DNA of 64,000 bases, taken from Candidatus Poribacteria bacterium. Lineage in GTDB: Bacteria > Poribacteria > WGA-4E > PCPOR2b. The notes below the pieces were generated by a model. That model was not told the DNA's origin. It did no database searches and saw nothing but the letters and a program-made list of their open reading frames with translations. Every line of letters starts with the position of its first letter. Positions within the stretch are counted from its first letter, which is position 1. Both the position numbers and the translations under genes were made by a program. Below, piece by piece: positions 1 through 64,000 of this stretch. The stretch is from contig OZ220744.1 in NCBI GenBank assembly GCA_965116925.1, forward strand, positions 2,240,001-2,304,000, written 5' to 3'.

Positions 1-597
1 GCTCCAATCAGCAGCGGTCAATTGAATCTGCGGATGAGTTATAAAAATCAGGAAGCCGGAAAACCAGCCGACCAAACAGGGTAAAATTAAGCTTAAATAA
101 CCTCCAATCCACTTGCCCAAAATCAACATCGGTTTTGGAGCAGCGTTGGACGCCATCAGTGCTAAAGTCCCTGTTTCGCGTTCACCACAGACAGTATCGT
201 AGGCAAAAAGGATCGCCAAAAGCGACATCACAATCCCAATGATGAAAATCCAATCAACTGTTGTGAACAGCACAGAAAGAGGATTATCATTGATGGTCTC
301 TATGGTTTCGGGATAAAGATCGACTTCAAGCCGTGCGGAGCGCGCCGAATTGTTTTCAATTCCGGGAAAGAGTACTGAAAGTACCGATGGCTTTCGATCC
401 ACGATAACTAGTCCTTCGCTTTTTGTTTCAGTATGCAATTTAACGCGAGCATGGTAATCCGCGAGTTCCTGTGCGTAGTTATTTGAAAGCACAGAAGCAC
501 TGATAGTTGTCAATCCGAAGCTTAAAAGAAAAGCTATAAAGAAACGTAGCGTCGAAATTTTATCTAGGAATTCCTTCCGGATAATGGTGCTTAACAT
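1..597 (-). CDS. ABC-2-type transporter permease subunit (partial, runs off left edge)
   Basis: Not in the ORF track. Manual reverse translation from ATG at 597 gives MLSTIIRKEFLDKISTLRF..., with RBS GAGGAGG upstream. Paralog of 3192..4535 (shared AYDTVCGERETGTLAL, ILGKWIGGYLSL). Confidence 0.85.
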   Translation of the reverse strand, partial: MLSTIIRKEFLDKISTLRFFIAFLLSFGLTTISASVLSNNYAQELADYHARVKLHTETKSEGLVIVDRKPSVLSVLFPGIENNSARSARLEVDLYPETIETINDNPLSVLFTTVDWIFIIGIVMSLLAILFAYDTVCGERETGTLALMASNAAPKPMLILGKWIGGYLSLILPCLVGWFSGFLIFITHPQIQLTAADWS

Positions 598-650
598 ACC
601 AATTCCTCCTCATCAAGGATTGAAGTCCCAATTTTGGGGTTGGGAGTTAA

Positions 651-2135
651 CTATCGCCGAACCTCACATTTTGCGAATGCTATTGCAGCAAAAGCGAAAC
701 CGAGTCCCAGCCAGAATACGAGTAACAACAAGTCGATCCGAATCGCGTGTAGTGTATCGAAAAAAGGTAGTGTTTCAAAAGTAACACTCAGTTGACTCGC
801 AAGTAACAGGTCCTTTACGAGCCGAAATCTATCTTCCTGAACTTTCAATCGCCACTTCCGGTAAGCGTATGTCTCTTGAGGCGGTTTAGATTGGGACAAG
901 ATTTGTTTAGATGCTTCTAAAAGGGTTTGAATATTAGAGCCAAGTTGAGACTCATGTCCTTTTAACTGTGTATGATACTGTTTTTCATCTTTGATACCTG
1001 TCTGTGCCAGTCCTGTGGCGGCATACACATACGCGCCTGCTGGAGATAGCCGCGTAAAAAGCTGTGAAAGTGCCAACCGTTTTTGTCTTAGCGTGGCGTA
1101 GCGCTCGTCAATTCCTGTCAGGGTTTCCTCGATTTGAGGTTGTGCTTCTGGATGCCATTTCCCATAGCCGGGAATGTACTCTTCTGACGGTTTTTTCTTT
1201 TCTGCTTCGTCCTCAATTGCCCGCGCTGTTTTAAACTTTTCGGTATCAATTTGTTGTTGTGAAGGCACCTGTACCAATTGTTTGCCGACGAGCCAGCCGA
1301 TATTCGGGACAATCAGCGTTAAAACCACCCAAATCGCTAGCGACACCAGCACAGCTGTCGATGCCCGACTTGTCACAGCCGAAATTGATAATCCAATAAA
1401 GAAAAACACGCCGAGGTATCCAAGCGACGTTAGCAACAGGCTGAAAATCCGTAGCCAACCTTCACCACTGAGGGCTACGGACGGCGAAAGGACAAGTAGC
1501 AAGAGTGCTATCACTGATGCCACCAAAAATGGGAGTGCGATACTCAAGTAACCTCCTAGAAATTTGCCCAAAAGTGTCTGACCGCGGGAGACAGAATTCG
1601 ATAATATCAGTTGAAGGGTTCCCCGTTCGCGTTCACCAGCAATCGTGTCATACGCGAACAGAATCACGAGTAGAGATAGCACTACCTTGGTGAAGAACAG
1701 GAAGTCGGGTAGGGAGTACAGCGTAGCGGTTTTGTTTCTTTCTTGGGGATTACCTATGTCGGTTGCGGCTTTGTAGCCTGACTTACGGATGTTAAAGAAC
1801 TGGACGGGGCGATTCATCCGATCCTCAATGCCGCGGGCGAGAATGCCAAGTTCAACAGGGCGCCGATAGATACCGATAATATTAATCATGTCGCCCATAC
1901 TACTAAACACGATAGGCATTCCATCTTCATTGAGGTACATATATACGGCGACGGGAACTCCAGAGACGGTATCGTCCATGCGTGTCAGGTTGTAGCTTGA
2001 TAGCCTCGTCGAGTAATCCTTTAGTCCGAGCCAGACGCTCATCGTCAACAAAAGGGAACACAGCACGAATGCCAGCTTAATTTTATGGGTTTGCCAATTA
2101 TCATAAAGTTCCTTTTTTGCGATCAGCCAAATCAT
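651..2135 (-). CDS. ABC-2-type transporter permease subunit
   Basis: Likely start MIWLIAKKELYDNW after RBS GGAGG. Contains the AYDTIAGERERGTLQLILSN..GKFLGG motif and several TM helices. Confidence 0.85.
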   Translation of the reverse strand: MIWLIAKKELYDNWQTHKIKLAFVLCSLLLTMSVWLGLKDYSTRLSSYNLTRMDDTVSGVPVAVYMYLNEDGMPIVFSSMGDMINIIGIYRRPVELGILARGIEDRMNRPVQFFNIRKSGYKAATDIGNPQERNKTATLYSLPDFLFFTKVVLSLLVILFAYDTIAGERERGTLQLILSNSVSRGQTLLGKFLGGYLSIALPFLVASVIALLLLVLSPSVALSGEGWLRIFSLLLTSLGYLGVFFFIGLSISAVTSRASTAVLVSLAIWVVLTLIVPNIGWLVGKQLVQVPSQQQIDTEKFKTARAIEDEAEKKKPSEEYIPGYGKWHPEAQPQIEETLTGIDERYATLRQKRLALSQLFTRLSPAGAYVYAATGLAQTGIKDEKQYHTQLKGHESQLGSNIQTLLEASKQILSQSKPPQETYAYRKWRLKVQEDRFRLVKDLLLASQLSVTFETLPFFDTLHAIRIDLLLLVFWLGLGFAFAAIAFAKCEVRR

Positions 2136-2222
2136 TGAACACCTCCGTTTTTTGACCTTCTCTTCAGTGTTATAGAGAATCATCTGTCTACTTTACTTGG
2201 CAAAACTTAGTACAATGCACTA

Positions 2223-3035
2223 CTACTTCCTCAGATTGATGCTCCCATTTTCGGTTCGCAGCTCGACCATCGCCGACCCGCCCTCGCCAATTTTGCCTGA
2301 GAGCCGCTTTTTGGATGTGTCCGTGAAGGGCACAGAGAAATCGGAATGCACTCGCCCGGTAATGGTTTTGGCGTCAAGTTGACCAGAGAAATCTCCCGGT
2401 AACTTCAAGTTGATTGAACCGTTGCTCGTCCGCGCTGACACCGGGGCAACACCTTCGCGAATCTCTACATCAACAGAGCCATTACTAGTGACAAATGTCC
2501 CTTCCTCCGTTAATCGCTTGACTGATGCTTCGATCTTCCCGTTCCTAGTGACAGTGTGAATACGTCCCGCTCCACCGTGCAATTCGATCTTGCCGTTGGT
2601 CGTTGCGGCATCAACCGCACCATCCACGCCATTAATCTCTATCTTGTGGCTAGCTTTTAGGTTCACATCAATGGCGGACGGGCACTGAATTTCATAGTTG
2701 ATACTGACGCTGGTGCCCGATGGCGGTTTGGGATGTTTTTTGTAAATGTTTATTTCTGTTCCGCGTTGCTCGACGTGAATCTGAACCTTTTTCGCAAATT
2801 TCTCTGCATCTGCTCTGTTCCACGCACGGACCTGTTTGAAGGCGCGAACAATCACTTTATCTTGGGCTGAGCCTACAAGCGTAATCCTGCCGTTGGTGGT
2901 TTCTGCAGAGATGGCTGAGATATCTGCGCCATCAAGCGTCCAATCCAATTGTTCCGAGAATCTCCACTGCCAGACAATGATAAGGAGGGCAGATAGAAGC
3001 ACGACAGCCCAGATAAGGTGTCTATAGTGTTTCAT
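2223..3035 (-). CDS. DUF4097-like beta-strand repeat (putative adhesin) protein with N-terminal anchor
   Basis: Repeated TTNGxI/TSNGSV/TENGSI units and an N-terminal hydrophobic helix. Confidence 0.8.
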   Translation of the reverse strand: MKHYRHLIWAVVLLSALLIIVWQWRFSEQLDWTLDGADISAISAETTNGRITLVGSAQDKVIVRAFKQVRAWNRADAEKFAKKVQIHVEQRGTEINIYKKHPKPPSGTSVSINYEIQCPSAIDVNLKASHKIEINGVDGAVDAATTNGKIELHGGAGRIHTVTRNGKIEASVKRLTEEGTFVTSNGSVDVEIREGVAPVSARTSNGSINLKLPGDFSGQLDAKTITGRVHSDFSVPFTDTSKKRLSGKIGEGGSAMVELRTENGSINLRK

Positions 3036-3108
3036 GATTTATCTATCTCCTTCTAATGAAGTTTATTGTTGTATTGAAGTATCTATATGAACCGGTTATG
3101 CCGGGTGC

Positions 3109-3124
3109 TGCACAATTTTTGCCA
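3109..3124 (-). promoter_or_regulatory. sigma-54 (-24/-12) promoter
   Basis: Minus strand TGGCAAAAATTGTGCA has the exact GG-N10-GC spacing and lies ~75 bp upstream of the 3035 start. A homologous element sits at 6334-6349. Confidence 0.65.
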
Positions 3125-3191
3125 CTTTTGCAGATCGAACTAAACAGATTAAGGACAACAACCCCTATCATTTAGTTTTCAGGGCTCTGAA

Positions 3192-4535
3192 CTAGCGCTT
3201 CACATCGTACCGCATAAAGGCGGCGTATCCTCCTACCAAACATAGCCCTGTATATAGCAGCAGAAGGCTCAACGATCCGAGAGCAAGTTTCAATCGTTCA
3301 GGCACCGTTGGCTCAGTGTAGAAAAAAGTCGATTTTTCAGTTCCTTGCCCCGGTGATACTACCGTTTGGAAGTACGAGGGGGTATCGGCGAAATATTCGT
3401 TTTCAAATCGTTCCGTTGCTGCAATAAACTTGGCTTCGTTTTGGAAATGGCTTGCTGCCAATTGGGTCGCAAAAAACGTAAAGCAGGCATACGGCGACAG
3501 CGCTGCAATCCCTGCGGCGATTTGTTCCTGCCTTCGTATCTTGCGGTGATACGCTTGGGTAATGTTTGATAATGTCTTATCTTGGGCGGAAGTGGAACGT
3601 GCTTCAACATTTAATAGCAACTTCTTACCATCAGCCCATGTGAGTCGTTTGTCAATGACTTCTAGTGCAGCCGCATCATGCCACCTCTGGCGTTGATGCT
3701 CAATTTCGGTTTGTGCAAGTGTCATCTTGTGGGAATGGGTTGAGAAAGATGCAATCGGAGAGAAAGTTTTTGCGAGATTAGGACTCAGATTGGGAATGAC
3801 GAATACGAAAAGTGTCCAGAGAAACAACAGTACCACGATTGCCGTTGATGGACGCGTGGTTAGTGTGGAAATCAATATCCCCAGCGCGAAGAAGCAAGCT
3901 AAATACAACAAAGCTCCGATAATTATCAATCCCAACGCACTCCAATCTGTAACAGAGAGTTGAATATGTGGATGCATTGAAAGGATTAATAGACCAAGAA
4001 GCCATCCAACGCTGCAAGGCAAAATCAAACTGAAATAACCGCCAAGCCATTTGCCCAAAATCAACATCGGTTTTTTGATGGGCTGCGATGCTATCAACGC
4101 AAGTGTGCCCGTTTCGAGTTCGCCACAAACGGCATCGTAGGCAAAGAGGAGGGCTAAAAGCGACATTACAATGCCAATAATGAACGTCAAATCCACGGCG
4201 GGCAACAAAACAGAAAAAGGATTGTCATCGATGGTCTTGATGATTTTCGGCTGAAAGCCGATTAGCAGCCGCACAGATCGTGCTGCCCCCTTTGTAATCC
4301 CCTGAAACAGTGCTGTGAGAATTGACGGCTTTCTATCTACGGCTATCAACTGCTCGTTGCTCGTCTCGGCATGCATTTGGGTGCGGAGGCGATAATCCGC
4401 AAGTTCTTGCGCGTAGTCTTCTGAGAGTACGACGACACTAACGATTGTCAGTACGATACTCAAAATAAGCGCGACAAAGAAACGCAATGTTAAAACCTTT
4501 TCCAGAAACTCCTTTGTCGTGATTATCCATAACAT
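3192..4535 (-). CDS. ABC-2-type transporter permease subunit
   Basis: Likely start MLWIITTKEFLEK after RBS GGAGG. Contains AYDAVCGELETGTLAL and ends with AFMRYDVKR. Confidence 0.85.
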   Translation of the reverse strand: MLWIITTKEFLEKVLTLRFFVALILSIVLTIVSVVVLSEDYAQELADYRLRTQMHAETSNEQLIAVDRKPSILTALFQGITKGAARSVRLLIGFQPKIIKTIDDNPFSVLLPAVDLTFIIGIVMSLLALLFAYDAVCGELETGTLALIASQPIKKPMLILGKWLGGYFSLILPCSVGWLLGLLILSMHPHIQLSVTDWSALGLIIIGALLYLACFFALGILISTLTTRPSTAIVVLLFLWTLFVFVIPNLSPNLAKTFSPIASFSTHSHKMTLAQTEIEHQRQRWHDAAALEVIDKRLTWADGKKLLLNVEARSTSAQDKTLSNITQAYHRKIRRQEQIAAGIAALSPYACFTFFATQLAASHFQNEAKFIAATERFENEYFADTPSYFQTVVSPGQGTEKSTFFYTEPTVPERLKLALGSLSLLLLYTGLCLVGGYAAFMRYDVKR

Positions 4536-4546
4536 TGGATTTCCTC

Positions 4547-4683
4547 CCTGATGTGAAGTTGGTCCTAGGACGAAGTTATAGTAGATTTTGGAATTAATGA
4601 GACACTCCAAATCGGCGCAGTTGGAAACAGCGCATACCAAACATGGGGGGACCTGATGTGAAGTTGGTCCTAGGACGAAGTTA
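4547..4683. repeat. 32-bp perfect direct repeat flanking a truncated TATAGT-family MITE
   Basis: CCTGATGTGAAGTTGGTCCTAGGACGAAGTTA occurs at 4547-4578 and 4652-4683. The interior matches the repeat at 47713 and 53589. Confidence 0.85.
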
Positions 4684-4777
4684 AAGTGATATGTAGATTT
4701 CCGTAGTCTGGATGGGCACGTATAAATATAATTTATGTCGGAACCCTGCGGTTCTCAGGGAGCGATACGCGATAAAA

Positions 4778-6280
4778 TCACTGCCTTACCCCACATTTCA
4801 TAATTGCCAACATCGCGAAAGCGAAACTGAATCCCAACCAGAGCACGAGCAGCGATAAATCAAACCAAATTACGTTCAGAGTTTTGGGCAACGAAAGCAG
4901 ATTAAAAGTAAAACTTAGTTCGTTTTTGATTATATTTCTGACAGTCCGCCCTTCATATGAATTGATTTTCACCAGTCGGTCTCGGTGAGCGCGCGGTTCT
5001 TGAGGTAGATTTTTATATATCGGTGGTTGTTCTTCCGGCTTTTGCAGTAGAGCAAACGTTTCTTCGATAGTCGCGTCTAGTTGGGACTTATGCTGCCTTA
5101 ATTGTAAATGATAGAACTCTTCATCTTCAATACCTGTTTGCGCTAAGCCAGTGAAAGCGTGCACATACACCCCTGCGGGAGAAAATCGTGTAAGAATCTG
5201 TGAGAGTGTTAGCCGTTTTTGCCTCAGGTTAGCGTAGCGTTTTTCAATCTCTTGCCGTGCTTCCTCGATTTGAGTCTGCACTTCTGGATGAAACTTTCCG
5301 TAGCCCGGGACAAACATCCCCGACGGTTTTCTTCTTTCCGCATCATCCTCAATTTGCCGTGCTGTTTTGAACTTTTCCGTGTCAATCTGTTGTTGCGATG
5401 GCACTCTTACGACCTGTTTGGCGACAAGCCACCCTACATTTGGAACAACGAGCGTCAGAATAACCCAGATTGCTAGGGATATCAGCGCAGCGGTTGCCGC
5501 GCGTTGCGTCAGAGTTGAAATGAACAATCCGATAAAGAAAAACAGTGCGATATACCCGAGCGATGTTATCAGTAGCAGCAAAATCCGTAACCAGTTTTCT
5601 CCATCCAACGCAATTAGTGGGGTGCGTGCAAGCAGAAGGAAGGCTATCACCGCCGCCGCCAAAAATGGAAGGACAAGACTCAAATACCCTCCCAAAAACT
5701 TCCCCAATAGTACTTGACCCCGCGAAACAGAGTTGGAAAGCATCAGTTGCAGCGTTCCCTGTTCTCGTTCGCCGGCAATTGCGCTAAAGGTAAACAGTAT
5801 TGTAAGCAAAGACAACACCACTTTGACAACGAAGAGAAAATCAGGTGGTGAAAACAACACGAACAGCCTGTTTTTTTCCTGCAAGTTACCGGCGTCAATA
5901 GTTGCGTTATAGCCCCCCAAAATGTTGAACAGTCGAACGGGACGGTTCATTCGATCTTCGAGTCCTCTGGCGAAAATACTGAGTCCAACCGGGCGACGAT
6001 AGATACCAATGATGTCAACTATGCCGGCAGCACGGGTCGTACTATTCGGATTGAGCTTTCCCTCCTTATCGAAAAAAACATACGTCATGGCAGGTTTCCC
6101 AACACTCGCAAAGGTATTGGTATTGCGTGTCAAGTTGTAACCCAAAAGCCGTTCCGAATAATCTTTCAACCCAAGCCATACACTCATCGTCAGCAGAATG
6201 ACACATAGTAGAAAGGTCAAGGCGATTTTGTGGCTCTGCCAGTTGTCGTAAAGTTCTTTCTTTGCAATCAACCAGATCAT
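4778..6280 (-). CDS. ABC-2-type transporter permease subunit
   Basis: Close paralog of 651..2135 (MIWLIAKKELYDNWQ, VPSQQQIDTEKFKTAR). Confidence 0.85.
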   Translation of the reverse strand: MIWLIAKKELYDNWQSHKIALTFLLCVILLTMSVWLGLKDYSERLLGYNLTRNTNTFASVGKPAMTYVFFDKEGKLNPNSTTRAAGIVDIIGIYRRPVGLSIFARGLEDRMNRPVRLFNILGGYNATIDAGNLQEKNRLFVLFSPPDFLFVVKVVLSLLTILFTFSAIAGEREQGTLQLMLSNSVSRGQVLLGKFLGGYLSLVLPFLAAAVIAFLLLARTPLIALDGENWLRILLLLITSLGYIALFFFIGLFISTLTQRAATAALISLAIWVILTLVVPNVGWLVAKQVVRVPSQQQIDTEKFKTARQIEDDAERRKPSGMFVPGYGKFHPEVQTQIEEARQEIEKRYANLRQKRLTLSQILTRFSPAGVYVHAFTGLAQTGIEDEEFYHLQLRQHKSQLDATIEETFALLQKPEEQPPIYKNLPQEPRAHRDRLVKINSYEGRTVRNIIKNELSFTFNLLSLPKTLNVIWFDLSLLVLWLGFSFAFAMLAIMKCGVRQ

Positions 6281-6333
6281 TGAATATCTCCAACTGTATT
6301 GAGGCTATCCTGTGACGCTATTACGCCGCATGT

Positions 6334-6349
6334 TGCACAGATTTTGCCA
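6334..6349 (-). promoter_or_regulatory. sigma-54 (-24/-12) promoter
   Basis: Minus strand TGGCAAAATCTGTGCA has GG-N10-GC spacing and lies ~55 bp upstream of the 6280 start. Confidence 0.65.
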
Positions 6350-6400
6350 CTTTTTAGATTGAACTAGGCAGTTATCGCTTTCTTTTACAATCTATAATGA

Positions 6401-7369
6401 TTATCCTTTTTCTATGCTTTGTTCTAACCTTCCGATAATCGCTGCTGCTAGCAGCGGAATCATTATCTCGTGATGTCCCGTAAAAGTGTAACCCTTTCCA
6501 CCGGTGTCTGTTGGGCGTCTGATGACATTTTCTAATGGTCGATAGTGCTGAACCATGTCGAAATTCGCGGTGGTAAAATGTGTCACGTGATTTCCTAAGT
6601 TCCGTGCAACTGTTAGTGCTTTGAGAAAGACTTCTGGCAAAATAACTGCTGAGCCGAGATTTAGTACAACCCCACCGTCGCCTAGTTCAGCAACAATTGC
6701 GGTGAGCAGACGAAAATCGGTAAAGCTGGTTTGTCCAGTCGCTGCGCCATCCGCGGATGGGTGCTGATGAATAATGTCTGTTCCGATTGCGACATGCACC
6801 GTGATCGGAACCCCTAAACGGGCACCCGTAGCGAGGAGGCTATAATTGTTATATGGCGCGTCGAGTTGGATTAGCTTCTGACCCAGCCCTGCCCCCATAC
6901 CGATTCCGGTGTCAGCGGCGGCGCAAATGGCTTCATTCATCAAGCGTCCGGTTTCTTCGACCATACCAAATTGACCTGTTTGGAGGTATTGACCGACATC
7001 TTCGGAGGTTTCACCAATCAAAGCGATCTCGAAATCGTGGATGCTGGTAGCACCGTTGAAAGCCATCGCCGTGATAATACCGCGTTCCATCAAATCAATC
7101 AGAATGGGACTCAACCCGCATTTGATGACGTGCCCACCTAACATCACAATGATCGGTTTTTCCTGTTGATATGCCGCAACGATGAGATCTACGAATTCCA
7201 GAAATTCTGCAGCTTTAAGAATTTTCGGCAAAGCAGACAAAAATCCATCCACTTCGCCCCTTGACGGGCGAGCAGCGAAATCGCGGATTGAAACCTTGTT
7301 TTCGCGATTGGCAAGTGGATAGGTGGTGACGTTATCTAAATCGACGGGTTTCCAATTTTTCTTCATCAA
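6401..7369 (-). CDS. conserved hypothetical protein, deoxyhypusine-synthase-like fold
   Basis: GGHVIKCG, NGATSIHDFE, HVAIGTDIIH, GSAVILPEVFLKA and GHHEIMIP motifs recall the DHS-like family. Confidence 0.6.
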   Translation of the reverse strand: MMKKNWKPVDLDNVTTYPLANRENKVSIRDFAARPSRGEVDGFLSALPKILKAAEFLEFVDLIVAAYQQEKPIIVMLGGHVIKCGLSPILIDLMERGIITAMAFNGATSIHDFEIALIGETSEDVGQYLQTGQFGMVEETGRLMNEAICAAADTGIGMGAGLGQKLIQLDAPYNNYSLLATGARLGVPITVHVAIGTDIIHQHPSADGAATGQTSFTDFRLLTAIVAELGDGGVVLNLGSAVILPEVFLKALTVARNLGNHVTHFTTANFDMVQHYRPLENVIRRPTDTGGKGYTFTGHHEIMIPLLAAAIIGRLEQSIEKG

Positions 7370-7571
7370 AATCCTCTATGTTTGCCTTCTAAAGTGGCGC
7401 GCGGATAAACGCAATTTGCGCCGCAAAGAAGAATGGCTCATGTAAAAAGAAACTACAAAGCGCGAAGTGCCTCTTAGTACCCCCTCTGTCCACCCGCTCC
7501 AACTGACTGCACTGTATACGCAGGATCTCAGAGATTGTGGAAGAACAATAGGTTAGCCTCCACGAAATGCT

Positions 7572-7742
7572 CTATTGCAGAATGTCAGCACGTAGGAAAG
7601 AAAGGTATGCGCCAACGAACAACACCACCCCGAAGAGAATCAGCAACAACACATCCACCACCGCCGCGTTGAAGTCGCTACTGAGGCTCGCCCAATCTTG
7701 AAATTTTGGGATTGCCTCGAAGCGGACCGGTTCGTCGGACAT
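7572..7742 (-). CDS. 56-aa single-TM microprotein resembling the C-terminus of ABC-2 permeases
   Basis: Below the ORF-track cutoff. Sequence MSDEPVRFEAIPKFQDWASLSSDFNAAVVDVLLLILFGVVLFVGAYLSFLRADILQ, with RBS GGAAGGAAGG. Confidence 0.55.
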   Translation of the reverse strand: MSDEPVRFEAIPKFQDWASLSSDFNAAVVDVLLLILFGVVLFVGAYLSFLRADILQ

Positions 7743-7785
7743 ACCTTCCTTCCAACCGCCTTAATTGCGTACAGGCTGAGAGACT

Positions 7786-8247
7786 CTACTCTTCCATGCC
7801 CTCTTCCTGTTCTTTTTCCTCCGCTTCTGTCGTTGGGTCCTTTACAAGTCCCATTATTTTTTCGATGGTTTCATCGCTTACGTTCGATATCGGTCCGTTG
7901 ATAACAGGGGCATAAAAGTTATCTGAGTTACTCCCACTACCTTCCCCTAGACCTACCAATCCGGTTTGACCTTCAAGGCAAGCCACAAGTTGACTAGCTG
8001 CCAAGCGAGCGAGCAATACTTTTTCTCTGTCATTTGCCTTTTCAGGAACTTCTAAAGCAAGAGATTCCACATACGGATCGTCTATAAATCTGCTAACACT
8101 GGCATGCAGATTATTGTAACTCTTCACCGCGAAATCACCGGTGCCGTGATAAAGTTCCTTGTGGATGCTTGCCTCCAGATCATCTTTCAGGGCGCGTACC
8201 GGTGGAATCAGCCGGATAAGGGCTCTGAGATCTACTGTTTCAGCCAT
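7786..8247 (-). CDS. hypothetical protein, coupled to the ECF sigma factor
   Basis: Start MAETVDLRAL lies 1 bp after the sigma stop codon, with RBS AGGAG. Acidic tail, no TM segment. Confidence 0.7.
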   Translation of the reverse strand: MAETVDLRALIRLIPPVRALKDDLEASIHKELYHGTGDFAVKSYNNLHASVSRFIDDPYVESLALEVPEKANDREKVLLARLAASQLVACLEGQTGLVGLGEGSGSNSDNFYAPVINGPISNVSDETIEKIMGLVKDPTTEAEEKEQEEGMEE

Positions 8248-8248
8248 T

Positions 8249-8848
8249 TTAATTCTCCTTTTCGATGCCCAACGCCTCAAGGATTTCAGGCTTGAGCAGG
8301 TTTCGCAGGTTTTTCCTGCCGTAGAAAATTCGGGATTTGATGGTGCCGATGTCGGTCCCCATCGCCTCCGCGATTTGTGCATAAGTCAGATTTTCTTCAC
8401 AGTAAAGGATTATCGCCTGTCGCTGGATCTCTGGCAGACGGTCGATTGCTTTCTGCACCTCGGAGTAGAGCAGTCTCCAGTGGAGCTCCTCATCGGGTTG
8501 TTTGCGGCGATCTGTGAGGAACGAAGGATCGACAGCCGAATCTTCAGAAGCTGCGTATAGAGGGACAAACTGAAAGCGTCCCTGTCGTCGAAGCGTGTCG
8601 TAACAACGGTTGCGGACGACACGAAAGAGGAAAGGTCGTAGATGCTCACTTGATTTGAGTCGCTCAAGGTTCATGTAGAGCGCGAGAAATGCGTCCTGTA
8701 CAATATCATCTTCCGCTTCGCTAATTCCAACCAATCTACGGATAAAACGTCTAACCGACGGATCGAGTATTTCTTGTAATCGATCGAAGGCTGTGCGATT
8801 GCCCGCTTTTGCTTCCTCAAAGAGTTCATGTTCCCCGCGATCTGACAC
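8249..8848 (-). CDS. ECF-type RNA polymerase sigma-70 factor
   Basis: Region 2 (AEDDIVQDAFL..FLFRVVRNRCYD) and region 4 (LTYAQIAEAMGTDIGTIKSRIFYGR). GTG start after AGAGGAG. Confidence 0.9.
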   Translation of the reverse strand: MSDRGEHELFEEAKAGNRTAFDRLQEILDPSVRRFIRRLVGISEAEDDIVQDAFLALYMNLERLKSSEHLRPFLFRVVRNRCYDTLRRQGRFQFVPLYAASEDSAVDPSFLTDRRKQPDEELHWRLLYSEVQKAIDRLPEIQRQAIILYCEENLTYAQIAEAMGTDIGTIKSRIFYGRKNLRNLLKPEILEALGIEKEN

Positions 8849-8966
8849 CGATTCTCTCCTCTCTGTATTTAATAATACGGGGAAAATGAGGAATTGTTCA
8901 CTGAAAGGGTATTTTTCCGAAGATTTCTCATGAAGCATTTCTGGACAAATGAAAACCAAGACAGTC

Positions 8967-8996
8967 TTGACATGCTTTCGGATGATATGTTATAGT
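8967..8996 (+). promoter_or_regulatory. sigma-70 promoter of the rpsB operon
   Basis: TTGACA-18 nt-TATAGT with an extended -10 TG. Confidence 0.7.
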
Positions 8997-9030
8997 TACC
9001 CTGTTTTGAAGGTAGTTTGTTTGAATCAAT

Positions 9031-9097
9031 CACACTTCTTGATTTACACAGAAGGTTCTCTCTTTTAGGGAGTCTGATGTAAATGTGAGAGGAGTGG
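9031..9097 (+). promoter_or_regulatory. rpsB 5' leader hairpin (t44/S2 autoregulatory leader-like)
   Basis: Long imperfect stem (CACTTCT..ATTTACA.CAGA..TTTT..TCTG.TGTAAAT..GGAGTG) between the promoter and the rpsB RBS. Confidence 0.5.
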
Positions 9098-9132
9098 CAG
9101 CAAAAACCTAAAAGTTAGGTAAGGAGGTTCCT

Positions 9133-9987
9133 TTGAGAACGGTTACAATGAAAGAGCTACTGGAGGCGGGCGTTCATTTCGGGCATCAGTCACGGCGCTG
9201 GAACCCGAAGATGGCACCGTACATTTTTGCGGAACGGAATGGGATCTACATCATAGATCTCCAAAAAACGTTGCGTCTACTCCAGACAGCTTATGAATTT
9301 GTACAGGATGTTGCGGCACGGGGCGGAGCGGTGCTCTTTGTCGGAACGAAGAAGCAGACCCAAGAGACGGTTGCAGAAGAAGCAGCTAGATGTCAGATGT
9401 TTCATGTGAACCATCGCTGGTTGGGTGGCATGTTGACCAACTATGAGACGATTAGACGTAGTATCAGCCGGTTGATGAAGATAGAGGAAGACGAAGCGAA
9501 CGGAGTCTTTGAGCAGCTCCCTAAAAAGGAAGTGATGAGTCTCAGACGTGAAAAGACGAAGCTGGATAATAACCTTTCGGGCATCAAGACGATGGGGAAA
9601 CTTCCTGAAGCCGTTATTATTACGGATACGCGTAAGGAGCATATTGCGGTAAAAGAGGCGAATAAGCTGGGCGTTCCAGTAGTTGCAATCGTTGACACTA
9701 ACTGTGATCCGGATCCGATTGATTATCCGATTCCTGCGAATGATGATGCCATCCGGGCGATTAAGCTGATCTGTTCCGTGCTTGCAACCGCGGTTGTGGA
9801 AGGGCGGGGGAGTGCGTTAGAGGGGGCAGATGATGCGGAATCGCCATCAGAGGAAGCGAGCGAACCAGAAGTATCGGAATCAAAGTCTTCAACCGATGAA
9901 GGTAATATCGAGAATCAAGGATCCGATGATTCTCAGGAAGAGAGTCAAGCAGATTCACAGGCAGCGGATCAGGAGGATAACAGTTAA
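9133..9987 (+). CDS. rpsB: 30S ribosomal protein S2
   Basis: [22 protein letters not shown] and [10 protein letters not shown] motifs; acidic C-terminal extension. Confidence 0.98.
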
Positions 9988-10583
9988 TGCAAATTACTGC
10001 AAAGATGGTTAGTGAGTTGCGCGCACGCACAAGTGCCGGAATTATGGACTGTAAGAAAGCCCTTACCGAAACGGCTGGCGATTTAGAGGCAGCGATTCAG
10101 CTGCTGCGCGAAAAGGGATTGAAGGCTTCGGAGCTCAAAGGCGGACGCACCACCTCCGAGGGGGTGATTGCCTCGTATATTCACCCCGGCAGCCGGATTG
10201 GTGTGTTGGTTGAGGTCAACTGTGAAACCGATTTCGTCGCCCGGACGGAACAATTTCAGCAGTTGACAAAAGAGATTGCAATGCAGGTTGCCGCCGCCAA
10301 GCCTAAATACGTTAGCGAAGAAGATGTGCCAGCAAGTGTGTTAGAGTCAGAAAAAGAGATTTTGAGAAGACAGACACTTGACGAGGGGAAACCGGAGCAT
10401 ATCGTTGATAAAATCGTTGACGGCAGACTCTCTAAATTTTATGCTGAATCTTGTCTACTTGAACAACCCTATATTCGAGAAATGGATAAAACGGTTAAGC
10501 AGCTCATTCAAGATGCCATCGCTCAGCTTGGAGAAAACATTGTTGTGAAGCGGTTTTCGCTCTATGTGTTAGGACAAGACTAA
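9987..10583 (+). CDS. tsf: elongation factor Ts (short form)
   Basis: ELRARTSAGIMDCKKAL and EVNCETDFVAR motifs. Confidence 0.97.
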   Translation: MQITAKMVSELRARTSAGIMDCKKALTETAGDLEAAIQLLREKGLKASELKGGRTTSEGVIASYIHPGSRIGVLVEVNCETDFVARTEQFQQLTKEIAMQVAAAKPKYVSEEDVPASVLESEKEILRRQTLDEGKPEHIVDKIVDGRLSKFYAESCLLEQPYIREMDKTVKQLIQDAIAQLGENIVVKRFSLYVLGQD

Positions 10584-10600
10584 ATTGTAGAATTGAGGAA

Positions 10601-10712
10601 GCTCACGTAAAAAGAAAGTGCAAAATCCGAAGAGAAACCGTAGGCGGGGCATCTCGCCCCGCCCGCACTTGCCCTAAACTCGGTTTCTGTTGCACGTTTT
10701 CTTAATATGAGC
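10601..10712. mobile_element. MITE-like element (GCTCAYRTWAAGAAA termini)
   Basis: Imperfect TIR GCTCACGTAAAAAGAAAGTGCAA / TTGCACGTTTTCTTAATATGAGC. Similar element at 35644-35777. Confidence 0.55.
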
Positions 10713-10740
10713 GTTGGAATAGTCTAAAGGAGTGTTCAAA

Positions 10741-11298
10741 ATGCCTAAAACAATTCTTCGTGATGCAGAGACGCGAATGCAGAAGGCTGTGGAAGCGACA
10801 GCAAGAGATTTTTCACATGTACGCACCGGGAGAGCCTCGACTACTCTATTGGATAACATTCATGTCGATTATTACGGCACCAAGAGTCCAATTAATCAAG
10901 TTGCGACGATTACCATCCCTGAACCTCGCCTGATTGTCATCCAACCGTGGGATAAGACGGTTATGAAGGATATTGAAAGAGCGATTGCTCAATCTGACTT
11001 GGGTTTGAATCCGAACAGTGACAGCAATGTGATTCGCATCCAGATCCCTGAGTTGACAACGGAACGGCGGCAGGAACTGACCCGATACGTCGCTAAATTA
11101 GCCGAAGAAGGACGGGTCGCGATCAGGAATATCCGACGCGATGCAAATGATGCGCTGCAGAAGTTAGAGAAGTCGAAAAAGATTTCCCAGGATGAGCGTC
11201 ATACCTATGCGGCAGAGGTTCAAGACTGCACGGATCTATACACCGAGCAGACTAACGAGTTGTTAAAATCCAAGGAAGAAGAGCTACTCGAACTGTAA
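10741..11298 (+). CDS. frr: ribosome recycling factor
   Basis: VRTGRAS, IQPWDK, IPELTTERR and RNIRRDAND motifs. Confidence 0.97.
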   Translation: MPKTILRDAETRMQKAVEATARDFSHVRTGRASTTLLDNIHVDYYGTKSPINQVATITIPEPRLIVIQPWDKTVMKDIERAIAQSDLGLNPNSDSNVIRIQIPELTTERRQELTRYVAKLAEEGRVAIRNIRRDANDALQKLEKSKKISQDERHTYAAEVQDCTDLYTEQTNELLKSKEEELLEL

Positions 11299-11350
11299 TC
11301 AGTGACCGAGGTATGATCTTCGATCCATAAATTTGTCCGTCCCCGAACCA

Positions 11351-12166
11351 ATGTTTTGGAAGCGAGTTATTAGTGCGATCATCCTAATACCTGTGATTAT
11401 CTTCCTTGTTTGGTGGGGAGGGTATCCCTATTCAGCAGCGATTATTCTAGCTAGCAGCTTGATGCTGATTGAGTTTTGGGGGCTTTCCCAATCAATTGGG
11501 GGAAGGGGCGGGCGAATTTTCACCGTCGTATGTGGCATCCTGTTCTGTTTATCGGCAGTTGATTCGATCGGTTTCAGAATTCCTGTTGAACTCGCTCTTA
11601 CCTTGACGCTTCTGCTCCTGTTCTCCTACCAGATTTTCCGTGATCAGGTCAACGTTGCCTTCCTTTCTGTTGCCAGTACGCTCCTGGGAGTCGTCTATAT
11701 CGGTTGGGCTTTTGGGTATCACCTGATTCTGCTGCGCGACATCAGCGATGCTGGTAGGGGATTAATCTTCTTCTTGCTAGTGACTATTTGGCTTGGTGAT
11801 ACGGCGGCATATCTTTTCGGCAAGCGGTTCGGGAGGCATAAGCTCCGTCCGACGATTAGTCCCGCTAAAACTATTGAAGGGGCAATTGCAGGGATAGTGT
11901 TTGGAACACTCGGCGGGCTTGGTGTCCGGTTTTTTTTCTTGGAAGAGGTACTGAGTTTTCCACACGCGCTGGTTCTTGGAGTTATGTTAGGCATCGTTGG
12001 TCAGCTGAGCGACTTGAGCGAGTCTGTTATCAAACGGAGTGCTGGTGTTAAGGATTCGGGGGATTTAATTCCGGGCCACGGTGGATTGCTGGATCGATGC
12101 GACAGCTTGGTTCTTTCGGCACCTGCGCTTTATTACTACTTTGTGTATCTGATAAACCCAACGTGA
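11351..12166 (+). CDS. cdsA: phosphatidate cytidylyltransferase
   Basis: ISPAKTIEG and KDSGDLIPGHGGLLDRCDS motifs. Confidence 0.95.
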   Translation: MFWKRVISAIILIPVIIFLVWWGGYPYSAAIILASSLMLIEFWGLSQSIGGRGGRIFTVVCGILFCLSAVDSIGFRIPVELALTLTLLLLFSYQIFRDQVNVAFLSVASTLLGVVYIGWAFGYHLILLRDISDAGRGLIFFLLVTIWLGDTAAYLFGKRFGRHKLRPTISPAKTIEGAIAGIVFGTLGGLGVRFFFLEEVLSFPHALVLGVMLGIVGQLSDLSESVIKRSAGVKDSGDLIPGHGGLLDRCDSLVLSAPALYYYFVYLINPT

Positions 12167-12388
12167 TGGGGCTATTGCGCTGTTCCTAAAATCAGCGATG
12201 CTGATTCAGATTTCGCGTTGGGTTTTACTCTATCTGTGAAATTTCAATTAGACATCATAGTGTCGTGCTTGTTTTTTTATTACTTCCGTTCAACCCAACC
12301 TACGTGCTGATACGTCCAACTGAAATGGAAACATAGGTTACGGCACGCGGAGCGTGTCTACTACTTTATTCTCATTCGTGAATACGCT

Positions 12389-13564
12389 ATGAAACAGCTC
12401 GCCATTCTTGGTTCCACAGGGTCTATTGGGCAGAATGCGCTGTCAGTCGTTGAGAGCCATTCCGATGAATTCGTCGTTGCTGGGCTTGTTGCCAATACAT
12501 CGGTCAATCGGATTGAACAGCAAGTGCGTCAATTTCGTCCGCGGCTTGTGACAGTAAGGGATGAAGCAGCTGCTAACCAACTGAGAAAACGGTTAAAGGA
12601 TGTCAAAACTGTTGAAGTCCTTTCAGGAGCCGAAGGGGTTTCGGCAGTTGCGACGATGGCAGAGGTTGACCTCGTTCTTGAAGCAATGGGCGGCAGTGCA
12701 GGACTTTTGCCAACCTTAGAAGCGATCCAAGCTGGAAAAGACCTCGCGTTCGTCAACAAAGAGGTGTTGGTCATGTGCGGTTCGCTGATTATGGAGGCAG
12801 CTAAGGAATATGATGTCTGCCTTGTGCCTGTGGACAGCGAAATCAGTGCAATCTTTCAGTGCCTTTCCAACGTTAATAGTGATGGTTGCAATCGTGGTGA
12901 CATTCATCGGCTGATTCTCACAGGTTCCGGTGGTCCCTTTCGCCAAACACCCTTGGAACAGCTCGACTCAGTAACACCTCAACAAGCGTTGAGGCATCCA
13001 AATTGGAAGATGGGGGAAAAAGTTACAATTGACTCGGCAACAATGATGAACAAGGGGTTTGAGGTTATCGAGTCGAAATGGTTCTTTGATGTGGAATTAT
13101 CGCAAATCGAGGTTGTTATTCATCCGGAAAGCATTATTCATTCAATGGTTGAATTTGTTGATGGTTCGTTGTTAGCGCAGTTAGGGGTATCGGATATGCG
13201 TTTGCCGATCCAATATGCGTTGACCTATCCGTGCCGTTTGCCTACTTCCGTTCCGCGTCTTGACCTATCTGAGATTGGTGCGCTCCACATGGAACCGGTT
13301 GATTCTGCAAAGTTTCCGTGCCTCGAACTTGCTTATAGTGCTGCGAAAGTTGGCGGCACCTTACCGACGGTGCTCAGTAGTGCCGATGAAGTCGTTGTAG
13401 AGGCATTCCTGAACCGGCGAATCGGATTTATGGACATCCCGAACTACCTTGAGGAAGTGATGACTCGACATGATGTAACACTTCAGCCAACGCTTGATGA
13501 TATTCTCGCCGCTGATCGGTGGGCGAGATCAGTCGCATACGAATTAATTCAAAGAAAAAGGTGA
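12389..13564 (+). CDS. dxr: 1-deoxy-D-xylulose-5-phosphate reductoisomerase
   Basis: LGSTGSIG, PVDSE and HPNWKMGEKVTIDSATMMNKG motifs. Confidence 0.97.
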   Translation: MKQLAILGSTGSIGQNALSVVESHSDEFVVAGLVANTSVNRIEQQVRQFRPRLVTVRDEAAANQLRKRLKDVKTVEVLSGAEGVSAVATMAEVDLVLEAMGGSAGLLPTLEAIQAGKDLAFVNKEVLVMCGSLIMEAAKEYDVCLVPVDSEISAIFQCLSNVNSDGCNRGDIHRLILTGSGGPFRQTPLEQLDSVTPQQALRHPNWKMGEKVTIDSATMMNKGFEVIESKWFFDVELSQIEVVIHPESIIHSMVEFVDGSLLAQLGVSDMRLPIQYALTYPCRLPTSVPRLDLSEIGALHMEPVDSAKFPCLELAYSAAKVGGTLPTVLSSADEVVVEAFLNRRIGFMDIPNYLEEVMTRHDVTLQPTLDDILAADRWARSVAYELIQRKR

Positions 13565-13569
13565 CATTA

Positions 13570-15201
13570 ATGATTCATTCTGCTACTATTATTCTCGCAA
13601 TCCTCGCCCTTGGTTTTCTAATTTTTATTCATGAACTTGGGCATTTCTTTGCGGCAAAACGGTGCGGGATTCGAGTGGAGAAATTTTCTATCGGTTTCGG
13701 TCCGAGACTCATCGGTTTTCAACGGGGAGAGACCGAGTACTGTATATCCGCCTTGCCGTTTGGTGGATTTGTGAAGATGGCGGGGGAAAGCCCTGATGAA
13801 CAGAAGGGCGAAGCGGGTGAATTCGCTTCAGCTCCTGTTGGACATCGTATTTTTGTGGCAATCGCGGGACCCGCAATGAACTTGATAATGGGTGTGATTC
13901 TCTTTTCATTTGTGTATCTTGTTGGGTTGGACCACGGCACGATGTGGTTGATGGAGATGCTGATTGGGCGGTCAGATCGGATGGCTCAAATTGGATTGGT
14001 GGCGGATGATAGCCCTGCGAAGCAGGGGGGCATCGAGCCGGGCGACACTATTGTTTCAATTAATGATCGGAAGATTAAGAATTGGCAGGACTTCAACACA
14101 ACGATCCTTACCCACCCCGATGAAGAGCTGAAAATTGTTGTTTCCCGTGACGGTCAGCCCAAGACGCTCTATGTGACACCGAGAAGTCTTGACAGGAGTG
14201 GAATAGGACAGATTCGGGTCTCTGCTCGACAATCTGCGATGGTTGAAAGTATCACCGAGAACAGTGAGGCGGCGAAAGCGGGTGTCCAAGCGAGAGACGT
14301 GATAGAAAGTATCAACGGACGAAAGATCTATCATGTGCCCGAATTCAATTCAGTGATTTGGGACCCTTCTAACCCTTTTGGATCAGCCCATCGAAGATTT
14401 TACGAGGAGATTAACGAAAGCCGAAACGGCGAGATTTTGCTGGGAATTCAACGGGGCGCGGAATCTTTAACTGCGAGTTTTCCAATTAATTGGGTGGTCA
14501 ATGCCGTTGTTGAAGAGGGCAGCGAAGCAGAAAAAGTAGGAATTCAAAACGGAGATGAGATTGTTGCAGTTAATGGGGAATCTATCAAGAATTTCGAGTT
14601 ATACCCGAAACTGCGCGAATTAGCTGCCAATCCCGATCAACCCGTTGAAATTGGATTACTCCGCGATGGGGAGCAGCTGAACACAACCCTGACCTTCGCT
14701 GTTGGTGACGATGGGAATCAACTTGACCTCCAAGGGTTACATTGGAGGTTGGCGTTGGATGGACTTGCGCTTGCCGTGCCCACTGTTCCAATTCCGAAAT
14801 ATAATGTCGTTACGGCTGTGGGCGAGGGTGTCCAAACGAATTGGTTAATTTTGGAAATGGTTGCAAAGGTGCTCAAACGCCTCGTCACTCGTGAAGTTAA
14901 GACGAAACACCTCACGGGACCGATTGGGATTGTGGACGCAACACGCCGAGTTGTGGAGTTCGGTCTAAGAAGTTTGCTCTTTTTCGTAGGCTTCATCAGT
15001 GTTAATCTCGCTATCGTGAATTTACTACCCATTCCGATTGCAGATGGGGGGCAAATCCTTTTCTTCACCCTTGAGAAGCTGCGCGGCAGACCCTTGAGTA
15101 TCCGTAAGCAGATGATTATCCAGCAGGTCAGCATTGTTTTGTTGGCGGGTCTATTTTTATATATTACGTTCTACGACATCCTGCGTGTCTTTTTTGTCTA
15201 A
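13570..15201 (+). CDS. rseP: RIP metalloprotease RseP with several PDZ domains
   Basis: HELGH, GGFVKM and NLLPIPIADGG motifs; about three PDZ-like repeats. Confidence 0.93.
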   Translation: MIHSATIILAILALGFLIFIHELGHFFAAKRCGIRVEKFSIGFGPRLIGFQRGETEYCISALPFGGFVKMAGESPDEQKGEAGEFASAPVGHRIFVAIAGPAMNLIMGVILFSFVYLVGLDHGTMWLMEMLIGRSDRMAQIGLVADDSPAKQGGIEPGDTIVSINDRKIKNWQDFNTTILTHPDEELKIVVSRDGQPKTLYVTPRSLDRSGIGQIRVSARQSAMVESITENSEAAKAGVQARDVIESINGRKIYHVPEFNSVIWDPSNPFGSAHRRFYEEINESRNGEILLGIQRGAESLTASFPINWVVNAVVEEGSEAEKVGIQNGDEIVAVNGESIKNFELYPKLRELAANPDQPVEIGLLRDGEQLNTTLTFAVGDDGNQLDLQGLHWRLALDGLALAVPTVPIPKYNVVTAVGEGVQTNWLILEMVAKVLKRLVTREVKTKHLTGPIGIVDATRRVVEFGLRSLLFFVGFISVNLAIVNLLPIPIADGGQILFFTLEKLRGRPLSIRKQMIIQQVSIVLLAGLFLYITFYDILRVFFV

Positions 15202-15266
15202 TCCTGAAGATGGGATTGGTTCATTAATGAACTAATGAACAAGTGAACCAATGAACTAATAAGTAG

Positions 15267-16325
15267 ATGACAACCCTGAGTCTCGCTCAAATCAAACGGT
15301 ATGATTCCGATGATATGCTTCACCTGCTGTCCAGTTTCTCTGGGCAGTGCAAGCGTGGCTGGGAAATTGGCGAGGCTCTCAAATTGGAGGGTTATAAGGA
15401 GCGGATTCCCAACAACATTGTGATTGCTGGGATGGGCGGTTCTGGAATTGGCGGAGACCTTGTGAAAGCGGTGGTTGGGAGCCAATTTCCGTGTCCAATT
15501 ATCGTCCACCGGGGCTATACCCTTCCTGCATTTGTTACATCTCAAACGCTTTTCATCGCTGTCAGTTATTCTGGTAACACGGAGGAAACCCTCCTGTCTG
15601 TTGAACAGGCATTGTCACAGAGGGCGAATATTCTGGCGGTTACCAGTGGTGGGAAGTTAAAGGCATTTGCGGCTGCACACGGTCTTCCTTGTGTAACAAT
15701 TCCAGCCGGACAACCGCCGAGAGCATCACTCGGTTATCTGCTCATGCCGATCTTATCAGTCCTTGCCCGGCTCGGATTTGCGCCAGACCTCGATTTCCAG
15801 AGCGATCTGGAGGAGACAATTGCTCTGTTAGGGAAGTTGGAGGGAGATTTTCCTCCCGACGTGCTAGAAAGTCAACCCAAGCAGCTTGCACAAGCGTTGC
15901 ACGGGAAGTTACCGATTATTTATGCTCCTCAAGAGCTTGAGGCGATTGCGATGCGATGGAAGGGGCAAATGAATGAGAACAGCAAATCGCTCGCTTACTA
16001 TAGTGTGTATCCTGAGATGAATCACAATGAGATCGAGGGTTGGAAGCACCCATCAGCGTTGACGCAGCAATGTCATGTTATCCAACTCCGCGATCCGATT
16101 GCTCCGTCTCAGACGCAGCGTCGGATGGACATCACAGCGGAACTCATTCAACCGCATACCGCTGGCATTACACAGGTGAATTCAGCTGGTAAATCGCTAC
16201 TTGCCCGTTTGTTATCGTTGGTTGTGATTGGGGATTGGACCAGCTTTTATCTCGCAATTTTATACAAACAAAATCCAACACCCGTTGGGCGAATTGAAGA
16301 ACTCAAACGCCGATTAGAGGCGTAA
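15267..16325 (+). CDS. bifunctional phosphoglucose/phosphomannose isomerase
   Basis: GMGGSGIGG, SYSGNTEET, ENSK and PEMNHNEI motifs. Confidence 0.9.
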   Translation: MTTLSLAQIKRYDSDDMLHLLSSFSGQCKRGWEIGEALKLEGYKERIPNNIVIAGMGGSGIGGDLVKAVVGSQFPCPIIVHRGYTLPAFVTSQTLFIAVSYSGNTEETLLSVEQALSQRANILAVTSGGKLKAFAAAHGLPCVTIPAGQPPRASLGYLLMPILSVLARLGFAPDLDFQSDLEETIALLGKLEGDFPPDVLESQPKQLAQALHGKLPIIYAPQELEAIAMRWKGQMNENSKSLAYYSVYPEMNHNEIEGWKHPSALTQQCHVIQLRDPIAPSQTQRRMDITAELIQPHTAGITQVNSAGKSLLARLLSLVVIGDWTSFYLAILYKQNPTPVGRIEELKRRLEA

Positions 16326-16412
16326 AACCTACCTGGAGGCGTAAAACGTAAAGCGTAAAACGTAAGGATTTAACACATTGCGTTTCACGTTTCACGTTTC
16401 ACGTTTCACGTT
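16321..16412. repeat. heptamer tandem repeats (CGTAAAA)n / (CGTTTCA)n
   Basis: Visible arrays between pgi/pmi and udg. The same unit recurs near 34343, 52309 and 59281. Confidence 0.75.
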
Positions 16413-16414
16413 CC

Positions 16415-17098
16415 ATGTCAGATCCGAATGAAGTGGTCGAAGGATATCTAGAAGTTGTCGCAACAGTGAGGGAATACGTGGAAGAACAAATGCAGCTTGG
16501 TTTTACAGAATTGTTTGAGGAAGAAGAGGAACCCGAATCCGAATTTGCCCAGTTTGATATAGGGCAGTTGCGCGATGAAGCGATGGGTTGTGAGCGGTGC
16601 GAACTGCATCAGGGACGAAACACAGTCGTTTTCGGAACTGGAGATGAAAACGCAGATCTCATGTTTGTCGGTGAAGCCCCCGGCGCGGATGAAGATCAAC
16701 AGGGTGAGCCTTTCGTCGGACGCGCGGGTCAACTGCTCACCCGGATTATTGAGGCGATGGAGTTGAGGCGTGAAGATGTTTATATCGCCAACGTGATTAA
16801 GTGTCGTCCACCCGGCAATCGGAACCCGAAACCGATTGAGATTGAAAGCTGTGAGCCTTTCCTGCTTAGACAGATTGAGCTAATCAAGCCGAAGGTGATC
16901 TGTGCCCTTGGCACATTTGCCGCTCAAACGCTACTTGCGACCAATCAGAGTATCTCCTCGTTGCGTGGTAGTTTCCACGACTATCACGGCTGCAAACTCA
17001 TGGCAACCTACCACCCCGCCTACCTCCTCCGCAATCCACATGGCAAACGAAATGTCTGGGAAGATATGCAGAAAGTAATGGCGGAGCTAAATACGTAA
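16415..17098 (+). CDS. uracil-DNA glycosylase family 4 (Fe-S)
   Basis: CERCEL, GEAPG, FVGRAG, KCRPPGNR and HPAYLLR motifs. Confidence 0.93.
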   Translation: MSDPNEVVEGYLEVVATVREYVEEQMQLGFTELFEEEEEPESEFAQFDIGQLRDEAMGCERCELHQGRNTVVFGTGDENADLMFVGEAPGADEDQQGEPFVGRAGQLLTRIIEAMELRREDVYIANVIKCRPPGNRNPKPIEIESCEPFLLRQIELIKPKVICALGTFAAQTLLATNQSISSLRGSFHDYHGCKLMATYHPAYLLRNPHGKRNVWEDMQKVMAELNT

Positions 17099-17164
17099 TT
17101 AGTACATTGGTTCATTAGTTCACTTGTTTATTAATGAACCAATGAATCGCTGATCCTTCACGCC

Positions 17165-19620
17165 ATGAAATACGCTCGTGTCGCTTTCCCACTCCCCCAA
17201 GATCTCACCTTCTCTTACGCTGTTCCAAGCCGCCTTCAATCCGTTGTGCAGCGCGGCAGCCGTGTCCTCGCGCCTTTGGGAGAGGGGACGCGCGAAGGGG
17301 TCATCGTCGATTTGATGGATGAGCCTGACCTACCCGATGACTCGATAATAATCAAAAATCTCAGCGACTGTTTGGACGATGCCCCTACCTTCTCAGATGA
17401 ACTGCTTACATTGACGAAATGGATGTCGGAATACTATTTGTCTTCGTGGGGCGAGGCGTTGCGGTGTGCTGCCCCCGCAGCGGTCAGAACCCGTCAGAAC
17501 CGGCTCGTGCATCTGCTTGCAACCGATGAACAAATTTCGGATATGCGGCAGTCGCGTCAAACGGAGATTTTGTCGATACTCAGTGAGGAGGATGGTTTAT
17601 CCATTCACCAGATCGCGCGGCGTATGGGAGTTGGGATTTCAAAGCTGCGTCAGGCGTTGTCTGCTCTACAAGAAAAGGGACTTGTCGAACTGCGGTCGAA
17701 CATCCAATCCAAAGCAAGACCACAAACGATCTCGATCGTTTCGCTTGCGAAGCCGGTTTCGGAAATTGAGGAACAGATAGCACAATTGGCTGCGGGTCGC
17801 GCCCCCAAACAGGCAGAGATGCTCCGCATTCTCCTCGACTGTAGTGATGAGACGTTGACGACAACGGATCTAGCTAAACGTGCCAACACTTCACCTACGG
17901 GGTTACAATCCCTTGAGCGGAAAGGGTTAATTCACGTTGAGTCCGTCCAGATTGTGCGAAATCCGCTGAGTCTAGATCCGGTGCCTTCCACACAGCCGCT
18001 CACACTGAATTCGGATCAGACGACTGCACTACAAGCAATCCAAGGGGCGATTGATTCGGATAGGCGGGAACTGTTCCTACTACACGGTGTCACGGGCAGC
18101 GGTAAGACGGAGGTTTATATGCAGGCGATGGCTTCCGTCATAGATCGGGGCAAACGGGTGATTGTGCTTGTCCCTGAGATTTCCCTGACACCCCAAACGG
18201 TCTCTCGGTTTGTCGGACGCTTTGGGAGTCGAGTGGCTGTTCTCCACAGCAATCTTTCAGATGGGGAGCGATATGACCAGTGGCAGCAGATTAAAGGCGG
18301 CGCGGCGGACATTGTTGTGGGACCGAGATCTGCAATCTTCGCGCCCTTTCCCAATCTCGGACTGATTGTAATTGATGAGGAGCATGAAACATCGTACAAG
18401 CAGGACGCTGCACAGCCATTCTATAATGCACGAGACGTTGCGGTAAAGCGATCTGAGCTAGTCGGTTGTCCGTTGATTCTCGGCAGCGCGACGCCGTCGT
18501 TGGAGAGTTTTTATTGTGCGCAGCAAGGAAAGTATACCCTCTTGAAACTTCCTTCGCGTGTGTCAAATATTGAGATGCCACCTGTCGAGATTGTGGATAT
18601 GCGCGAGGAGTTGAAAAGGGGCAATCGGACGATTTTTTCGACAGTCCTCCGGACAGCTATTGAGGAACGACTTTCTAAAGATGAGCAGATTATCCTTTTC
18701 CTGAATCGACGGGGGTTCTCCACTCACGTCTTTTGCAGGACCTGCGGCTACGTTGAACGGTGCGATCACTGTTCAATCTCGCTGACATTCCATTTTCATA
18801 CCAAACGGATGGGGTGTCGCCACTGCGGTTATGAACGCCCAACACCTCAAGTATGTCCAGAATGTGGCAGCGTGTACATCCGCTATTTTGGACTCGGCAC
18901 CGAGCAGGTTGAGCAAGAAGTAGTCAAAGCATTTCCCGAAGCAAGGGTCAGACGGATGGACGCCGACTCGACGACGCGCAAAGACGCCCATCAGCAGATC
19001 TTGGACGTTTTTAGGAGCGGGGAAATTGATATTTTGGTGGGGACGCAGATGATTGCGAAGGGGTTAGACTTCCCGAATGTAACGCTTGTCGGTGTGATTT
19101 CTGCGGATACCGCACTGAATCTACCGGACTTTCGTGCCGGGGAGCGGTCGTTTAATTTGCTAACACAGGTTGCTGGGCGATCGGGACGCAGCGAGGCGGG
19201 TGGAGACGTCATTATTCAGACCTACATGCCGGAACACTACAGTATCCAAGCAGCACAAGGGCATGATTATCTCCGTTCTATCGCGAAGAGATCGGTTATC
19301 GGGAGGCACTGCTCTACCCACCGTTGAGTCACGCTGCAACTATCCTGCTCCGTGGGGAGGTTGAGGCGGAGGTGATTCAGACCGCCAATCATCTGCTTGA
19401 TCAGCTTGAAGTTTTCAAGGGGGATCGCTTCCCTACCGTTGAGATTCGGGGACCTGTGCCCGCGCCGCTTGCCAAGATCCGAAATAAATTTCGGTGGCAT
19501 TTTCTATTGAGATCCGAGGATGTGGAGGAGTTGCGGGAACTGATTCAGTGTGCGGTTACTGAGACATCGCTCACGAATATCGATCTGATTGTGGATATTG
19601 ACCCGATAAGTGTGTTGTAG
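17165..19620 (+). pseudogene. priA: primosomal protein N' (PriA), split by a 1-nt frameshift near 19276 (possibly a sequencing error)
   Basis: GVTGSGKT, DEEH, Zn-finger CxxC pairs and QVAGRSGR. The homologous tail FYREEIGYREALLYPP..VDIDP continues in the -1 frame from 19276. Confidence 0.85.
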
Positions 19621-19709
19621 GATTTTGGTTTATTGGTTCATTAGTTCACTAGTCCATTAATTAGGAGTTACACGCTTCATCTACGAAAATCGTGTCCTTT
19701 GTAACGGAA

Positions 19710-19872
19710 TAGGAGTTACGCACTTCAGTAGGGAACGCAGATCTGCGTTCCCTACGGACTCCTTATGGAGCCTCTGCTGTAGTTGCCCGATTCATCGGGC
19801 GTTGGAAATAGTGTCTTGCGGCGATAAATCGCCGAACTACAGGTATCTGAGTGTTCAACTGCGTAAGTCCTA
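19710..19872. mobile_element. MITE (TAGGACTTACGCA termini) carrying REP-like palindromes
   Basis: TAGGAGTTACGCA...TGCGTAAGTCCTA. Very similar copy at 53694-53856. Confidence 0.75.
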
Positions 19873-20080
19873 AAGGAAATAAAGGTTGATGTGAAAAGAC
19901 AGTGCAAAGCGTGAAGAAAAAACGTATTTTTGACATTTGGAGACGCTGGGTGGTGTTTTTTTGCGATCTTTTTTTTGACACGAATCTGATATTTTTGAGG
20001 GAGTTAAACTATTAGCTTAACTCCTCAGTTTTTAAATCTTGCGTTAATTTGCTTTTTCTGGTATATTTTAAGTGCTTATG

Positions 20081-20215
20081 TTAGAACCTGTTTTAAAAGT
20101 AGGTGAAACGATCCTCTTTTGCCATTTTAGGGGCAAAATCAACCGATTTTGAGGACATTTACCCGTAAAATGACAACTTTCAGAGATTACTTTGGAATTT
20201 TCAAACAGGTTCTAA
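20081..20215. mobile_element. 135-bp MITE with IS5-like termini
   Basis: TTAGAACCTGTTTTAAAA / TTTTCAAACAGGTTCTAA inverted repeat (17/18 match); no ORF inside. Confidence 0.65.
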
Positions 20216-20307
20216 GATTTAAGATATGATTTTCCAAGTAATTGAGGATCCCAATAGTGGGTTTAATGCTTACGCTTCTGGCGGATCGATTTTAAAGGAG
20301 GTATATT

Positions 20308-20907
20308 TTGAATCTGTTGCTTCGTATTATTGTTGGTGGAATTTTTGTTTTTGTATTTATCTATGGTTTTGTCATATGGTATTGGTGGGATTCACCGGTG
20401 CAGCCGGCAAAAGTTTATGAATTACCGGATTCCGGGGTTGGGGTAGCTGCTGAAGTGGAATCTTCGGTTGGGGTCGATGTTTTTTCGCCGGCGAGCGGAA
20501 CTAATACGGGAGGGGGTGATTTGGAACATATTGGGGAAGCACAGGAAGGTTCTGAAAATAATGGTGTGGCTGAGGAGAATTCCTTTGAAGACTGTTGTCC
20601 TGAAGCTGAAGATGAATATCTTGGACAAGATTCAGAATTTGCACAAAATGTTGATTGGGACACTAATCCTGTATCGGCGGAAGTTTTGGCGGATTCAAAG
20701 CGACACTATGAACAATGGCAAGCGGAGGTGTTATATCATCAAGAGTACTCTGCGCTTGGCGATGAATTGAAACAGTTGGAAAGTGAATGGCATGCCCTTC
20801 TTGAGCTTGATATAGATGAATCTCTTGTGGCAAAATTGAAAGAGTGGGAAGTGAAGTATAAAGCTGTCCAACAGAAAATGGACAAGTTGAATAGAGAAAA
20901 GCCGTAA
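20308..20907 (+). CDS. hypothetical membrane-anchored acidic protein with C-terminal coiled coil
   Basis: RBS AAGGAGG, N-terminal TM helix, acidic linker. Confidence 0.7.
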   Translation: MNLLLRIIVGGIFVFVFIYGFVIWYWWDSPVQPAKVYELPDSGVGVAAEVESSVGVDVFSPASGTNTGGGDLEHIGEAQEGSENNGVAEENSFEDCCPEAEDEYLGQDSEFAQNVDWDTNPVSAEVLADSKRHYEQWQAEVLYHQEYSALGDELKQLESEWHALLELDIDESLVAKLKEWEVKYKAVQQKMDKLNREKP

Positions 20908-20972
20908 TGATTGGTGGGTTGATACGATTATTGATTGCTTAAATCGCATGTAAAAATTTAAGGAGGAAAATC

Positions 20973-21470
20973 GTGAATTGGAAAAAAATGATTGTGTTTA
21001 CTTTGTTTGTGGCAGCAGTCGTTTCCTTTTTGGGTGAATATAGTTTTTCGCATGAGCCGTGTATGAGTGAAAAGGCGAAAGTAGATGCTGCGGAAAAGGC
21101 CTATGATGACGCACAAAAGGAGGTTAATAGGCTAATTGGGGAAATAAATGAGAAAACGAGACATATGGCAATGGATACTCATAATGGTTTTCCGCACACA
21201 CAAGCACAGATCCGTACACACTTCAATGAGAGAGAAACTTTGCGGTCGCAATGTTCATCTGCGGAAACAACCCGTGATAATAAGAAAACTGCTTATGATA
21301 TTGCAGTGGATCGTCATAACTCCTGTAAGGATTCGGCCTTCCGCAAATGTCCGATGAATTGTGAGGTAGAACACACGAAAAATGTTACTTCGTGTGAATG
21401 TAATTGTGAGTATTCTCGATCGCAGGGGTGTGCCTGTGGTCCCTGTTCGTCATCTCTAAACAATAATTAA
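20973..21470 (+). CDS. secreted coiled-coil protein with Cys-rich C-terminus
   Basis: RBS AAGGAGG and signal peptide. The tail reads CPMNC..CECNC..GCACGPC. Confidence 0.75.
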   Translation: MNWKKMIVFTLFVAAVVSFLGEYSFSHEPCMSEKAKVDAAEKAYDDAQKEVNRLIGEINEKTRHMAMDTHNGFPHTQAQIRTHFNERETLRSQCSSAETTRDNKKTAYDIAVDRHNSCKDSAFRKCPMNCEVEHTKNVTSCECNCEYSRSQGCACGPCSSSLNNN

Positions 21471-21590
21471 TAGATGATTACGGTTCATCGGCAATTTGAG
21501 CGCGATGGGCAAATTGCCCCAGTCCGTGATGCAGATTCATCTCCGCCCCACAATGCGCCGTAAGGGGCGGATTTCTGATAAAACAAAACT

Positions 21591-21621
21591 GGGGTATCTT
21601 GATTTTGATACCCCCTTTTTT
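21591..21621 (+). terminator. rho-independent terminator
   Basis: GGGGTATC-loop-GATACCCC followed by a T run. Confidence 0.6.
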
Positions 21622-21882
21622 CTATCCCTGCCAAAAACCTCAAGCCGCTAACAGTCCTCCTTCCTTTCAGTCTTCAATGTCTGCGATCCACCATTCAAGG
21701 GTCCACACGCGGAGGGTATGATACGGGGCTTTGCCCTGCCTTGCCGATCTCATTGACGTCACGGGTGATACGGGCGAACATAAACGCTTCCTGTATGATC
21801 TGCTTTTGCTTCGGTTCTGTTACTCTACTCACGGCTCTCATTCCTTTCTAACCAATCACAAAGGTGGCAGTATTTCACGATA

Positions 21883-22098
21883 TTGCTGCGGCTGCGCACC
21901 AGTGAATTGGCGAATCGTGTCATCGTCCGCAATCCGTTGGGGAAAGATGGAGTTCGTCTATCCGCAGGGAAAGTGACTAACCGTGTAACGGTGTACAATA
22001 CGGAGGAGACAAATGCGGTGCAGTTATACGCCGACGAAGTGACGAATCGTGTCTCCGTCCACAATAAAGTGGGTATAATCAGATGGGAGGCACCTTAA
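21883..22098 (+). pseudogene. probable 3' remnant of a beta-repeat protein
   Basis: Three repeats of xNRVxVxN; no good RBS or start codon. Confidence 0.35.
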
Positions 22099-22104
22099 AG
22101 AGGA

Positions 22105-23469
22105 CTAAAGTTTAGACAATTTTCATTTTCTTGATGTAGCCGTATCAAGGGTTTGTTGAATATCGTTGGCATTGATGTTTTTACCGAACATCGCAGAAAC
22201 TAATCGGTTGTCCATTAAAGTCCGCAGATACCGCACCATCAACCCGCGTGTCAACTTAGGGGGTCGATACCAATCAATGCCCAATGCTTGAGTAACTTGC
22301 TCAATGGTTACCGGTGTGCCGGTATGGGAAGTGACAGCGAATAGCCATTGGGTCATGCAACTAGCAACGAAACTGAGTTGGACAAACCGATTGATGCTTT
22401 TTCGACACTTGACCCGATAGGTGTCCAATCCGAAGTGTTGCTTGGTGTCCCGAAAGGCGGTCTCAATCAACCATCTCTTTTGGTAGTATCGCACAATCTG
22501 CGGTAAATCGAGGGTTAAGTCAGTGGTAAAGACACAGAAGTATCGAAACGGCTTACGCCTTTTGTCACGGGTTCGCATCACCACGACCCTAACGGGTTGT
22601 GGACACATTTTGGTTCGGGCGACTCTGGTTGCTATGGCATACTGTTTACCGTCAATGTCAGTCGTTTTATACCGCAGATACGGCAGATGAATCCGTTCAC
22701 CGTATCTCTTCGGTCTGCCGGGTTTGGATCGCTTGGGCGGAGTAGGTAACCGATAGAACACCGCATTCGACTTGGCCCGACACAACAGGTGGTGTCCCGC
22801 TTTAAGGACACAGCCAAACACGTTCTGTCGAGCGAATCCCCGGTCAAAGATAATCAGTCCCGCAGGGATGCGGTTGCATATCCGTTTGAGGACTGACTCA
22901 CTATTATCGCGCTTTGTCTGTGGACACATCAACTTGACAAACACCGGAAACAGTATTGTCTCGTGGACGGTGCTACAAAGTAATCCCAATGCACCAAACT
23001 GATGACCATGGTGAAACTTCGATTGATTCGTGTTGCGTGTGTGATAGCGATGGTTCCTAAAAAAATGAAGTCCAAATTGTGTCTCGCCGGTCTTGAGTGC
23101 GTGCGTCTCATCGTAAACGTAGACCCAGTTATCGAAACACCCCTGTAGCAACTTCAGCAGATGGTCAGCGACCCTATCGGCGTCCCACTTGCCACGCGAA
23201 AGGAATTTCACCAGCGAGGGGTAACCCGTTTTCGGACGAACGGCTTGATAAATGCCGGTCAGCGTCGCACCCTCGCGCTGTGTGATAAGCCCCACAACAA
23301 AAACACAAAACAGATGAAAGTTTTGAGACTTGAATAACGGACGAAAATCGGTTAAAATAGCATTCAGGCAGAATATGAGGTACATTGACTTCTCCTTTCA
23401 AAATTGTGACGATTTCTGAAAGGATAACCTCTTTTCTGCCTTTTTGCATTAAAATTGTCTAAACTTTAG
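22105..23469 (-). mobile_element. complete insertion sequence (IS4/IS701-like)
   Basis: 19-bp perfect TIR CTAAAGTTTAGACAATTTT; 9-bp TSD TAAAGAGGA at 22096-22104 and 23470-23478. Confidence 0.92.
22123..23385 (-). CDS. DDE transposase
   Basis: VYDET, IFDRGF and YQKRWLIETAFRDTKQHFG (YREK-type) motifs. Confidence 0.92.
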   Translation of the reverse strand: MYLIFCLNAILTDFRPLFKSQNFHLFCVFVVGLITQREGATLTGIYQAVRPKTGYPSLVKFLSRGKWDADRVADHLLKLLQGCFDNWVYVYDETHALKTGETQFGLHFFRNHRYHTRNTNQSKFHHGHQFGALGLLCSTVHETILFPVFVKLMCPQTKRDNSESVLKRICNRIPAGLIIFDRGFARQNVFGCVLKAGHHLLCRAKSNAVFYRLPTPPKRSKPGRPKRYGERIHLPYLRYKTTDIDGKQYAIATRVARTKMCPQPVRVVVMRTRDKRRKPFRYFCVFTTDLTLDLPQIVRYYQKRWLIETAFRDTKQHFGLDTYRVKCRKSINRFVQLSFVASCMTQWLFAVTSHTGTPVTIEQVTQALGIDWYRPPKLTRGLMVRYLRTLMDNRLVSAMFGKNINANDIQQTLDTATSRK

Positions 23470-23544
23470 TAAAGAGGAGTTAAGTGAATCGTCTTCCTAT
23501 GATGTGCCTGATGCTCTGTAAGGGTTGTCCTTCATCCACACAAT

Positions 23545-23585
23545 AAGCGGTATCACGCCTTGTTTCGAGACGGATACCGCTTTTT
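23545..23585 (+). terminator. rho-independent terminator
   Basis: AAGCGGTATC...GATACCGCTTTTT. Confidence 0.55.
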
Positions 23586-23641
23586 CGTGCACCCGGTGGA
23601 AAAATGATATAATTACTCCGTAACCCCATAATAAGGTGAAA

Positions 23642-23697
23642 GTAGGTCGAGATTCATATCTCGACAAAGCATGTCGATTTTGGAAAATCGATCTACA
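23642..23697. repeat. REP-like doublet (GTAG-foot palindromes)
   Basis: GTAGGTCGAGATTCATATCTCGAC..TGTCGATTTTGGAAAATCGATCTAC. Expanded copy at 49017-49159. Confidence 0.7.
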
Positions 23698-23758
23698 GAA
23701 GGCTAATATGATCTCAAGGGTATGGGGATTGGTTCTATTTGTTAAATACGAATAGTGC

Positions 23759-24907
23759 CTAGAATTTCACCTTGAGCTGCAACCTCGTTTTATGCTGATA
23801 GGGGTTTGCGTCAAATGCAATAATATTTTTAGCGATGAAATATAGCACTTCTACGCTGATATTCTTTTCTAGCGGCAAGACAAATTTCAGTTCGTGCCCG
23901 TGCGCGTTTGGATTAAATATATCGGCGTTGTTATAGTTGGATATCATTGATTCGCGTTCAACCCAAACATAGTGGTAAAGTGTCTTTAGTTGGTGGAAAC
24001 GAGGTATCGGTCCCACCCCAATTTCAACCCAATACGCTTTATCGTCCGCATCTGCTAGCAGGTTTTGTGCATAAGCACCGAGCAGCCATAAAGGCGTGGA
24101 GGCAATCTCAAATTCGTACTTTGCAAGCCCCTCGATCGTCCTGAATTCGGATAGATAAGTAGAAGTTCCCGTCCCTGCCCCGATCCGTGTGTTTGTATCC
24201 CCACCGCCTAGCCTCCCCTCTTCAACCGCTTGGGCGATATTGTCTTCGTTTCGATATTCGTAGAGCGTTGCACCGAAAGACAATCCTTTGAAATGGAATC
24301 CCTCGGCAAACAGTTGTCCCGCAAAAAGATTGGTATCCGGTCCACTTTTGATTTCGTCTAGAACAAACTGACCGAGATTTAACTGTACTTGACGGATAAA
24401 ACCTACGTCCTTCACCCGGAACTGTTGCGCTGCCCCTTCCAGCTGCACGTCGTTGTGGAAGACCAACTCAACACCCTCAAACGGGTTTGGGAACTTGCCC
24501 ATTGTAATCGTCAGTGACTGACTCGGCGTGTATCGGAGGAAGAGTCGATCCAGATTGAAACCTTTCTTTGAGAAATAGTTGTCGAGATCGACGTTGCCTG
24601 TGGTGGGATCATCTGTCGCACCGGTGACCATCCTGAAGCCGAGATTTACTTTTGAATGAATCGGAAAGTTGCCGCCCATACGAAGTCTGATACGATATCG
24701 ATAGCGGTTCGGCGAACCGTCGCGAAAGATGCCTTCTTGGCGGAATCGGGCATCAGCGGAGAAGAATTCACCCCAAAGCTGTTTTGCCAGTTGAGCGGTA
24801 TCTTTGCCCTTTGGCTCTTTATCTATAGGCGCGTTAGCGGAAACAACTTGAAGCGAAAGAACGCTCAGAAATACGATAGAACACAAGTAAATTCTGGTGT
24901 TCTCCAT
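23759..24907 (-). CDS. putative outer-membrane porin
   Basis: Signal peptide, RYRYRIRLR, DPTTGN..L, alternating beta-strands and a C-terminal Phe. Confidence 0.8.
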   Translation of the reverse strand: MENTRIYLCSIVFLSVLSLQVVSANAPIDKEPKGKDTAQLAKQLWGEFFSADARFRQEGIFRDGSPNRYRYRIRLRMGGNFPIHSKVNLGFRMVTGATDDPTTGNVDLDNYFSKKGFNLDRLFLRYTPSQSLTITMGKFPNPFEGVELVFHNDVQLEGAAQQFRVKDVGFIRQVQLNLGQFVLDEIKSGPDTNLFAGQLFAEGFHFKGLSFGATLYEYRNEDNIAQAVEEGRLGGGDTNTRIGAGTGTSTYLSEFRTIEGLAKYEFEIASTPLWLLGAYAQNLLADADDKAYWVEIGVGPIPRFHQLKTLYHYVWVERESMISNYNNADIFNPNAHGHELKFVLPLEKNISVEVLYFIAKNIIAFDANPYQHKTRLQLKVKF

Positions 24908-25044
24908 ACTATTAGTCCCTCTACGACGCTCGGTGTGCCTTTCCCGTATTGAAATTTGAACTTGATTCATGGTAGGCTTTCTGATAAGTCACGGAAGTTA
25001 CTACCCGTTTAAGAGAAACCAAGTTTTTACAGAAGGAGAACCTT

Positions 25045-25257
25045 ATGCAACTGACCACCGTAGAATCCAGTATGCTCTACGCTGTGGGCTACAATTCTAA
25101 GACCCGGACGCTTGAAGTTGTCTTTTACAGCGGCGGCATATACCAATACCATGATGTACCTCCAGAGGAGTATGCAGGATTGATGGAGGCTGAATCGAAG
25201 GGGCGTTATATGCACGAATGCATCATTGACGTATACCCTTGGTCACAAATCAAATGA
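25045..25257 (+). CDS. KTSC domain protein
   Basis: VESSMLYAVGYN..LEVVF..GGIYQYHDVP..Y..LM.AESKGRY. Confidence 0.9.
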   Translation: MQLTTVESSMLYAVGYNSKTRTLEVVFYSGGIYQYHDVPPEEYAGLMEAESKGRYMHECIIDVYPWSQIK

Positions 25258-25293
25258 TGCCGTCAATAACCGAGCGGCGACTCGATTACACGA

Positions 25294-26106
25294 TTAGTCT
25301 CCGATTGCTGCTTTCATCTTTTCCAATCCGATCCGTGCGACTTCTTGCGGATCTTCTTCCCAATAGCTGGGGTTGAACAACTCTAAGGAGATCACACCCT
25401 GATAGTCCGCTTCCTTTAGGATTGCGATCATGGCTTTTAGATCGAGGATGCCGTCGCCGGGGTAGACGCGATCGGCATCGGTCTGCTCGGCGCGGGGCGG
25501 TAAGGCGGGGGCATCATTGAAGTGGAACACAGCGATTTTGTCGGCGGGGATTCCGCGCATATCATCAACTTCACCGCCTCCACGGTAGATGTGGAACGGA
25601 TCGAGGACGATGGTACTATCGGGGTGGTCGGCAACCTCCATGACTTTCCAAGCGTGCTTGACCTGATTGATACCGTCCACGAATCCCAAAAACTCCATCG
25701 CAGGTTTGACGCCGAATTCACGCCCCAATTCGAGGAGTTCACGGTAGTTTTGTCCGCCCAGTTCTAGGTCAGCGACTCCACGCGGTGGGCTTGCGACGCT
25801 GTAGGTTGACCCGATGGCGGCGGCTTGTGCCATGCGTCGTTTCGCTTCTTCTATCGCCTCTTGATGTTCTGTGCCGGTGGTATCCAACCAACTGTGCAGG
25901 GCAATGACGGTTACGACGGGAAGCCCGTAGTCGTCGAGGGCGCGTTTCACATCTGCGAGTGAGCCGTTCTGCTCCTCATAGGCGGTGAGATCGTCGTTCC
26001 AGAGTTCGATGGCTTCGTAACCTGTTCCACCGGCGATCCGAATCTTGTCCATTAGGCTTGCCGGGCGGATTGTGCTGGTATTTAGTGCGAGTGTGAATTG
26101 GCTCAT
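25294..26106 (-). CDS. sugar phosphate isomerase/epimerase (TIM barrel, AP endonuclease 2 family)
   Basis: AMEFLG, LDPFH, HFND, DRVYPGDG and SLELFN motifs. Confidence 0.85.
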   Translation of the reverse strand: MSQFTLALNTSTIRPASLMDKIRIAGGTGYEAIELWNDDLTAYEEQNGSLADVKRALDDYGLPVVTVIALHSWLDTTGTEHQEAIEEAKRRMAQAAAIGSTYSVASPPRGVADLELGGQNYRELLELGREFGVKPAMEFLGFVDGINQVKHAWKVMEVADHPDSTIVLDPFHIYRGGGEVDDMRGIPADKIAVFHFNDAPALPPRAEQTDADRVYPGDGILDLKAMIAILKEADYQGVISLELFNPSYWEEDPQEVARIGLEKMKAAIGD

Positions 26107-26120
26107 CCGGTTTCTCCCTC

Positions 26121-26927
26121 CTAGTTTCCGTTTTGTTCACGTAAGTTGTTGATGAATCGGACATCGATGCGTGCGAGATCGATGACGGTATCGACTGGCT
26201 CTCCGCTATATTCGCTGTGGAAGCTGACGGGACCATCGAACTGCATCTCTGTTAGGGTTCTGACCGCTGTCCCCCAATCGACGAAACCGTGTCCCATTCG
26301 GACGACCCGTGTGCCACCTCCCGGTGGGCGCATCATATCCTTAAATGACATTACTGCGAGGTAGTCCTTCACGATGTCGAGTGCCATATCGATTGGCTCC
26401 CCGACGATCGAGAGGTGCCCCGGATCCGCGAATACGCCGACATGCTGCGGATCAAATCCTTTGACGAGGTTCATCACAGCGGAAGAGTTCAGTCCCATCG
26501 AAGTACCCGAATGGTTGTGCAGGCAGGTGCGGACGCCGTGTTTTGCGGAGAGGGCTTGGAATCCGTCGAGGGCTGCGCGGATGCGATCGACCAATGCCCA
26601 ATACCCGCCATCTTCCTTCGACCAGTGCCAATAGCCGACCTTGAGATTGGCAACGCCTGCGTCTCCACATGCCGCGTATACCCGTTGCACGTCAGGGTCT
26701 GTTGGATCCAGAAAACTAGTGGGCGTTGTCACAAGCGGGATCGACAGTCCTTCATCAGCGAACTGCTTGGCAGCTGCTGGAAGTTGTTTATCGGCATTTT
26801 CGGGATTGACCGGATAGCCGGGACGCACGCACAGATCTGCGCCTTCCACGCCGACCGATTTCAGGGTGTCCATAATATCTGCGACATCTAGACCTTCCAA
26901 GTGTTTCGTGAACATGATATATTTCAT
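26121..26927 (-). CDS. sugar phosphate isomerase/epimerase family protein
   Basis: HNHSG, DPGH, FKD, G.VDW and SFHSEY motifs. Confidence 0.85.
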   Translation of the reverse strand: MKYIMFTKHLEGLDVADIMDTLKSVGVEGADLCVRPGYPVNPENADKQLPAAAKQFADEGLSIPLVTTPTSFLDPTDPDVQRVYAACGDAGVANLKVGYWHWSKEDGGYWALVDRIRAALDGFQALSAKHGVRTCLHNHSGTSMGLNSSAVMNLVKGFDPQHVGVFADPGHLSIVGEPIDMALDIVKDYLAVMSFKDMMRPPGGGTRVVRMGHGFVDWGTAVRTLTEMQFDGPVSFHSEYSGEPVDTVIDLARIDVRFINNLREQNGN

Positions 26928-27051
26928 CGGGAATGAATCCTTTCTATAAAGTAGCAGGCATACTCCGTATGCCGTAGCCTTACACTCTATAAATGGTAGC
27001 TTAGGTTATCATAAAACCGTCAGAGAGTCAAATGCTCGGTATTGGATCAAC

Positions 27052-27088
27052 AAAAACCTCCCACCGGCTTTGAGTCGTGGGAGGTTTT
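27052..27088. terminator. bidirectional rho-independent terminator
   Basis: AAAAACCTCCCAC...GTGGGAGGTTTT. Confidence 0.6.
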
Positions 27089-27201
27089 ATAACGAAAGTT
27101 ACCATCTTAATCAGGAACGAGTTTCCGTAGGGAATGCAGATCTGTGTTCCCTACACAGATTGACATTCATCAATTACAAGTGGTTTTAGCTTAAATTGGT
27201 T

Positions 27202-27636
27202 TCATCGCCCAAAAAAAAGCAAAAGTAGCAGCACAATGAGCGGAACGACCGAATCGACCAGCCCGGTATGTGGAGTAGGTTTCAACCAAGGTGCTATTTT
27301 TTCTTTATAGAATGGCTTGTCTTGGAACAACATCAAGGCCACCGCTAAAATTATCAGGATACTCATCAGGACACCCTGTATAATTACACTTACTATATCT
27401 CCAGCGATGAAATCCTGGTAGGTAGCTACCCCCAAAACAATTAGGAGCAACAGATTTACCCCAAGAGATCTGAGTCGGGGTTGCAATGTTCCGGAAAAAA
27501 ACGCAAAAATACCGAGTAGAGTAAAGAAGATACCCATCCGAATTGCACGTTCTATCTCTCCATCTTCTAATCTTAAATAAACAAATAATCCTCCGAAGAT
27601 TAAGCAAAACACGGCTGCAATGTGATGGCGTTTCAT
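27202..27636 (-). CDS. hypothetical multi-pass membrane protein
   Basis: About five hydrophobic helices; RBS AGGAGG. Confidence 0.65.
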   Translation of the reverse strand: MKRHHIAAVFCLIFGGLFVYLRLEDGEIERAIRMGIFFTLLGIFAFFSGTLQPRLRSLGVNLLLLIVLGVATYQDFIAGDIVSVIIQGVLMSILIILAVALMLFQDKPFYKEKIAPWLKPTPHTGLVDSVVPLIVLLLLLFFGR

Positions 27637-27688
27637 TGCCTATCCTCCTTTTTTGTCTTTTTACCCACGTCGTGATGTATCTTATATT

Positions 27689-27790
27689 CAGGACTTACGC
27701 AAGACTAGCACACAGGGAGTAGATGTTTGATTTTTAACCCCCTAAATCCCCCTTATCAGGGGGACTTATGAACTCGCTGCGTAAGTCCTA
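27689..27790. mobile_element. MITE (AGGACTTACGCA termini)
   Basis: CAGGACTTACGCA...TGCGTAAGTCCTA. Similar copy at 38281-38419. Confidence 0.7.
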
Positions 27791-27817
27791 ATAATGCTAT
27801 ACACCTGTCAAGAGAAC

Positions 27818-28489
27818 CTACCTATTGCGATCCGCGGCGATTAGCAGTCCACCAATCTCACATAGCGGTGCGAGCAGTTCTATTTCTCGCTCGGAGTAGC
27901 CGCTTGGACGGTCACCCAGTGAGGTGGCACCGACCAGCTCCTCGTCCACGAGGAAGGGCAATCCGAGGAATGCCTCAAGTCCCGCGTGACCGAAGGGGAG
28001 GCCCCCGCTGCGTGGGTCATTCGGTGGATCGTTGGTCAGCACTGGACGCCGACCGGTCATGATTGCTCCGTTCAACGTGTCTAGGTTATGGAACTGGAGA
28101 TCGGTGACGATATCGTACAAGCCGAAGCCGGGTTTGTAGATGTCGGTCACCGCATGTGAGTACAAATACGGCTTGTTCAGCCCACTATAGCGGACTTCTG
28201 CGAGGAAACCGAACGGACTTTGGGAAACACGGAGAACCTCCGGCAGTAAATGGACGAATGCTTTCGTGACTGATTTGGTGGTGGAGTAAACCGTCAATGC
28301 TTGTGCCAGCGCAGAGAGCAACGCTGCCGATGATTCGTCGTTCTGGTTGGTTACGCGCTCATCCCAGAGCGATTCTAGACGCGATACAGCTTTTTGGAAA
28401 AAGGGAGCTCCGCCATCAGCAGTGGCGTTGAGGTCTTCAATGAGGTTTCCCCATTCGGTATGAAGAACATTTGGACGATTGCGGGACAT
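27818..28489 (-). CDS. stand-alone GAF domain protein
   Basis: FHNLDTL.G..MTGRRPVLTNDPPNDPRSGGLPFGH..LEAFLGLP GAF signature. Confidence 0.8.
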   Translation of the reverse strand: MSRNRPNVLHTEWGNLIEDLNATADGGAPFFQKAVSRLESLWDERVTNQNDESSAALLSALAQALTVYSTTKSVTKAFVHLLPEVLRVSQSPFGFLAEVRYSGLNKPYLYSHAVTDIYKPGFGLYDIVTDLQFHNLDTLNGAIMTGRRPVLTNDPPNDPRSGGLPFGHAGLEAFLGLPFLVDEELVGATSLGDRPSGYSEREIELLAPLCEIGGLLIAADRNR

Positions 28490-28536
28490 CTATCAAAATT
28501 CCTTTCAAGCGAGACTGGACAATTCTCGGACACAGG

Positions 28537-29490
28537 CTATGGGTTTGTTTCGACCCATCCCTGATACTCTGCCCACGCATCTTCGGGGCTGACGAAGGGT
28601 TTGAAGACGACGCGACCACTAAAATGGTACGGTTTTAACACCTCGCAGTCCCTGATAATTAGTGCGAAATCCCATGCCGGGTTATTCAAGCCGCCGCCCG
28701 TTGGCTGGATGGCGAATCGGAGACTGTCCTTGTACTTGAACATCATTTCGAGCATCATGTTACGCCAACGTCCATAAAACATTGGCGCAGCATATCGGAT
28801 TGGGCGGATGTTGTGAAACAATCTGCCGTTTGGATCTGGCTCAGTTGGTAGCAGGGGATCTGTTTCGCTGGCAAAAACGCGTGGGTTGGGAGGGCTTTCT
28901 TCCAAAGACGCGATCCATTCCACCGGGGCGTCATTATTTCGGTGCCCACGAAAGTAGGTCGTTTTGTTTTCAGGGGCGTGAATGTAACTTGCCCAGAACA
29001 GGCCTAGCCAGTCTCCATCGAAGCCGTTGGAACGTGCCACAACGGTTGTCTCCCAATCGATATAATGGGGTGGGACGAGCGTGAAGGTGGTGCTCACGTC
29101 AACGCGGTGGGGTTCAGGGACAAAGGTTTCTAAGCGAACCGAATTATCGGTCAACCGAGTTAGTCGGCTTGGTGTCGGTGGACTTCCATTTTTGCCGTCA
29201 AGCCAGCGCGGTGTCATCGCTGCACCAGTAACGTCGAAAACAAATTCAAAATTGAGGCTGCTGCCCCAGCCGGAGCGAAAGATATTCTCCTGTGGTCCCT
29301 TTCGGCTGTAGAGTTGACGTACGCCGTTATAGCCGTTGGAACGCTCGAATGGGAAAGCGGTGGTGTCAAAAGTGCCGTCCCGGTGCGCTTGACCGAGTGT
29401 TTGGAGGCGTTTGGGTGGGATGCCGCCGCCATCGTTGTTGTCCACTACTTCGACAAATAGATCTCCGTCCACAAGAAATTCACTTGCCAT
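28537..29490 (-). CDS. hypothetical protein (possible galactose-mutarotase-like beta sandwich)
   Basis: Long ORF with RBS; LNFEFVFD, LFWASYI and NPAWDF motifs. Confidence 0.6.
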   Translation of the reverse strand: MASEFLVDGDLFVEVVDNNDGGGIPPKRLQTLGQAHRDGTFDTTAFPFERSNGYNGVRQLYSRKGPQENIFRSGWGSSLNFEFVFDVTGAAMTPRWLDGKNGSPPTPSRLTRLTDNSVRLETFVPEPHRVDVSTTFTLVPPHYIDWETTVVARSNGFDGDWLGLFWASYIHAPENKTTYFRGHRNNDAPVEWIASLEESPPNPRVFASETDPLLPTEPDPNGRLFHNIRPIRYAAPMFYGRWRNMMLEMMFKYKDSLRFAIQPTGGGLNNPAWDFALIIRDCEVLKPYHFSGRVVFKPFVSPEDAWAEYQGWVETNP

Positions 29491-29589
29491 GGGGTTGATT
29501 CCTTTATGATTGATGTAAAAAGAAAGCGTAAGGCGCGGAGAGAAACCGAGTTTTCAAGAAAAAACTCGGTTTCTGGGCGCACGATTTTT

Positions 29590-30366
29590 TTATGCATCAC
29601 GCTTCCGGCTCAGAAACGCTTCTAATCCCTCTTGAACCTCCGGCGTTGTGAAACAGGTTGATAATGCTAACGCTTCGTAGGAGATTTCATAGCCGTCTTC
29701 CGGCATCGGATTTCGCGTCAACGCAGCTTTGGCGGCTCTTACCGCAACCGGGCTTTTCTGAGCGAGTGACTCGGCGATCTGTTGTACTTCGTTTGCAAGG
29801 TGTTCCCTAGGAACGACGCGATTCACCAATCCCAAGTCTTGTGCTGTCTGGGCATCAATTCGCTCACCGAGAAGGACCATCTCTTTCGCTTTTGACTCAC
29901 CGATGACGTTTAGCAGTCGATGGGTGCCACCCCACCCCGGGAACCAGCCGTGCGCAATTTCCGGCAGGCCGAAACTTGAATCCTCTGACGCGATACGCAG
30001 GTCACACGCCAGCGCGAATTCGAGTCCGCCGCCGACCGCGTAGCCGTGGACTGCTGCAATCACGGGGACGGGCAGGTTGGCGAGCCGACTAAGGACGCGA
30101 TTCCCATCGTTGACCCATCTGCGGATGTCAGGGGGACCGAAGGTTGCAATATGGTTGAGGTCTGCGCCGACGCAGAAGGCGCGTTCTCCGCTTCCCTCTA
30201 GCACGACGACGCGCACCGATTCGTCTTGATGCAAGCGGTTCACCTCTGCGTCAAGCGCATCCAGCATCTCACGATCAACGGCGTTGAGTTTTTCGGGGCG
30301 GTTCAGCTGGATTGTGGTTATCGCTTCCGTTTGACGGATGGTGATCTTTCCATCTGTTTCAGCCAT
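29590..30366 (-). CDS. enoyl-CoA hydratase/isomerase
   Basis: LNRPEKLNA, FCVGADL, GYAVGGGLE and FGLPE motifs. Confidence 0.92.
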   Translation of the reverse strand: MAETDGKITIRQTEAITTIQLNRPEKLNAVDREMLDALDAEVNRLHQDESVRVVVLEGSGERAFCVGADLNHIATFGPPDIRRWVNDGNRVLSRLANLPVPVIAAVHGYAVGGGLEFALACDLRIASEDSSFGLPEIAHGWFPGWGGTHRLLNVIGESKAKEMVLLGERIDAQTAQDLGLVNRVVPREHLANEVQQIAESLAQKSPVAVRAAKAALTRNPMPEDGYEISYEALALSTCFTTPEVQEGLEAFLSRKRDA

Positions 30367-31485
30367 CTATTCTTTCCCCGCTTCATTTTGCACCTGTTGT
30401 GCTGCCTCTAAGAGCGCGCTTGCAAGAAATTGTGGATTGACTTCAGTCTTTCCGCGAAACGTTCTGACCTTCTCGCCGCGAATTTTCAGCACAGCGAGCT
30501 CTTTGCCCCCCAAGTGGATTCCGACCTCAGCGTTTCGGGTTTCACCCGGTCCGTTCACCTCGCAGCCCATGACAGCGACAGGAATCTTGATATTGTGTTT
30601 TTCCAGCAGTTCTTCGGCGACGGCGACGATGCCTTCGTAATCTGCCTCTGCATCGCCACGTCCGCAGAACGGGCAGGAGACGACATCGAGGAGGTTATCC
30701 GCTAAGCCGAGTGTGCGGAGCAGCTCCTTCGCCGTCAGCACCTCTTCTGCCGGATCGCCGGTGATTGAGATGCGGATGGTATCTCCGATGCCTTCCATCA
30801 ACAGCGTGCCGATTCCAATTGTGGATTTGACGTGCGCTCGACGCGGCGTTCCTGCTTCCGTTACACCGAGATGGAGTGGATAGCGGACTTTGGCGGAGAG
30901 GAGCCGATTCGCCTCAATCATCCGTAAAGGGTCACTGGACTTGACGGAGATGATAATATCTGTAAAGTCGTGGTCTTCACAGATATGGACGTGGCGCATC
31001 GCGCTTTCAACGAGGGCTTCGGCTGTGGGCGAAGGGTATTTATCCAAAAGGTCTTTTTCGAGGGATCCTTCGTTGACGCCGATGCGAATCGGAATGTGTG
31101 CAGCTTTGGCAGCGGAGAGGACTTGTGCGATCCGTTTTTCAACGCCGATGTTGCCGGGGTTGATTCGGACTTTCGCAACGCCGGCATCGACGGCTGCGAG
31201 CGCGTACCGATAATTGAAATGGATGTCTGCGACAATCGGCACAGGGGAGCGTTTGACCAGTTCAGGCAGCGCTTTCGCATCGCTCTCTTCTGGAACGGCA
31301 ACACGTACAATCTGCGCCCCGGCTTCGACGCACCTTTCGGTTTGGCGCAGTGTGGCGTCAATATCGTGGGTCAGCGTGGTGGTCATCGTTTGGATCGAGA
31401 TTGGGTTGCCGTCCCCGATAGGTATGCTTCCGACCTCCACTTGTCGCGTCGGTTTTCGATTGTTGATTTGTAGTAGATCTTTCAT
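30367..31485 (-). CDS. ispG: (E)-4-hydroxy-3-methylbut-2-enyl-diphosphate synthase
   Basis: VADIHF, RINPGN, RIGVN.GSL, HLGVTEAG, CPFCGR and MGCEVNGPGE motifs. Confidence 0.95.
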   Translation of the reverse strand: MKDLLQINNRKPTRQVEVGSIPIGDGNPISIQTMTTTLTHDIDATLRQTERCVEAGAQIVRVAVPEESDAKALPELVKRSPVPIVADIHFNYRYALAAVDAGVAKVRINPGNIGVEKRIAQVLSAAKAAHIPIRIGVNEGSLEKDLLDKYPSPTAEALVESAMRHVHICEDHDFTDIIISVKSSDPLRMIEANRLLSAKVRYPLHLGVTEAGTPRRAHVKSTIGIGTLLMEGIGDTIRISITGDPAEEVLTAKELLRTLGLADNLLDVVSCPFCGRGDAEADYEGIVAVAEELLEKHNIKIPVAVMGCEVNGPGETRNAEVGIHLGGKELAVLKIRGEKVRTFRGKTEVNPQFLASALLEAAQQVQNEAGKE

Positions 31486-31519
31486 AGATTTCTTTCTTCT
31501 GTCCATCACCTGCGAGAAC

Positions 31520-31795
31520 TTACCCAACAGCTTTTATGCCCCAAGCGATGCGGTCGCCGATTTTCTCTCCCGGCTGTCGTGCGATCACATCCACATTTAT
31601 CGGGAAGTCTGCCACTGCATCGAGATAAACGCCGTAATCCTTCCGCTTGGTTGTCGTAACGACCAGATCGATGTCTCGCGCCAGAGCGGGGGCATAGACG
31701 AAGGATCCGAACAGCACGATGTCGCGAATATCGGCATCTGCAGCGCGTAGGGTTTCGCAGAGGTTGTCAAGTTCTCGCTTGGTGATGTGAGCCAT
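31520..31795 (-). pseudogene. minimal nucleotidyltransferase (MNT), truncated
   Basis: LFGSFV..ARDIDLVV motif. The frame continues past the TAA as VLAGDG; no HEPN partner. Confidence 0.65.
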
Positions 31796-31900
31796 TTCGT
31801 ACCTCACTCATCGTGCAACAGAAACCGAGTTTTTGGCAAGTACGGGCGGGGTGACCCCGCCCCTACGGTTTCTATTTGTGTTTCGCGCTTTCTTTTGAGA

Positions 31901-33280
31901 TTAGCCAAAGTTAGCAAGCACGTCTTGGAATGTCTCAAAGATTCGATCTGCCTCGGCGGCTGTCAGGATCAGGGGTGGGGCGAGGAAGATGATATTTTCT
32001 GGCTCGTCCACAGTCTGACCAATCCGTCCGACGATGATGCCTCTCTTCAGGATTTCCGCGCAGATCGCTTTCGTCGTGGCGGTGTCTAGTTGTGTGCCCT
32101 CGGCATCTTTAACTAGTTCGACACCAATCATCAGTCCCTTCCCTCTAACATCTCCGACAATTGGGAGACTTTCTAGCGTCTTCAGATTTTTGAGGAGGTA
32201 GCCTCCGACACGCTCGGCGTTTTCTGCCAGTCGCTCCTCTGTGAGGATCTCCAAGTTTGCCAGACCTGCTGCACATGCAACGGGGTGTCCGCCATAGGTG
32301 CAGACCTGTGCGAACTCTCGGCTTTCCTCCGGCTCACCGAGAAATTCTTCAAAGACGGCGTCGCTTGCCACACATGCCCCCAGCGGGATGTAGCCGCTTG
32401 TCAACCCTTTGGCGAGGGTGATGATGTCTGGTTCGACATCCCAATGCTCGCAGCCGAACAGTCTTCCCGTTCTACCAAAGCCGGTGATTACTTCGTCGGC
32501 AATCAGCAGGAGACCGTATTTATCGCAGATCTCTCTGACTCTTGGAAGATAGGTGTCCGGCGGCACAAGCACCCCGCCGCCACCGATGATAGGCTCGGCG
32601 ATAACAGCGATTACTGTCTCTACCCCTTCCCACTGCACGACCTTCTCGATTTCGTTAGCGCAGGCGATACCGAAATCATCTTCGCTGCATCCTTGACCGT
32701 AACGATAGGTGTAGGGCGGGTGGACATGGTGGAAGCCGGGGACAAGCGGTTCAAACGCTTTGCGACGACGGGTTTGGCCCGTTGCGGACATTGCCCCATA
32801 AGTGAAGCCGTGATACCCGCGATAGCGGCTGATGATCTTGTAGCGATTGTCGCCGGGATACTTCTGCCGACCGTATTGCCTCGCCATTTTTATCGCGGTC
32901 TCATTGGCTTCTGAGCCGCTGTTGCAGAAGTAGACGTGATTCAGATTACCGGGCAGAAGGCTCGTTAGTTTTTCAGCGAGGAGGGTGGCGGGAATGTTAA
33001 TCTGTGCGTGTGGGTAGTATGGTAATTTCTGAATCTGTTCATAGACGGCATCGGCGATCTCCTGCCGTCCATAGCCAACGTTGACATTCCAGAGTGCTGA
33101 GTAGGCGTCTAGGTATTCGTTTCCGTCTGCGTCGATGATTGTTGTTCCGTTGGCACTTTCAAAGACGAGGAGATCCGACTGATCCAGAAGTTGATGTTGG
33201 AAGAGCGGATGCCAAGCGTGTGCCTGATCGATTTTGCGGTAATCTTGTGTCGATAAGTCTTTTGGGGCATTTGCCATCAT
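31901..33280 (-). CDS. class III PLP-dependent aminotransferase
   Basis: SGSEANETA, YHG, IADEVITGFGRTG and AKGLTSGY motifs. Confidence 0.93.
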   Translation of the reverse strand: MMANAPKDLSTQDYRKIDQAHAWHPLFQHQLLDQSDLLVFESANGTTIIDADGNEYLDAYSALWNVNVGYGRQEIADAVYEQIQKLPYYPHAQINIPATLLAEKLTSLLPGNLNHVYFCNSGSEANETAIKMARQYGRQKYPGDNRYKIISRYRGYHGFTYGAMSATGQTRRRKAFEPLVPGFHHVHPPYTYRYGQGCSEDDFGIACANEIEKVVQWEGVETVIAVIAEPIIGGGGVLVPPDTYLPRVREICDKYGLLLIADEVITGFGRTGRLFGCEHWDVEPDIITLAKGLTSGYIPLGACVASDAVFEEFLGEPEESREFAQVCTYGGHPVACAAGLANLEILTEERLAENAERVGGYLLKNLKTLESLPIVGDVRGKGLMIGVELVKDAEGTQLDTATTKAICAEILKRGIIVGRIGQTVDEPENIIFLAPPLILTAAEADRIFETFQDVLANFG

Positions 33281-33304
33281 TGTTTGATATTCTCCAGATA
33301 TTAT

Positions 33305-33403
33305 GGTTACGGCACACGGAGTGTGCCTACTACTTTATGGGGTTACGGCATACGGAGTATGCCTACTACTATGGGGTTACGGCACACGGAGTGTGCCTAC
33401 TAC
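33305..33403. repeat. three tandem 29-bp REP-like palindromes
   Basis: GGTTACGGCAYACGGAGTRTGCCTACTAC x3 with 5-7 nt linkers. Single copies near 12337, 26952 (reverse) and 58371. Confidence 0.85.
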
Positions 33404-33404
33404 C

Positions 33405-34184
33405 TTAAATTAAGGCGAGGGCTTTTGTCATGCCTGCGGTCCAGCCGCCGTCTACGGTGTAAGCGGCTCCGGTGACGAACCGGGATGCATCACTGGCTAG
33501 GAACAGTGCTACCTCTGCTACATCGTCGGGTTGACCGATGCGTCCCATTGGAGCGATGGTGCCTGCGAACTCCCGACCTTCGGGGTTTTCCTCTAAAAAG
33601 GGTTGGGACATCGCCGTTTCGATCCAGCCGGGACAGATGCAGTTGACACGTATTCCTTCGGGACCGTGATCGATTGCCATAGCTCGCGTGAGCTGCAGGA
33701 CAGCGCCTTTGGTGGCGCAATAGCCTGCGATGTCGGACTCGGCATAGAAACTGTTTACCGATGCTGTGATGATAAACGAACCGCCGCCGCTTTGACGCAT
33801 GGCGGGGATACCGTATTTTCCACAGAGAAACGCTCCTTTAACGTTGGCGTCGAAGAGTGCGTCCCAGTCATCTTCGGGCAGATCTACTACTGAACCGTCC
33901 CGCATGATGGCGGCGTTACTGAAGATGATGTCGAGTTGACCAAAATGTGAGACTGTTTCCGAGACAAGTCGCTCTACTTGGTCGCCTTGACTGACATCAA
34001 CAGTATGTGCGATGACTGTGTCGGGATAATCCGCGCTTGCAATATGGGCTGTTTCCTCGGCACCTTCACCTTGAATGTCGGCAGCAACAACCTGCGCGCC
34101 TTCTTGAGCGTATCGAAGAACTGTGGCGCGACCGATGCCGCCTGCTGCTCCCGTAATAATCGCTGTTTTGCCTTTAAGTTGCAT
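33405..34184 (-). CDS. SDR family oxidoreductase
   Basis: TGAAGGIG and YCATK motifs. Confidence 0.92.
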   Translation of the reverse strand: MQLKGKTAIITGAAGGIGRATVLRYAQEGAQVVAADIQGEGAEETAHIASADYPDTVIAHTVDVSQGDQVERLVSETVSHFGQLDIIFSNAAIMRDGSVVDLPEDDWDALFDANVKGAFLCGKYGIPAMRQSGGGSFIITASVNSFYAESDIAGYCATKGAVLQLTRAMAIDHGPEGIRVNCICPGWIETAMSQPFLEENPEGREFAGTIAPMGRIGQPDDVAEVALFLASDASRFVTGAAYTVDGGWTAGMTKALALI

Positions 34185-34185
34185 C

Positions 34186-34370
34186 TCTTAACCTTTGGTG
34201 CTAGTTTAGTGAGAAAGTTTTTTCCGCATTGTTCAAGAGTTCATTGGTTCATTAGTCGGTTGGTTGATTCATGCTTCTTACGTTCCCCCTTCGGATACAC
34301 ATGTCGCCCCGCTGGGGCTAAATGACCTGCTAAACCCATGATTTTCACGTTTCACGCATCACGTTTCACG
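34186..34370. repeat. composite dispersed repeat
   Basis: TCTTAACCTTTGGTGCTAGTTTAG... matches 50824-51092, which carries two extra inserts. Confidence 0.75.
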
Positions 34371-34380
34371 TTATCTAGCC

Positions 34381-35412
34381 TTATACCGAGTAGGTTTGCC
34401 ATGTGCCCAGACAACCGTGTCCTCGACGGACATGCAACACCTGCTTTGCTGGTTCGGCGATGTAGCCGGAGATTGAGTGCATATTCTTTTCCCCGTGCCG
34501 ACAGATACCGCCCGGATCGCCATCGTGGTCTGCAAGGATACGCTTGAGGGTTTCGACGGTAATCTTCCCCCAATTTTCCTTAATTAGCAGGCGGATGCGA
34601 TCAAGTCGGGGGCAAGAATCGGGCAGGGAGTGAGTTTCGTAATTTCCAAACGGAGCAGTCAGGTAGTGGTTAGTATGCAGGCGGCAGTCTGAATGCTCAT
34701 CATCGAAGGGGGCAATCCCTTCGGGGCGGATCTCCACATCACCGATTCTGCCTTCGCCATCGCAGATGACCGCATTTGCCGCTGAGCAGGTGCGGTGCTT
34801 CTTCAAGAGTTTAAGGCAGCCTTCAAGGTTTGGCTGTTCTAGCATGACGCGCTTGAGGGGGTAGTGGGGAAGCCCCAAACTCCACTGGAAATCGTAGAGT
34901 GCGTTGGCGAAGTGGGCTAGACCGTACTGATTCATTCCCGAATAGCCGAGCTGTCCGGCAAAGGTAAATATCAAGGCTCTGGGACGGCCGTCGGTCGGTT
35001 TGACGTGGAGCAGGATTGCCACATCTGCGTATTCCGTCTCAAGATCTTGGTTTTGGCCTGCCAAGGGTAGACCGTCGGCGGTGGCGGAACCGGTGAGCGC
35101 GAATGCTGTACATCCCCCTTCGTATACACGGGCGGCTTCGGCGCGTGCCTGACACAGCACTGCCTCTTCAAAACTGACCCCCGCGCCGTCGGTGAGTCCT
35201 CGAACCTCCTCCACGAAGGCGGGACTGAGTTTCTCCATCATGGGCAGGAACGCCATCGCGTTCTGACACAAGACCCCCCTCGGTTTACCTGTCAATCTCT
35301 CGATCCATAACAGGTATTTTTGGACGAGCTCGGCGGCTTGGGCACCGTGCTGATAGCCCATCTGATAGGCATCGCCGGATACTTCGATTAAGGGGAATGT
35401 ATGTTCCGTCAT
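34381..35412 (-). CDS. C45 family Ntn-hydrolase (acyl-CoA:6-APA acyltransferase-like)
   Basis: GYQHG, GGCT nucleophile, GQNQD, GMNQYGL and HTNH motifs. Confidence 0.88.
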   Translation of the reverse strand: MTEHTFPLIEVSGDAYQMGYQHGAQAAELVQKYLLWIERLTGKPRGVLCQNAMAFLPMMEKLSPAFVEEVRGLTDGAGVSFEEAVLCQARAEAARVYEGGCTAFALTGSATADGLPLAGQNQDLETEYADVAILLHVKPTDGRPRALIFTFAGQLGYSGMNQYGLAHFANALYDFQWSLGLPHYPLKRVMLEQPNLEGCLKLLKKHRTCSAANAVICDGEGRIGDVEIRPEGIAPFDDEHSDCRLHTNHYLTAPFGNYETHSLPDSCPRLDRIRLLIKENWGKITVETLKRILADHDGDPGGICRHGEKNMHSISGYIAEPAKQVLHVRRGHGCLGTWQTYSV

Positions 35413-35643
35413 ATCCTCTCCTTTGAAAATGGGCGGATTGGCGAATGGTGGAATCTGTCAAAAGGATAACCGATTTTGGGGTTGAGGGCAAGGAATTTTC
35501 TATCGACTCAGTATATTGACGCAAGGTTTTTGGATGTTCGGGTCAGCTGTGTATACACATTGCGCTCCTCTGGAGCGCGAGTCCTGAACAAATCAGCGTT
35601 CTATAGACATATCGCTCCTCTGGAGCTAAAGACTTAACCTATA

Positions 35644-35777
35644 GGCTCATATAAAAAGAAAGTGCAAAGCACGAAAATAAATTGTAGGGGCGGGGTCTCC
35701 CCGCCCTTATTTGCTAGTGCGGGTCGGGAGACCCGACCCCTACGAAGCTTTTGTTGCAGACTTTCTTAACATGAGCC
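35644..35777. mobile_element. MITE-like element (GGCTCAT termini)
   Basis: GGCTCATATAAAAAGAAAGTGCAA...TTGCAGACTTTCTTAACATGAGCC with internal REP-like hairpins. Confidence 0.6.
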
Positions 35778-35836
35778 AACCTATAAACCTGATAGCAGCA
35801 AACCGACACATTTTGGACAACCAGCAACTTGGGTTA

Positions 35837-36634
35837 TTAGTACGGCAGCATACCGCCAGACACATTGAGGGCTTGTGCGGTGATGTAGTTTGAGTCCTCT
35901 GAAGCTAGGAAAGCGATTAGGTTGGCGACATCTTCCGGTTGCTGGATCCGTCCAACGGGGATGCGGGCTGCGGCTCGCGCTTTCACCGAACCGACCGGCG
36001 CACCTTCCAATTGCGCGACTTCACGATCAATGAGCTCCCACATCGATGTGTCTACAATACCGGGGCACACACAGTTGACCAGAATCCCGTGCTCTGATAA
36101 CTCCAAGCCGAACTGTTTGGTGAGTGCAACAACGGCGTGCTTGCTCGCGGCATAGACACCGAGCGGTGTGCCTTTGCCGGGTGCGACTTTGCCTGCGCCG
36201 GAGGCGTTGTTGATAATACGACCTCCGTTACCTTGAGCGATCATTTGCGCTGCAGCTGCTTGCGAACAGAGTAACACCCCTTTTGCGTTTACGTTCATCA
36301 GCGCGTCCCACGCAGCCTCGTCGGTGTCCATCAGCGATGCGATAATTGCGATACCCGCGTTGTTGACCAGAATATCTAACCTGCCAAATCGTTCAACGGT
36401 TTCGGACACCATCCGTTCGGTATCGGTTTTGTTTGTCACGTCTACTGTGAAGGGATGGGCGGTTCCGGCGACTGACTCAATTTCTTGGGCAACCGCTTTC
36501 GCGTTTGCTTCGTTGATGTCCGCAACGGTGACACTCGCACCTTCGCGAACCAACCGTAGGGCGGTCGCTCTGCCGATGCCGCGTCCGGCACCCGTTACGA
36601 TTGCGACCTGTCCATCGAGTTCGTACCTTGGCAC
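35837..36634 (-). CDS. SDR family oxidoreductase (acetoin/polyol dehydrogenase-like)
   Basis: TGAGRGIG, NNAG, YAASK and CPGIVDTSMW motifs. Confidence 0.9.
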   Translation of the reverse strand: MPRYELDGQVAIVTGAGRGIGRATALRLVREGASVTVADINEANAKAVAQEIESVAGTAHPFTVDVTNKTDTERMVSETVERFGRLDILVNNAGIAIIASLMDTDEAAWDALMNVNAKGVLLCSQAAAAQMIAQGNGGRIINNASGAGKVAPGKGTPLGVYAASKHAVVALTKQFGLELSEHGILVNCVCPGIVDTSMWELIDREVAQLEGAPVGSVKARAAARIPVGRIQQPEDVANLIAFLASEDSNYITAQALNVSGGMLPY

Positions 36635-36733
36635 GGTTTTCCTCCTTGTTGGGTGGTTGATTTTGTCGTGTCTGACTTAGATGTAGTGCAAGTTGCTAGT
36701 TGTGATCGCTCTGCCTGTTTGAATCAGCATTCT

Positions 36734-37185
36734 CTATTAGGACTTACGCACTTCAGTTCTAAGAGCAGATAGGGACGCAGATTTCGCTGATTCTCGCTGA
36801 TAAAAACAAAAAAGGTAGGACTTACGCAGTTGAACGGTAAAATCCAACCCCTTCCGCTACGTGGAACCTACACCTCCGTTTCAATGATTCACCGGCACGA
36901 TTCGGCAATTTGGCAGGGCACTGGCAGGTCCAAAAAAAAATTCAACCTCACATCGGGGGTTCATCATTGGTGCGTGCCTCTCTGAACCCTTATGGGGCCT
37001 AGCTTCAGAGCGTTTGCCAATTTTTACCACGTAAGAGGAGAGGCACCCAAACGGCTTTTTGACCTGCCAAATACGCACTGTTTATGAACCGTTTTTCGCT
37101 GAAATGACACCATAACCAAGCCAAATGTCAGGAATTTGGCAGGTCCCTGACAGGTCAAAACTCTGAAGTGCGTAAATCCTAATAG
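36734..37185. mobile_element. ~450-bp non-autonomous element with AGGACTTACGCA-family TIRs and a nested second end
   Basis: CTATTAGGACTTACGCACTTCAG / CTGAAGTGCGTAAATCCTAATAG (22/23 match). Internal TAGGACTTACGCA near 36816. Confidence 0.7.
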
Positions 37186-37488
37186 TTATATTCGGTGTAT
37201 TTGAATAGGTTCATCACCCTTATTATAACTTATTTTTCCACCATAACGTAAGCTATCATAGATTTTTTTTAGAGGTTGTGTGAAAAATGATCCGTTGCTA
37301 CTGGATTTGTGCCAACTATAGAAGGGACGGTCATGTAACAGGGATGGAGGTTGGCTTGACGATGTTTTTTGTGTGCGAATATTTTCTACACAACGAAACA
37401 ATTGTGTGGTAAAATCTATAGCGATCCTGATTTTGGATTTCCTCCGATGAATCGGAAACTATCGAGCATTGAGACTAACGGTAGAATT

Positions 37489-37701
37489 TGTGCTATTTGT
37501 CTGAATCGCGGATTAAAACGGATTTAACAGATTATGCGGATTATTGTCTGAATCAGGATTCGCAGGATTTAAGGATTTTCAGGATAGCGTGCCTGATACG
37601 TGCAAATGGGAAAAGATTTGTTGGTTCATTTAGCCCTAGCGGGGCGACATGTGCTATTTGTCTGAATCGCGGATTAAAACGGATTTAGCGGATTACGCGG
37701 A
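37489..37701. repeat. ~50-bp direct repeat built of GGATT-containing units
   Basis: TGTGCTATTTGTCTGAATCGCGGATTAAAACGGATTTA at ~37489 and ~37650. Confidence 0.7.
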
Positions 37702-37783
37702 TAAATGTAGGTTAGGTTGAGCAGTTAAGGACGTATTGAAAGTTATTTATGAGCACCCCTCAATTAGTCGAAAGGTGGTACTC

Positions 37784-38260
37784 ATGAGACTCTTAGATAT
37801 CCTTGAAAAATCGGGGATGACGAGCCTGAAGATTCCGCCCTCTTTTCTGCAAATGGAGTGGAATCCAAAAACAGCCGATAAAGATGCCGCTTGGGCACTG
37901 TATATCGAGTTGCTTACAAGAATCACCACACAGCCATTGCCTACCGAGCACGGCGATGAGAAAACAGCATTGGACAGTGTCTATTCGCTTTTTGCGGTTA
38001 CGCGGGAAGTCATCAAAGAACAAGGACCGGATTGCATCAACTTCACAAGAATTGCAATTGTTGTTCTTAACCAAGTGATTCGTCCGTTTACTGCAAAGTG
38101 GCATCGAAAGAGCTTGGCAGGTGATTTTGAACAGGAATCGGAATGTGCCGCTTTCCGCGAAGAACTTGCTGCTCTCCAAGTGGAATTACGCAAATATTCT
38201 CGAATGCTAGCAGATATCGCCGAAGTCGAAGATTTAACTGACTTAGAGGCGACAGAGTAG
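37784..38260 (+). CDS. hypothetical alpha-helical protein at the head of the defence island
   Basis: AWALYIELLTRITTQPL..LNQVIRPFTAKWH; start inferred at MRLLDIL. Confidence 0.7.
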   Translation: MRLLDILEKSGMTSLKIPPSFLQMEWNPKTADKDAAWALYIELLTRITTQPLPTEHGDEKTALDSVYSLFAVTREVIKEQGPDCINFTRIAIVVLNQVIRPFTAKWHRKSLAGDFEQESECAAFREELAALQVELRKYSRMLADIAEVEDLTDLEATE

Positions 38261-38280
38261 TGGGCACAAAGTATGCAGTA

Positions 38281-38419
38281 CAGGACTTATGCAAATTTAG
38301 CACACGAAGGGTAGATTTTTGGATTCTTAACCCCCTAAATCCCCTAACCCCCTAAATCCCCCTTGTCAGGGGGACTTGGGAAAATCAGGGGGACTTATGA
38401 ACGCGCTGCGTAAGTCCTA
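38281..38419. mobile_element. MITE (AGGACTTACGCA termini)
   Basis: CAGGACTTATGCA...TGCGTAAGTCCTA with a duplicated internal CCCCTAAATCCCC module. Confidence 0.7.
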
Positions 38420-38483
38420 CAGTAACGGTTTGCTGTGACAACAACAGGGAAACACATCTTACAAAAGAAAATAGGGGGATACC

Positions 38484-39302
38484 GTGGGACAAAAAATGCG
38501 CCATATCCTCGGGCTTTCCGGTGGCAAAGATAGTTCAGCACTCGCTATTTACATGCGGGACAAGGTGCCGGAGATGGAATACGCTTTCTGCGATACGGGA
38601 AAGGAGTTGCCGGAGACGTATGAATTTCTCGATCGGTTGGAAGCCTTTTTGGGGAAAAAAATTAATCGGTTAAACGCCGAACGGGAATTTGACCACTGGC
38701 TTTCGGTTTTCGGTGGATTGCTGCCATCATCGCAAGTGCGCTGGTGTACACGGCTGCTGAAAATCAAACCTTTTGAGGAGTTTGTCGGTGAGGATAAGGC
38801 TTACAACTACATCGCCATCCGCGCTGATGAGGATCGCGTTGGCTATAAGCCCCTGAAGAATGTTGACGCACGAAATATCGAACCCAAGTATCCGTTCAAA
38901 GAGGACGGCATCACCGAAAGGGATGTCTACCGAATTTTGGAGGAGAGTGGTCTCGGCTTACCGGAGTATTACCAGTGGCGAACGCGCTCCGGGTGCTACT
39001 TCTGTTTCTACCAGCGCAAAGCGGAGTGGATTGGGTTGAAGAAGAACCATCCCGACCTCTTTGAACTCGCGAAGGATTACGAGAAAATCAATAAAGATAC
39101 AGGCGAGCGGTATACTTGGAGTCAAAGCGAAAGTTTAGAGGAACTTTCCGACCCTGAACGGGTGAAACAGATTGAGGAAAATTATGCGAAGGCGATGGCA
39201 CGGGAAAAGGACGCCCAACCGAATCGTCCGTTGCTTGAAATTTTCGGCGATGTTCTTGATGATGAGGACGATGAGGAGCCGTGTTTGATTTGTAGTGCGT
39301 AG
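38484..39302 (+). CDS. sspD: PAPS-reductase-family protein, SspD-like (DNA phosphorothioation)
   Basis: SGGKDS PP-loop, RWCT, RSGCYFCFYQ and C-terminal CxxC. Linked to a DUF4007 stub and an SspC-like ATPase. Confidence 0.75.
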   Translation: MGQKMRHILGLSGGKDSSALAIYMRDKVPEMEYAFCDTGKELPETYEFLDRLEAFLGKKINRLNAEREFDHWLSVFGGLLPSSQVRWCTRLLKIKPFEEFVGEDKAYNYIAIRADEDRVGYKPLKNVDARNIEPKYPFKEDGITERDVYRILEESGLGLPEYYQWRTRSGCYFCFYQRKAEWIGLKKNHPDLFELAKDYEKINKDTGERYTWSQSESLEELSDPERVKQIEENYAKAMAREKDAQPNRPLLEIFGDVLDDEDDEEPCLICSA

Positions 39303-39339
39303 CTTGCTGCACATTCTCGCAAACAGCAAAAAGTGAACA

Positions 39340-40254
39340 ATGAAAAGAAAAAAAATTATCAAGAGATTTCAAAAGATAAGGCAATCGACACGAGCAAATA
39401 CAAGAGCACCTCATAAACCCTTGCTGCTTTTGTATGCAATTGGTAGATTGCTAAAAGATAAAGATCATCTCTTTTCATACTCCGAGATAGACAAGCATCT
39501 TGGAAAATTACTGGAGGAGTTTGGTCCTAGCCAAACTAAATCTAGAACACATTATCCATTTTGGAGGTTGAAAAATGACAAGATTTGGGAGATACCCGAT
39601 CCCAATAAAAAATATGTCAGGCGAACCTCCAAGAAAGATCCTTTTAAAAGCGATCTCTGTAAATACAACATTACTGGAGGTTTTCCCAAAGCTATTGCCA
39701 ATCAATTTCTGGATGATTCTAAACTTGTATCTGAAATAATTCAGATTCTACTATACAATAATTTTCCTTATTCGATTCACGAAGACATTCTACAGGCTGT
39801 TGAAATTGAGTCACCACTCCAAATTTATCAGTGGCAAATCCCAGACTCCAAACAGCGAAAGCGAGATTCCAAATTCAGAGAAAATATTCTGAAAATTTAC
39901 GAATTCAAATGTGCTGTATGCGGTTTTGACGCGAAATTAGATGCCAAACCTATTGCGCTAGAAGCTGCCCATATCAAATGGCATATGCATGATGGTCCCG
40001 ATGTAGTAGACAATGGATTGGCTCTATGCTCACTACATCATAAGCTGTTTGACCGTGGGGCGTTTACACTGTCTACGAAACGAGAAGTCTTTATATCAAA
40101 GGAGGTGCTTGGGACCATGGGCTTTGAGGAATGGCTTATCAAATTTCACCTTAAACAAATCAACCTCCCTGAGATGATATGCGATTATCCTGCACAAGAG
40201 TATATTGACTGGCACGCTAGAGTGATATTTAGAGGTAATTACAGTAATAGCTAG
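39340..40254 (+). CDS. SBD-HNH phosphorothioate-dependent restriction endonuclease-like protein
   Basis: RAPHKPLLLL and YPFWRL (sulfur-binding domain); CAVCG..EAAHIKWH..NGLALCSLHHKLFD (HNH). Confidence 0.8.
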   Translation: MKRKKIIKRFQKIRQSTRANTRAPHKPLLLLYAIGRLLKDKDHLFSYSEIDKHLGKLLEEFGPSQTKSRTHYPFWRLKNDKIWEIPDPNKKYVRRTSKKDPFKSDLCKYNITGGFPKAIANQFLDDSKLVSEIIQILLYNNFPYSIHEDILQAVEIESPLQIYQWQIPDSKQRKRDSKFRENILKIYEFKCAVCGFDAKLDAKPIALEAAHIKWHMHDGPDVVDNGLALCSLHHKLFDRGAFTLSTKREVFISKEVLGTMGFEEWLIKFHLKQINLPEMICDYPAQEYIDWHARVIFRGNYSNS

Positions 40255-40396
40255 CGCGGGTTGGATAGCTCTTGAAAATATCTCAGAACCCAACGTAGCA
40301 TTAACGTTTAGAGAATATACCCTTTTTCAGCAAATTAAGACAATGTAAAACGGGTGAGAAGTATCTTCTTTGCATGTTGATAGGGTTTTTAACTGA

Positions 40397-40570
40397 GTGA
40401 CTCTCAAGAAACTCAGAAAGAATTATTGTGGAATTATTAAGGACATTCGGCTACGAATTCGTAAAGAGAGCAAGGAAACTCAACCGGATCGTTCGTTAAT
40501 CGACATTTTCGCCAATATCCTTGATCATAAGAACGATGAGGAAGCGTGTCTGGTTTGTGGTGGTGTATAG
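40397..40570 (+). pseudogene. diverged duplicate of the sspD 3' end
   Basis: ..KETQPDRSLIDIFANILDHKNDEEACLVCGGV* compared with SspD ..KDAQPNRPLLEIFGDVLDDEDDEEPCLICSA*. Confidence 0.75.
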
Positions 40571-40607
40571 CCTATTGCAAATTCTTCCAAATAACAAAGC
40601 GTGAAAA

Positions 40608-41516
40608 ATGGACAGAGAAGCAATTATTCAGAAATTTGAAACCTTGAATCTATGGCAAAGGGCAGGGGAAAGAGCACCGCACAAACCCTTGCTGGTTCTG
40701 TATGCAATTAGAAGATTGATACGAGATGGAGTTCGCCTCATTCTGTACTCCGAAATAGATGAGAATCTTGGAAAATTACTGAAGGAGTTTGGGCCTAGAC
40801 GATCAAAATATGGAACCCAGTATCCATTTTGGAGGTTGCGAAATGATAGTGTTTGGGAGGTAACTGATGCTCACAAAATTGTCCCAAACTCCAGTGGAGA
40901 CGCCCGAAAGAGGGATCTCCTTGGTTACAATGTTGCTGGTGGTTTCCACCAAGTCATTGCCAAGCAATTTCAGAATGATTCGAGACTAGCGTCTGAAATA
41001 ATTCAGAACCTGCTAGACGCTCATTTTTCATATTCGATTCATGAAGACATTTTACGGGCTGTTGAAATTGATTCACCTCTCCAGATTGCTAAACCTCAAA
41101 GACAAGACTCCAAACGGCGACAGCGAAACCCCAACTTCCGACCAAAGATTCTGAGAGCCTACGAATATAAATGTGCCGTCTGCGGTTTTGATGCAAAATT
41201 AGGAACCTCTCCCGTTGCGTTAGAAGCCGCCCATATCAAGTGGCATACGCATCGTGGTCCCGATGTAGTAGTCAATGGGTTGGCTCTCTGTTCGCTACAC
41301 CATAAGCTATTTGATCGTGGAGCGTTTACACTATCCAAGGAACGGGAAATCGTAGTATCAGGTGATGTACACGGGTCAGTGGGTTTTGAGGAATGGCTTA
41401 TGAAATTTCACGGTCAGCAGATTAACCTTCCTCAAAGGGAAGGTGACTATCCGGCGGTAAAGTTCATTAGATGGCACATTAAAGCGGTATTTAAGGGAAA
41501 TTACCGTGAATTGTAA
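40608..41516 (+). CDS. SBD-HNH phosphorothioate-dependent restriction endonuclease-like protein (paralog)
   Basis: GERAPHKPLLVL, QYPFWRL, CAVCG, EAAHIKWH and NGLALCSLHH motifs. Confidence 0.8.
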   Translation: MDREAIIQKFETLNLWQRAGERAPHKPLLVLYAIRRLIRDGVRLILYSEIDENLGKLLKEFGPRRSKYGTQYPFWRLRNDSVWEVTDAHKIVPNSSGDARKRDLLGYNVAGGFHQVIAKQFQNDSRLASEIIQNLLDAHFSYSIHEDILRAVEIDSPLQIAKPQRQDSKRRQRNPNFRPKILRAYEYKCAVCGFDAKLGTSPVALEAAHIKWHTHRGPDVVVNGLALCSLHHKLFDRGAFTLSKEREIVVSGDVHGSVGFEEWLMKFHGQQINLPQREGDYPAVKFIRWHIKAVFKGNYREL

Positions 41517-41603
41517 TCCGTTGATTCGGCTGCCCGGTTTAATTTAATTGACAGCTTACTGTTAAATGCGTTTACCCATTTATATGATTTTGGGAGTGAT
41601 GTT

Positions 41604-42344
41604 ATGCAGTCAATCTATTCGTTAATGCCAGATCATGAAGCCTTGTTGGCTCTTGAACCGGAGGAACTAGCGGGTTTTGTTTTGGAATATCTTAATTCTC
41701 TTTCCCCAAGAGATTCTGGACAGTTAAACCGCCATAACTTTAGCTTGCCTCATACGGTGGAAGGGTACCCTCATGAATATCAGGATGAGATTAGCCGAGC
41801 ACTGATGGAGGCTTGGGTGTGGCTAGAACACGAAGGACTTTTAGCACCGAAACCGGGAGATGATAGAGGTTGGGTTTTCATTACAAGACGGGGGCACAAG
41901 CTAAAAACAGCTGTTGACGTGGAAGCCTATCGCAAAACAAGCCTATTGCCTAAACAACTTCTTCATCCGGTGATAGCCTACAAAGTCTGGTCACTCTTTT
42001 TGCGGGGAGAGTATGATACCGCCGTATTCCAAGCTTTTAAGGAGGTAGAGGTCGCAGTTCGTGATGCTGGAGGCTATGAAAAAAAAGATTATGGAGTTAA
42101 CTTGATGCGACAAGCATTTCACCCTCGGGATGGAGTATTGACTGATGCTAATCAACTACCGGCCGAAAAAGACGCAACATTGGCTTTGTTTGCAGGGGCT
42201 ATAGGTCTGTACAAAAATCCTCCTAGCCATCGAAATGTAAACATTACCCCGGTGGAAGCGGTAGAAATGATAATCTTCGCTAGCTCCCTGCTTAAGATTA
42301 TCGATTCTAACACATCGGCATCAGCTACACCTAGTGGAAACTAA
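41604..42344 (+). CDS. TIGR02391 (Ymh-like) family protein with N-terminal extension
   Basis: GEYDTAVFQAFKEVEVAVR..GVNLMRQAF..LFAGAIGLYKNPPSH. Confidence 0.8.
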   Translation: MQSIYSLMPDHEALLALEPEELAGFVLEYLNSLSPRDSGQLNRHNFSLPHTVEGYPHEYQDEISRALMEAWVWLEHEGLLAPKPGDDRGWVFITRRGHKLKTAVDVEAYRKTSLLPKQLLHPVIAYKVWSLFLRGEYDTAVFQAFKEVEVAVRDAGGYEKKDYGVNLMRQAFHPRDGVLTDANQLPAEKDATLALFAGAIGLYKNPPSHRNVNITPVEAVEMIIFASSLLKIIDSNTSASATPSGN

Positions 42345-42359
42345 ATTAAGCATAAGGAC

Positions 42360-43661
42360 ATGTTTATCGGGAGTGTTAAAAAAATGCGAGAATATGAGTA
42401 TGATGTTACCTTGTCCTTTGCAGGAGAAGATCGAACACACGCTGAAGCGTTAGCAAATCTTCTCAAGAATGATGGGTATAAAGTATTTTATGACAAATAT
42501 GAGTGGGCCCGGCTGTGGGGCGCAAATCTCTATGATGAATTCTCCGCAGTTTACAAGGATAAAGCACGCTACTGCGTCATGTTTGTGTCTGAACATTATG
42601 CCCAAAAGTTATGGACGAATCATGAACGCCAGACTGCTCAGGCGAGGGCATTTCAAGAAAGCGAAGCATATATTCTTCCGATCTTACTTGACGATACGGA
42701 AATTCCGGGAATTTTGCCCACAGTCGGGTACTTGGATTTACGCTCAATGTCTATTGAAGATGTCTATTCGATTTTATCGGAGAAACTACAAGAGGACTCA
42801 TTGCAGCCAACAATCAATCCTCCAACCTCCACTTCTGTCGAAAACAATATCGGAGAATTTGTGTTGTTGCGTTCAGCAAATGGAAGTTTGCGTTTTCTTT
42901 CGTTTATAGAAGCACGCAGGGATTCAACTGGTATATCCCTTAAAGTTCTTTCAGAATCGTCTGAAGACGCTGGATTTCTACGTTCATTAAGAGATACTTA
43001 TAGTAACGTACTTGCCTTTGCCTATAAGGAAGATGCTGCGTGGGTGAGTCTAGAGGAGATTGTTGAAACTACAGCCGGTTCTCAAACCGTCTGCGAAGTA
43101 CGTCTTAATATAAATGATAGCAACGCAAATTACGATTTCTTCGGTGATATGACAGGCATGAGCATTTCTGCAGATCAGATTGCCGAAATGCGTGCACGGA
43201 GAATTCTCCTTGATGAAAAATTGGATGTTGGTATTTCTGCGTTAAGCCAAGACAACTTCTCAAATATAGGACAACGAGCAACTTTATACACTGAGAACGC
43301 ATCAGGGATACGTTCATTACTTGGGCAAGTTGATACTTGGGAGCTAGATCTGCTAGAGGCTCATATTCATGGGATGTCTTCATCAGGCTATGAGCCTGGA
43401 CTACCAGTGGAGGCATCGCCAATTCCCGAGCTTTATCAGCAATTTAGACAAACTCCAGAGAAATTTAAGAAGTTTGCTCGTTTAATCTCGGTTCTCTATT
43501 TGAAACTGTCAAACACGGTTGAAGGTATACTTGAATTAGATTTGGAACTGCTAGGTTCCGCACAATTGCGAGTTAAATTTAGGGGGTGCCGGCCCCAACT
43601 TGCTGTAAATGTAGCACCTTCAATTATTGAATTCGAGGGAAATTGCCCACTTTCCGAGTGA
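42360..43661 (+). CDS. TIR domain protein with an unrecognised C-terminal region
   Basis: YDVTLSFAGEDR, LWGANL and WTNHE (catalytic Glu position). The start may be at 42384. Confidence 0.85.
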   Translation: MFIGSVKKMREYEYDVTLSFAGEDRTHAEALANLLKNDGYKVFYDKYEWARLWGANLYDEFSAVYKDKARYCVMFVSEHYAQKLWTNHERQTAQARAFQESEAYILPILLDDTEIPGILPTVGYLDLRSMSIEDVYSILSEKLQEDSLQPTINPPTSTSVENNIGEFVLLRSANGSLRFLSFIEARRDSTGISLKVLSESSEDAGFLRSLRDTYSNVLAFAYKEDAAWVSLEEIVETTAGSQTVCEVRLNINDSNANYDFFGDMTGMSISADQIAEMRARRILLDEKLDVGISALSQDNFSNIGQRATLYTENASGIRSLLGQVDTWELDLLEAHIHGMSSSGYEPGLPVEASPIPELYQQFRQTPEKFKKFARLISVLYLKLSNTVEGILELDLELLGSAQLRVKFRGCRPQLAVNVAPSIIEFEGNCPLSE

Positions 43662-43812
43662 TTGTAGAAAATGTTTTTGGGAGCTAGAATGTAAAACACC
43701 TAAACGAACTTATCCTTCCAAGCTTCAGAGTGCATATGGGTGGTTGAATCTATTATCTGACATTCCTACAGATAGAGCAAATCGCCAACCAAATCCACTA
43801 TCTCTGAATTAA

Positions 43813-43941
43813 TCGATTGGACTGCAAAGTGCGTTGCGTTACGATCAAACGGCGGGGGTGAAACAGGTTTACCGGGAGCGACAGATTGACCCGATGAAAC
43901 TACTCTATAGCTACTACCAAACTAACCCCTCTGCGTATTAA
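43813..43941 (+). pseudogene. sspB: 3' remnant of a DUF4007 (SspB-like) gene
   Basis: Manual translation gives SIGLQSALRYDQTAGVKQVYRERQIDPMKLLYSYYQTNPSAY*, which resembles the DUF4007 C-terminus. There is an in-frame stop just upstream, no start codon, and it abuts sspC. Confidence 0.6.
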
Positions 43942-43972
43942 TCCGAAAATAGGTTCAGCCCCGAAAAGACTC

Positions 43973-46900
43973 ATGAACAAAACCATTCCACTTTCTGAAC
44001 TCTTTCACGTTACCAGTCGTTTTCACCGTTCGGTTCATCTTGAACGCGATTTTTATGGGAAGAACGCACTGGATGGGTACGTCCTAACAGTCACGGCACG
44101 GGAAACACTGCAACGGCTAATTGCAGCACTTGAAGATGAATCGACATCGAAAGCGTGGTCACTCACCGGTCCCTACGGGTCAGGCAAATCGGCCTTTGCA
44201 CTCTTTGCTGCGAAGTTGCTAGGTGACTCCGAATCACTGACGACGCAGGCAGCGATGAAGCTCCTAAAGCACGGAGACAAATCCTTATGTAATCGATTCA
44301 TCGGTTTGGATCTACACGGGCGGAGAGGATTTTGTCCCGTGCTCATCTCGGGTGAACGCTCACCGATTTCGCTTGCTTTGCTGCGTGGATTGGATCGTGG
44401 TCTCACTGTTTTTAGCGATTCCCCGGCTCGGCTCCCGTCTTTCCGTCCACTTCTATCAGACATCCAAAAACGGTTGAAGGCAGCAGAAAATGGGAACCTA
44501 CCCCATGCTTCCGAAATTACGAACCTTTTTGAATCCGCAACAGGTCAGATTAGAGCAACGGAGGGCACAGGACTGTTATTGGTAGTTGATGAGCTTGGCA
44601 AGTTTCTTGAATACGCCGCGCAAAACCCGGCAGATGGTGATCTGTTTGTGCTACAAAGTCTTGCCGAATTTGCCACCAGAAGCAAACAAACACCTCTGCT
44701 GATGCTGACAATTCTCCATCAAGCGTTTGAGCAGTACGCACAACGGTTAGCAGCCTCCCAACGTGAGGAGTGGGCGAAGGTACAGGGACGTTTTGAGGAT
44801 GTCTCCTTTATAGAACCGACTGAGCAGGTGCTTCGCCTAATTGGGAGTGCAATCCAAAAGACTGCAGCAGTTGAGAATCCCAACCTTTCTGTTGCGGTTG
44901 ACCTAGAACTTAAACCACGCCAACTTGATAAGACCGAATTTGTGTCGCTGCTTGAAAGCTGTTTGCCCCTCCATCCGACAGTTGCTCTCATTGTCAGTCC
45001 ACTTTTCCGTCGATTTGCTCAAAATGAACGCTCTCTTTTCGCCTTACTCAACTCCAGCGAACCGCACGGACTCCAAGATTTTCTCTCTAAGCAGATCTAC
45101 GATGGGCGTGCCCTACCAACATTTAGGCTGTCCAACCTGTACGATTACATTTACAACGCTTTGGGCAGCGGTCTGTACACATCAAGGGAGGGGGCAAAGT
45201 GGGCAGAAATCGAGTCCGCAATTGAACGACTGCCGGACCCGTCTCCGATGACGGTGAAATTGATTAAAACTATCGGTCTGCTCGGTATTGTTGGGGAGGC
45301 AAGTGTAAATCTGAAAGCCTCAAAGGCTTTACTCCGTTACGCACTCGATGATGGCATGGAGAATTTCCAGAATGAAGTTAATGAGTCTGTCGAATCATCG
45401 TTGGCGATGTTGGAGGGACGTTCTATTGTTATCTACCGCCGCTACAACGATGCGTATGCCCTATGGGAAGGAAGCGATATCGACATCGAAGCGAGGCTCC
45501 GGGAGGCAAGAGCACACCTTGACCCGAATCTGCGCCTGCCTACTGCCCTCTCGACGCTTATGCAACCGCAACCCCTTATTGCCCGCCGGCACCTCTTTGT
45601 GACAGGCACGCTGCGATACTTTGTCGTCCGGTACACCGACCTTGAGGGGTTTGATGAGGATTTGCAGATGCCATCTGATGAGGCCGACGGGTCTGATGAC
45701 GCGGACGGGCTTGCGCTTTACGCCCTGCCTACAAGCGAACTTGAGGCAGAACAGCTTGTTGCAAAAGCTACCGAATTAGCCGCGGATCGCGAAGATGTAC
45801 TCATTGCGATTCCCGAATCAATCGACTCTTTGAGGGACGCTGTCCTTGAGCTTTGGTGTTTGGGTTGGGTTGAGAAAAATACCCCCGAACTCCGTGGCGA
45901 TGCAACAGCGCGGCGTGAACTTTGGGCGCGACACACTGAGGCCGAGCAAGAGGTATCCGATCAATTGACTTCTCTTTTTGGCGGAAACCTAGCTGCCCCT
46001 CAAGTGGCTCTCAGCCCGACTCGTAAGGAAGACACCGGGGGCTGCTCATGGTATCATAACGGACAACCGATACTGATTACCTCAAGAAGAGCACTTAATG
46101 AATATCTATCCGAAATCTGTGATTCTGTTTACAATGCAACTCCGATTCTTCGTAATGAACTGATCAATCGACGAAAAATTTCCTCGCAGGCAGCGTCCGC
46201 AAGACGGAAACTCATTGGAGGGATGCTTGATTCCCAAGGACAGGAAAAACTGGGTATTGACGGCTACCCACCCGAAATGAGCATTTACCTCTCCTTACTA
46301 TTCGACACCGGGATACACCGTTGTGTTTCGGGGGTGTGGGGGTTTCATCCACCAAACACCGATGATAAAAATCGAATCTCTCTCACTTGGCTAGAGATCG
46401 AAAGTTTTCTTAACGAATGTGAGGAGAGGAGACAATCTGTTGCCAAGCTTTATGAACGGTTGGAGCAGCCGCCCTTTGGATTGAGAAGTGGTCCAATGCC
46501 CATTCTTTTGTGCGCGGTATTGCTGCACTATGAGGCAGAAATCGCGCTATACGAAGATAGTTCCTTTGTTGCAGACATCTCAATGCCGGTTTTTGAGCGG
46601 TTGATTAGGGATCCTGAAAAGTTTGAAATCAAACGTTTCCGAATGGAAGGTATCCGCACAGAAGTGTTTGAGCAATTTACAGGAATGATTTCTAAGCCGG
46701 TGTCAGCGGAAGGGAGCCCGCCAAATCTTCTAGTAATTGTCAGACCGCTCATCAGTTTTATACAAAAGCTGCCCCGTTATACGATGCTCACACAGGATTT
46801 AAGCGATGCAGCGATCACCTTACGCAGAGCCATCAGCGATGCACGAGAGCCGGACGCGCTCCTCTTTGAACAGTTGCCCCAAGCACTCGGCTTTGAGGCT

Positions 46901-47533
46901 TTTGGACCATCGGTGGAGACAGATTCAGAAACGGTTAATGCGTTTTTCAATATCTTGCGAAGCGCACTGTCCGAGTTAAACCGAGCCTATGATGAACTGC
47001 TATCTTTCATTGAGGAGATGCTTATTTCTGCGTTTTCTTTACAATCGGATGGTGATTCGCCCCACATTGAATTGATTAACAGAGCACGCCCCTTGCTCGA
47101 TTGGACAATTGACACCAAACTCAAGGGGTTTTTGATTCGTATCTGCGACGAAGAGCTTGATTTCAAGGAATGGGTTGAGGCAATTGGAACTTATATCGCC
47201 AACAAACCCCCGGCATCGTGGAATGACTCAGATAAAGCCCATTTTGAGATGAACCTTTCTGAACTTGCGAGGAAGTTTCATCATTTTGACGCATTGTCAT
47301 TTGAGCAACGAGAGCAGCCTGATAACAACGCAGGTGAGGTAATTCGGGTTGGTGTTACTACTCTCTCTTCACAGGAGCAGGAGCGGGTCGTTACTGTGCC
47401 GCCAACTGCAGAGGCGCAAGCCGACAAAATTGAGCGCGCAATTGTACAAATGCTTGAGCGAGAGGAGAATACTGAAATTCGCCTCGCTATCCTAGCCCGA
47501 CTGTCGCAGAAGTTGATGGAACAGCTTGAGTAA
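43973..47533 (+). CDS. sspC: large P-loop ATPase, SspC-like
   Basis: RFHRSVHLERD, LTGPYGSGKS (Walker A), LVVDELGKFLE (Walker B), EWAKVQGRF and FAQNERSLF motifs. Confidence 0.75.
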   Translation: MNKTIPLSELFHVTSRFHRSVHLERDFYGKNALDGYVLTVTARETLQRLIAALEDESTSKAWSLTGPYGSGKSAFALFAAKLLGDSESLTTQAAMKLLKHGDKSLCNRFIGLDLHGRRGFCPVLISGERSPISLALLRGLDRGLTVFSDSPARLPSFRPLLSDIQKRLKAAENGNLPHASEITNLFESATGQIRATEGTGLLLVVDELGKFLEYAAQNPADGDLFVLQSLAEFATRSKQTPLLMLTILHQAFEQYAQRLAASQREEWAKVQGRFEDVSFIEPTEQVLRLIGSAIQKTAAVENPNLSVAVDLELKPRQLDKTEFVSLLESCLPLHPTVALIVSPLFRRFAQNERSLFALLNSSEPHGLQDFLSKQIYDGRALPTFRLSNLYDYIYNALGSGLYTSREGAKWAEIESAIERLPDPSPMTVKLIKTIGLLGIVGEASVNLKASKALLRYALDDGMENFQNEVNESVESSLAMLEGRSIVIYRRYNDAYALWEGSDIDIEARLREARAHLDPNLRLPTALSTLMQPQPLIARRHLFVTGTLRYFVVRYTDLEGFDEDLQMPSDEADGSDDADGLALYALPTSELEAEQLVAKATELAADREDVLIAIPESIDSLRDAVLELWCLGWVEKNTPELRGDATARRELWARHTEAEQEVSDQLTSLFGGNLAAPQVALSPTRKEDTGGCSWYHNGQPILITSRRALNEYLSEICDSVYNATPILRNELINRRKISSQAASARRKLIGGMLDSQGQEKLGIDGYPPEMSIYLSLLFDTGIHRCVSGVWGFHPPNTDDKNRISLTWLEIESFLNECEERRQSVAKLYERLEQPPFGLRSGPMPILLCAVLLHYEAEIALYEDSSFVADISMPVFERLIRDPEKFEIKRFRMEGIRTEVFEQFTGMISKPVSAEGSPPNLLVIVRPLISFIQKLPRYTMLTQDLSDAAITLRRAISDAREPDALLFEQLPQALGFEAFGPSVETDSETVNAFFNILRSALSELNRAYDELLSFIEEMLISAFSLQSDGDSPHIELINRARPLLDWTIDTKLKGFLIRICDEELDFKEWVEAIGTYIANKPPASWNDSDKAHFEMNLSELARKFHHFDALSFEQREQPDNNAGEVIRVGVTTLSSQEQERVVTVPPTAEAQADKIERAIVQMLEREENTEIRLAILARLSQKLMEQLE

Positions 47534-47653
47534 GACAGGCGGGCAACCACAAGGGTTGCCCCTACAGTTAGATCTTGGGTTTATAGTCGGGCGCGCCTGT
47601 CGGGACGCGCAATGAATTGCGCTACTACAAACTGAACTGCGTAACTTCTATTA

Positions 47654-47710
47654 GGATTGGATGTGCCGCCCGGTACGCTTAACGGTGTTCTCAAGCAAGC
47701 CGGTTTCAAA
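47654..47710 (+). pseudogene. hicA: HicA toxin 3' remnant
   Basis: GLDVPPGTLNGVLKQAGFK matches the HicA C-terminus. Bounded by MITE ends and located upstream of hicB. Confidence 0.7.
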
Positions 47711-47712
47711 GA

Positions 47713-47821
47713 TTATAGTGGACCTTAGAATTAATGAGACACTCCAAACCGGCGCAGTTGGAAACAGCGCCTACCAAACATGGGGGCGAAAGTGTCTATT
47801 TATTTTTTGAATTCACTATAA
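47713..47821. mobile_element. MITE (TTATAGTG...CACTATAA termini)
   Basis: Full copy. Relatives at 4577, 53589, 58120 and 62533 (reverse). Confidence 0.8.
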
Positions 47822-47834
47822 CTTGGAGGCACTT

Positions 47835-48029
47835 ATGCAATATCTAGTTGTTTTTGAAAAAGCGGCAAACAGCTATGGTGCCTATGTGCCAGACCTGCCC
47901 AGCTGCGTTGCGATAGGTGAAACGATGGCTGAGGTGCGTGGGTTGATTGCAGAAGCGATCCAATTTCATATTGAGGGGCTGCGAGAGGATGGTGTTGTTG
48001 TGCCGCTGCCATCGTCAACAGCTAGATAG
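47835..48029 (+). CDS. hicB: HicB family antitoxin (short)
   Basis: YGAYVPDLPSCVAIGET..EAIQFHIEGLREDG; RBS GGAGG. Confidence 0.85.
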   Translation: MQYLVVFEKAANSYGAYVPDLPSCVAIGETMAEVRGLIAEAIQFHIEGLREDGVVVPLPSSTAR

Positions 48030-48139
48030 ACATGTCGCCCCGCTGGGGCTTTGGGATATTTGTTTATCCGTTTACTATAAACATGTCGCCCCTCTGGGGC
48101 TAAATGAGCTGCTAAACCGACAAAATTTAGGAGAATTCG

Positions 48140-48799
48140 GTGAAAAAATTAACGCTTTTCTTATTTATCTTTATACTGGTAACGTCTCTTTGGGCGGAGG
48201 AGGATGTGAAAGAAACGAAAGCCGAAAAGCCCAAGACAAGCGGTGGTTTTGGGGGACCGGTGTTGAAGGTGACGCGGATCAACGATGTATTCGGCTTGAT
48301 GGTCGGTGGTCGAGCGGGTTGGATTTATAAACATACCTATGCAATCGGAGGGGGCTTTTACGGCTTACTCAGAGATATAGAGGTAGAGACGCCGGGTTTT
48401 GAACGTGAATTTGAGTTTGCTTATAGTGGACTGGAGTTAGAATATATTATCGCTCCCAGTCGAGATGTCCACCTCTCTGCTCAAACTTTGATCGGGTTTG
48501 GTGGGCTTACAGATCGGTATCAGCGGGTGTACTATTTTGTTGATGACTATAGTAGATATGGTGGTCCCGACGACAGTTTTTTTATTGTGCAGCCGGGCCT
48601 CAATATAGTGTGGAATATGAAAACGTATCTCCAGATCTATTTTGGAGGGAGTTACCGCTATATCCGTGGTGTTGACATCGAAGGACTCGATAATGCGGAT
48701 CTGAACGGTTACTCGGTCGTGGTGACCTTTAAGTTTGGTCGTAATGCGAAGGTGGAACCGCCGGATCAATCTGAGTTTGAAGGCACCTACATATTCTGA
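48140..48799 (+). CDS. outer-membrane beta-barrel protein
   Basis: Signal peptide followed by Gly/aromatic alternating strands. Confidence 0.7.
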   Translation: MKKLTLFLFIFILVTSLWAEEDVKETKAEKPKTSGGFGGPVLKVTRINDVFGLMVGGRAGWIYKHTYAIGGGFYGLLRDIEVETPGFEREFEFAYSGLELEYIIAPSRDVHLSAQTLIGFGGLTDRYQRVYYFVDDYSRYGGPDDSFFIVQPGLNIVWNMKTYLQIYFGGSYRYIRGVDIEGLDNADLNGYSVVVTFKFGRNAKVEPPDQSEFEGTYIF

Positions 48800-49261
48800 A
48801 AATTATGGTAGGTTTTAGGATTACTTAGACACTGTAGCGCAAACTGTATGAAGATTAATTTATTAATTGGGTAATTTCCGAGCGATGTCCGGTGCGGTTG
48901 GAAACCGCACCTACCGGGTCTGGGAGCAATATAGAATTGCCCGTTTAATTTCTTAAAACTCATTTAGTTTGCGCGCTCGGATCACAATCTAACAGATCGT
49001 GGTACAAGAATAGATTGTAGGTCGAGATTCATATCTCGACAGAATATCCAGCCCCGATGAATCGGGATTTTCAACGTGGCGTGCAACAATCTGGGTTGAT
49101 TGAGCCAAAACTATTGTGCAATGTGCTAAGTGATGTCGATTTTGGAAAATCGACCTACAGAAATCCGAAGCTATCTCTAATGTGTGAACAAAGGGTTGGG
49201 AGACCCAACCCCTACAATACGCCCGATGAATCGGGCAACTACAGTCTGAAGTGCGTAAGTC

Positions 49262-50290
49262 CTACTCGCTTTGAATTCCCACCAAATTAAGTTCTTCTGC
49301 CAAATGACATGCCACAAAATGACCGTCTGAAATTTCACTGAGTTCTGGCTCTTCCTCTCTACATCTCGCTTCGGCATACCTACATCGGGACTGGAAAACG
49401 CATCCGGTAGGCAAATCACTCGGATCGGGCGGTGCCCCTTCGAGGATAATGCGATCACGTCGACCGCGTTGGGTCAGTCTCGGCACGGCTGAATGCAGGG
49501 CTTCGGTGTAGGGGTGGGCGGGGTGGTGCAGCAGTTCGTCGCGCTCGGCGTATTCGACCAATTTGCCGACGTACATGACGGCGATGCGATCGGACACATA
49601 GCGGATAACCGCCATATCGTGCGAGATAAAGAGGTAGGAGAGCCCCAATTCCGCTTGCAGTTCTTGCATCAGGTTCAGGATTTGTGCTTGCACCGACACA
49701 TCGAGGGCAAAGACAGGTTCGTCCGCAACGATGAATTTCGGCTCGATGGAGAGCGCGCGGGCGATACCGATGCGCTGCCTTTGACCTCCACTAAAGCTGT
49801 GTGGGTAGCGGCGCAGGTGTTCTTTTTGCAGCCCCACTTGTATCAGGAGATTTTCAGCCTTCGCTTCCCGTTCTTGGCTTGTCCCGATGTCGTTGCAAAC
49901 TAGCGGCTCAATCACGTTGTCTAGGACCGTCATCCGCTCGTTTAATGAGGCAAAAGGGTCCTGAAAAATCATCTGCATGTTGGCGCGGACTTGGCGCATC
50001 TCGCGGTGGGCAAGTTCAAAGACAGAGAGTTTTTCTTCTTCATCGTGCAGGATGACCTCACCGCCTGTTGGCTCATAAAGCCGGAGGATGGTGCAGCCTA
50101 AAGTAGACTTGCCACAGCCGCTCTCGCCCACAAGCCCCAAGGTTTCACCTTCATTGATTGTGAAGCTGACCCCGTTGACAGCTTTGACATAGCCGATAGT
50201 GCGGCGTAGGAAGCCTTCTTGGATGGGGAAGAACTGGCGTAAATCTCGAACTTCTAGGAGAGGTTTTCCGTTTTTATTCATTGTGGGCAT
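49262..50290 (-). CDS. oligopeptide/dipeptide ABC transporter ATP-binding protein (OppF-like)
   Basis: [16 protein letters not shown] and C-terminal Cys motif. Confidence 0.93.
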   Translation of the reverse strand: MPTMNKNGKPLLEVRDLRQFFPIQEGFLRRTIGYVKAVNGVSFTINEGETLGLVGESGCGKSTLGCTILRLYEPTGGEVILHDEEEKLSVFELAHREMRQVRANMQMIFQDPFASLNERMTVLDNVIEPLVCNDIGTSQEREAKAENLLIQVGLQKEHLRRYPHSFSGGQRQRIGIARALSIEPKFIVADEPVFALDVSVQAQILNLMQELQAELGLSYLFISHDMAVIRYVSDRIAVMYVGKLVEYAERDELLHHPAHPYTEALHSAVPRLTQRGRRDRIILEGAPPDPSDLPTGCVFQSRCRYAEARCREEEPELSEISDGHFVACHLAEELNLVGIQSE

Positions 50291-50502
50291 ATTGGTTCAT
50301 GAGTTCATTGAATTGGCGAACCCTATACATTGCGCTCCGCTGGAGCGCAGCAATGGTAGGGATCACGATTCTATAGACATATCGCTCCTCTGGAGCGAAG
50401 GGTAGAGCGACGACGGGCGGGGAAACCCCGCCCCTACCAGTGGATTTGCGATAGATAGCAACTCGGATTAAACTTCTTGTATAATTTTTGGGGTAGTGAA
50501 TT

Positions 50503-50745
50503 TTAGACGTCGGTTACTTCTCGTATTGTGGCGGTAGTAGGTTCGGTGATTTGGGTATTTTCTTCAGACCGCGCCAATTGGTAGGCTGCTAGTTCTTCAT
50601 GTAAACGGCTAATCATTTTTTTTAGGCTGGCGCGAGAGTATTTCTGGTTGGGATAAGGCTGACGCTCCTGTACTTTTTCTAACCGTTTTTCTAGCTCTCG
50701 TAATTGTCCTTCGACAATTTTGCGTTCTTGGTCGTTCTGAATCAT
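50503..50745 (-). CDS. small coiled-coil hypothetical protein (antitoxin-like)
   Basis: MIQNDQERKIVEGQLRELE..; RBS GGAGG. Inserted between the two ABC ATPase genes. Confidence 0.55.
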   Translation of the reverse strand: MIQNDQERKIVEGQLRELEKRLEKVQERQPYPNQKYSRASLKKMISRLHEELAAYQLARSEENTQITEPTTATIREVTDV

Positions 50746-50823
50746 AGTTGTACCTCCACACGATTTTACCATAAGTTACGCCACTTTTCCAGACCAAGAC
50801 GCGAAACCCATAATTTTGCAGTT

Positions 50824-51092
50824 TCTTAACCTTTGGTGCTAGTTTAGCGAGAGAGTCTTTTCCACATTGTTCAAGTCGCTTTGGATCCCCCCGATAAATC
50901 GGGATAAACTAATTATCGGGGAGTTCATTGGTTCATTAGTCGGTTGGTTGATTCATTCTTCTTATGTTCCCGCCTTCGGATACACATGTCGCCCCTCTGG
51001 GGCTTTAGGGTATTTGTTTATCTGTGTACTATAAACATGTCGCCCCTTTGGGGCTAAATGCACCGCTGAACCAATGATTTTTACGTTTCACG
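50824..51092. repeat. composite dispersed repeat (copy of 34186-34370 with inserts)
   Basis: Shared blocks from TCTTAACCTTTGGTGCTAG to TTTCACG. Confidence 0.75.
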
Positions 51093-51139
51093 TCATCAAC
51101 AACTGCAAACTAGCATCATTGGTTATTACTCACAATTCG

Positions 51140-52156
51140 TCACTCGTTACCATAAAGATAACAGGCAACAAAGTGATTGGGTTCTGTCTCGATGATTGGG
51201 ACCGGTTTCGGTTGATCACAGATGCCGGGCATAAACTCGGAGCAGCGCGAGGCGAAAACACAGCCCGGCGGTAGGTCCCTAGGGCTAGGAACAACACCCG
51301 GAATCGGCACCAGTTTTTCGAGGGGACCGTCCACGCTGGGGATAGATCGCCACAGCCCTTGGGTGTAAGGGTGCAGTGGATTATCGAAAATGGCATCGGT
51401 GGTGCCAAACTCAACCCGCTTGCCAAGATACATGACCGCAATATCATCCGCCATCTCTGAAACAACCGCTAGATTGTGTGAGATGAGCATGATTGCCATC
51501 CCTGTTTGTGCTTGAAGGTCGGTCAGGAGTTCCAAGATCTGTGCCTCAATTGTGACATCGAGCGAGGTTGTCGGTTCATCGGCAATCAGGAGCATGGGCG
51601 AGCAGCAGAGTGCCATGGCAATCATCGCGCGTTGGCGCATACCGCCGCTAAACTCGTGCGGGTAGGCGTCAATGCGTTGTTCTGGATTGGGAATGCCCAC
51701 TTGACGTAACAGGTCAATCGCTTGATCGCTTGCCTCACTCTTGTCGGCTGCCTTGTTATGGATCAGAATCGTCTCCGTAATCTGGTCGCCAATCGTATGC
51801 AGGGGACCAAATGAGGTCATCGGTTCTTGGAAGATCATGCCGATGTCGTCTCCCCGGATATTTCGCATCGCTTCTTCTGTGGGTTTGAGTTTGGTGATAT
51901 CAACGACCTCGCCATCTCGATGCAGCAGGATTTCGCCGTCAACAATCTTGCCGGGTGGCGATGGAATGAGTCGTAGAATTGAATGGGCAGTGACCGACTT
52001 GCCACAGCCGCTCTCGCCGATGACGCCCAAGGTTTTGCCACGCGCAATCGTCAAATCTACCCCATCGACGGCGCGGATTGTCCCTGTGTCGAGGGTGAAG
52101 TGGGTTTTCAGGCTTTTGATTTCCAGAATGAGGTCTTCGGTGTTGTCTTTAGGCAT
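51140..52156 (-). CDS. oligopeptide/dipeptide ABC transporter ATP-binding protein (OppD-like)
   Basis: [16 protein letters not shown] and DEPTTSLD motifs. Confidence 0.93.
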
Positions 52157-52344
52157 AGGTGTTATAGTAGATTTTAGAACCACTCAGATCCTCCCTAATG
52201 CAGAGCTAACCCCCTAAATCCCCCTTGTCAGGGGGACTTTGGCAACTTTGCAAAGGTCGGAGTTATTGGTAAATGTCCACTGATTTTCATTGGTTCATTA
52301 GTGCATTTTTCACGTTTCACGCATCACGTTTCACGCTTTTTGCG

Positions 52345-53523
52345 TTATCTTGACGAAGCGTAAGGGTCGGCGGCATCACGCAGACCGTCGCCGACGAAGT
52401 TGAACATGAGAATGGCTCCGACAACAAAGAGTGCCGGGATAAGCATCCAAGGAAAGTTAGCAAGGACATTCACATCTTGTGCCTCTTGCAGTAGGGTGCC
52501 CCAGCTGACCGCAGGGGGTCTGATGCCAAGCCCTAGAAAACTGAGGGCGGTTTCGCCCAAGATCATGCCGGGGATTGCCAACGTCATGTGAACAATCAGA
52601 TAGCTGCTGAAAGCGGGTAGCAGATGTTTGAAGATGATGCGTTTATCGCTTGCGCCGGCGGCTTTGGCTGCCAGTGCGAACTCTTCTTCCCGCAGACTAA
52701 TAATTCTGCCTCGGACCACACGCGCAAGCCCTGTCCAGCCCCGGATTGACAGAATCAGGGTGATTGCAAGGTAGATGTTGATTGTCCCCCAATCGCGGGG
52801 GAGTGCCGCGGACAGGGCAATCCAGATCGGGATGTCGGGGACGCTGATCAACACTTCGATGACCCGTTGGATGGATTCATCGACCACGCCACCGTAATAG
52901 CCGGAGATACCCCCTAAGATGCTCCCCAAGATAAAAGCGACCACAACGCCTCCAAAACCGATAAACAGGGAGATGCGTCCGGCAAAGAGGATTCTGGAGA
53001 AAACATCTCGACCTAGACGGTCTGATCCAAACAGTAACAGCGGCACGTGCCGGTTTTCAAGACCAAAAAATTTGTGTTGTATGGGAATGAATCCCAACAG
53101 TTTATACGGTTCTGTCTTTACAAAGAAGCGAATGGTATGTGGCTTTGATGGGTCTTCCGAATACTCGTACTTGAAGGTGTCGGTGTTTAATTCTCTCTTG
53201 ATTTCATAGATATGGGGACGGTTTAACCTGCCGTCTGTATTGATAAAGTGGATGCGAGTTGGTGGAACGTCATTGAAATCCTTAAATCGTTCAAGGGGAC
53301 CAAACGGGGCAAAGAAGTCCGCAAAGATTGAGACAAAGTAGAGTATCGCTAGAAGGACAAGCGAGATACGGGCAAGTTTATGCCTTTTGAAAGCGTGCCA
53401 CACCAATTTGCGTTGCGAGGCGTAGTACAGGCTTTCTTGCAGCCGTTTCGCACGGGCTTCTCTCCGTCCGACGTAGCCGGAGGTGATCCTTGAAAAGAAT
53501 GAGTGTATTGGTGTTTGGTTCAT
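52345..53523 (-). CDS. ABC transporter permease (OppC-like)
   Basis: GSDRLGRD, EAA-type loop AAKAAGAS and ETALSFLGLG. Start uncertain (53523 or 53586). Confidence 0.9.
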   Translation of the reverse strand: MNQTPIHSFFSRITSGYVGRREARAKRLQESLYYASQRKLVWHAFKRHKLARISLVLLAILYFVSIFADFFAPFGPLERFKDFNDVPPTRIHFINTDGRLNRPHIYEIKRELNTDTFKYEYSEDPSKPHTIRFFVKTEPYKLLGFIPIQHKFFGLENRHVPLLLFGSDRLGRDVFSRILFAGRISLFIGFGGVVVAFILGSILGGISGYYGGVVDESIQRVIEVLISVPDIPIWIALSAALPRDWGTINIYLAITLILSIRGWTGLARVVRGRIISLREEEFALAAKAAGASDKRIIFKHLLPAFSSYLIVHMTLAIPGMILGETALSFLGLGIRPPAVSWGTLLQEAQDVNVLANFPWMLIPALFVVGAILMFNFVGDGLRDAADPYASSR

Positions 53524-53588
53524 TGGTATATTAGTACATTGAATTGGTGAACACTCGTCTGAATTAGGTTTGAGGCGATGGCTCATAA

Positions 53589-53856
53589 TTATAGTAGATT
53601 TTAGAATTAATGGGACACTCCAAATCGGCGCAGTTAGAAACAGCGCCTACCAAACATGGGGGCGAAAGTGTCTATTTATTTTTTGAATTCAGTTAGGACT
53701 TACGCACTTCAGTAGGGAACGCAGATCTGCGTTCCCTACGAATCCCTTATGGAATCTCTGTTGTAGTTGCCCGATTCATCGGGCGTTGGGACGGGTGTGC
53801 AGAGGCGATAAATCGCCGAACTACAAAACGTTGAACATTCAACTGCGTAACTCCTA
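53589..53856. mobile_element. tandem MITEs (TATAGT family followed by AGGACTTACGCA family)
   Basis: 53589-53690 matches the 47713 element; 53694-53856 matches the 19710 element. Confidence 0.75.
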
Positions 53857-53924
53857 TCAGTATAATAAATGGTGCAACAGAAACCGAGTTTTGAAGGAAA
53901 AACTCGATTTCTCTTATGGGTTGT

Positions 53925-54923
53925 TTAAGTGCGAATTCTTTCAAAGCGGATGCGTGGATCCACCCATGCGAGCAGAATATCTGAAAGCAGGGTGCCCACG
54001 ACTGTCAGGCTGCTTAGGATCATCACGATGCTGCCGACCAGAAACATATCTTCGCCCAAAGCGGCTGCGAGGAGTACGGGCCCCAGCGTTTCCAAGCCCA
54101 GCGTTTGAGAGACGATAATCTCACCGCTGACAATAAAGGGTAATGTCCAGCCGATAGTACTGATGAGCGGATTAATCGCAACCCGTACCGGATATTTCAT
54201 AATGAGTCGCCGTTCCGGCAATCCTTTTGCCCGTGCGGTGGTGACGTACTGTTTGTTTTTTTCGTCTAGCAGAGTAGCGCGAAGAATGCGGATCAGCGAT
54301 GCAGTGCCGGCACTGGCGATGACCACGATGGGCAGCCAAATATTTCCCAATAGGTCAACGAACTTGTCGATTGACCACGGCGCGCCCTTGTATTCTATGG
54401 AAAACAGACCCGTGATTGCCCTGCCCGTACCGGCGAATACCCAATATCCGAGTGCCAAGGCTAGCAGGAAGTTGGGTAACGCAAGCCCGACAAAGCCGAT
54501 GACGGTGGCGACGTAATCGCCCACCGAATACTGCTTCAGCGCGGAGTAGATGCCGATGGGGACAGCTATCAGCCACGTAACCACCAGAGAGGCTAAGGCG
54601 ATAGTCGCAGACATAGGCAGCCTCTCCATGATAACGTCCTTCACCGGGCGTTGGTAGATGAAGGATCGCCCCATTTCACCTTTCAGTAGAAAATTGCTCA
54701 TCCACAGGACGTACTGCAGCACGGCGGGTTGATCAAGACCGTACTGCTTATAAATTGCCTCGATTTGTCCCTGATCCATTATGAATCCTGTGCGTTCGAG
54801 ATTTTGGACGTAGGTTTCCACATAGCTACCGGGTGGCAGCAAGATTGTGGCGAAAGAGATAACGGAGATTAGGAAAAGCAGGGGGATAATGAGTATCAAC
54901 CGGCGTATGATAAACGCTCGCAT
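53925..54923 (-). CDS. ABC transporter permease (OppB-like)
   Basis: YGLDQP, YVTTARAKGL and DPRIR motifs. Confidence 0.92.
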   Translation of the reverse strand: MRAFIIRRLILIIPLLFLISVISFATILLPPGSYVETYVQNLERTGFIMDQGQIEAIYKQYGLDQPAVLQYVLWMSNFLLKGEMGRSFIYQRPVKDVIMERLPMSATIALASLVVTWLIAVPIGIYSALKQYSVGDYVATVIGFVGLALPNFLLALALGYWVFAGTGRAITGLFSIEYKGAPWSIDKFVDLLGNIWLPIVVIASAGTASLIRILRATLLDEKNKQYVTTARAKGLPERRLIMKYPVRVAINPLISTIGWTLPFIVSGEIIVSQTLGLETLGPVLLAAALGEDMFLVGSIVMILSSLTVVGTLLSDILLAWVDPRIRFERIRT

Positions 54924-54949
54924 AGGTCTTTTTCCCCTTGTCAGTCTTG

Positions 54950-57025
54950 TTATTGCGGTGTCTTGAAGAAAAGTTGTTCCATGCCGTAATCCAAGGCGCG
55001 GTCAAAAGGATAGCCGTCCTTAATCACGTTGCCCAGATCCGCGTTGTATACGGTGGGAACAGTCATTCTTCCTACGGGCCAAATGGTGACGTAGTGCTGT
55101 GAGAACCAGTCCACGAGATCCGCGTAAAGTGCTTCTCCTGCTGCTGATTGGGGTGGAACTACCTTCCGAGCCACGTGTAGATCGAAAAACTCTTGCAAAT
55201 AAGGCGGGGGTTTCCGTCCGGATTCGCCATTCGTGTTGAAGTACATCTCTGACATCGGTGCCCAGTGACCCTTAAATCCGGGCCAATAGTCCTCGGAGAT
55301 GCCGGGTGCCCATATCGGTTCATCGCTCCAGTGGATGGTTGCCATCAGTTCGTTGCCGTTCATGCGCTGACCGAACAGTGAATTGCCGATTACGTCAAGA
55401 GTTGTGCGAATCCCCACATTTTCAAAATAGTTTTTTAAGAGTTCGCCTAAGCCTAGAAAATCGGGTGAGACTTCGGCGGTGGTAATTGTCAACTCAAAAC
55501 GATCGCCGTTGGGATCAGTTCGGAAGCCGTCAGCGTCGCGTCCGGTCATGCCAACCGCGTCGAGCAGCCGATTAGATGCTTCAGGATCGAAGGTTTCTTT
55601 GGTGAAGCCGTCAAGGGTGTAATGACCAAAATAGAGGGTGTTATTCACGTCCTCCTTGTCGATTGCACTGGCTATCGCGCTGCCGAAACGTGGGTCGGAG
55701 ACAAGTTGCTGCCAGACGCTGCCCTCATTTTCGTAATCATAGTCGTGGTTGAGGAACAGAATCGGTGGGTTGTTGATTGAGCCGTGGAGGACTGTCTTAA
55801 TGTTGGAGCGCGCTGCATTTTCCCGATAGAGGGGCATCTCCCGGATTTGGGCGTAAGAGGTAACCACATCATACTCCCCAGCAGCTGTTTTCAGAATGAT
55901 AGACTGAAGTTGGTTTGAGACTTCTGCTTCGACCCGGTCGATGTAGGGGAGTTGGTTGCCGGCGATATCGACCTTCCAGTAGTAGGGGTTACGAACTACA
56001 CGGACGACAGAACTAGTGACCTCTTCGGTGATCCATGGAGTCAGTGACGGGACACCGACGCCGTGCTCGCGGTATAATTCCCAGTGGCGCATGTCCTTGA
56101 GGATGACGAGGTCTTCCCAACTCCTCATCTCTAACTCATCAAGAATCGGTTGAATTTTCTCTATGTCTGTATAATCGGCGTGGAACTGTTTGATGAAGTG
56201 GGCGGGTCGAAAGAGGAGAGTATAATCTGGAATCCAAGAAGACAGTTCCGCTAGAAATTGACCGTAGGGGGCATCAAAGGTGATTCTGAAGGTCAACTCA
56301 TTGATGATAGTGAGTTTGCCGGGTGTCCCGTCTGCCCGCCCTAAGGTTCTGGCTTTGATGGGGAAGCTGGGATAAATTCGCTCATCGCCGTAGAGCTCGA
56401 AGGTCATCCGCACATCTTCAGTGGTAACAGGAACCCCATCTGACCATTTGATACCTTCGCGGATGGTGAGTGTGTATTGCGTAAAATCAGGACTGATTTC
56501 GTAACTGCTCACGATAGCGGGAAGTGGGTCCTTGGTACTCTGGTCGGGTGCCCGGAGAATCGTCATCCCCATCGCCAACGCCAATTCGTGCATCGAGCCG
56601 TTAAGGTTGGTTGTACGAATAGTGCCGCCGTAGCGACCGACCTCCCAATCGAGCCACTTTTCGGAGTTTAACACCCCCGGTCCCACCACAAACGGTTCTT
56701 GAGGAAGGCGTTCGGAGATAGGGGGTAATTCGCCGGCAGCAACTAAGTCGGCGAAGAAGGGTACTTCGTTGTATGTGGCTGGCGGAGGATACTTTTGACT
56801 ATTGACCGAGATGGGATCTGATGCCAATAAAAGGTTTGAAGACAGGCGAGGTAGAGGGGTTTGTGATGGAGTTGCAATAGATTCAGTTGAACCTATATCT
56901 CCTGTTGTTTCTGCGTCACTATCAGAAGATGTCTTATCCACGTCCCCGCGACAAGCGACTAAAACAAACGTGAGACTGATAGAGAAACATATAGTCTTTA
57001 GGAGTTTTGCTTTCTTGTGCTTCAT
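54950..57025 (-). CDS. family 5 ABC substrate-binding lipoprotein
   Basis: Lipobox LVAC; LPPISERLP, KWSDG.P.T.ED and RNPYYWKVD..GNQLPYID motifs. Confidence 0.92.
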   Translation of the reverse strand: MKHKKAKLLKTICFSISLTFVLVACRGDVDKTSSDSDAETTGDIGSTESIATPSQTPLPRLSSNLLLASDPISVNSQKYPPPATYNEVPFFADLVAAGELPPISERLPQEPFVVGPGVLNSEKWLDWEVGRYGGTIRTTNLNGSMHELALAMGMTILRAPDQSTKDPLPAIVSSYEISPDFTQYTLTIREGIKWSDGVPVTTEDVRMTFELYGDERIYPSFPIKARTLGRADGTPGKLTIINELTFRITFDAPYGQFLAELSSWIPDYTLLFRPAHFIKQFHADYTDIEKIQPILDELEMRSWEDLVILKDMRHWELYREHGVGVPSLTPWITEEVTSSVVRVVRNPYYWKVDIAGNQLPYIDRVEAEVSNQLQSIILKTAAGEYDVVTSYAQIREMPLYRENAARSNIKTVLHGSINNPPILFLNHDYDYENEGSVWQQLVSDPRFGSAIASAIDKEDVNNTLYFGHYTLDGFTKETFDPEASNRLLDAVGMTGRDADGFRTDPNGDRFELTITTAEVSPDFLGLGELLKNYFENVGIRTTLDVIGNSLFGQRMNGNELMATIHWSDEPIWAPGISEDYWPGFKGHWAPMSEMYFNTNGESGRKPPPYLQEFFDLHVARKVVPPQSAAGEALYADLVDWFSQHYVTIWPVGRMTVPTVYNADLGNVIKDGYPFDRALDYGMEQLFFKTPQ

Positions 57026-57058
57026 ATCCTTATGAGCTTCTGAATTTCTCTCATATCC

Positions 57059-58102
57059 TTAGCCACTGAGGACTTCCCGTTCACGGTCTGAACCTGATAG
57101 TGGGAGCTCTGTCCACGCTGCATTGCGAGCGTGTGAGGCGTGAAAGCCGACGATGGCTTCCAGCGTATCGACAGCTTCGGAGGCGGGGTAGGGAAATTCG
57201 GTCCCACCATCAAGCCACTCTACGATCTCTGAGACCGCCCGGTCCATTCCCGACACCTCATCGCTAGCACCACTCCACTGTTCCTGATTTCCGTTCCAGT
57301 ATTCGAGAGTTACATTGCTGCCGTCGGAGATAGCACGTCCTTCAGTGCCGTTGAGGGTTATTTGTCCCGGAACGGTGGCGTAGTCCCCTGCGTCCACTGT
57401 AACCATGATTCCGCCCTCCAATTTTATGACACCCCACCCGCCGGGATCACGGAATTCGGGTCCGCGACAGTCGGGTTTTCCGGCGAGGTCAAGTGTGGCG
57501 GAGACCGCTTCGATCCTTCGACCGGTGAGCATAAGGAGCGCATCAATCATGTGGGTGCCGACGTTTCCCAGCCTACCGGATCCCCACTGCAATGATGCGG
57601 AGGTCAATTCTCCCAGACCGTCTGCGGCGATAAGGTCTCGCAGCCGTCGGTGGTTGAGGTTGAACCGTCTTTGGTGGTTGAGGACCAGAAGCGCACCCGC
57701 TTCTTCACATGCTTCAAGCATCTGTTCTGCGTCCGGGAGTCGTGTCGCTATCGGCTTTTCACAGTAGATAGCGCGGATCCCCTGTTTGGCGCACGCAACG
57801 GTGATTTCTGCATGTACCGGTGCATAGGTTGCTACGCTCACAATGTCGAGTGCCTCTTTCGCCAGCATTTCCTCCCAGTTAGCGTAGGTCGTTGTGCTTG
57901 CGCGTTGTGCAAAGCGTTCTCGGCGTCCGGGATCGCGGCTGCTGCCGACAATCCGATTGACGTGGGGATGGTTGGATAGGGCGTCAAAGTGGGTGCCGTC
58001 GAGGCCGCTGACCTGTTGACCGAGGGCATCTCCGGAGACTTGGTCTGCCCCGCCGATAAAACCGAGTCCGATAATGCCCGCCCGGTAGGTTGCGTTGGTC
58101 AT
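57059..58102 (-). CDS. Gfo/Idh/MocA family oxidoreductase
   Basis: IIGLGFIG, CEKPIA and NHQRRF motifs. Start corrected to MTNATY because the upstream ORF extension is a repeat. Confidence 0.9.
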   Translation of the reverse strand: MTNATYRAGIIGLGFIGGADQVSGDALGQQVSGLDGTHFDALSNHPHVNRIVGSSRDPGRRERFAQRASTTTYANWEEMLAKEALDIVSVATYAPVHAEITVACAKQGIRAIYCEKPIATRLPDAEQMLEACEEAGALLVLNHQRRFNLNHRRLRDLIAADGLGELTSASLQWGSGRLGNVGTHMIDALLMLTGRRIEAVSATLDLAGKPDCRGPEFRDPGGWGVIKLEGGIMVTVDAGDYATVPGQITLNGTEGRAISDGSNVTLEYWNGNQEQWSGASDEVSGMDRAVSEIVEWLDGGTEFPYPASEAVDTLEAIVGFHASHARNAAWTELPLSGSDREREVLSG

Positions 58103-58119
58103 GGATCTATTCTCCTGAA

Positions 58120-58313
58120 TTATGGTGGACCTTAGAATTAATGAGACACTCCAAACCGGCGCAGTTAGGAAACCTCGCCTACCGGGGAGGGAAAAATTCG
58201 GGCGATGACCCCGGTAGGTGCGGTTTGTAACCGCACCGCATCGGCGCAGTTGCAAACAGTGCCTACCAAACCCGGGGAGTGAAAGTGTCTATTTATTTTT
58301 ATAATTCACTATA
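58120..58313. mobile_element. MITE (TATAGTG family) with internal REP-like hairpins
   Basis: TTATGGTGGACCTTAGAATTA...ATTCACTATA. Confidence 0.75.
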
Positions 58314-58402
58314 GTTCACTGGTTGTGAGTGTTGGGTTTCACGGTTCCCGTTCAACCCAACCTACGATATGGTTACGGCATACGGAGTATGCCTACTACT
58401 TT

Positions 58403-59242
58403 TTATGGGCGTTCACCGTGTCGTAGCCGTTTGTCAATTAGATCTAGGATCGGTGGTACATCCCAGATGCCATCTACCACATAGTGTGCGCCGGTCTGTT
58501 GCATTCGCGTATACGCTTGTGCGAGCTTGGCTTTCTGCACATCTTGGGGTAGGGCTGCGATTTCCCCTTCGTTAAGTCCGATCTCATTGCCGGTTTTGGC
58601 GAGACCGATGGTCCACATGCCGGCGTTGAGTCCTTCTTCGATGTCTGGAAGGGTATCGCCCACTTTGACGATTGCTTCCATCGGATAGATCCCTAGATTC
58701 ATCGCGTTTTGGAGGCACATCCACGGTTCTGGACGACCGGCAGGCACATCGCTCGCGCAGACCGTAGCGTCCGGTGTATAGCCGCGATCCGTTGCTTCTT
58801 TGAGGAGGAGTTCCATCATCTCGCGGAGGTAGCCGGTGGTGGATCCGATTTTTAGTCCTCGGTTGCGAAAGGCGGCGACAGCTTCTAAGGTGCCGGGGAT
58901 CAGATCTGCGTAGTCTGCAAGGCAAGCGAGTTGGAGCGGGATGAACTCTTGGAACATGGCTTCGACATCGTCTTCGTCCGGCTGACACCCATGGGCGTCT
59001 TGCCATCGCTGTGCCACGGCTTCAATCTGTGAGATCTTCCGAATGTGCACTTTTTTGTGCGCCCCCATCGGCACACGTGCCTCTTCGATGGTGATTGGAA
59101 CGTCCTTGCGTTTGTAGACCTCTACGAACACAACGGCGGGAGCGTAGCAGCCATAGTCCATGGTGGTGCCCGCCCAATCTAGAATGATTGCTTTTAACGG
59201 GCCTCGATAGGTTCGCTGATAGGTATATTCAAGTGTTGTCAA
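58403..59242 (-). CDS. phnX: phosphonoacetaldehyde hydrolase
   Basis: DWAGTTMDYG, MGAHKKVHI (Schiff-base Lys), GRPEPWM and KVGDT..DIEEGLNAGMWT motifs. Confidence 0.93.
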   Translation of the reverse strand: MTTLEYTYQRTYRGPLKAIILDWAGTTMDYGCYAPAVVFVEVYKRKDVPITIEEARVPMGAHKKVHIRKISQIEAVAQRWQDAHGCQPDEDDVEAMFQEFIPLQLACLADYADLIPGTLEAVAAFRNRGLKIGSTTGYLREMMELLLKEATDRGYTPDATVCASDVPAGRPEPWMCLQNAMNLGIYPMEAIVKVGDTLPDIEEGLNAGMWTIGLAKTGNEIGLNEGEIAALPQDVQKAKLAQAYTRMQQTGAHYVVDGIWDVPPILDLIDKRLRHGERP

Positions 59243-59344
59243 TGTGTAGTCTCTCCATAAGGTTGAAATAGTAGGATTATGTGAAACGTGAAACGTGGTA
59301 AGTGAAACGTGAAAAATGAACTAATGAACCGATGAACCAATAAA

Positions 59345-60424
59345 CTAAATCGGCTGCTGCCGTAGATCGATCTCTTTCTTCTGTTCGGCAGATTGGTACA
59401 TCGCCTCGGTGATGCGGGCGACGGTCAGACCGATTGCGCCGGTATCAATCATATCAACACGCCCTAACAAGCTCCAGACAACATGCTGCTGTGGATTGTC
59501 GTAACCCGCTCCCGTGTATCCGAGGGAGCGCATCCGCCTTTCGTAGCCGTCGATATCAAAGGTTACATCTGCATCCATGTCGTAAAGGTCGGTGTAAAAG
59601 GTAAACGGGTTTAGCTTGAGTCCGCCCTTTGAACCCATGATGCGATCGCCCTCACCGCCATCCATGTTGGCTGCCCACGCCTCTTCGACAAACATGGTAA
59701 TCCCACCTGCGAGACGAACAAAACCGGTGCCGAGTTCCTCGACATCGTAGCCGCTGTCTTCTCTGCGTTCCTTGTCCATATCAAGTTCCTGGAAGGTAGA
59801 GGCGGTTACAGTTTCGATTTCGGGATTATCAAGTATATAAACCATGCGTGCCATGTTATAAATTGCTGTGTCCAACAGTGTACCGCCCCCGGCTGTCTCT
59901 TTTTGGACGAAATGAGGGGTGGCATAGCCATCAACATAGGGGCGCCCACGACGGCGGTAGTGGCTTGTCTTGACATAGTAAACGTTGCCAAGCGCATCTA
60001 CTTTGATGAGGTATTTGGCTATCTGTGTTTCTTTGGTAAAGACCGTTGCCATTTGTACTGACAGCTTTTTCCCTGTTCTCTGTGCAGTTTCATACATCGC
60101 GATCGCTTCTGGACCTGTTTTTGCCATCGGCTTTTCGCAGTAGACGTGCTTTCCGGCTTCGAGTGCCGCGATTGTGACTGGGGCGTGCAGGAAGTTGGGC
60201 AGACAGACATCCACGCTATCAATTTCGTCAATTTTCAGCAGGTCGCGATAATCGGAAAAGACGTGCGGAATGCCGTGCTCTTGCGCGACCCGTTGTGCTT
60301 CGGATTCATCGATGTCTGCGACGGCAACCATTTCGACATCGTTAGGCATAGACTGATAGCCTCGGACATGGCTTTTGCCGATAATTCCGGTGCCAATAAT
60401 GCCGACCTTGAGTTTATCTGACAT
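59345..60424 (-). CDS. Gfo/Idh/MocA family oxidoreductase
   Basis: IIGTGIIG, HVYCEKPMA and GGGTLLD motifs. Confidence 0.92.
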   Translation of the reverse strand: MSDKLKVGIIGTGIIGKSHVRGYQSMPNDVEMVAVADIDESEAQRVAQEHGIPHVFSDYRDLLKIDEIDSVDVCLPNFLHAPVTIAALEAGKHVYCEKPMAKTGPEAIAMYETAQRTGKKLSVQMATVFTKETQIAKYLIKVDALGNVYYVKTSHYRRRGRPYVDGYATPHFVQKETAGGGTLLDTAIYNMARMVYILDNPEIETVTASTFQELDMDKERREDSGYDVEELGTGFVRLAGGITMFVEEAWAANMDGGEGDRIMGSKGGLKLNPFTFYTDLYDMDADVTFDIDGYERRMRSLGYTGAGYDNPQQHVVWSLLGRVDMIDTGAIGLTVARITEAMYQSAEQKKEIDLRQQPI

Positions 60425-60487
60425 GGTTTTCTCCTGAGAGTGGATAAGATGTGAGGAGTGAAACGTAAAGGGGTTCCCTGCTTCGGT

Positions 60488-61480
60488 CTACTCCTCTAAA
60501 ATTGCGTTTCGTGTGCGTTCAAAGATTTCGATAGCGTATTCCAGATGTGCTTGCGACATGATGTTGAACGAAATCCCATATTTCTTGGGCGTTACGTCGG
60601 GGAGGTTCGATCGGCACTCGGCGATGTGTCTCGGTGTAAAATCTCCGTGGGCATCGATTCGGAAGTGGTTCGCTCGTTTTGAGGGATATGACCCCATCCA
60701 CCACCTGCCTCCGATTGTCATGCGGATCTGGGCAATCCGTGGACGAAGAATCGCCCCGCAGGACTCCACGTAATCGAAGAATTGCCGAGCCAGTTGATGA
60801 AGTTCTTGGTTCTCGGTCAGTGTAGCGAGGAAACGTTCGCGGGTTAGAAATTGCCGGGGTGTGTATTGATAGTTGGCGCGGGATTCCTCAATGACAGAGT
60901 TGCCGAGTATTGTCTTTGTTGCAATCAGGATTTCATCGGGTGCTTGGTAGGAGAAGTAGGAGATGTAGGTCAGGTCAATGCCGACGCGTCGTAGGTATTC
61001 GGCGATGTCAAGGACACGCACATCCACCCCTTCGGAGACGAGAACCATCCGCTGCCTGCGATTGAAGGCAGACGTCCTCATAGCACCGAGTTCATAGCCG
61101 AAGAACCCACTGTGCAACGCCAACAGGGAGGTAAACTCGCGTCCTTGTCCTTGAAACCAGCGTCCGGCAAAACGTTCGAGATCTGCGAAGGAGAATTTAG
61201 CGACAGCTGCGGCGTATTCCAGGATCTGTGCAATCGCTGCGCGGGAGGCTCTGCCCCGCTTGAGTTCGATGACGATGGAATTTCCCTGACGATCGAGTGC
61301 GAGGAGATCCACTTTTTGAGATTTTCCGATGGGGACTTGTCGGCTGATGATGCAGATGCGCTCATTTCCTAGAAGCAGGTTGGGATCTTGCTCAAGCAGA
61401 TCTTCTAGATCGCGCTCTTCTTCAAAGCGCATCGGATCCAGTTGTCGAAAGCCCTTTCCTTCCCATCGGTAGATTTCCAT
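60488..61480 (-). CDS. NucS-like PD-(D/E)XK nuclease domain protein
   Basis: EERDLE..VDLLALDRQGNSIVIELKRG..QILEYA. Confidence 0.75.
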   Translation of the reverse strand: MEIYRWEGKGFRQLDPMRFEEERDLEDLLEQDPNLLLGNERICIISRQVPIGKSQKVDLLALDRQGNSIVIELKRGRASRAAIAQILEYAAAVAKFSFADLERFAGRWFQGQGREFTSLLALHSGFFGYELGAMRTSAFNRRQRMVLVSEGVDVRVLDIAEYLRRVGIDLTYISYFSYQAPDEILIATKTILGNSVIEESRANYQYTPRQFLTRERFLATLTENQELHQLARQFFDYVESCGAILRPRIAQIRMTIGGRWWMGSYPSKRANHFRIDAHGDFTPRHIAECRSNLPDVTPKKYGISFNIMSQAHLEYAIEIFERTRNAILEE

Positions 61481-61498
61481 TGAACTCTCCTTTCATGT

Positions 61499-62485
61499 TC
61501 AGGGGATTTTTCGCAGGCGAGTATTTGACAGGATAATCTCTATCATCAACAGGAGTGTTGCGAGGATTAGGGGGTACGCGGCGAGTTCCTTATAACGGGT
61601 GTATTCCATGACCTCAATTTTCGTTGTTTCAAGTTGATTAATCTCTTGATAAATCTCGGCGAGTTTCTGATTATCGGTTGCCCGAAAATAGCGTCCGTCT
61701 GTAATCTCTGCGATCTGTTTAAGCGTTTCTTCATCAACATAGGTGCGATTCGGGCTATACTGTAGCCCGAAAATCGGATCACGGTATGGAATGAATGCGC
61801 CACCTTCTTTTCCCATACCGATAGTATACACCTTGATGTCAAGTGCTTTGGCAGCCTGGGCAGCGGTCAATGGGTCAATGGTTCCGGCGTTATTCTCCCC
61901 ATCGGTAAGCAAAATCGCAATTTTGCTTTTGGCTGTTGAATGACGCAATCTATTGGTCGCATTGGCAAGGGCATCTCCGATAGCAGTACCATCCTCAAGC
62001 ATACCGATTTCGACATTGAGGAGCAGGTTTGCAAGGACCCGGTAATCGAGCGTGAGGGGGCACTGTGTGAAACTTTCACCGGCGAAAACAACCAATCCGA
62101 TGTGGTCATTCTTTCGATCATCTAGAAAGTCGTGGATGACTGCTTTTGCTGCGTGCAAGCGATTATCAGGCTTGAAGTCTTCGGCTCGCATACTTCCAGA
62201 AATGTCGAGGATTAGCAGAATATCAATGCCTTCAGAAGTAATCTGTTGACGACTGTGGGACGATTGTGGACGTGCAAGTGCAAAAATCATTAAGACAATA
62301 ACAAAAAATCGCGCAAAATTTAGGGCAGGCAGGCATCGGACCCAAAAGCTAGGCGCGATCTGGCGACTGATACTGAGATCTGAAAAGCGGATTCGACCGT
62401 TGTTTTTTTGACTTAGATACCAAAGGAGGAACGGCAGAAGCAGTAGTAAGCAGAGAAATCCGGGATGGTCCAATCGCAAGAGCAC
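61499..62485 (-). CDS. vWA domain protein (BatA-like)
   Basis: ALARPQ, DISGSM (MIDAS), GTAIGDAL and LTDGENN motifs. Confidence 0.9.
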   Translation of the reverse strand: MLLRLDHPGFLCLLLLLPFLLWYLSQKNNGRIRFSDLSISRQIAPSFWVRCLPALNFARFFVIVLMIFALARPQSSHSRQQITSEGIDILLILDISGSMRAEDFKPDNRLHAAKAVIHDFLDDRKNDHIGLVVFAGESFTQCPLTLDYRVLANLLLNVEIGMLEDGTAIGDALANATNRLRHSTAKSKIAILLTDGENNAGTIDPLTAAQAAKALDIKVYTIGMGKEGGAFIPYRDPIFGLQYSPNRTYVDEETLKQIAEITDGRYFRATDNQKLAEIYQEINQLETTKIEVMEYTRYKELAAYPLILATLLLMIEIILSNTRLRKIP

Positions 62486-62532
62486 ACCTCAAACTTGTGT
62501 TGGTTCATTCGTTCATTGGTTCATTGGTGCAA

Positions 62533-62687
62533 TTATGGTGAATTCTAAAAATAAATAGACACTTTCGCCTCCCGGTAGGTGCGGTTTGTAACCGCACCGC
62601 ATAGGTGTTGTGGTCGGTTGAAACGGCGCAGTTAGAAACAGCGCCTACCGAACAGGAGTGTCTCATTAATTCTAAGATCCACTATAA
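62533..62687. mobile_element. MITE (TATAGTG family), inverted copy
   Basis: TTATGGTGAATTCTAAAAATAAATAGACAC...TAATTCTAAGATCCACTATAA. Confidence 0.75.
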
Positions 62688-62731
62688 TGAGTTTTTGCAC
62701 AAGGTTTATGTTAAGAAATCGTGCAAAGATA

Positions 62732-63754
62732 TTATCGGCGATACTGTGGAGGAGCATATTCCCCGCGTTGGCTATTTCCAGAACGAGTCGGTTTCTGACC
62801 AAACAGGGTTCGGAGGCTAACGCCGATCCCGATAGTGCTTGCGATAATGAAAGTTGGAATACTTAGGTAGGGAATCACCGTTGCCATTCGGTAAATCCAG
62901 TATCCGGCAACGACCGCAACAACATTTGATTGTTGTGGGAAGATTGTGCCGCCAATCGAGAGAAAAATTGCAGTTTTCCCGTAAATTGCTATTGGCAACA
63001 AGAGGGCCCCTAACAGCATTGCGAACGGGATACCTGCAATCGAGAGAATGAGTAGGATTGACAAATAAGGCACAATTATCAGAACGATCAATCCGAGGAG
63101 TGTGCTTCCAATCGGACGATGGGAAATGGTAGATGCCATATTGTTGATCTGTTGTGGAAATATCAGCACGAGTAGCAGATGGATGAGTGTCAATGTGATG
63201 AAGGTCATCAGTTCCCAACCAAACCATGCGTATTGTCGATCGCCCCATACTTCTTTTGGTATTCCTTCCATCATTAACGAAGCGGCTGTGGTTGCCAATT
63301 TCAAACCGTTAATTTCTTCGTAGACATCGGTTTCATGCTTGGTATTGCTGCGTAAACTTTCTTTACCGATAATTTCGCCCAAAACCACTGTGACTTTACC
63401 TGTGATTTGCGCGCCTGGTTCAATTTTAACATTTCCACCAAATAGAAAGACATAGCCCTTTACGCGCCCTTGAATCTTTGCATCTCCGGCGATTAAAATA
63501 ATATCATTAACAACTTCTGTCTTTGCGATATTGACCCTGCCACCCATTTGCACAATTCGGGATACATCTTCTGGATCGGTTGACAGGGTTGCTTTCTTAG
63601 GTGGGGAAGCTTTTACTGGTTCGATTGGGCTGGGTTGTTCTGCCTGCTCGTCGGAATTTATCTCGCTGCCTTCAATTTGGGCGATAACGGAATGGGAGGT
63701 GAGTGTTCCAAGGCTGAGATACAGGATTAGAGCTAAATAGACTATTTTTCTCAT
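62732..63754 (-). CDS. membrane protein with a bactofilin-like beta-helix and C-terminal TM helices
   Basis: Signal peptide, GG.V.I..G.V.G repeats and about five C-terminal TM segments. Confidence 0.65.
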   Translation of the reverse strand: MRKIVYLALILYLSLGTLTSHSVIAQIEGSEINSDEQAEQPSPIEPVKASPPKKATLSTDPEDVSRIVQMGGRVNIAKTEVVNDIILIAGDAKIQGRVKGYVFLFGGNVKIEPGAQITGKVTVVLGEIIGKESLRSNTKHETDVYEEINGLKLATTAASLMMEGIPKEVWGDRQYAWFGWELMTFITLTLIHLLLVLIFPQQINNMASTISHRPIGSTLLGLIVLIIVPYLSILLILSIAGIPFAMLLGALLLPIAIYGKTAIFLSIGGTIFPQQSNVVAVVAGYWIYRMATVIPYLSIPTFIIASTIGIGVSLRTLFGQKPTRSGNSQRGEYAPPQYRR

Positions 63755-64000
63755 TGAAGGACCTCAGGGGGGAAGGATGATATAATAGATATAATATGTT
63801 TTTGAACACTGTTTTCGATATGTATTAACCTAAGTTTGAACCTAAGAAAGGGTAGGCTGCGGATAATGTGTTTCTTCACCGATTTCTCGGTGTGATGTTT
63901 CACGCTGCGGAAAGATGACCTTGATTAACAATTCAGAGTTGGTCAGATATAGGTCGAAACGTAGATTATATATGTATGTCAGGCGAAATGACAATTGTTA

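What the first reader, a model, noticed from the sequence alone, without database searches (positions are those of the whole stretch)
37784..47533. Ssp-type phosphorothioation operon apparently converted into an anti-phosphorothioate defence island
Seen in sequence: all on the + strand, a PAPS-reductase gene (SspD-like), two SBD-HNH nucleases, a TIGR02391 gene, a TIR gene, a ~42-codon DUF4007 stub and a 1186-aa SspC-like ATPase. Established: SspBCD install single-strand phosphorothioate (PT) marks and require the SspB nickase, while ScoMcrA-type SBD-HNH enzymes cut PT-modified DNA. Inference: cargo entered between sspD and sspB and removed most of sspB. This would switch off PT writing while adding PT-reading nucleases that might otherwise be self-toxic. 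Alternatively, the intact SspC/SspD now cooperate with the SBD-HNH, TIR and TIGR02391 proteins in an undescribed system, for example by marking invading DNA for cleavage. No sspE or cysteine desulfurase gene is in the window.
Basis: partly seen in the sequence, partly recalled or inferred. Interest (0 to 1): 0.9.

Follow-up and report, generated by a model that had tools for sequence, protein, structure and literature searches.

The report
DNA sulfur-writer locus switched to cutter
In this bacterium the genes that normally tag its own DNA with sulfur are broken and sit beside enzymes predicted to cut sulfur-tagged DNA, and many related bacteria show the same either-or swap at this spot, which suggests populations split into "taggers" and "cutters".

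Summary
In detail: intact sspD and sspC, two intact SBD-HNH nucleases (NF045808; SBD fold shown), a TIGR02391 gene, a TIR gene, and a 3' stub that is the genome's only sspB match. Contigs from two studies span the junction unchanged. The nearest named relatives are Ca. Poribacteria.

The conversion idea holds, with a different history. sspD-[effectors]-sspB-sspC is the native order in this genus. The slot now also holds remnants of a small effector-cassette gene (c15), a second sspD end and a dndB-like gene, and sspB was lost by two deletions.

The state recurs. In 34 of 35 loci with SBD-HNH in the post-sspD slot, sspB or sspC is broken or missing. The switched state is scattered on the rpoB tree, and 12.4 of 13 independent pairs agree, none opposing (p about 0.0005).

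Best reading: a phosphorothioate analogue of DpnI/DpnII, alternating between "write PT" and "cut PT" alleles.

Against it: 18 loci, mostly one lineage, keep SBD-HNH upstream of intact sspBCD, and no activity was tested. TIGR02391-TIR is a separate module.

The parts
37784..38260 (+). 158-aa conserved protein of no named family (cluster c47). Its usual upstream partner, a ThsB-like TIR gene, is deleted here.
   Evidence: No Pfam, PADLOC or NCBIfam hit (run on the longer 174-aa frame from 37736); Atlas hits unnamed; about 570 bp holding the TIR gene in L035 are missing
38484..39302 (+). sspD, PP-loop/PAPS-reductase-fold sulfur-transfer protein; intact
   Evidence: PADLOC SspD 388 bits; SGGKDS and two CxxC motifs invariant; 0 of 137 invariant columns broken
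39340..40254 (+). SBD-HNH nuclease 1 (304 aa), directly after sspD in the effector slot
   Evidence: NF045808 325 bits; pocket HK...YP and HNH residues intact; 184 identical positions with nuclease 2
40226..40478 (+). Pseudogene of c15, a 96-aa gene of a DndB-like effector cassette found in intact loci; several stops
   Evidence: blastx E 5e-11; 42 of 113 invariant DNA columns broken
40472..40567 (+). Decayed second copy of the sspD 3' end, carried in front of nuclease 2
   Evidence: Direct repeat D3, 77% identical; 7 of 49 invariant columns broken against 0 in the live gene; similar stubs before SBD-HNH in G005, G057 and L264
40608..41516 (+). SBD-HNH nuclease 2 (302 aa)
   Evidence: NF045808 343 bits; model matches the ScoMcrA SBD 5ZMO, E 6e-9, rmsd 2.1 A, TM 0.85; H25, K26, Y72, P73; C189, C192, H209, N223, C228, H231, H232
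41604..42344 (+). TIGR02391 / Hypoth_Ymh protein (weak HEPN-like hit); first gene of a separate two-gene module with the TIR gene
   Evidence: fused to the TIR protein in P0016, 67% identity over 235 aa
42360..43661 (+). TIR-domain protein (likely start 42384). N-terminal TIR with invariant Glu; middle domain resembles the Hcp / phage tail-tube / baseplate fold.
   Evidence: TIR_2 E 5e-19; E81 invariant in 60 homologues; residues 154-247 give Z 12.4, rmsd 2.3, 93 aligned to a phage baseplate chain
43688..43798 (+). 5' remnant (about 36 codons) of a DndB-like/DGQHR effector gene; start lost, internal stop
   Evidence: blastx E 1e-10; 76-79% DNA identity to L041, L042, L085; 11 of 67 invariant columns broken
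43799..43828 (+). 30-bp fragment from the middle of sspB
   Evidence: 27 of 30 identical to mid-sspB of L042, E 5e-7 in a local comparison
43829..43941 (+). Last 37 codons or so of sspB (DUF4007); no start; the only sspB match in the genome
   Evidence: 1 of 48 invariant columns broken, an E-to-Q change in ETAG
43973..47533 (+). sspC ATPase (1186 aa); intact
   Evidence: PADLOC SspC 1108 bits; Walker A GPYGSGKS at 66, Walker B VVDE at 204; 0 of 245 invariant columns broken

Best explanation
This is the PT-cutting allele of a two-state chromosomal locus. In the writer state, sspD, sspB and sspC (with a housekeeping desulfurase) put single-strand phosphorothioate marks on host DNA, and the slot after sspD holds variable partner effectors (DndB-like/DGQHR, PbeA/PbeC-like, SspE and others). 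The cell is then unmarked and cuts PT-marked incoming DNA, for example phage or plasmid DNA from marked sister strains, and would resist re-entry of a writer with the same motif. Here two diverged nucleases were stacked and sspB was deleted recently enough that sspC has not decayed. Shown: gene identities, fold, lesions, recurrence and anti-association. Inferred: that the relatives' SspBCD write PT, that these nucleases cut that motif, that self-toxicity forces writer loss, the order of events, and the ecological target.
For: (1) Both nucleases pass NF045808 and keep pocket and HNH residues; SBD fold confirmed. (2) No intact sspB, dndC/dndD or SspE found in the genome; SspB nicking is stated to be essential for ssDNA PT (PMC8092258 passage). 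(3) Same genus, 20 genomes with G000: 10 with intact B+C+D have no intact over-cut-off SBD-HNH, 9 without intact B+C all have one at this locus, 1 is too fragmented (Fisher p 1e-5). (4) All 61 genomes, none dropped: SBD-HNH present, 5 with and 18 without any intact sspBCD; absent, 23 with and 15 without; p 0.004. (5) rpoB tree: 14 changes among 44 labelled tips, shuffled mean 14.8; 13 independent pairs, 12.4 concordant, 0 opposite, p about 0.0005. (6) In 34 of 35 slot loci B or C is broken, by different lesions; flanking genes are split in only 2 of 220 cases. (7) Nine partner cassette types: 27 of 34 no-SBD loci, 2 of 34 switched loci. (8) ScoMcrA plus dnd in one cell is lethal (PMC3009677 passages).
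Against: (1) 18 loci carry SBD-HNH directly upstream of intact sspBCD plus effectors, most with intact motifs; their writers show normal dN/dS and their nucleases are not one clade (AU p 0.0004). Twelve of the 13 tested fall in one sspC clade. (2) L251 has intact B, C, D and an intact nuclease after sspD. (3) G027 and G045 keep a second, divergent intact sspBCD elsewhere, and G032 and G057 have intact genes on other contigs. (4) 6 of 54 non-Poribacteria sspD loci have SBD-HNH within 10 kb, 3 of them with unbroken B, C and D. (5) An mcrA sits in the PT-writing BREX4 operon of B. salyersiae (PMC12914056 section 7). (6) Most characterised SBDs read Dnd-type G-PS motifs; only Hga is reported to read CpsCA, with 10-fold restriction (PMC10602919 passages). 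(7) Seven of the 34 switched loci rest only on frameshifts or stops in MAGs. (8) No PT, expression or cleavage data.
Confidence: 0.68

Rival explanations
1. Writer first, reader later. The ssp writer decays for its own reasons once its effectors are lost, and an SBD-HNH aimed at other PT motifs (Dnd-type G-PS) then settles in the vacated hotspot. The nuclease would tolerate the Ssp mark, and the link is one of slot occupancy, not toxicity.
For: The upstream class, L251, G027 and G045 show coexistence. The nuclease replaces the effectors in the same slot, which removes the benefit of writing. B. salyersiae precedent. McrBC is often linked to methylases of another specificity (PMC2614495 passages).
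Against: Among well-assembled genomes no clear case of a broken writer without the nuclease was seen. Inactivation is almost universal (34 of 35) even where the other genes are pristine. L076/L257 has a single stop in sspC with its effectors still in place. In G000 the sspB stub is as fresh as live genes while the cassette remnants are old.
Confidence: 0.17
2. Mark-and-cut module. SspD, with or without SspC, stays active without the SspB nickase, puts sulfur on already nicked or replicating invader DNA, and the adjacent SBD-HNH destroys it.
For: sspD is intact in 28 of 34 switched loci and is never the only broken gene (0 of 16 single-lesion loci: B only 8, C only 8). Its dN/dS is 0.08 against 0.10 in writer loci. 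The sspD-nuclease spacer is conserved. TdpC alone suffices for PT synthesis in the tdp system (PMC12914056 passage).
Against: Surviving sspB (0.24 vs 0.26) and sspC (0.22 vs 0.22) are equally unrelaxed, so low dN/dS reflects recency rather than special retention. Six switched loci lack an intact sspD yet five keep an intact nuclease. sspD is the recombination anchor and lies on the transcript side of the nuclease. Loss of D first may be harmful: a brxP deletion could not be made. sspC is gone or broken in 26 of 34.
Confidence: 0.1
3. Neutral junk: a decaying defence hotspot with unrelated passengers, the pattern being an artefact of MAG quality or of how loci were sampled.
For: Four stacked remnants; some MAGs have split genes or two loci; locus classes were assigned after viewing the maps.
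Against: The junction is in two studies' contigs. The 61-genome panel was chosen by kinship, not by feature, and gives p 0.004 with nothing dropped. Most lesions are deletions. Background splits are 2 of 220.
Confidence: 0.05

Closest known systems
SspABCD single-strand PT writer (with SspE or SspFGH)
   Same: SspC and SspD pass PADLOC models strongly; relatives have sspB, sspC, sspD, and a few have SspE
   Different: sspB is reduced to fragments; genus order is D-[effectors]-B-C; the usual partners here are DndB-like, PbeA/C-like and uncharacterised cassettes
SBD-HNH PT-dependent type IV nucleases (SprMcrA, EcoWI, ScoMcrA)
   Same: NF045808 over cut-off, SBD fold, H-K and Y-P pocket, HNH site
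   Different: No SRA domain; found inside ssp loci, whereas under 3.6% of such enzymes were reported near dnd clusters (PMC7461809 passages); tandem diverged pair; target motif unknown
ScoMcrA / dndA-E incompatibility in Streptomyces
   Same: A PT reader and a PT writer that cannot share a cell (PMC3009677 passages)
   Different: There the genes are on separate elements and the mark is double-stranded Dnd PT; here reader and writer ruins share one locus, repeatedly
DpnI/DpnII of Streptococcus pneumoniae
   Same: Alternative 'cut marked DNA' and 'mark self, cut unmarked DNA' states that protect a mixed population (PMC3812788 passages; the cassette mechanism seen only as a reference title there)
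   Different: Methylation rather than sulfur; clean cassette swap within one species, whereas here writer remnants stay and the pattern spans three families
BREX type 4 of Bacteroides salyersiae with mcrA
   Same: An SspD/SspB/SspC-like writer beside an McrA-like gene (PMC12914056 sections 6-7)
   Different: That writer is active and tolerates mcrA, like the upstream class here and unlike this locus; no brxZ/brxL in this window region

Membership tests
SspBCD PT-writing system | SspD PP-loop/PAPS-reductase protein | tested here: met
   PADLOC SspD 388 bits; motifs intact
SspBCD PT-writing system | SspC ATPase | tested here: met
   PADLOC SspC 1108 bits, above BrxC-PglY 669; Walker motifs
SspBCD PT-writing system | Full-length SspB (DUF4007) nickase | tested here: not met
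   Only a 3' stub and a 30-bp piece in the whole genome
SspBCD PT-writing system | Cysteine desulfurase in the genome | tested here: met
   Several strong PF00266 hits elsewhere, one IscS-like by sequence; role in PT not tested
SspBCD PT-writing system | Single-strand PT marks on genomic DNA | not testable with these tools
   Needs LC-MS, PT-seq or iodine cleavage
SspABCD-SspE | SspE effector | tested here: not met
   Only two short GmrSD-like pieces, E 7e-14
SBD-HNH PT-dependent endonuclease | Family model NF045808 over cut-off | tested here: met
   325 and 343 bits against 180
SBD-HNH PT-dependent endonuclease | N-terminal SBD fold | tested here: met
   Nuclease 2 model vs 5ZMO E 6e-9, TM 0.85; nuclease 1 not folded, 61% identical
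SBD-HNH PT-dependent endonuclease | Sulfur pocket (H116/R117/Y164/P165 of ScoMcrA) | tested here: met
   H25, K26, Y72, P73 in nuclease 2 and the same in nuclease 1; R-to-K is tolerated per PMC6224610 passage
SBD-HNH PT-dependent endonuclease | HNH catalytic and zinc residues | tested here: met
   CxxC, AAHI, NGLALC, HH intact in both
SBD-HNH PT-dependent endonuclease | PT-dependent DNA cleavage and its motif | not testable with these tools
   Needs purified enzyme or a transformation assay
DpnI/DpnII-like complementary two-state locus | Alternative states at the same chromosomal site | tested here: met
   Same flanks (c46...c24 in g1; c38...c54 in g11; c8...c4 in f2) in both states
DpnI/DpnII-like complementary two-state locus | States exclude each other | tested here: inconclusive
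   34 of 35 slot loci and 13 independent pairs agree, but 18 upstream-class loci and L251 coexist with intact writers
DpnI/DpnII-like complementary two-state locus | Exchange by homologous recombination | tested here: inconclusive
   sspD 3' halves of four switched g11 genomes group (100/100) against the rpoB tree; no such grouping in g1
   Decisive experiment; see next steps
BREX type 4 | brxZ (pglZ) and brxL beside the PAPS-reductase and ATPase genes | tested here: not met
   No such ORF between 33000 and 53000; rest of the genome not searched for them
Thoeris / TIR NADase defence | TIR domain with catalytic Glu | tested here: met
   TIR fold Z 13.2; E81 invariant
Thoeris / TIR NADase defence | ThsA-type effector partner | tested here: inconclusive
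   No ThsA hit among the ten proteins scanned; the partner is TIGR02391, role unknown

The most novel reading that the evidence does not exclude
Poribacteria run a sulfur-based DpnI/DpnII: one chromosomal slot toggles repeatedly between an SspBCD writer with self-mark effectors and an SBD-HNH reader that cuts that same single-strand mark, so co-resident strains protect each other from phage grown on the opposite type. The upstream-class loci would be a third state: writer plus a reader blind to its own motif. A bolder extension (about 0.1) is that the retained SspD marks invader DNA for the adjacent nuclease.
Probability: 0.5. Interest if true: 0.85.

Novelty: new variant of a known kind. Interest (0 to 1): 0.72.

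Why it matters
PT-dependent nucleases have been studied mostly one enzyme at a time against Dnd-type marks, and their natural targets are poorly known. This locus family gives a natural experiment with many independent switches and with matched tolerant and intolerant writer-reader pairs. It predicts SBD-HNH enzymes that read single-strand Ssp marks, which would be useful for mapping such marks. It also sorts about ten uncharacterised effector cassettes by whether they survive loss of the writer, and makes frequency-dependent epigenetic conflict testable in sponge-type communities.

Tried and rejected
- Pfam DUF4007 and PADLOC did not detect the sspB stub; a custom profile did.
- The promoter/terminator scan was at chance level (23 vs 18.4 promoters), so transcript structure is unknown. 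No tRNA in the window.
- The idea that upstream-class nucleases form their own tolerant clade was rejected; no residue in the pocket or base-reading loop cleanly separates the classes.
- Special selection on sspD or sspC after the switch was not shown: pairwise and three-point dN/dS are unrelaxed for all surviving genes. Branch-wise estimates on reconstructed ancestors were not made, so this test is coarse.
- A single swept allele in genus g1 was not supported.
- No RNA holder was listed; the Hi-C run laid no reads.
- The Atlas gave no usable hit for the TIR C-terminal part and only unnamed clusters for c47. TIR residues 250-425 were not tested as a separate fold.
- The scan's earlier findings returned nothing.
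- Literature search was swamped by unrelated TIR papers and says nothing on TIGR02391.
- 4 of 80 viral loci carry sspB+C+D; none was tied to this host and they may be provirus flanks.
- Outside Poribacteria, 10 of 47 SBD-centred loci showed ssp- or BREX-like pieces, some ruined, some BREX-like and intact; too mixed to generalise.

Full report
1. Observation. The window is G000:C1:2240001-2304000 of a single-contig genome, 99% complete. Its nearest named relatives are Ca. Poribacteria (SspC 86% identical). A profile of 68 SspB homologues finds one hit in the six-frame genome, the 42-codon frame at 43813-43938. No dndC, dndD over cut-off or SspE ortholog was found; desulfurase-type genes exist elsewhere. 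Contigs of two runs from different studies cross the remnant region with no differences; one may be the source sample. GC falls to 40-45% over the nucleases and TIR pair, against about 52% on the left flank.

2. Anatomy. The island is layered. After sspD come nuclease 1, a c15 pseudogene, a decayed second sspD 3' end, nuclease 2, TIGR02391, TIR, a dndB-like 5' remnant, 30 bp of mid-sspB, the sspB 3' end, and sspC. In the intact same-genus loci the order is sspD-[effectors]-sspB-sspC, the effectors being DndB-like/DGQHR proteins, PbeA/PbeC-like pairs, SspE, HATPase proteins and unnamed small genes. L041, L042 and L085 have a DndB-like gene directly before sspB, which matches the remnant here. 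So the slot is native, and sspB was lost by two deletions. Invariant DNA columns broken: c15 42 of 113, dndB-like 11 of 67, sspD copy 7 of 49, sspB stub 1 of 48, sspC 35 of 1969, sspD 8 of 553. The cassette remnants are old; the sspB stub is as fresh as live genes. That explains the pristine sspC (0 of 245 invariant residues broken) without invoking a new function.

3. The nucleases. Both pass NF045808 and keep the sulfur pocket and HNH residues. The model of nuclease 2 (pLDDT 76) matches the ScoMcrA, SprMcrA and Hga SBD structures first. The two share 184 identical positions and differ in the loop aligned to ScoMcrA's base-reading loop (TSKKD vs NSSGD), so they may read different contexts (inference). 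A third, more distant family member lies elsewhere in the genome, below the cut-off.

4. Recurrence. I searched 61 genomes chosen by kinship for SspC, DUF4007, NF045808 and SspD and mapped 40 regions from them. In genus g1 (20 genomes with G000), 10 have intact B, C and D and no intact over-cut-off SBD-HNH (G015 has a split one elsewhere; in G002 sspD lies apart from sspBC). Nine lack intact B+C and all have the nuclease at this locus. One (G016) is too fragmented. The same contrast appears in g4, g5, g8 and g11. With all 61 kept: nuclease present, 5 with and 18 without any intact sspBCD; nuclease absent, 23 and 15; p 0.004. On an rpoB DNA tree of 51 genomes, 44 labelled, the state changes 14 times (shuffled mean 14.8). 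Thirteen independent pairs among 43 genomes agree in 12.4 on average, 0 opposite, p about 0.0005. Left out there: G017 (no rpoB hit), G050 (contig break), two-locus or contaminated G021, G032 and G057, and genomes with no traceable locus. Some switches may be recombined alleles rather than new origins: the sspD 3' halves of four switched g11 genomes group together against the rpoB tree.

5. Lesion pattern. Adding loci from SspC-, SspD- and nuclease-centred scans (the sets overlap and were de-duplicated; classes were assigned after viewing the maps), 35 loci have SBD-HNH in the slot. In 34, B or C is broken or missing: B intact 8, C intact 8, never both; D intact 28 and never the only lesion. 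Seven of the 34 rest only on frameshifts or stops; flanking genes are split in 2 of 220 cases. For L233-L294, 'absent' means absent from the fetched 20 kb. Four further loci (L241, L242, L264, L267) were left out because the ssp genes were not in view. Nine partner cassette types occur in 27 of 34 no-nuclease loci, 15 of 18 upstream-class loci and 2 of 34 switched loci, while the MzaB-like c21 cassette persists (4 of 34 in both). Surviving genes are not relaxed: dN/dS for D 0.08 vs 0.10, B 0.24 vs 0.26, C 0.22 vs 0.22.

6. Evidence against. Eighteen loci carry SBD-HNH just upstream of intact sspBCD with effectors. Twelve of the 13 tested fall in one sspC clade, so they may be one or two events, but their nucleases are diverse and mostly intact. 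L251 has everything intact with the nuclease after sspD. G027 and G045 keep a second, divergent sspBCD. Six of 54 non-Poribacteria sspD loci have the nuclease nearby, three with unbroken writers. So any incompatibility is motif- or regulation-specific, not general.

7. Mechanism. Shown: identities, fold, lesions, recurrence. From the literature: SspB nicking is essential for single-strand PT (PMC8092258, passages); ScoMcrA with dnd kills the cell (PMC3009677, passages); SBD-HNH enzymes restrict marked plasmids and lie near dnd clusters in under 3.6% of cases (PMC7461809, passages). Inferred: the nuclease enters the effector slot, often with a piece of sspD; the cell survives only if B or C is knocked out; D is spared because it is the anchor and lies upstream of the nuclease, or because nicking without it is harmful (a brxP deletion could not be made, PMC12914056 section 7). 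The unmarked cell then cuts DNA from marked neighbours. I put this at 0.68; slot occupancy without toxicity at 0.17; SspD-assisted mark-and-cut at 0.10; neutral junk at 0.05.

8. TIGR02391-TIR. The pair also sits beside intact sspBCD in L137 and L068, is fused in P0016, and nine contig lengths are shared between the two hit lists (indirect sign of linkage). The TIR keeps its catalytic Glu, and its middle domain resembles Hcp, tail-tube and baseplate folds (Z 12.4, rmsd 2.3, 93 aligned). It is probably an independent defence module; a tail-protein sensor role is only a lead.

9. Comparison and novelty. All parts belong to known families. The logic is that of DpnI/DpnII (PMC3812788, passages) and of McrBC against methylases (PMC2614495, passages). 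SBD-bearing nucleases beside Dnd genes were noted by PMC10853773 (passages), read there as partners of the writer. Searches listed no paper describing SBD-HNH replacing the effectors of ssp loci with repeated writer loss; the library lacks most subscription papers, and no supplements were read. Also read as passages: PMC6224610, PMC10602919, PMC12707154. Verdict: a real feature, a new variant of a known kind, interest 0.72.

Noticed in passing
window 41604-43661; L137, L068, P0016, P0069: TIGR02391 + TIR is a recurrent two-gene module with a natural fusion (P0016; P0069 carries only the N-terminal part, judged by eye). The TIR protein's middle domain looks like an Hcp / phage tail-tube barrel, a possible phage-protein sensor.
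   Followed up: partly
window 37729-37770 vs L035:1432-2004: A ThsB-like TIR gene (PF08937; PADLOC PDC-M50B hit in the L037 copy) that precedes c47 in relatives is cleanly deleted here, leaving c47 alone.
   Followed up: partly
L035-L087, L129-L141 (effector slot): Poribacteria ssp loci carry a pool of mostly undescribed partner cassettes: c20- or c34- or GIY-YIG + DGQHR protein, an 817-aa HATPase (c11), PbeA/PbeC-like + c14, c15-c25-c16 (DpdB/DndB-like), GmrSD-HNH (c42). Most vanish when the writer breaks, so they are candidate PT-dependent effectors.
   Followed up: partly
L046, L047, L050, L054, L055, L061, L064-L068, L070, L072, L073, L077, L080, L086, L131: A second arrangement: SBD-HNH directly upstream of intact sspB-sspC-sspD plus effectors; L068 and L086 have degenerate HNH motifs.
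   Followed up: partly
L233:10001-12000: Another locus with two tandem, diverged SBD-HNH genes after sspD and a frameshifted sspB, as in this window.
   Followed up: no
window 47600-48029: HicB-like antitoxin gene (47823-48029, Pfam E 7e-11) preceded by what looks by eye like a hicA C-terminal remnant; the HicA motif is recalled, not tested.
   Followed up: no
window 36730-37710, 38280-38420, 47540-48110, 48830-49265: Short palindromic interspersed repeats with very high contig depth in the laid runs, probably a genome-wide REP-like family.
   Followed up: no
L134 (G002) and L039: An ssp locus split by a rearrangement: sspD with a truncated PbeA-like gene lies about 0.74 Mb from sspB-sspC.
   Followed up: no
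L197, L200, L223: Three Acidimicrobiales loci share a split sspC at the same position, each with an SBD-HNH on the opposite strand nearby.
   Followed up: no
L296: SBD-HNH directly upstream of a BREX-type-4-like run in a Thiotrichales genome.
   Followed up: no
L375-L378: Four viral contigs carry sspB, sspC and sspD together.
   Followed up: no
rpoB loci L308-L362: Poribacteria RpoB frames vary from about 1300 to 1800 aa with internal insertions, possibly inteins.
   Followed up: no
G000:C1:5538475-5539428 and 1803835-1804620: A third, distant SBD-HNH-like gene next to a methyltransferase-like gene, and a second TIGR02391 gene elsewhere in the genome.
   Followed up: partly
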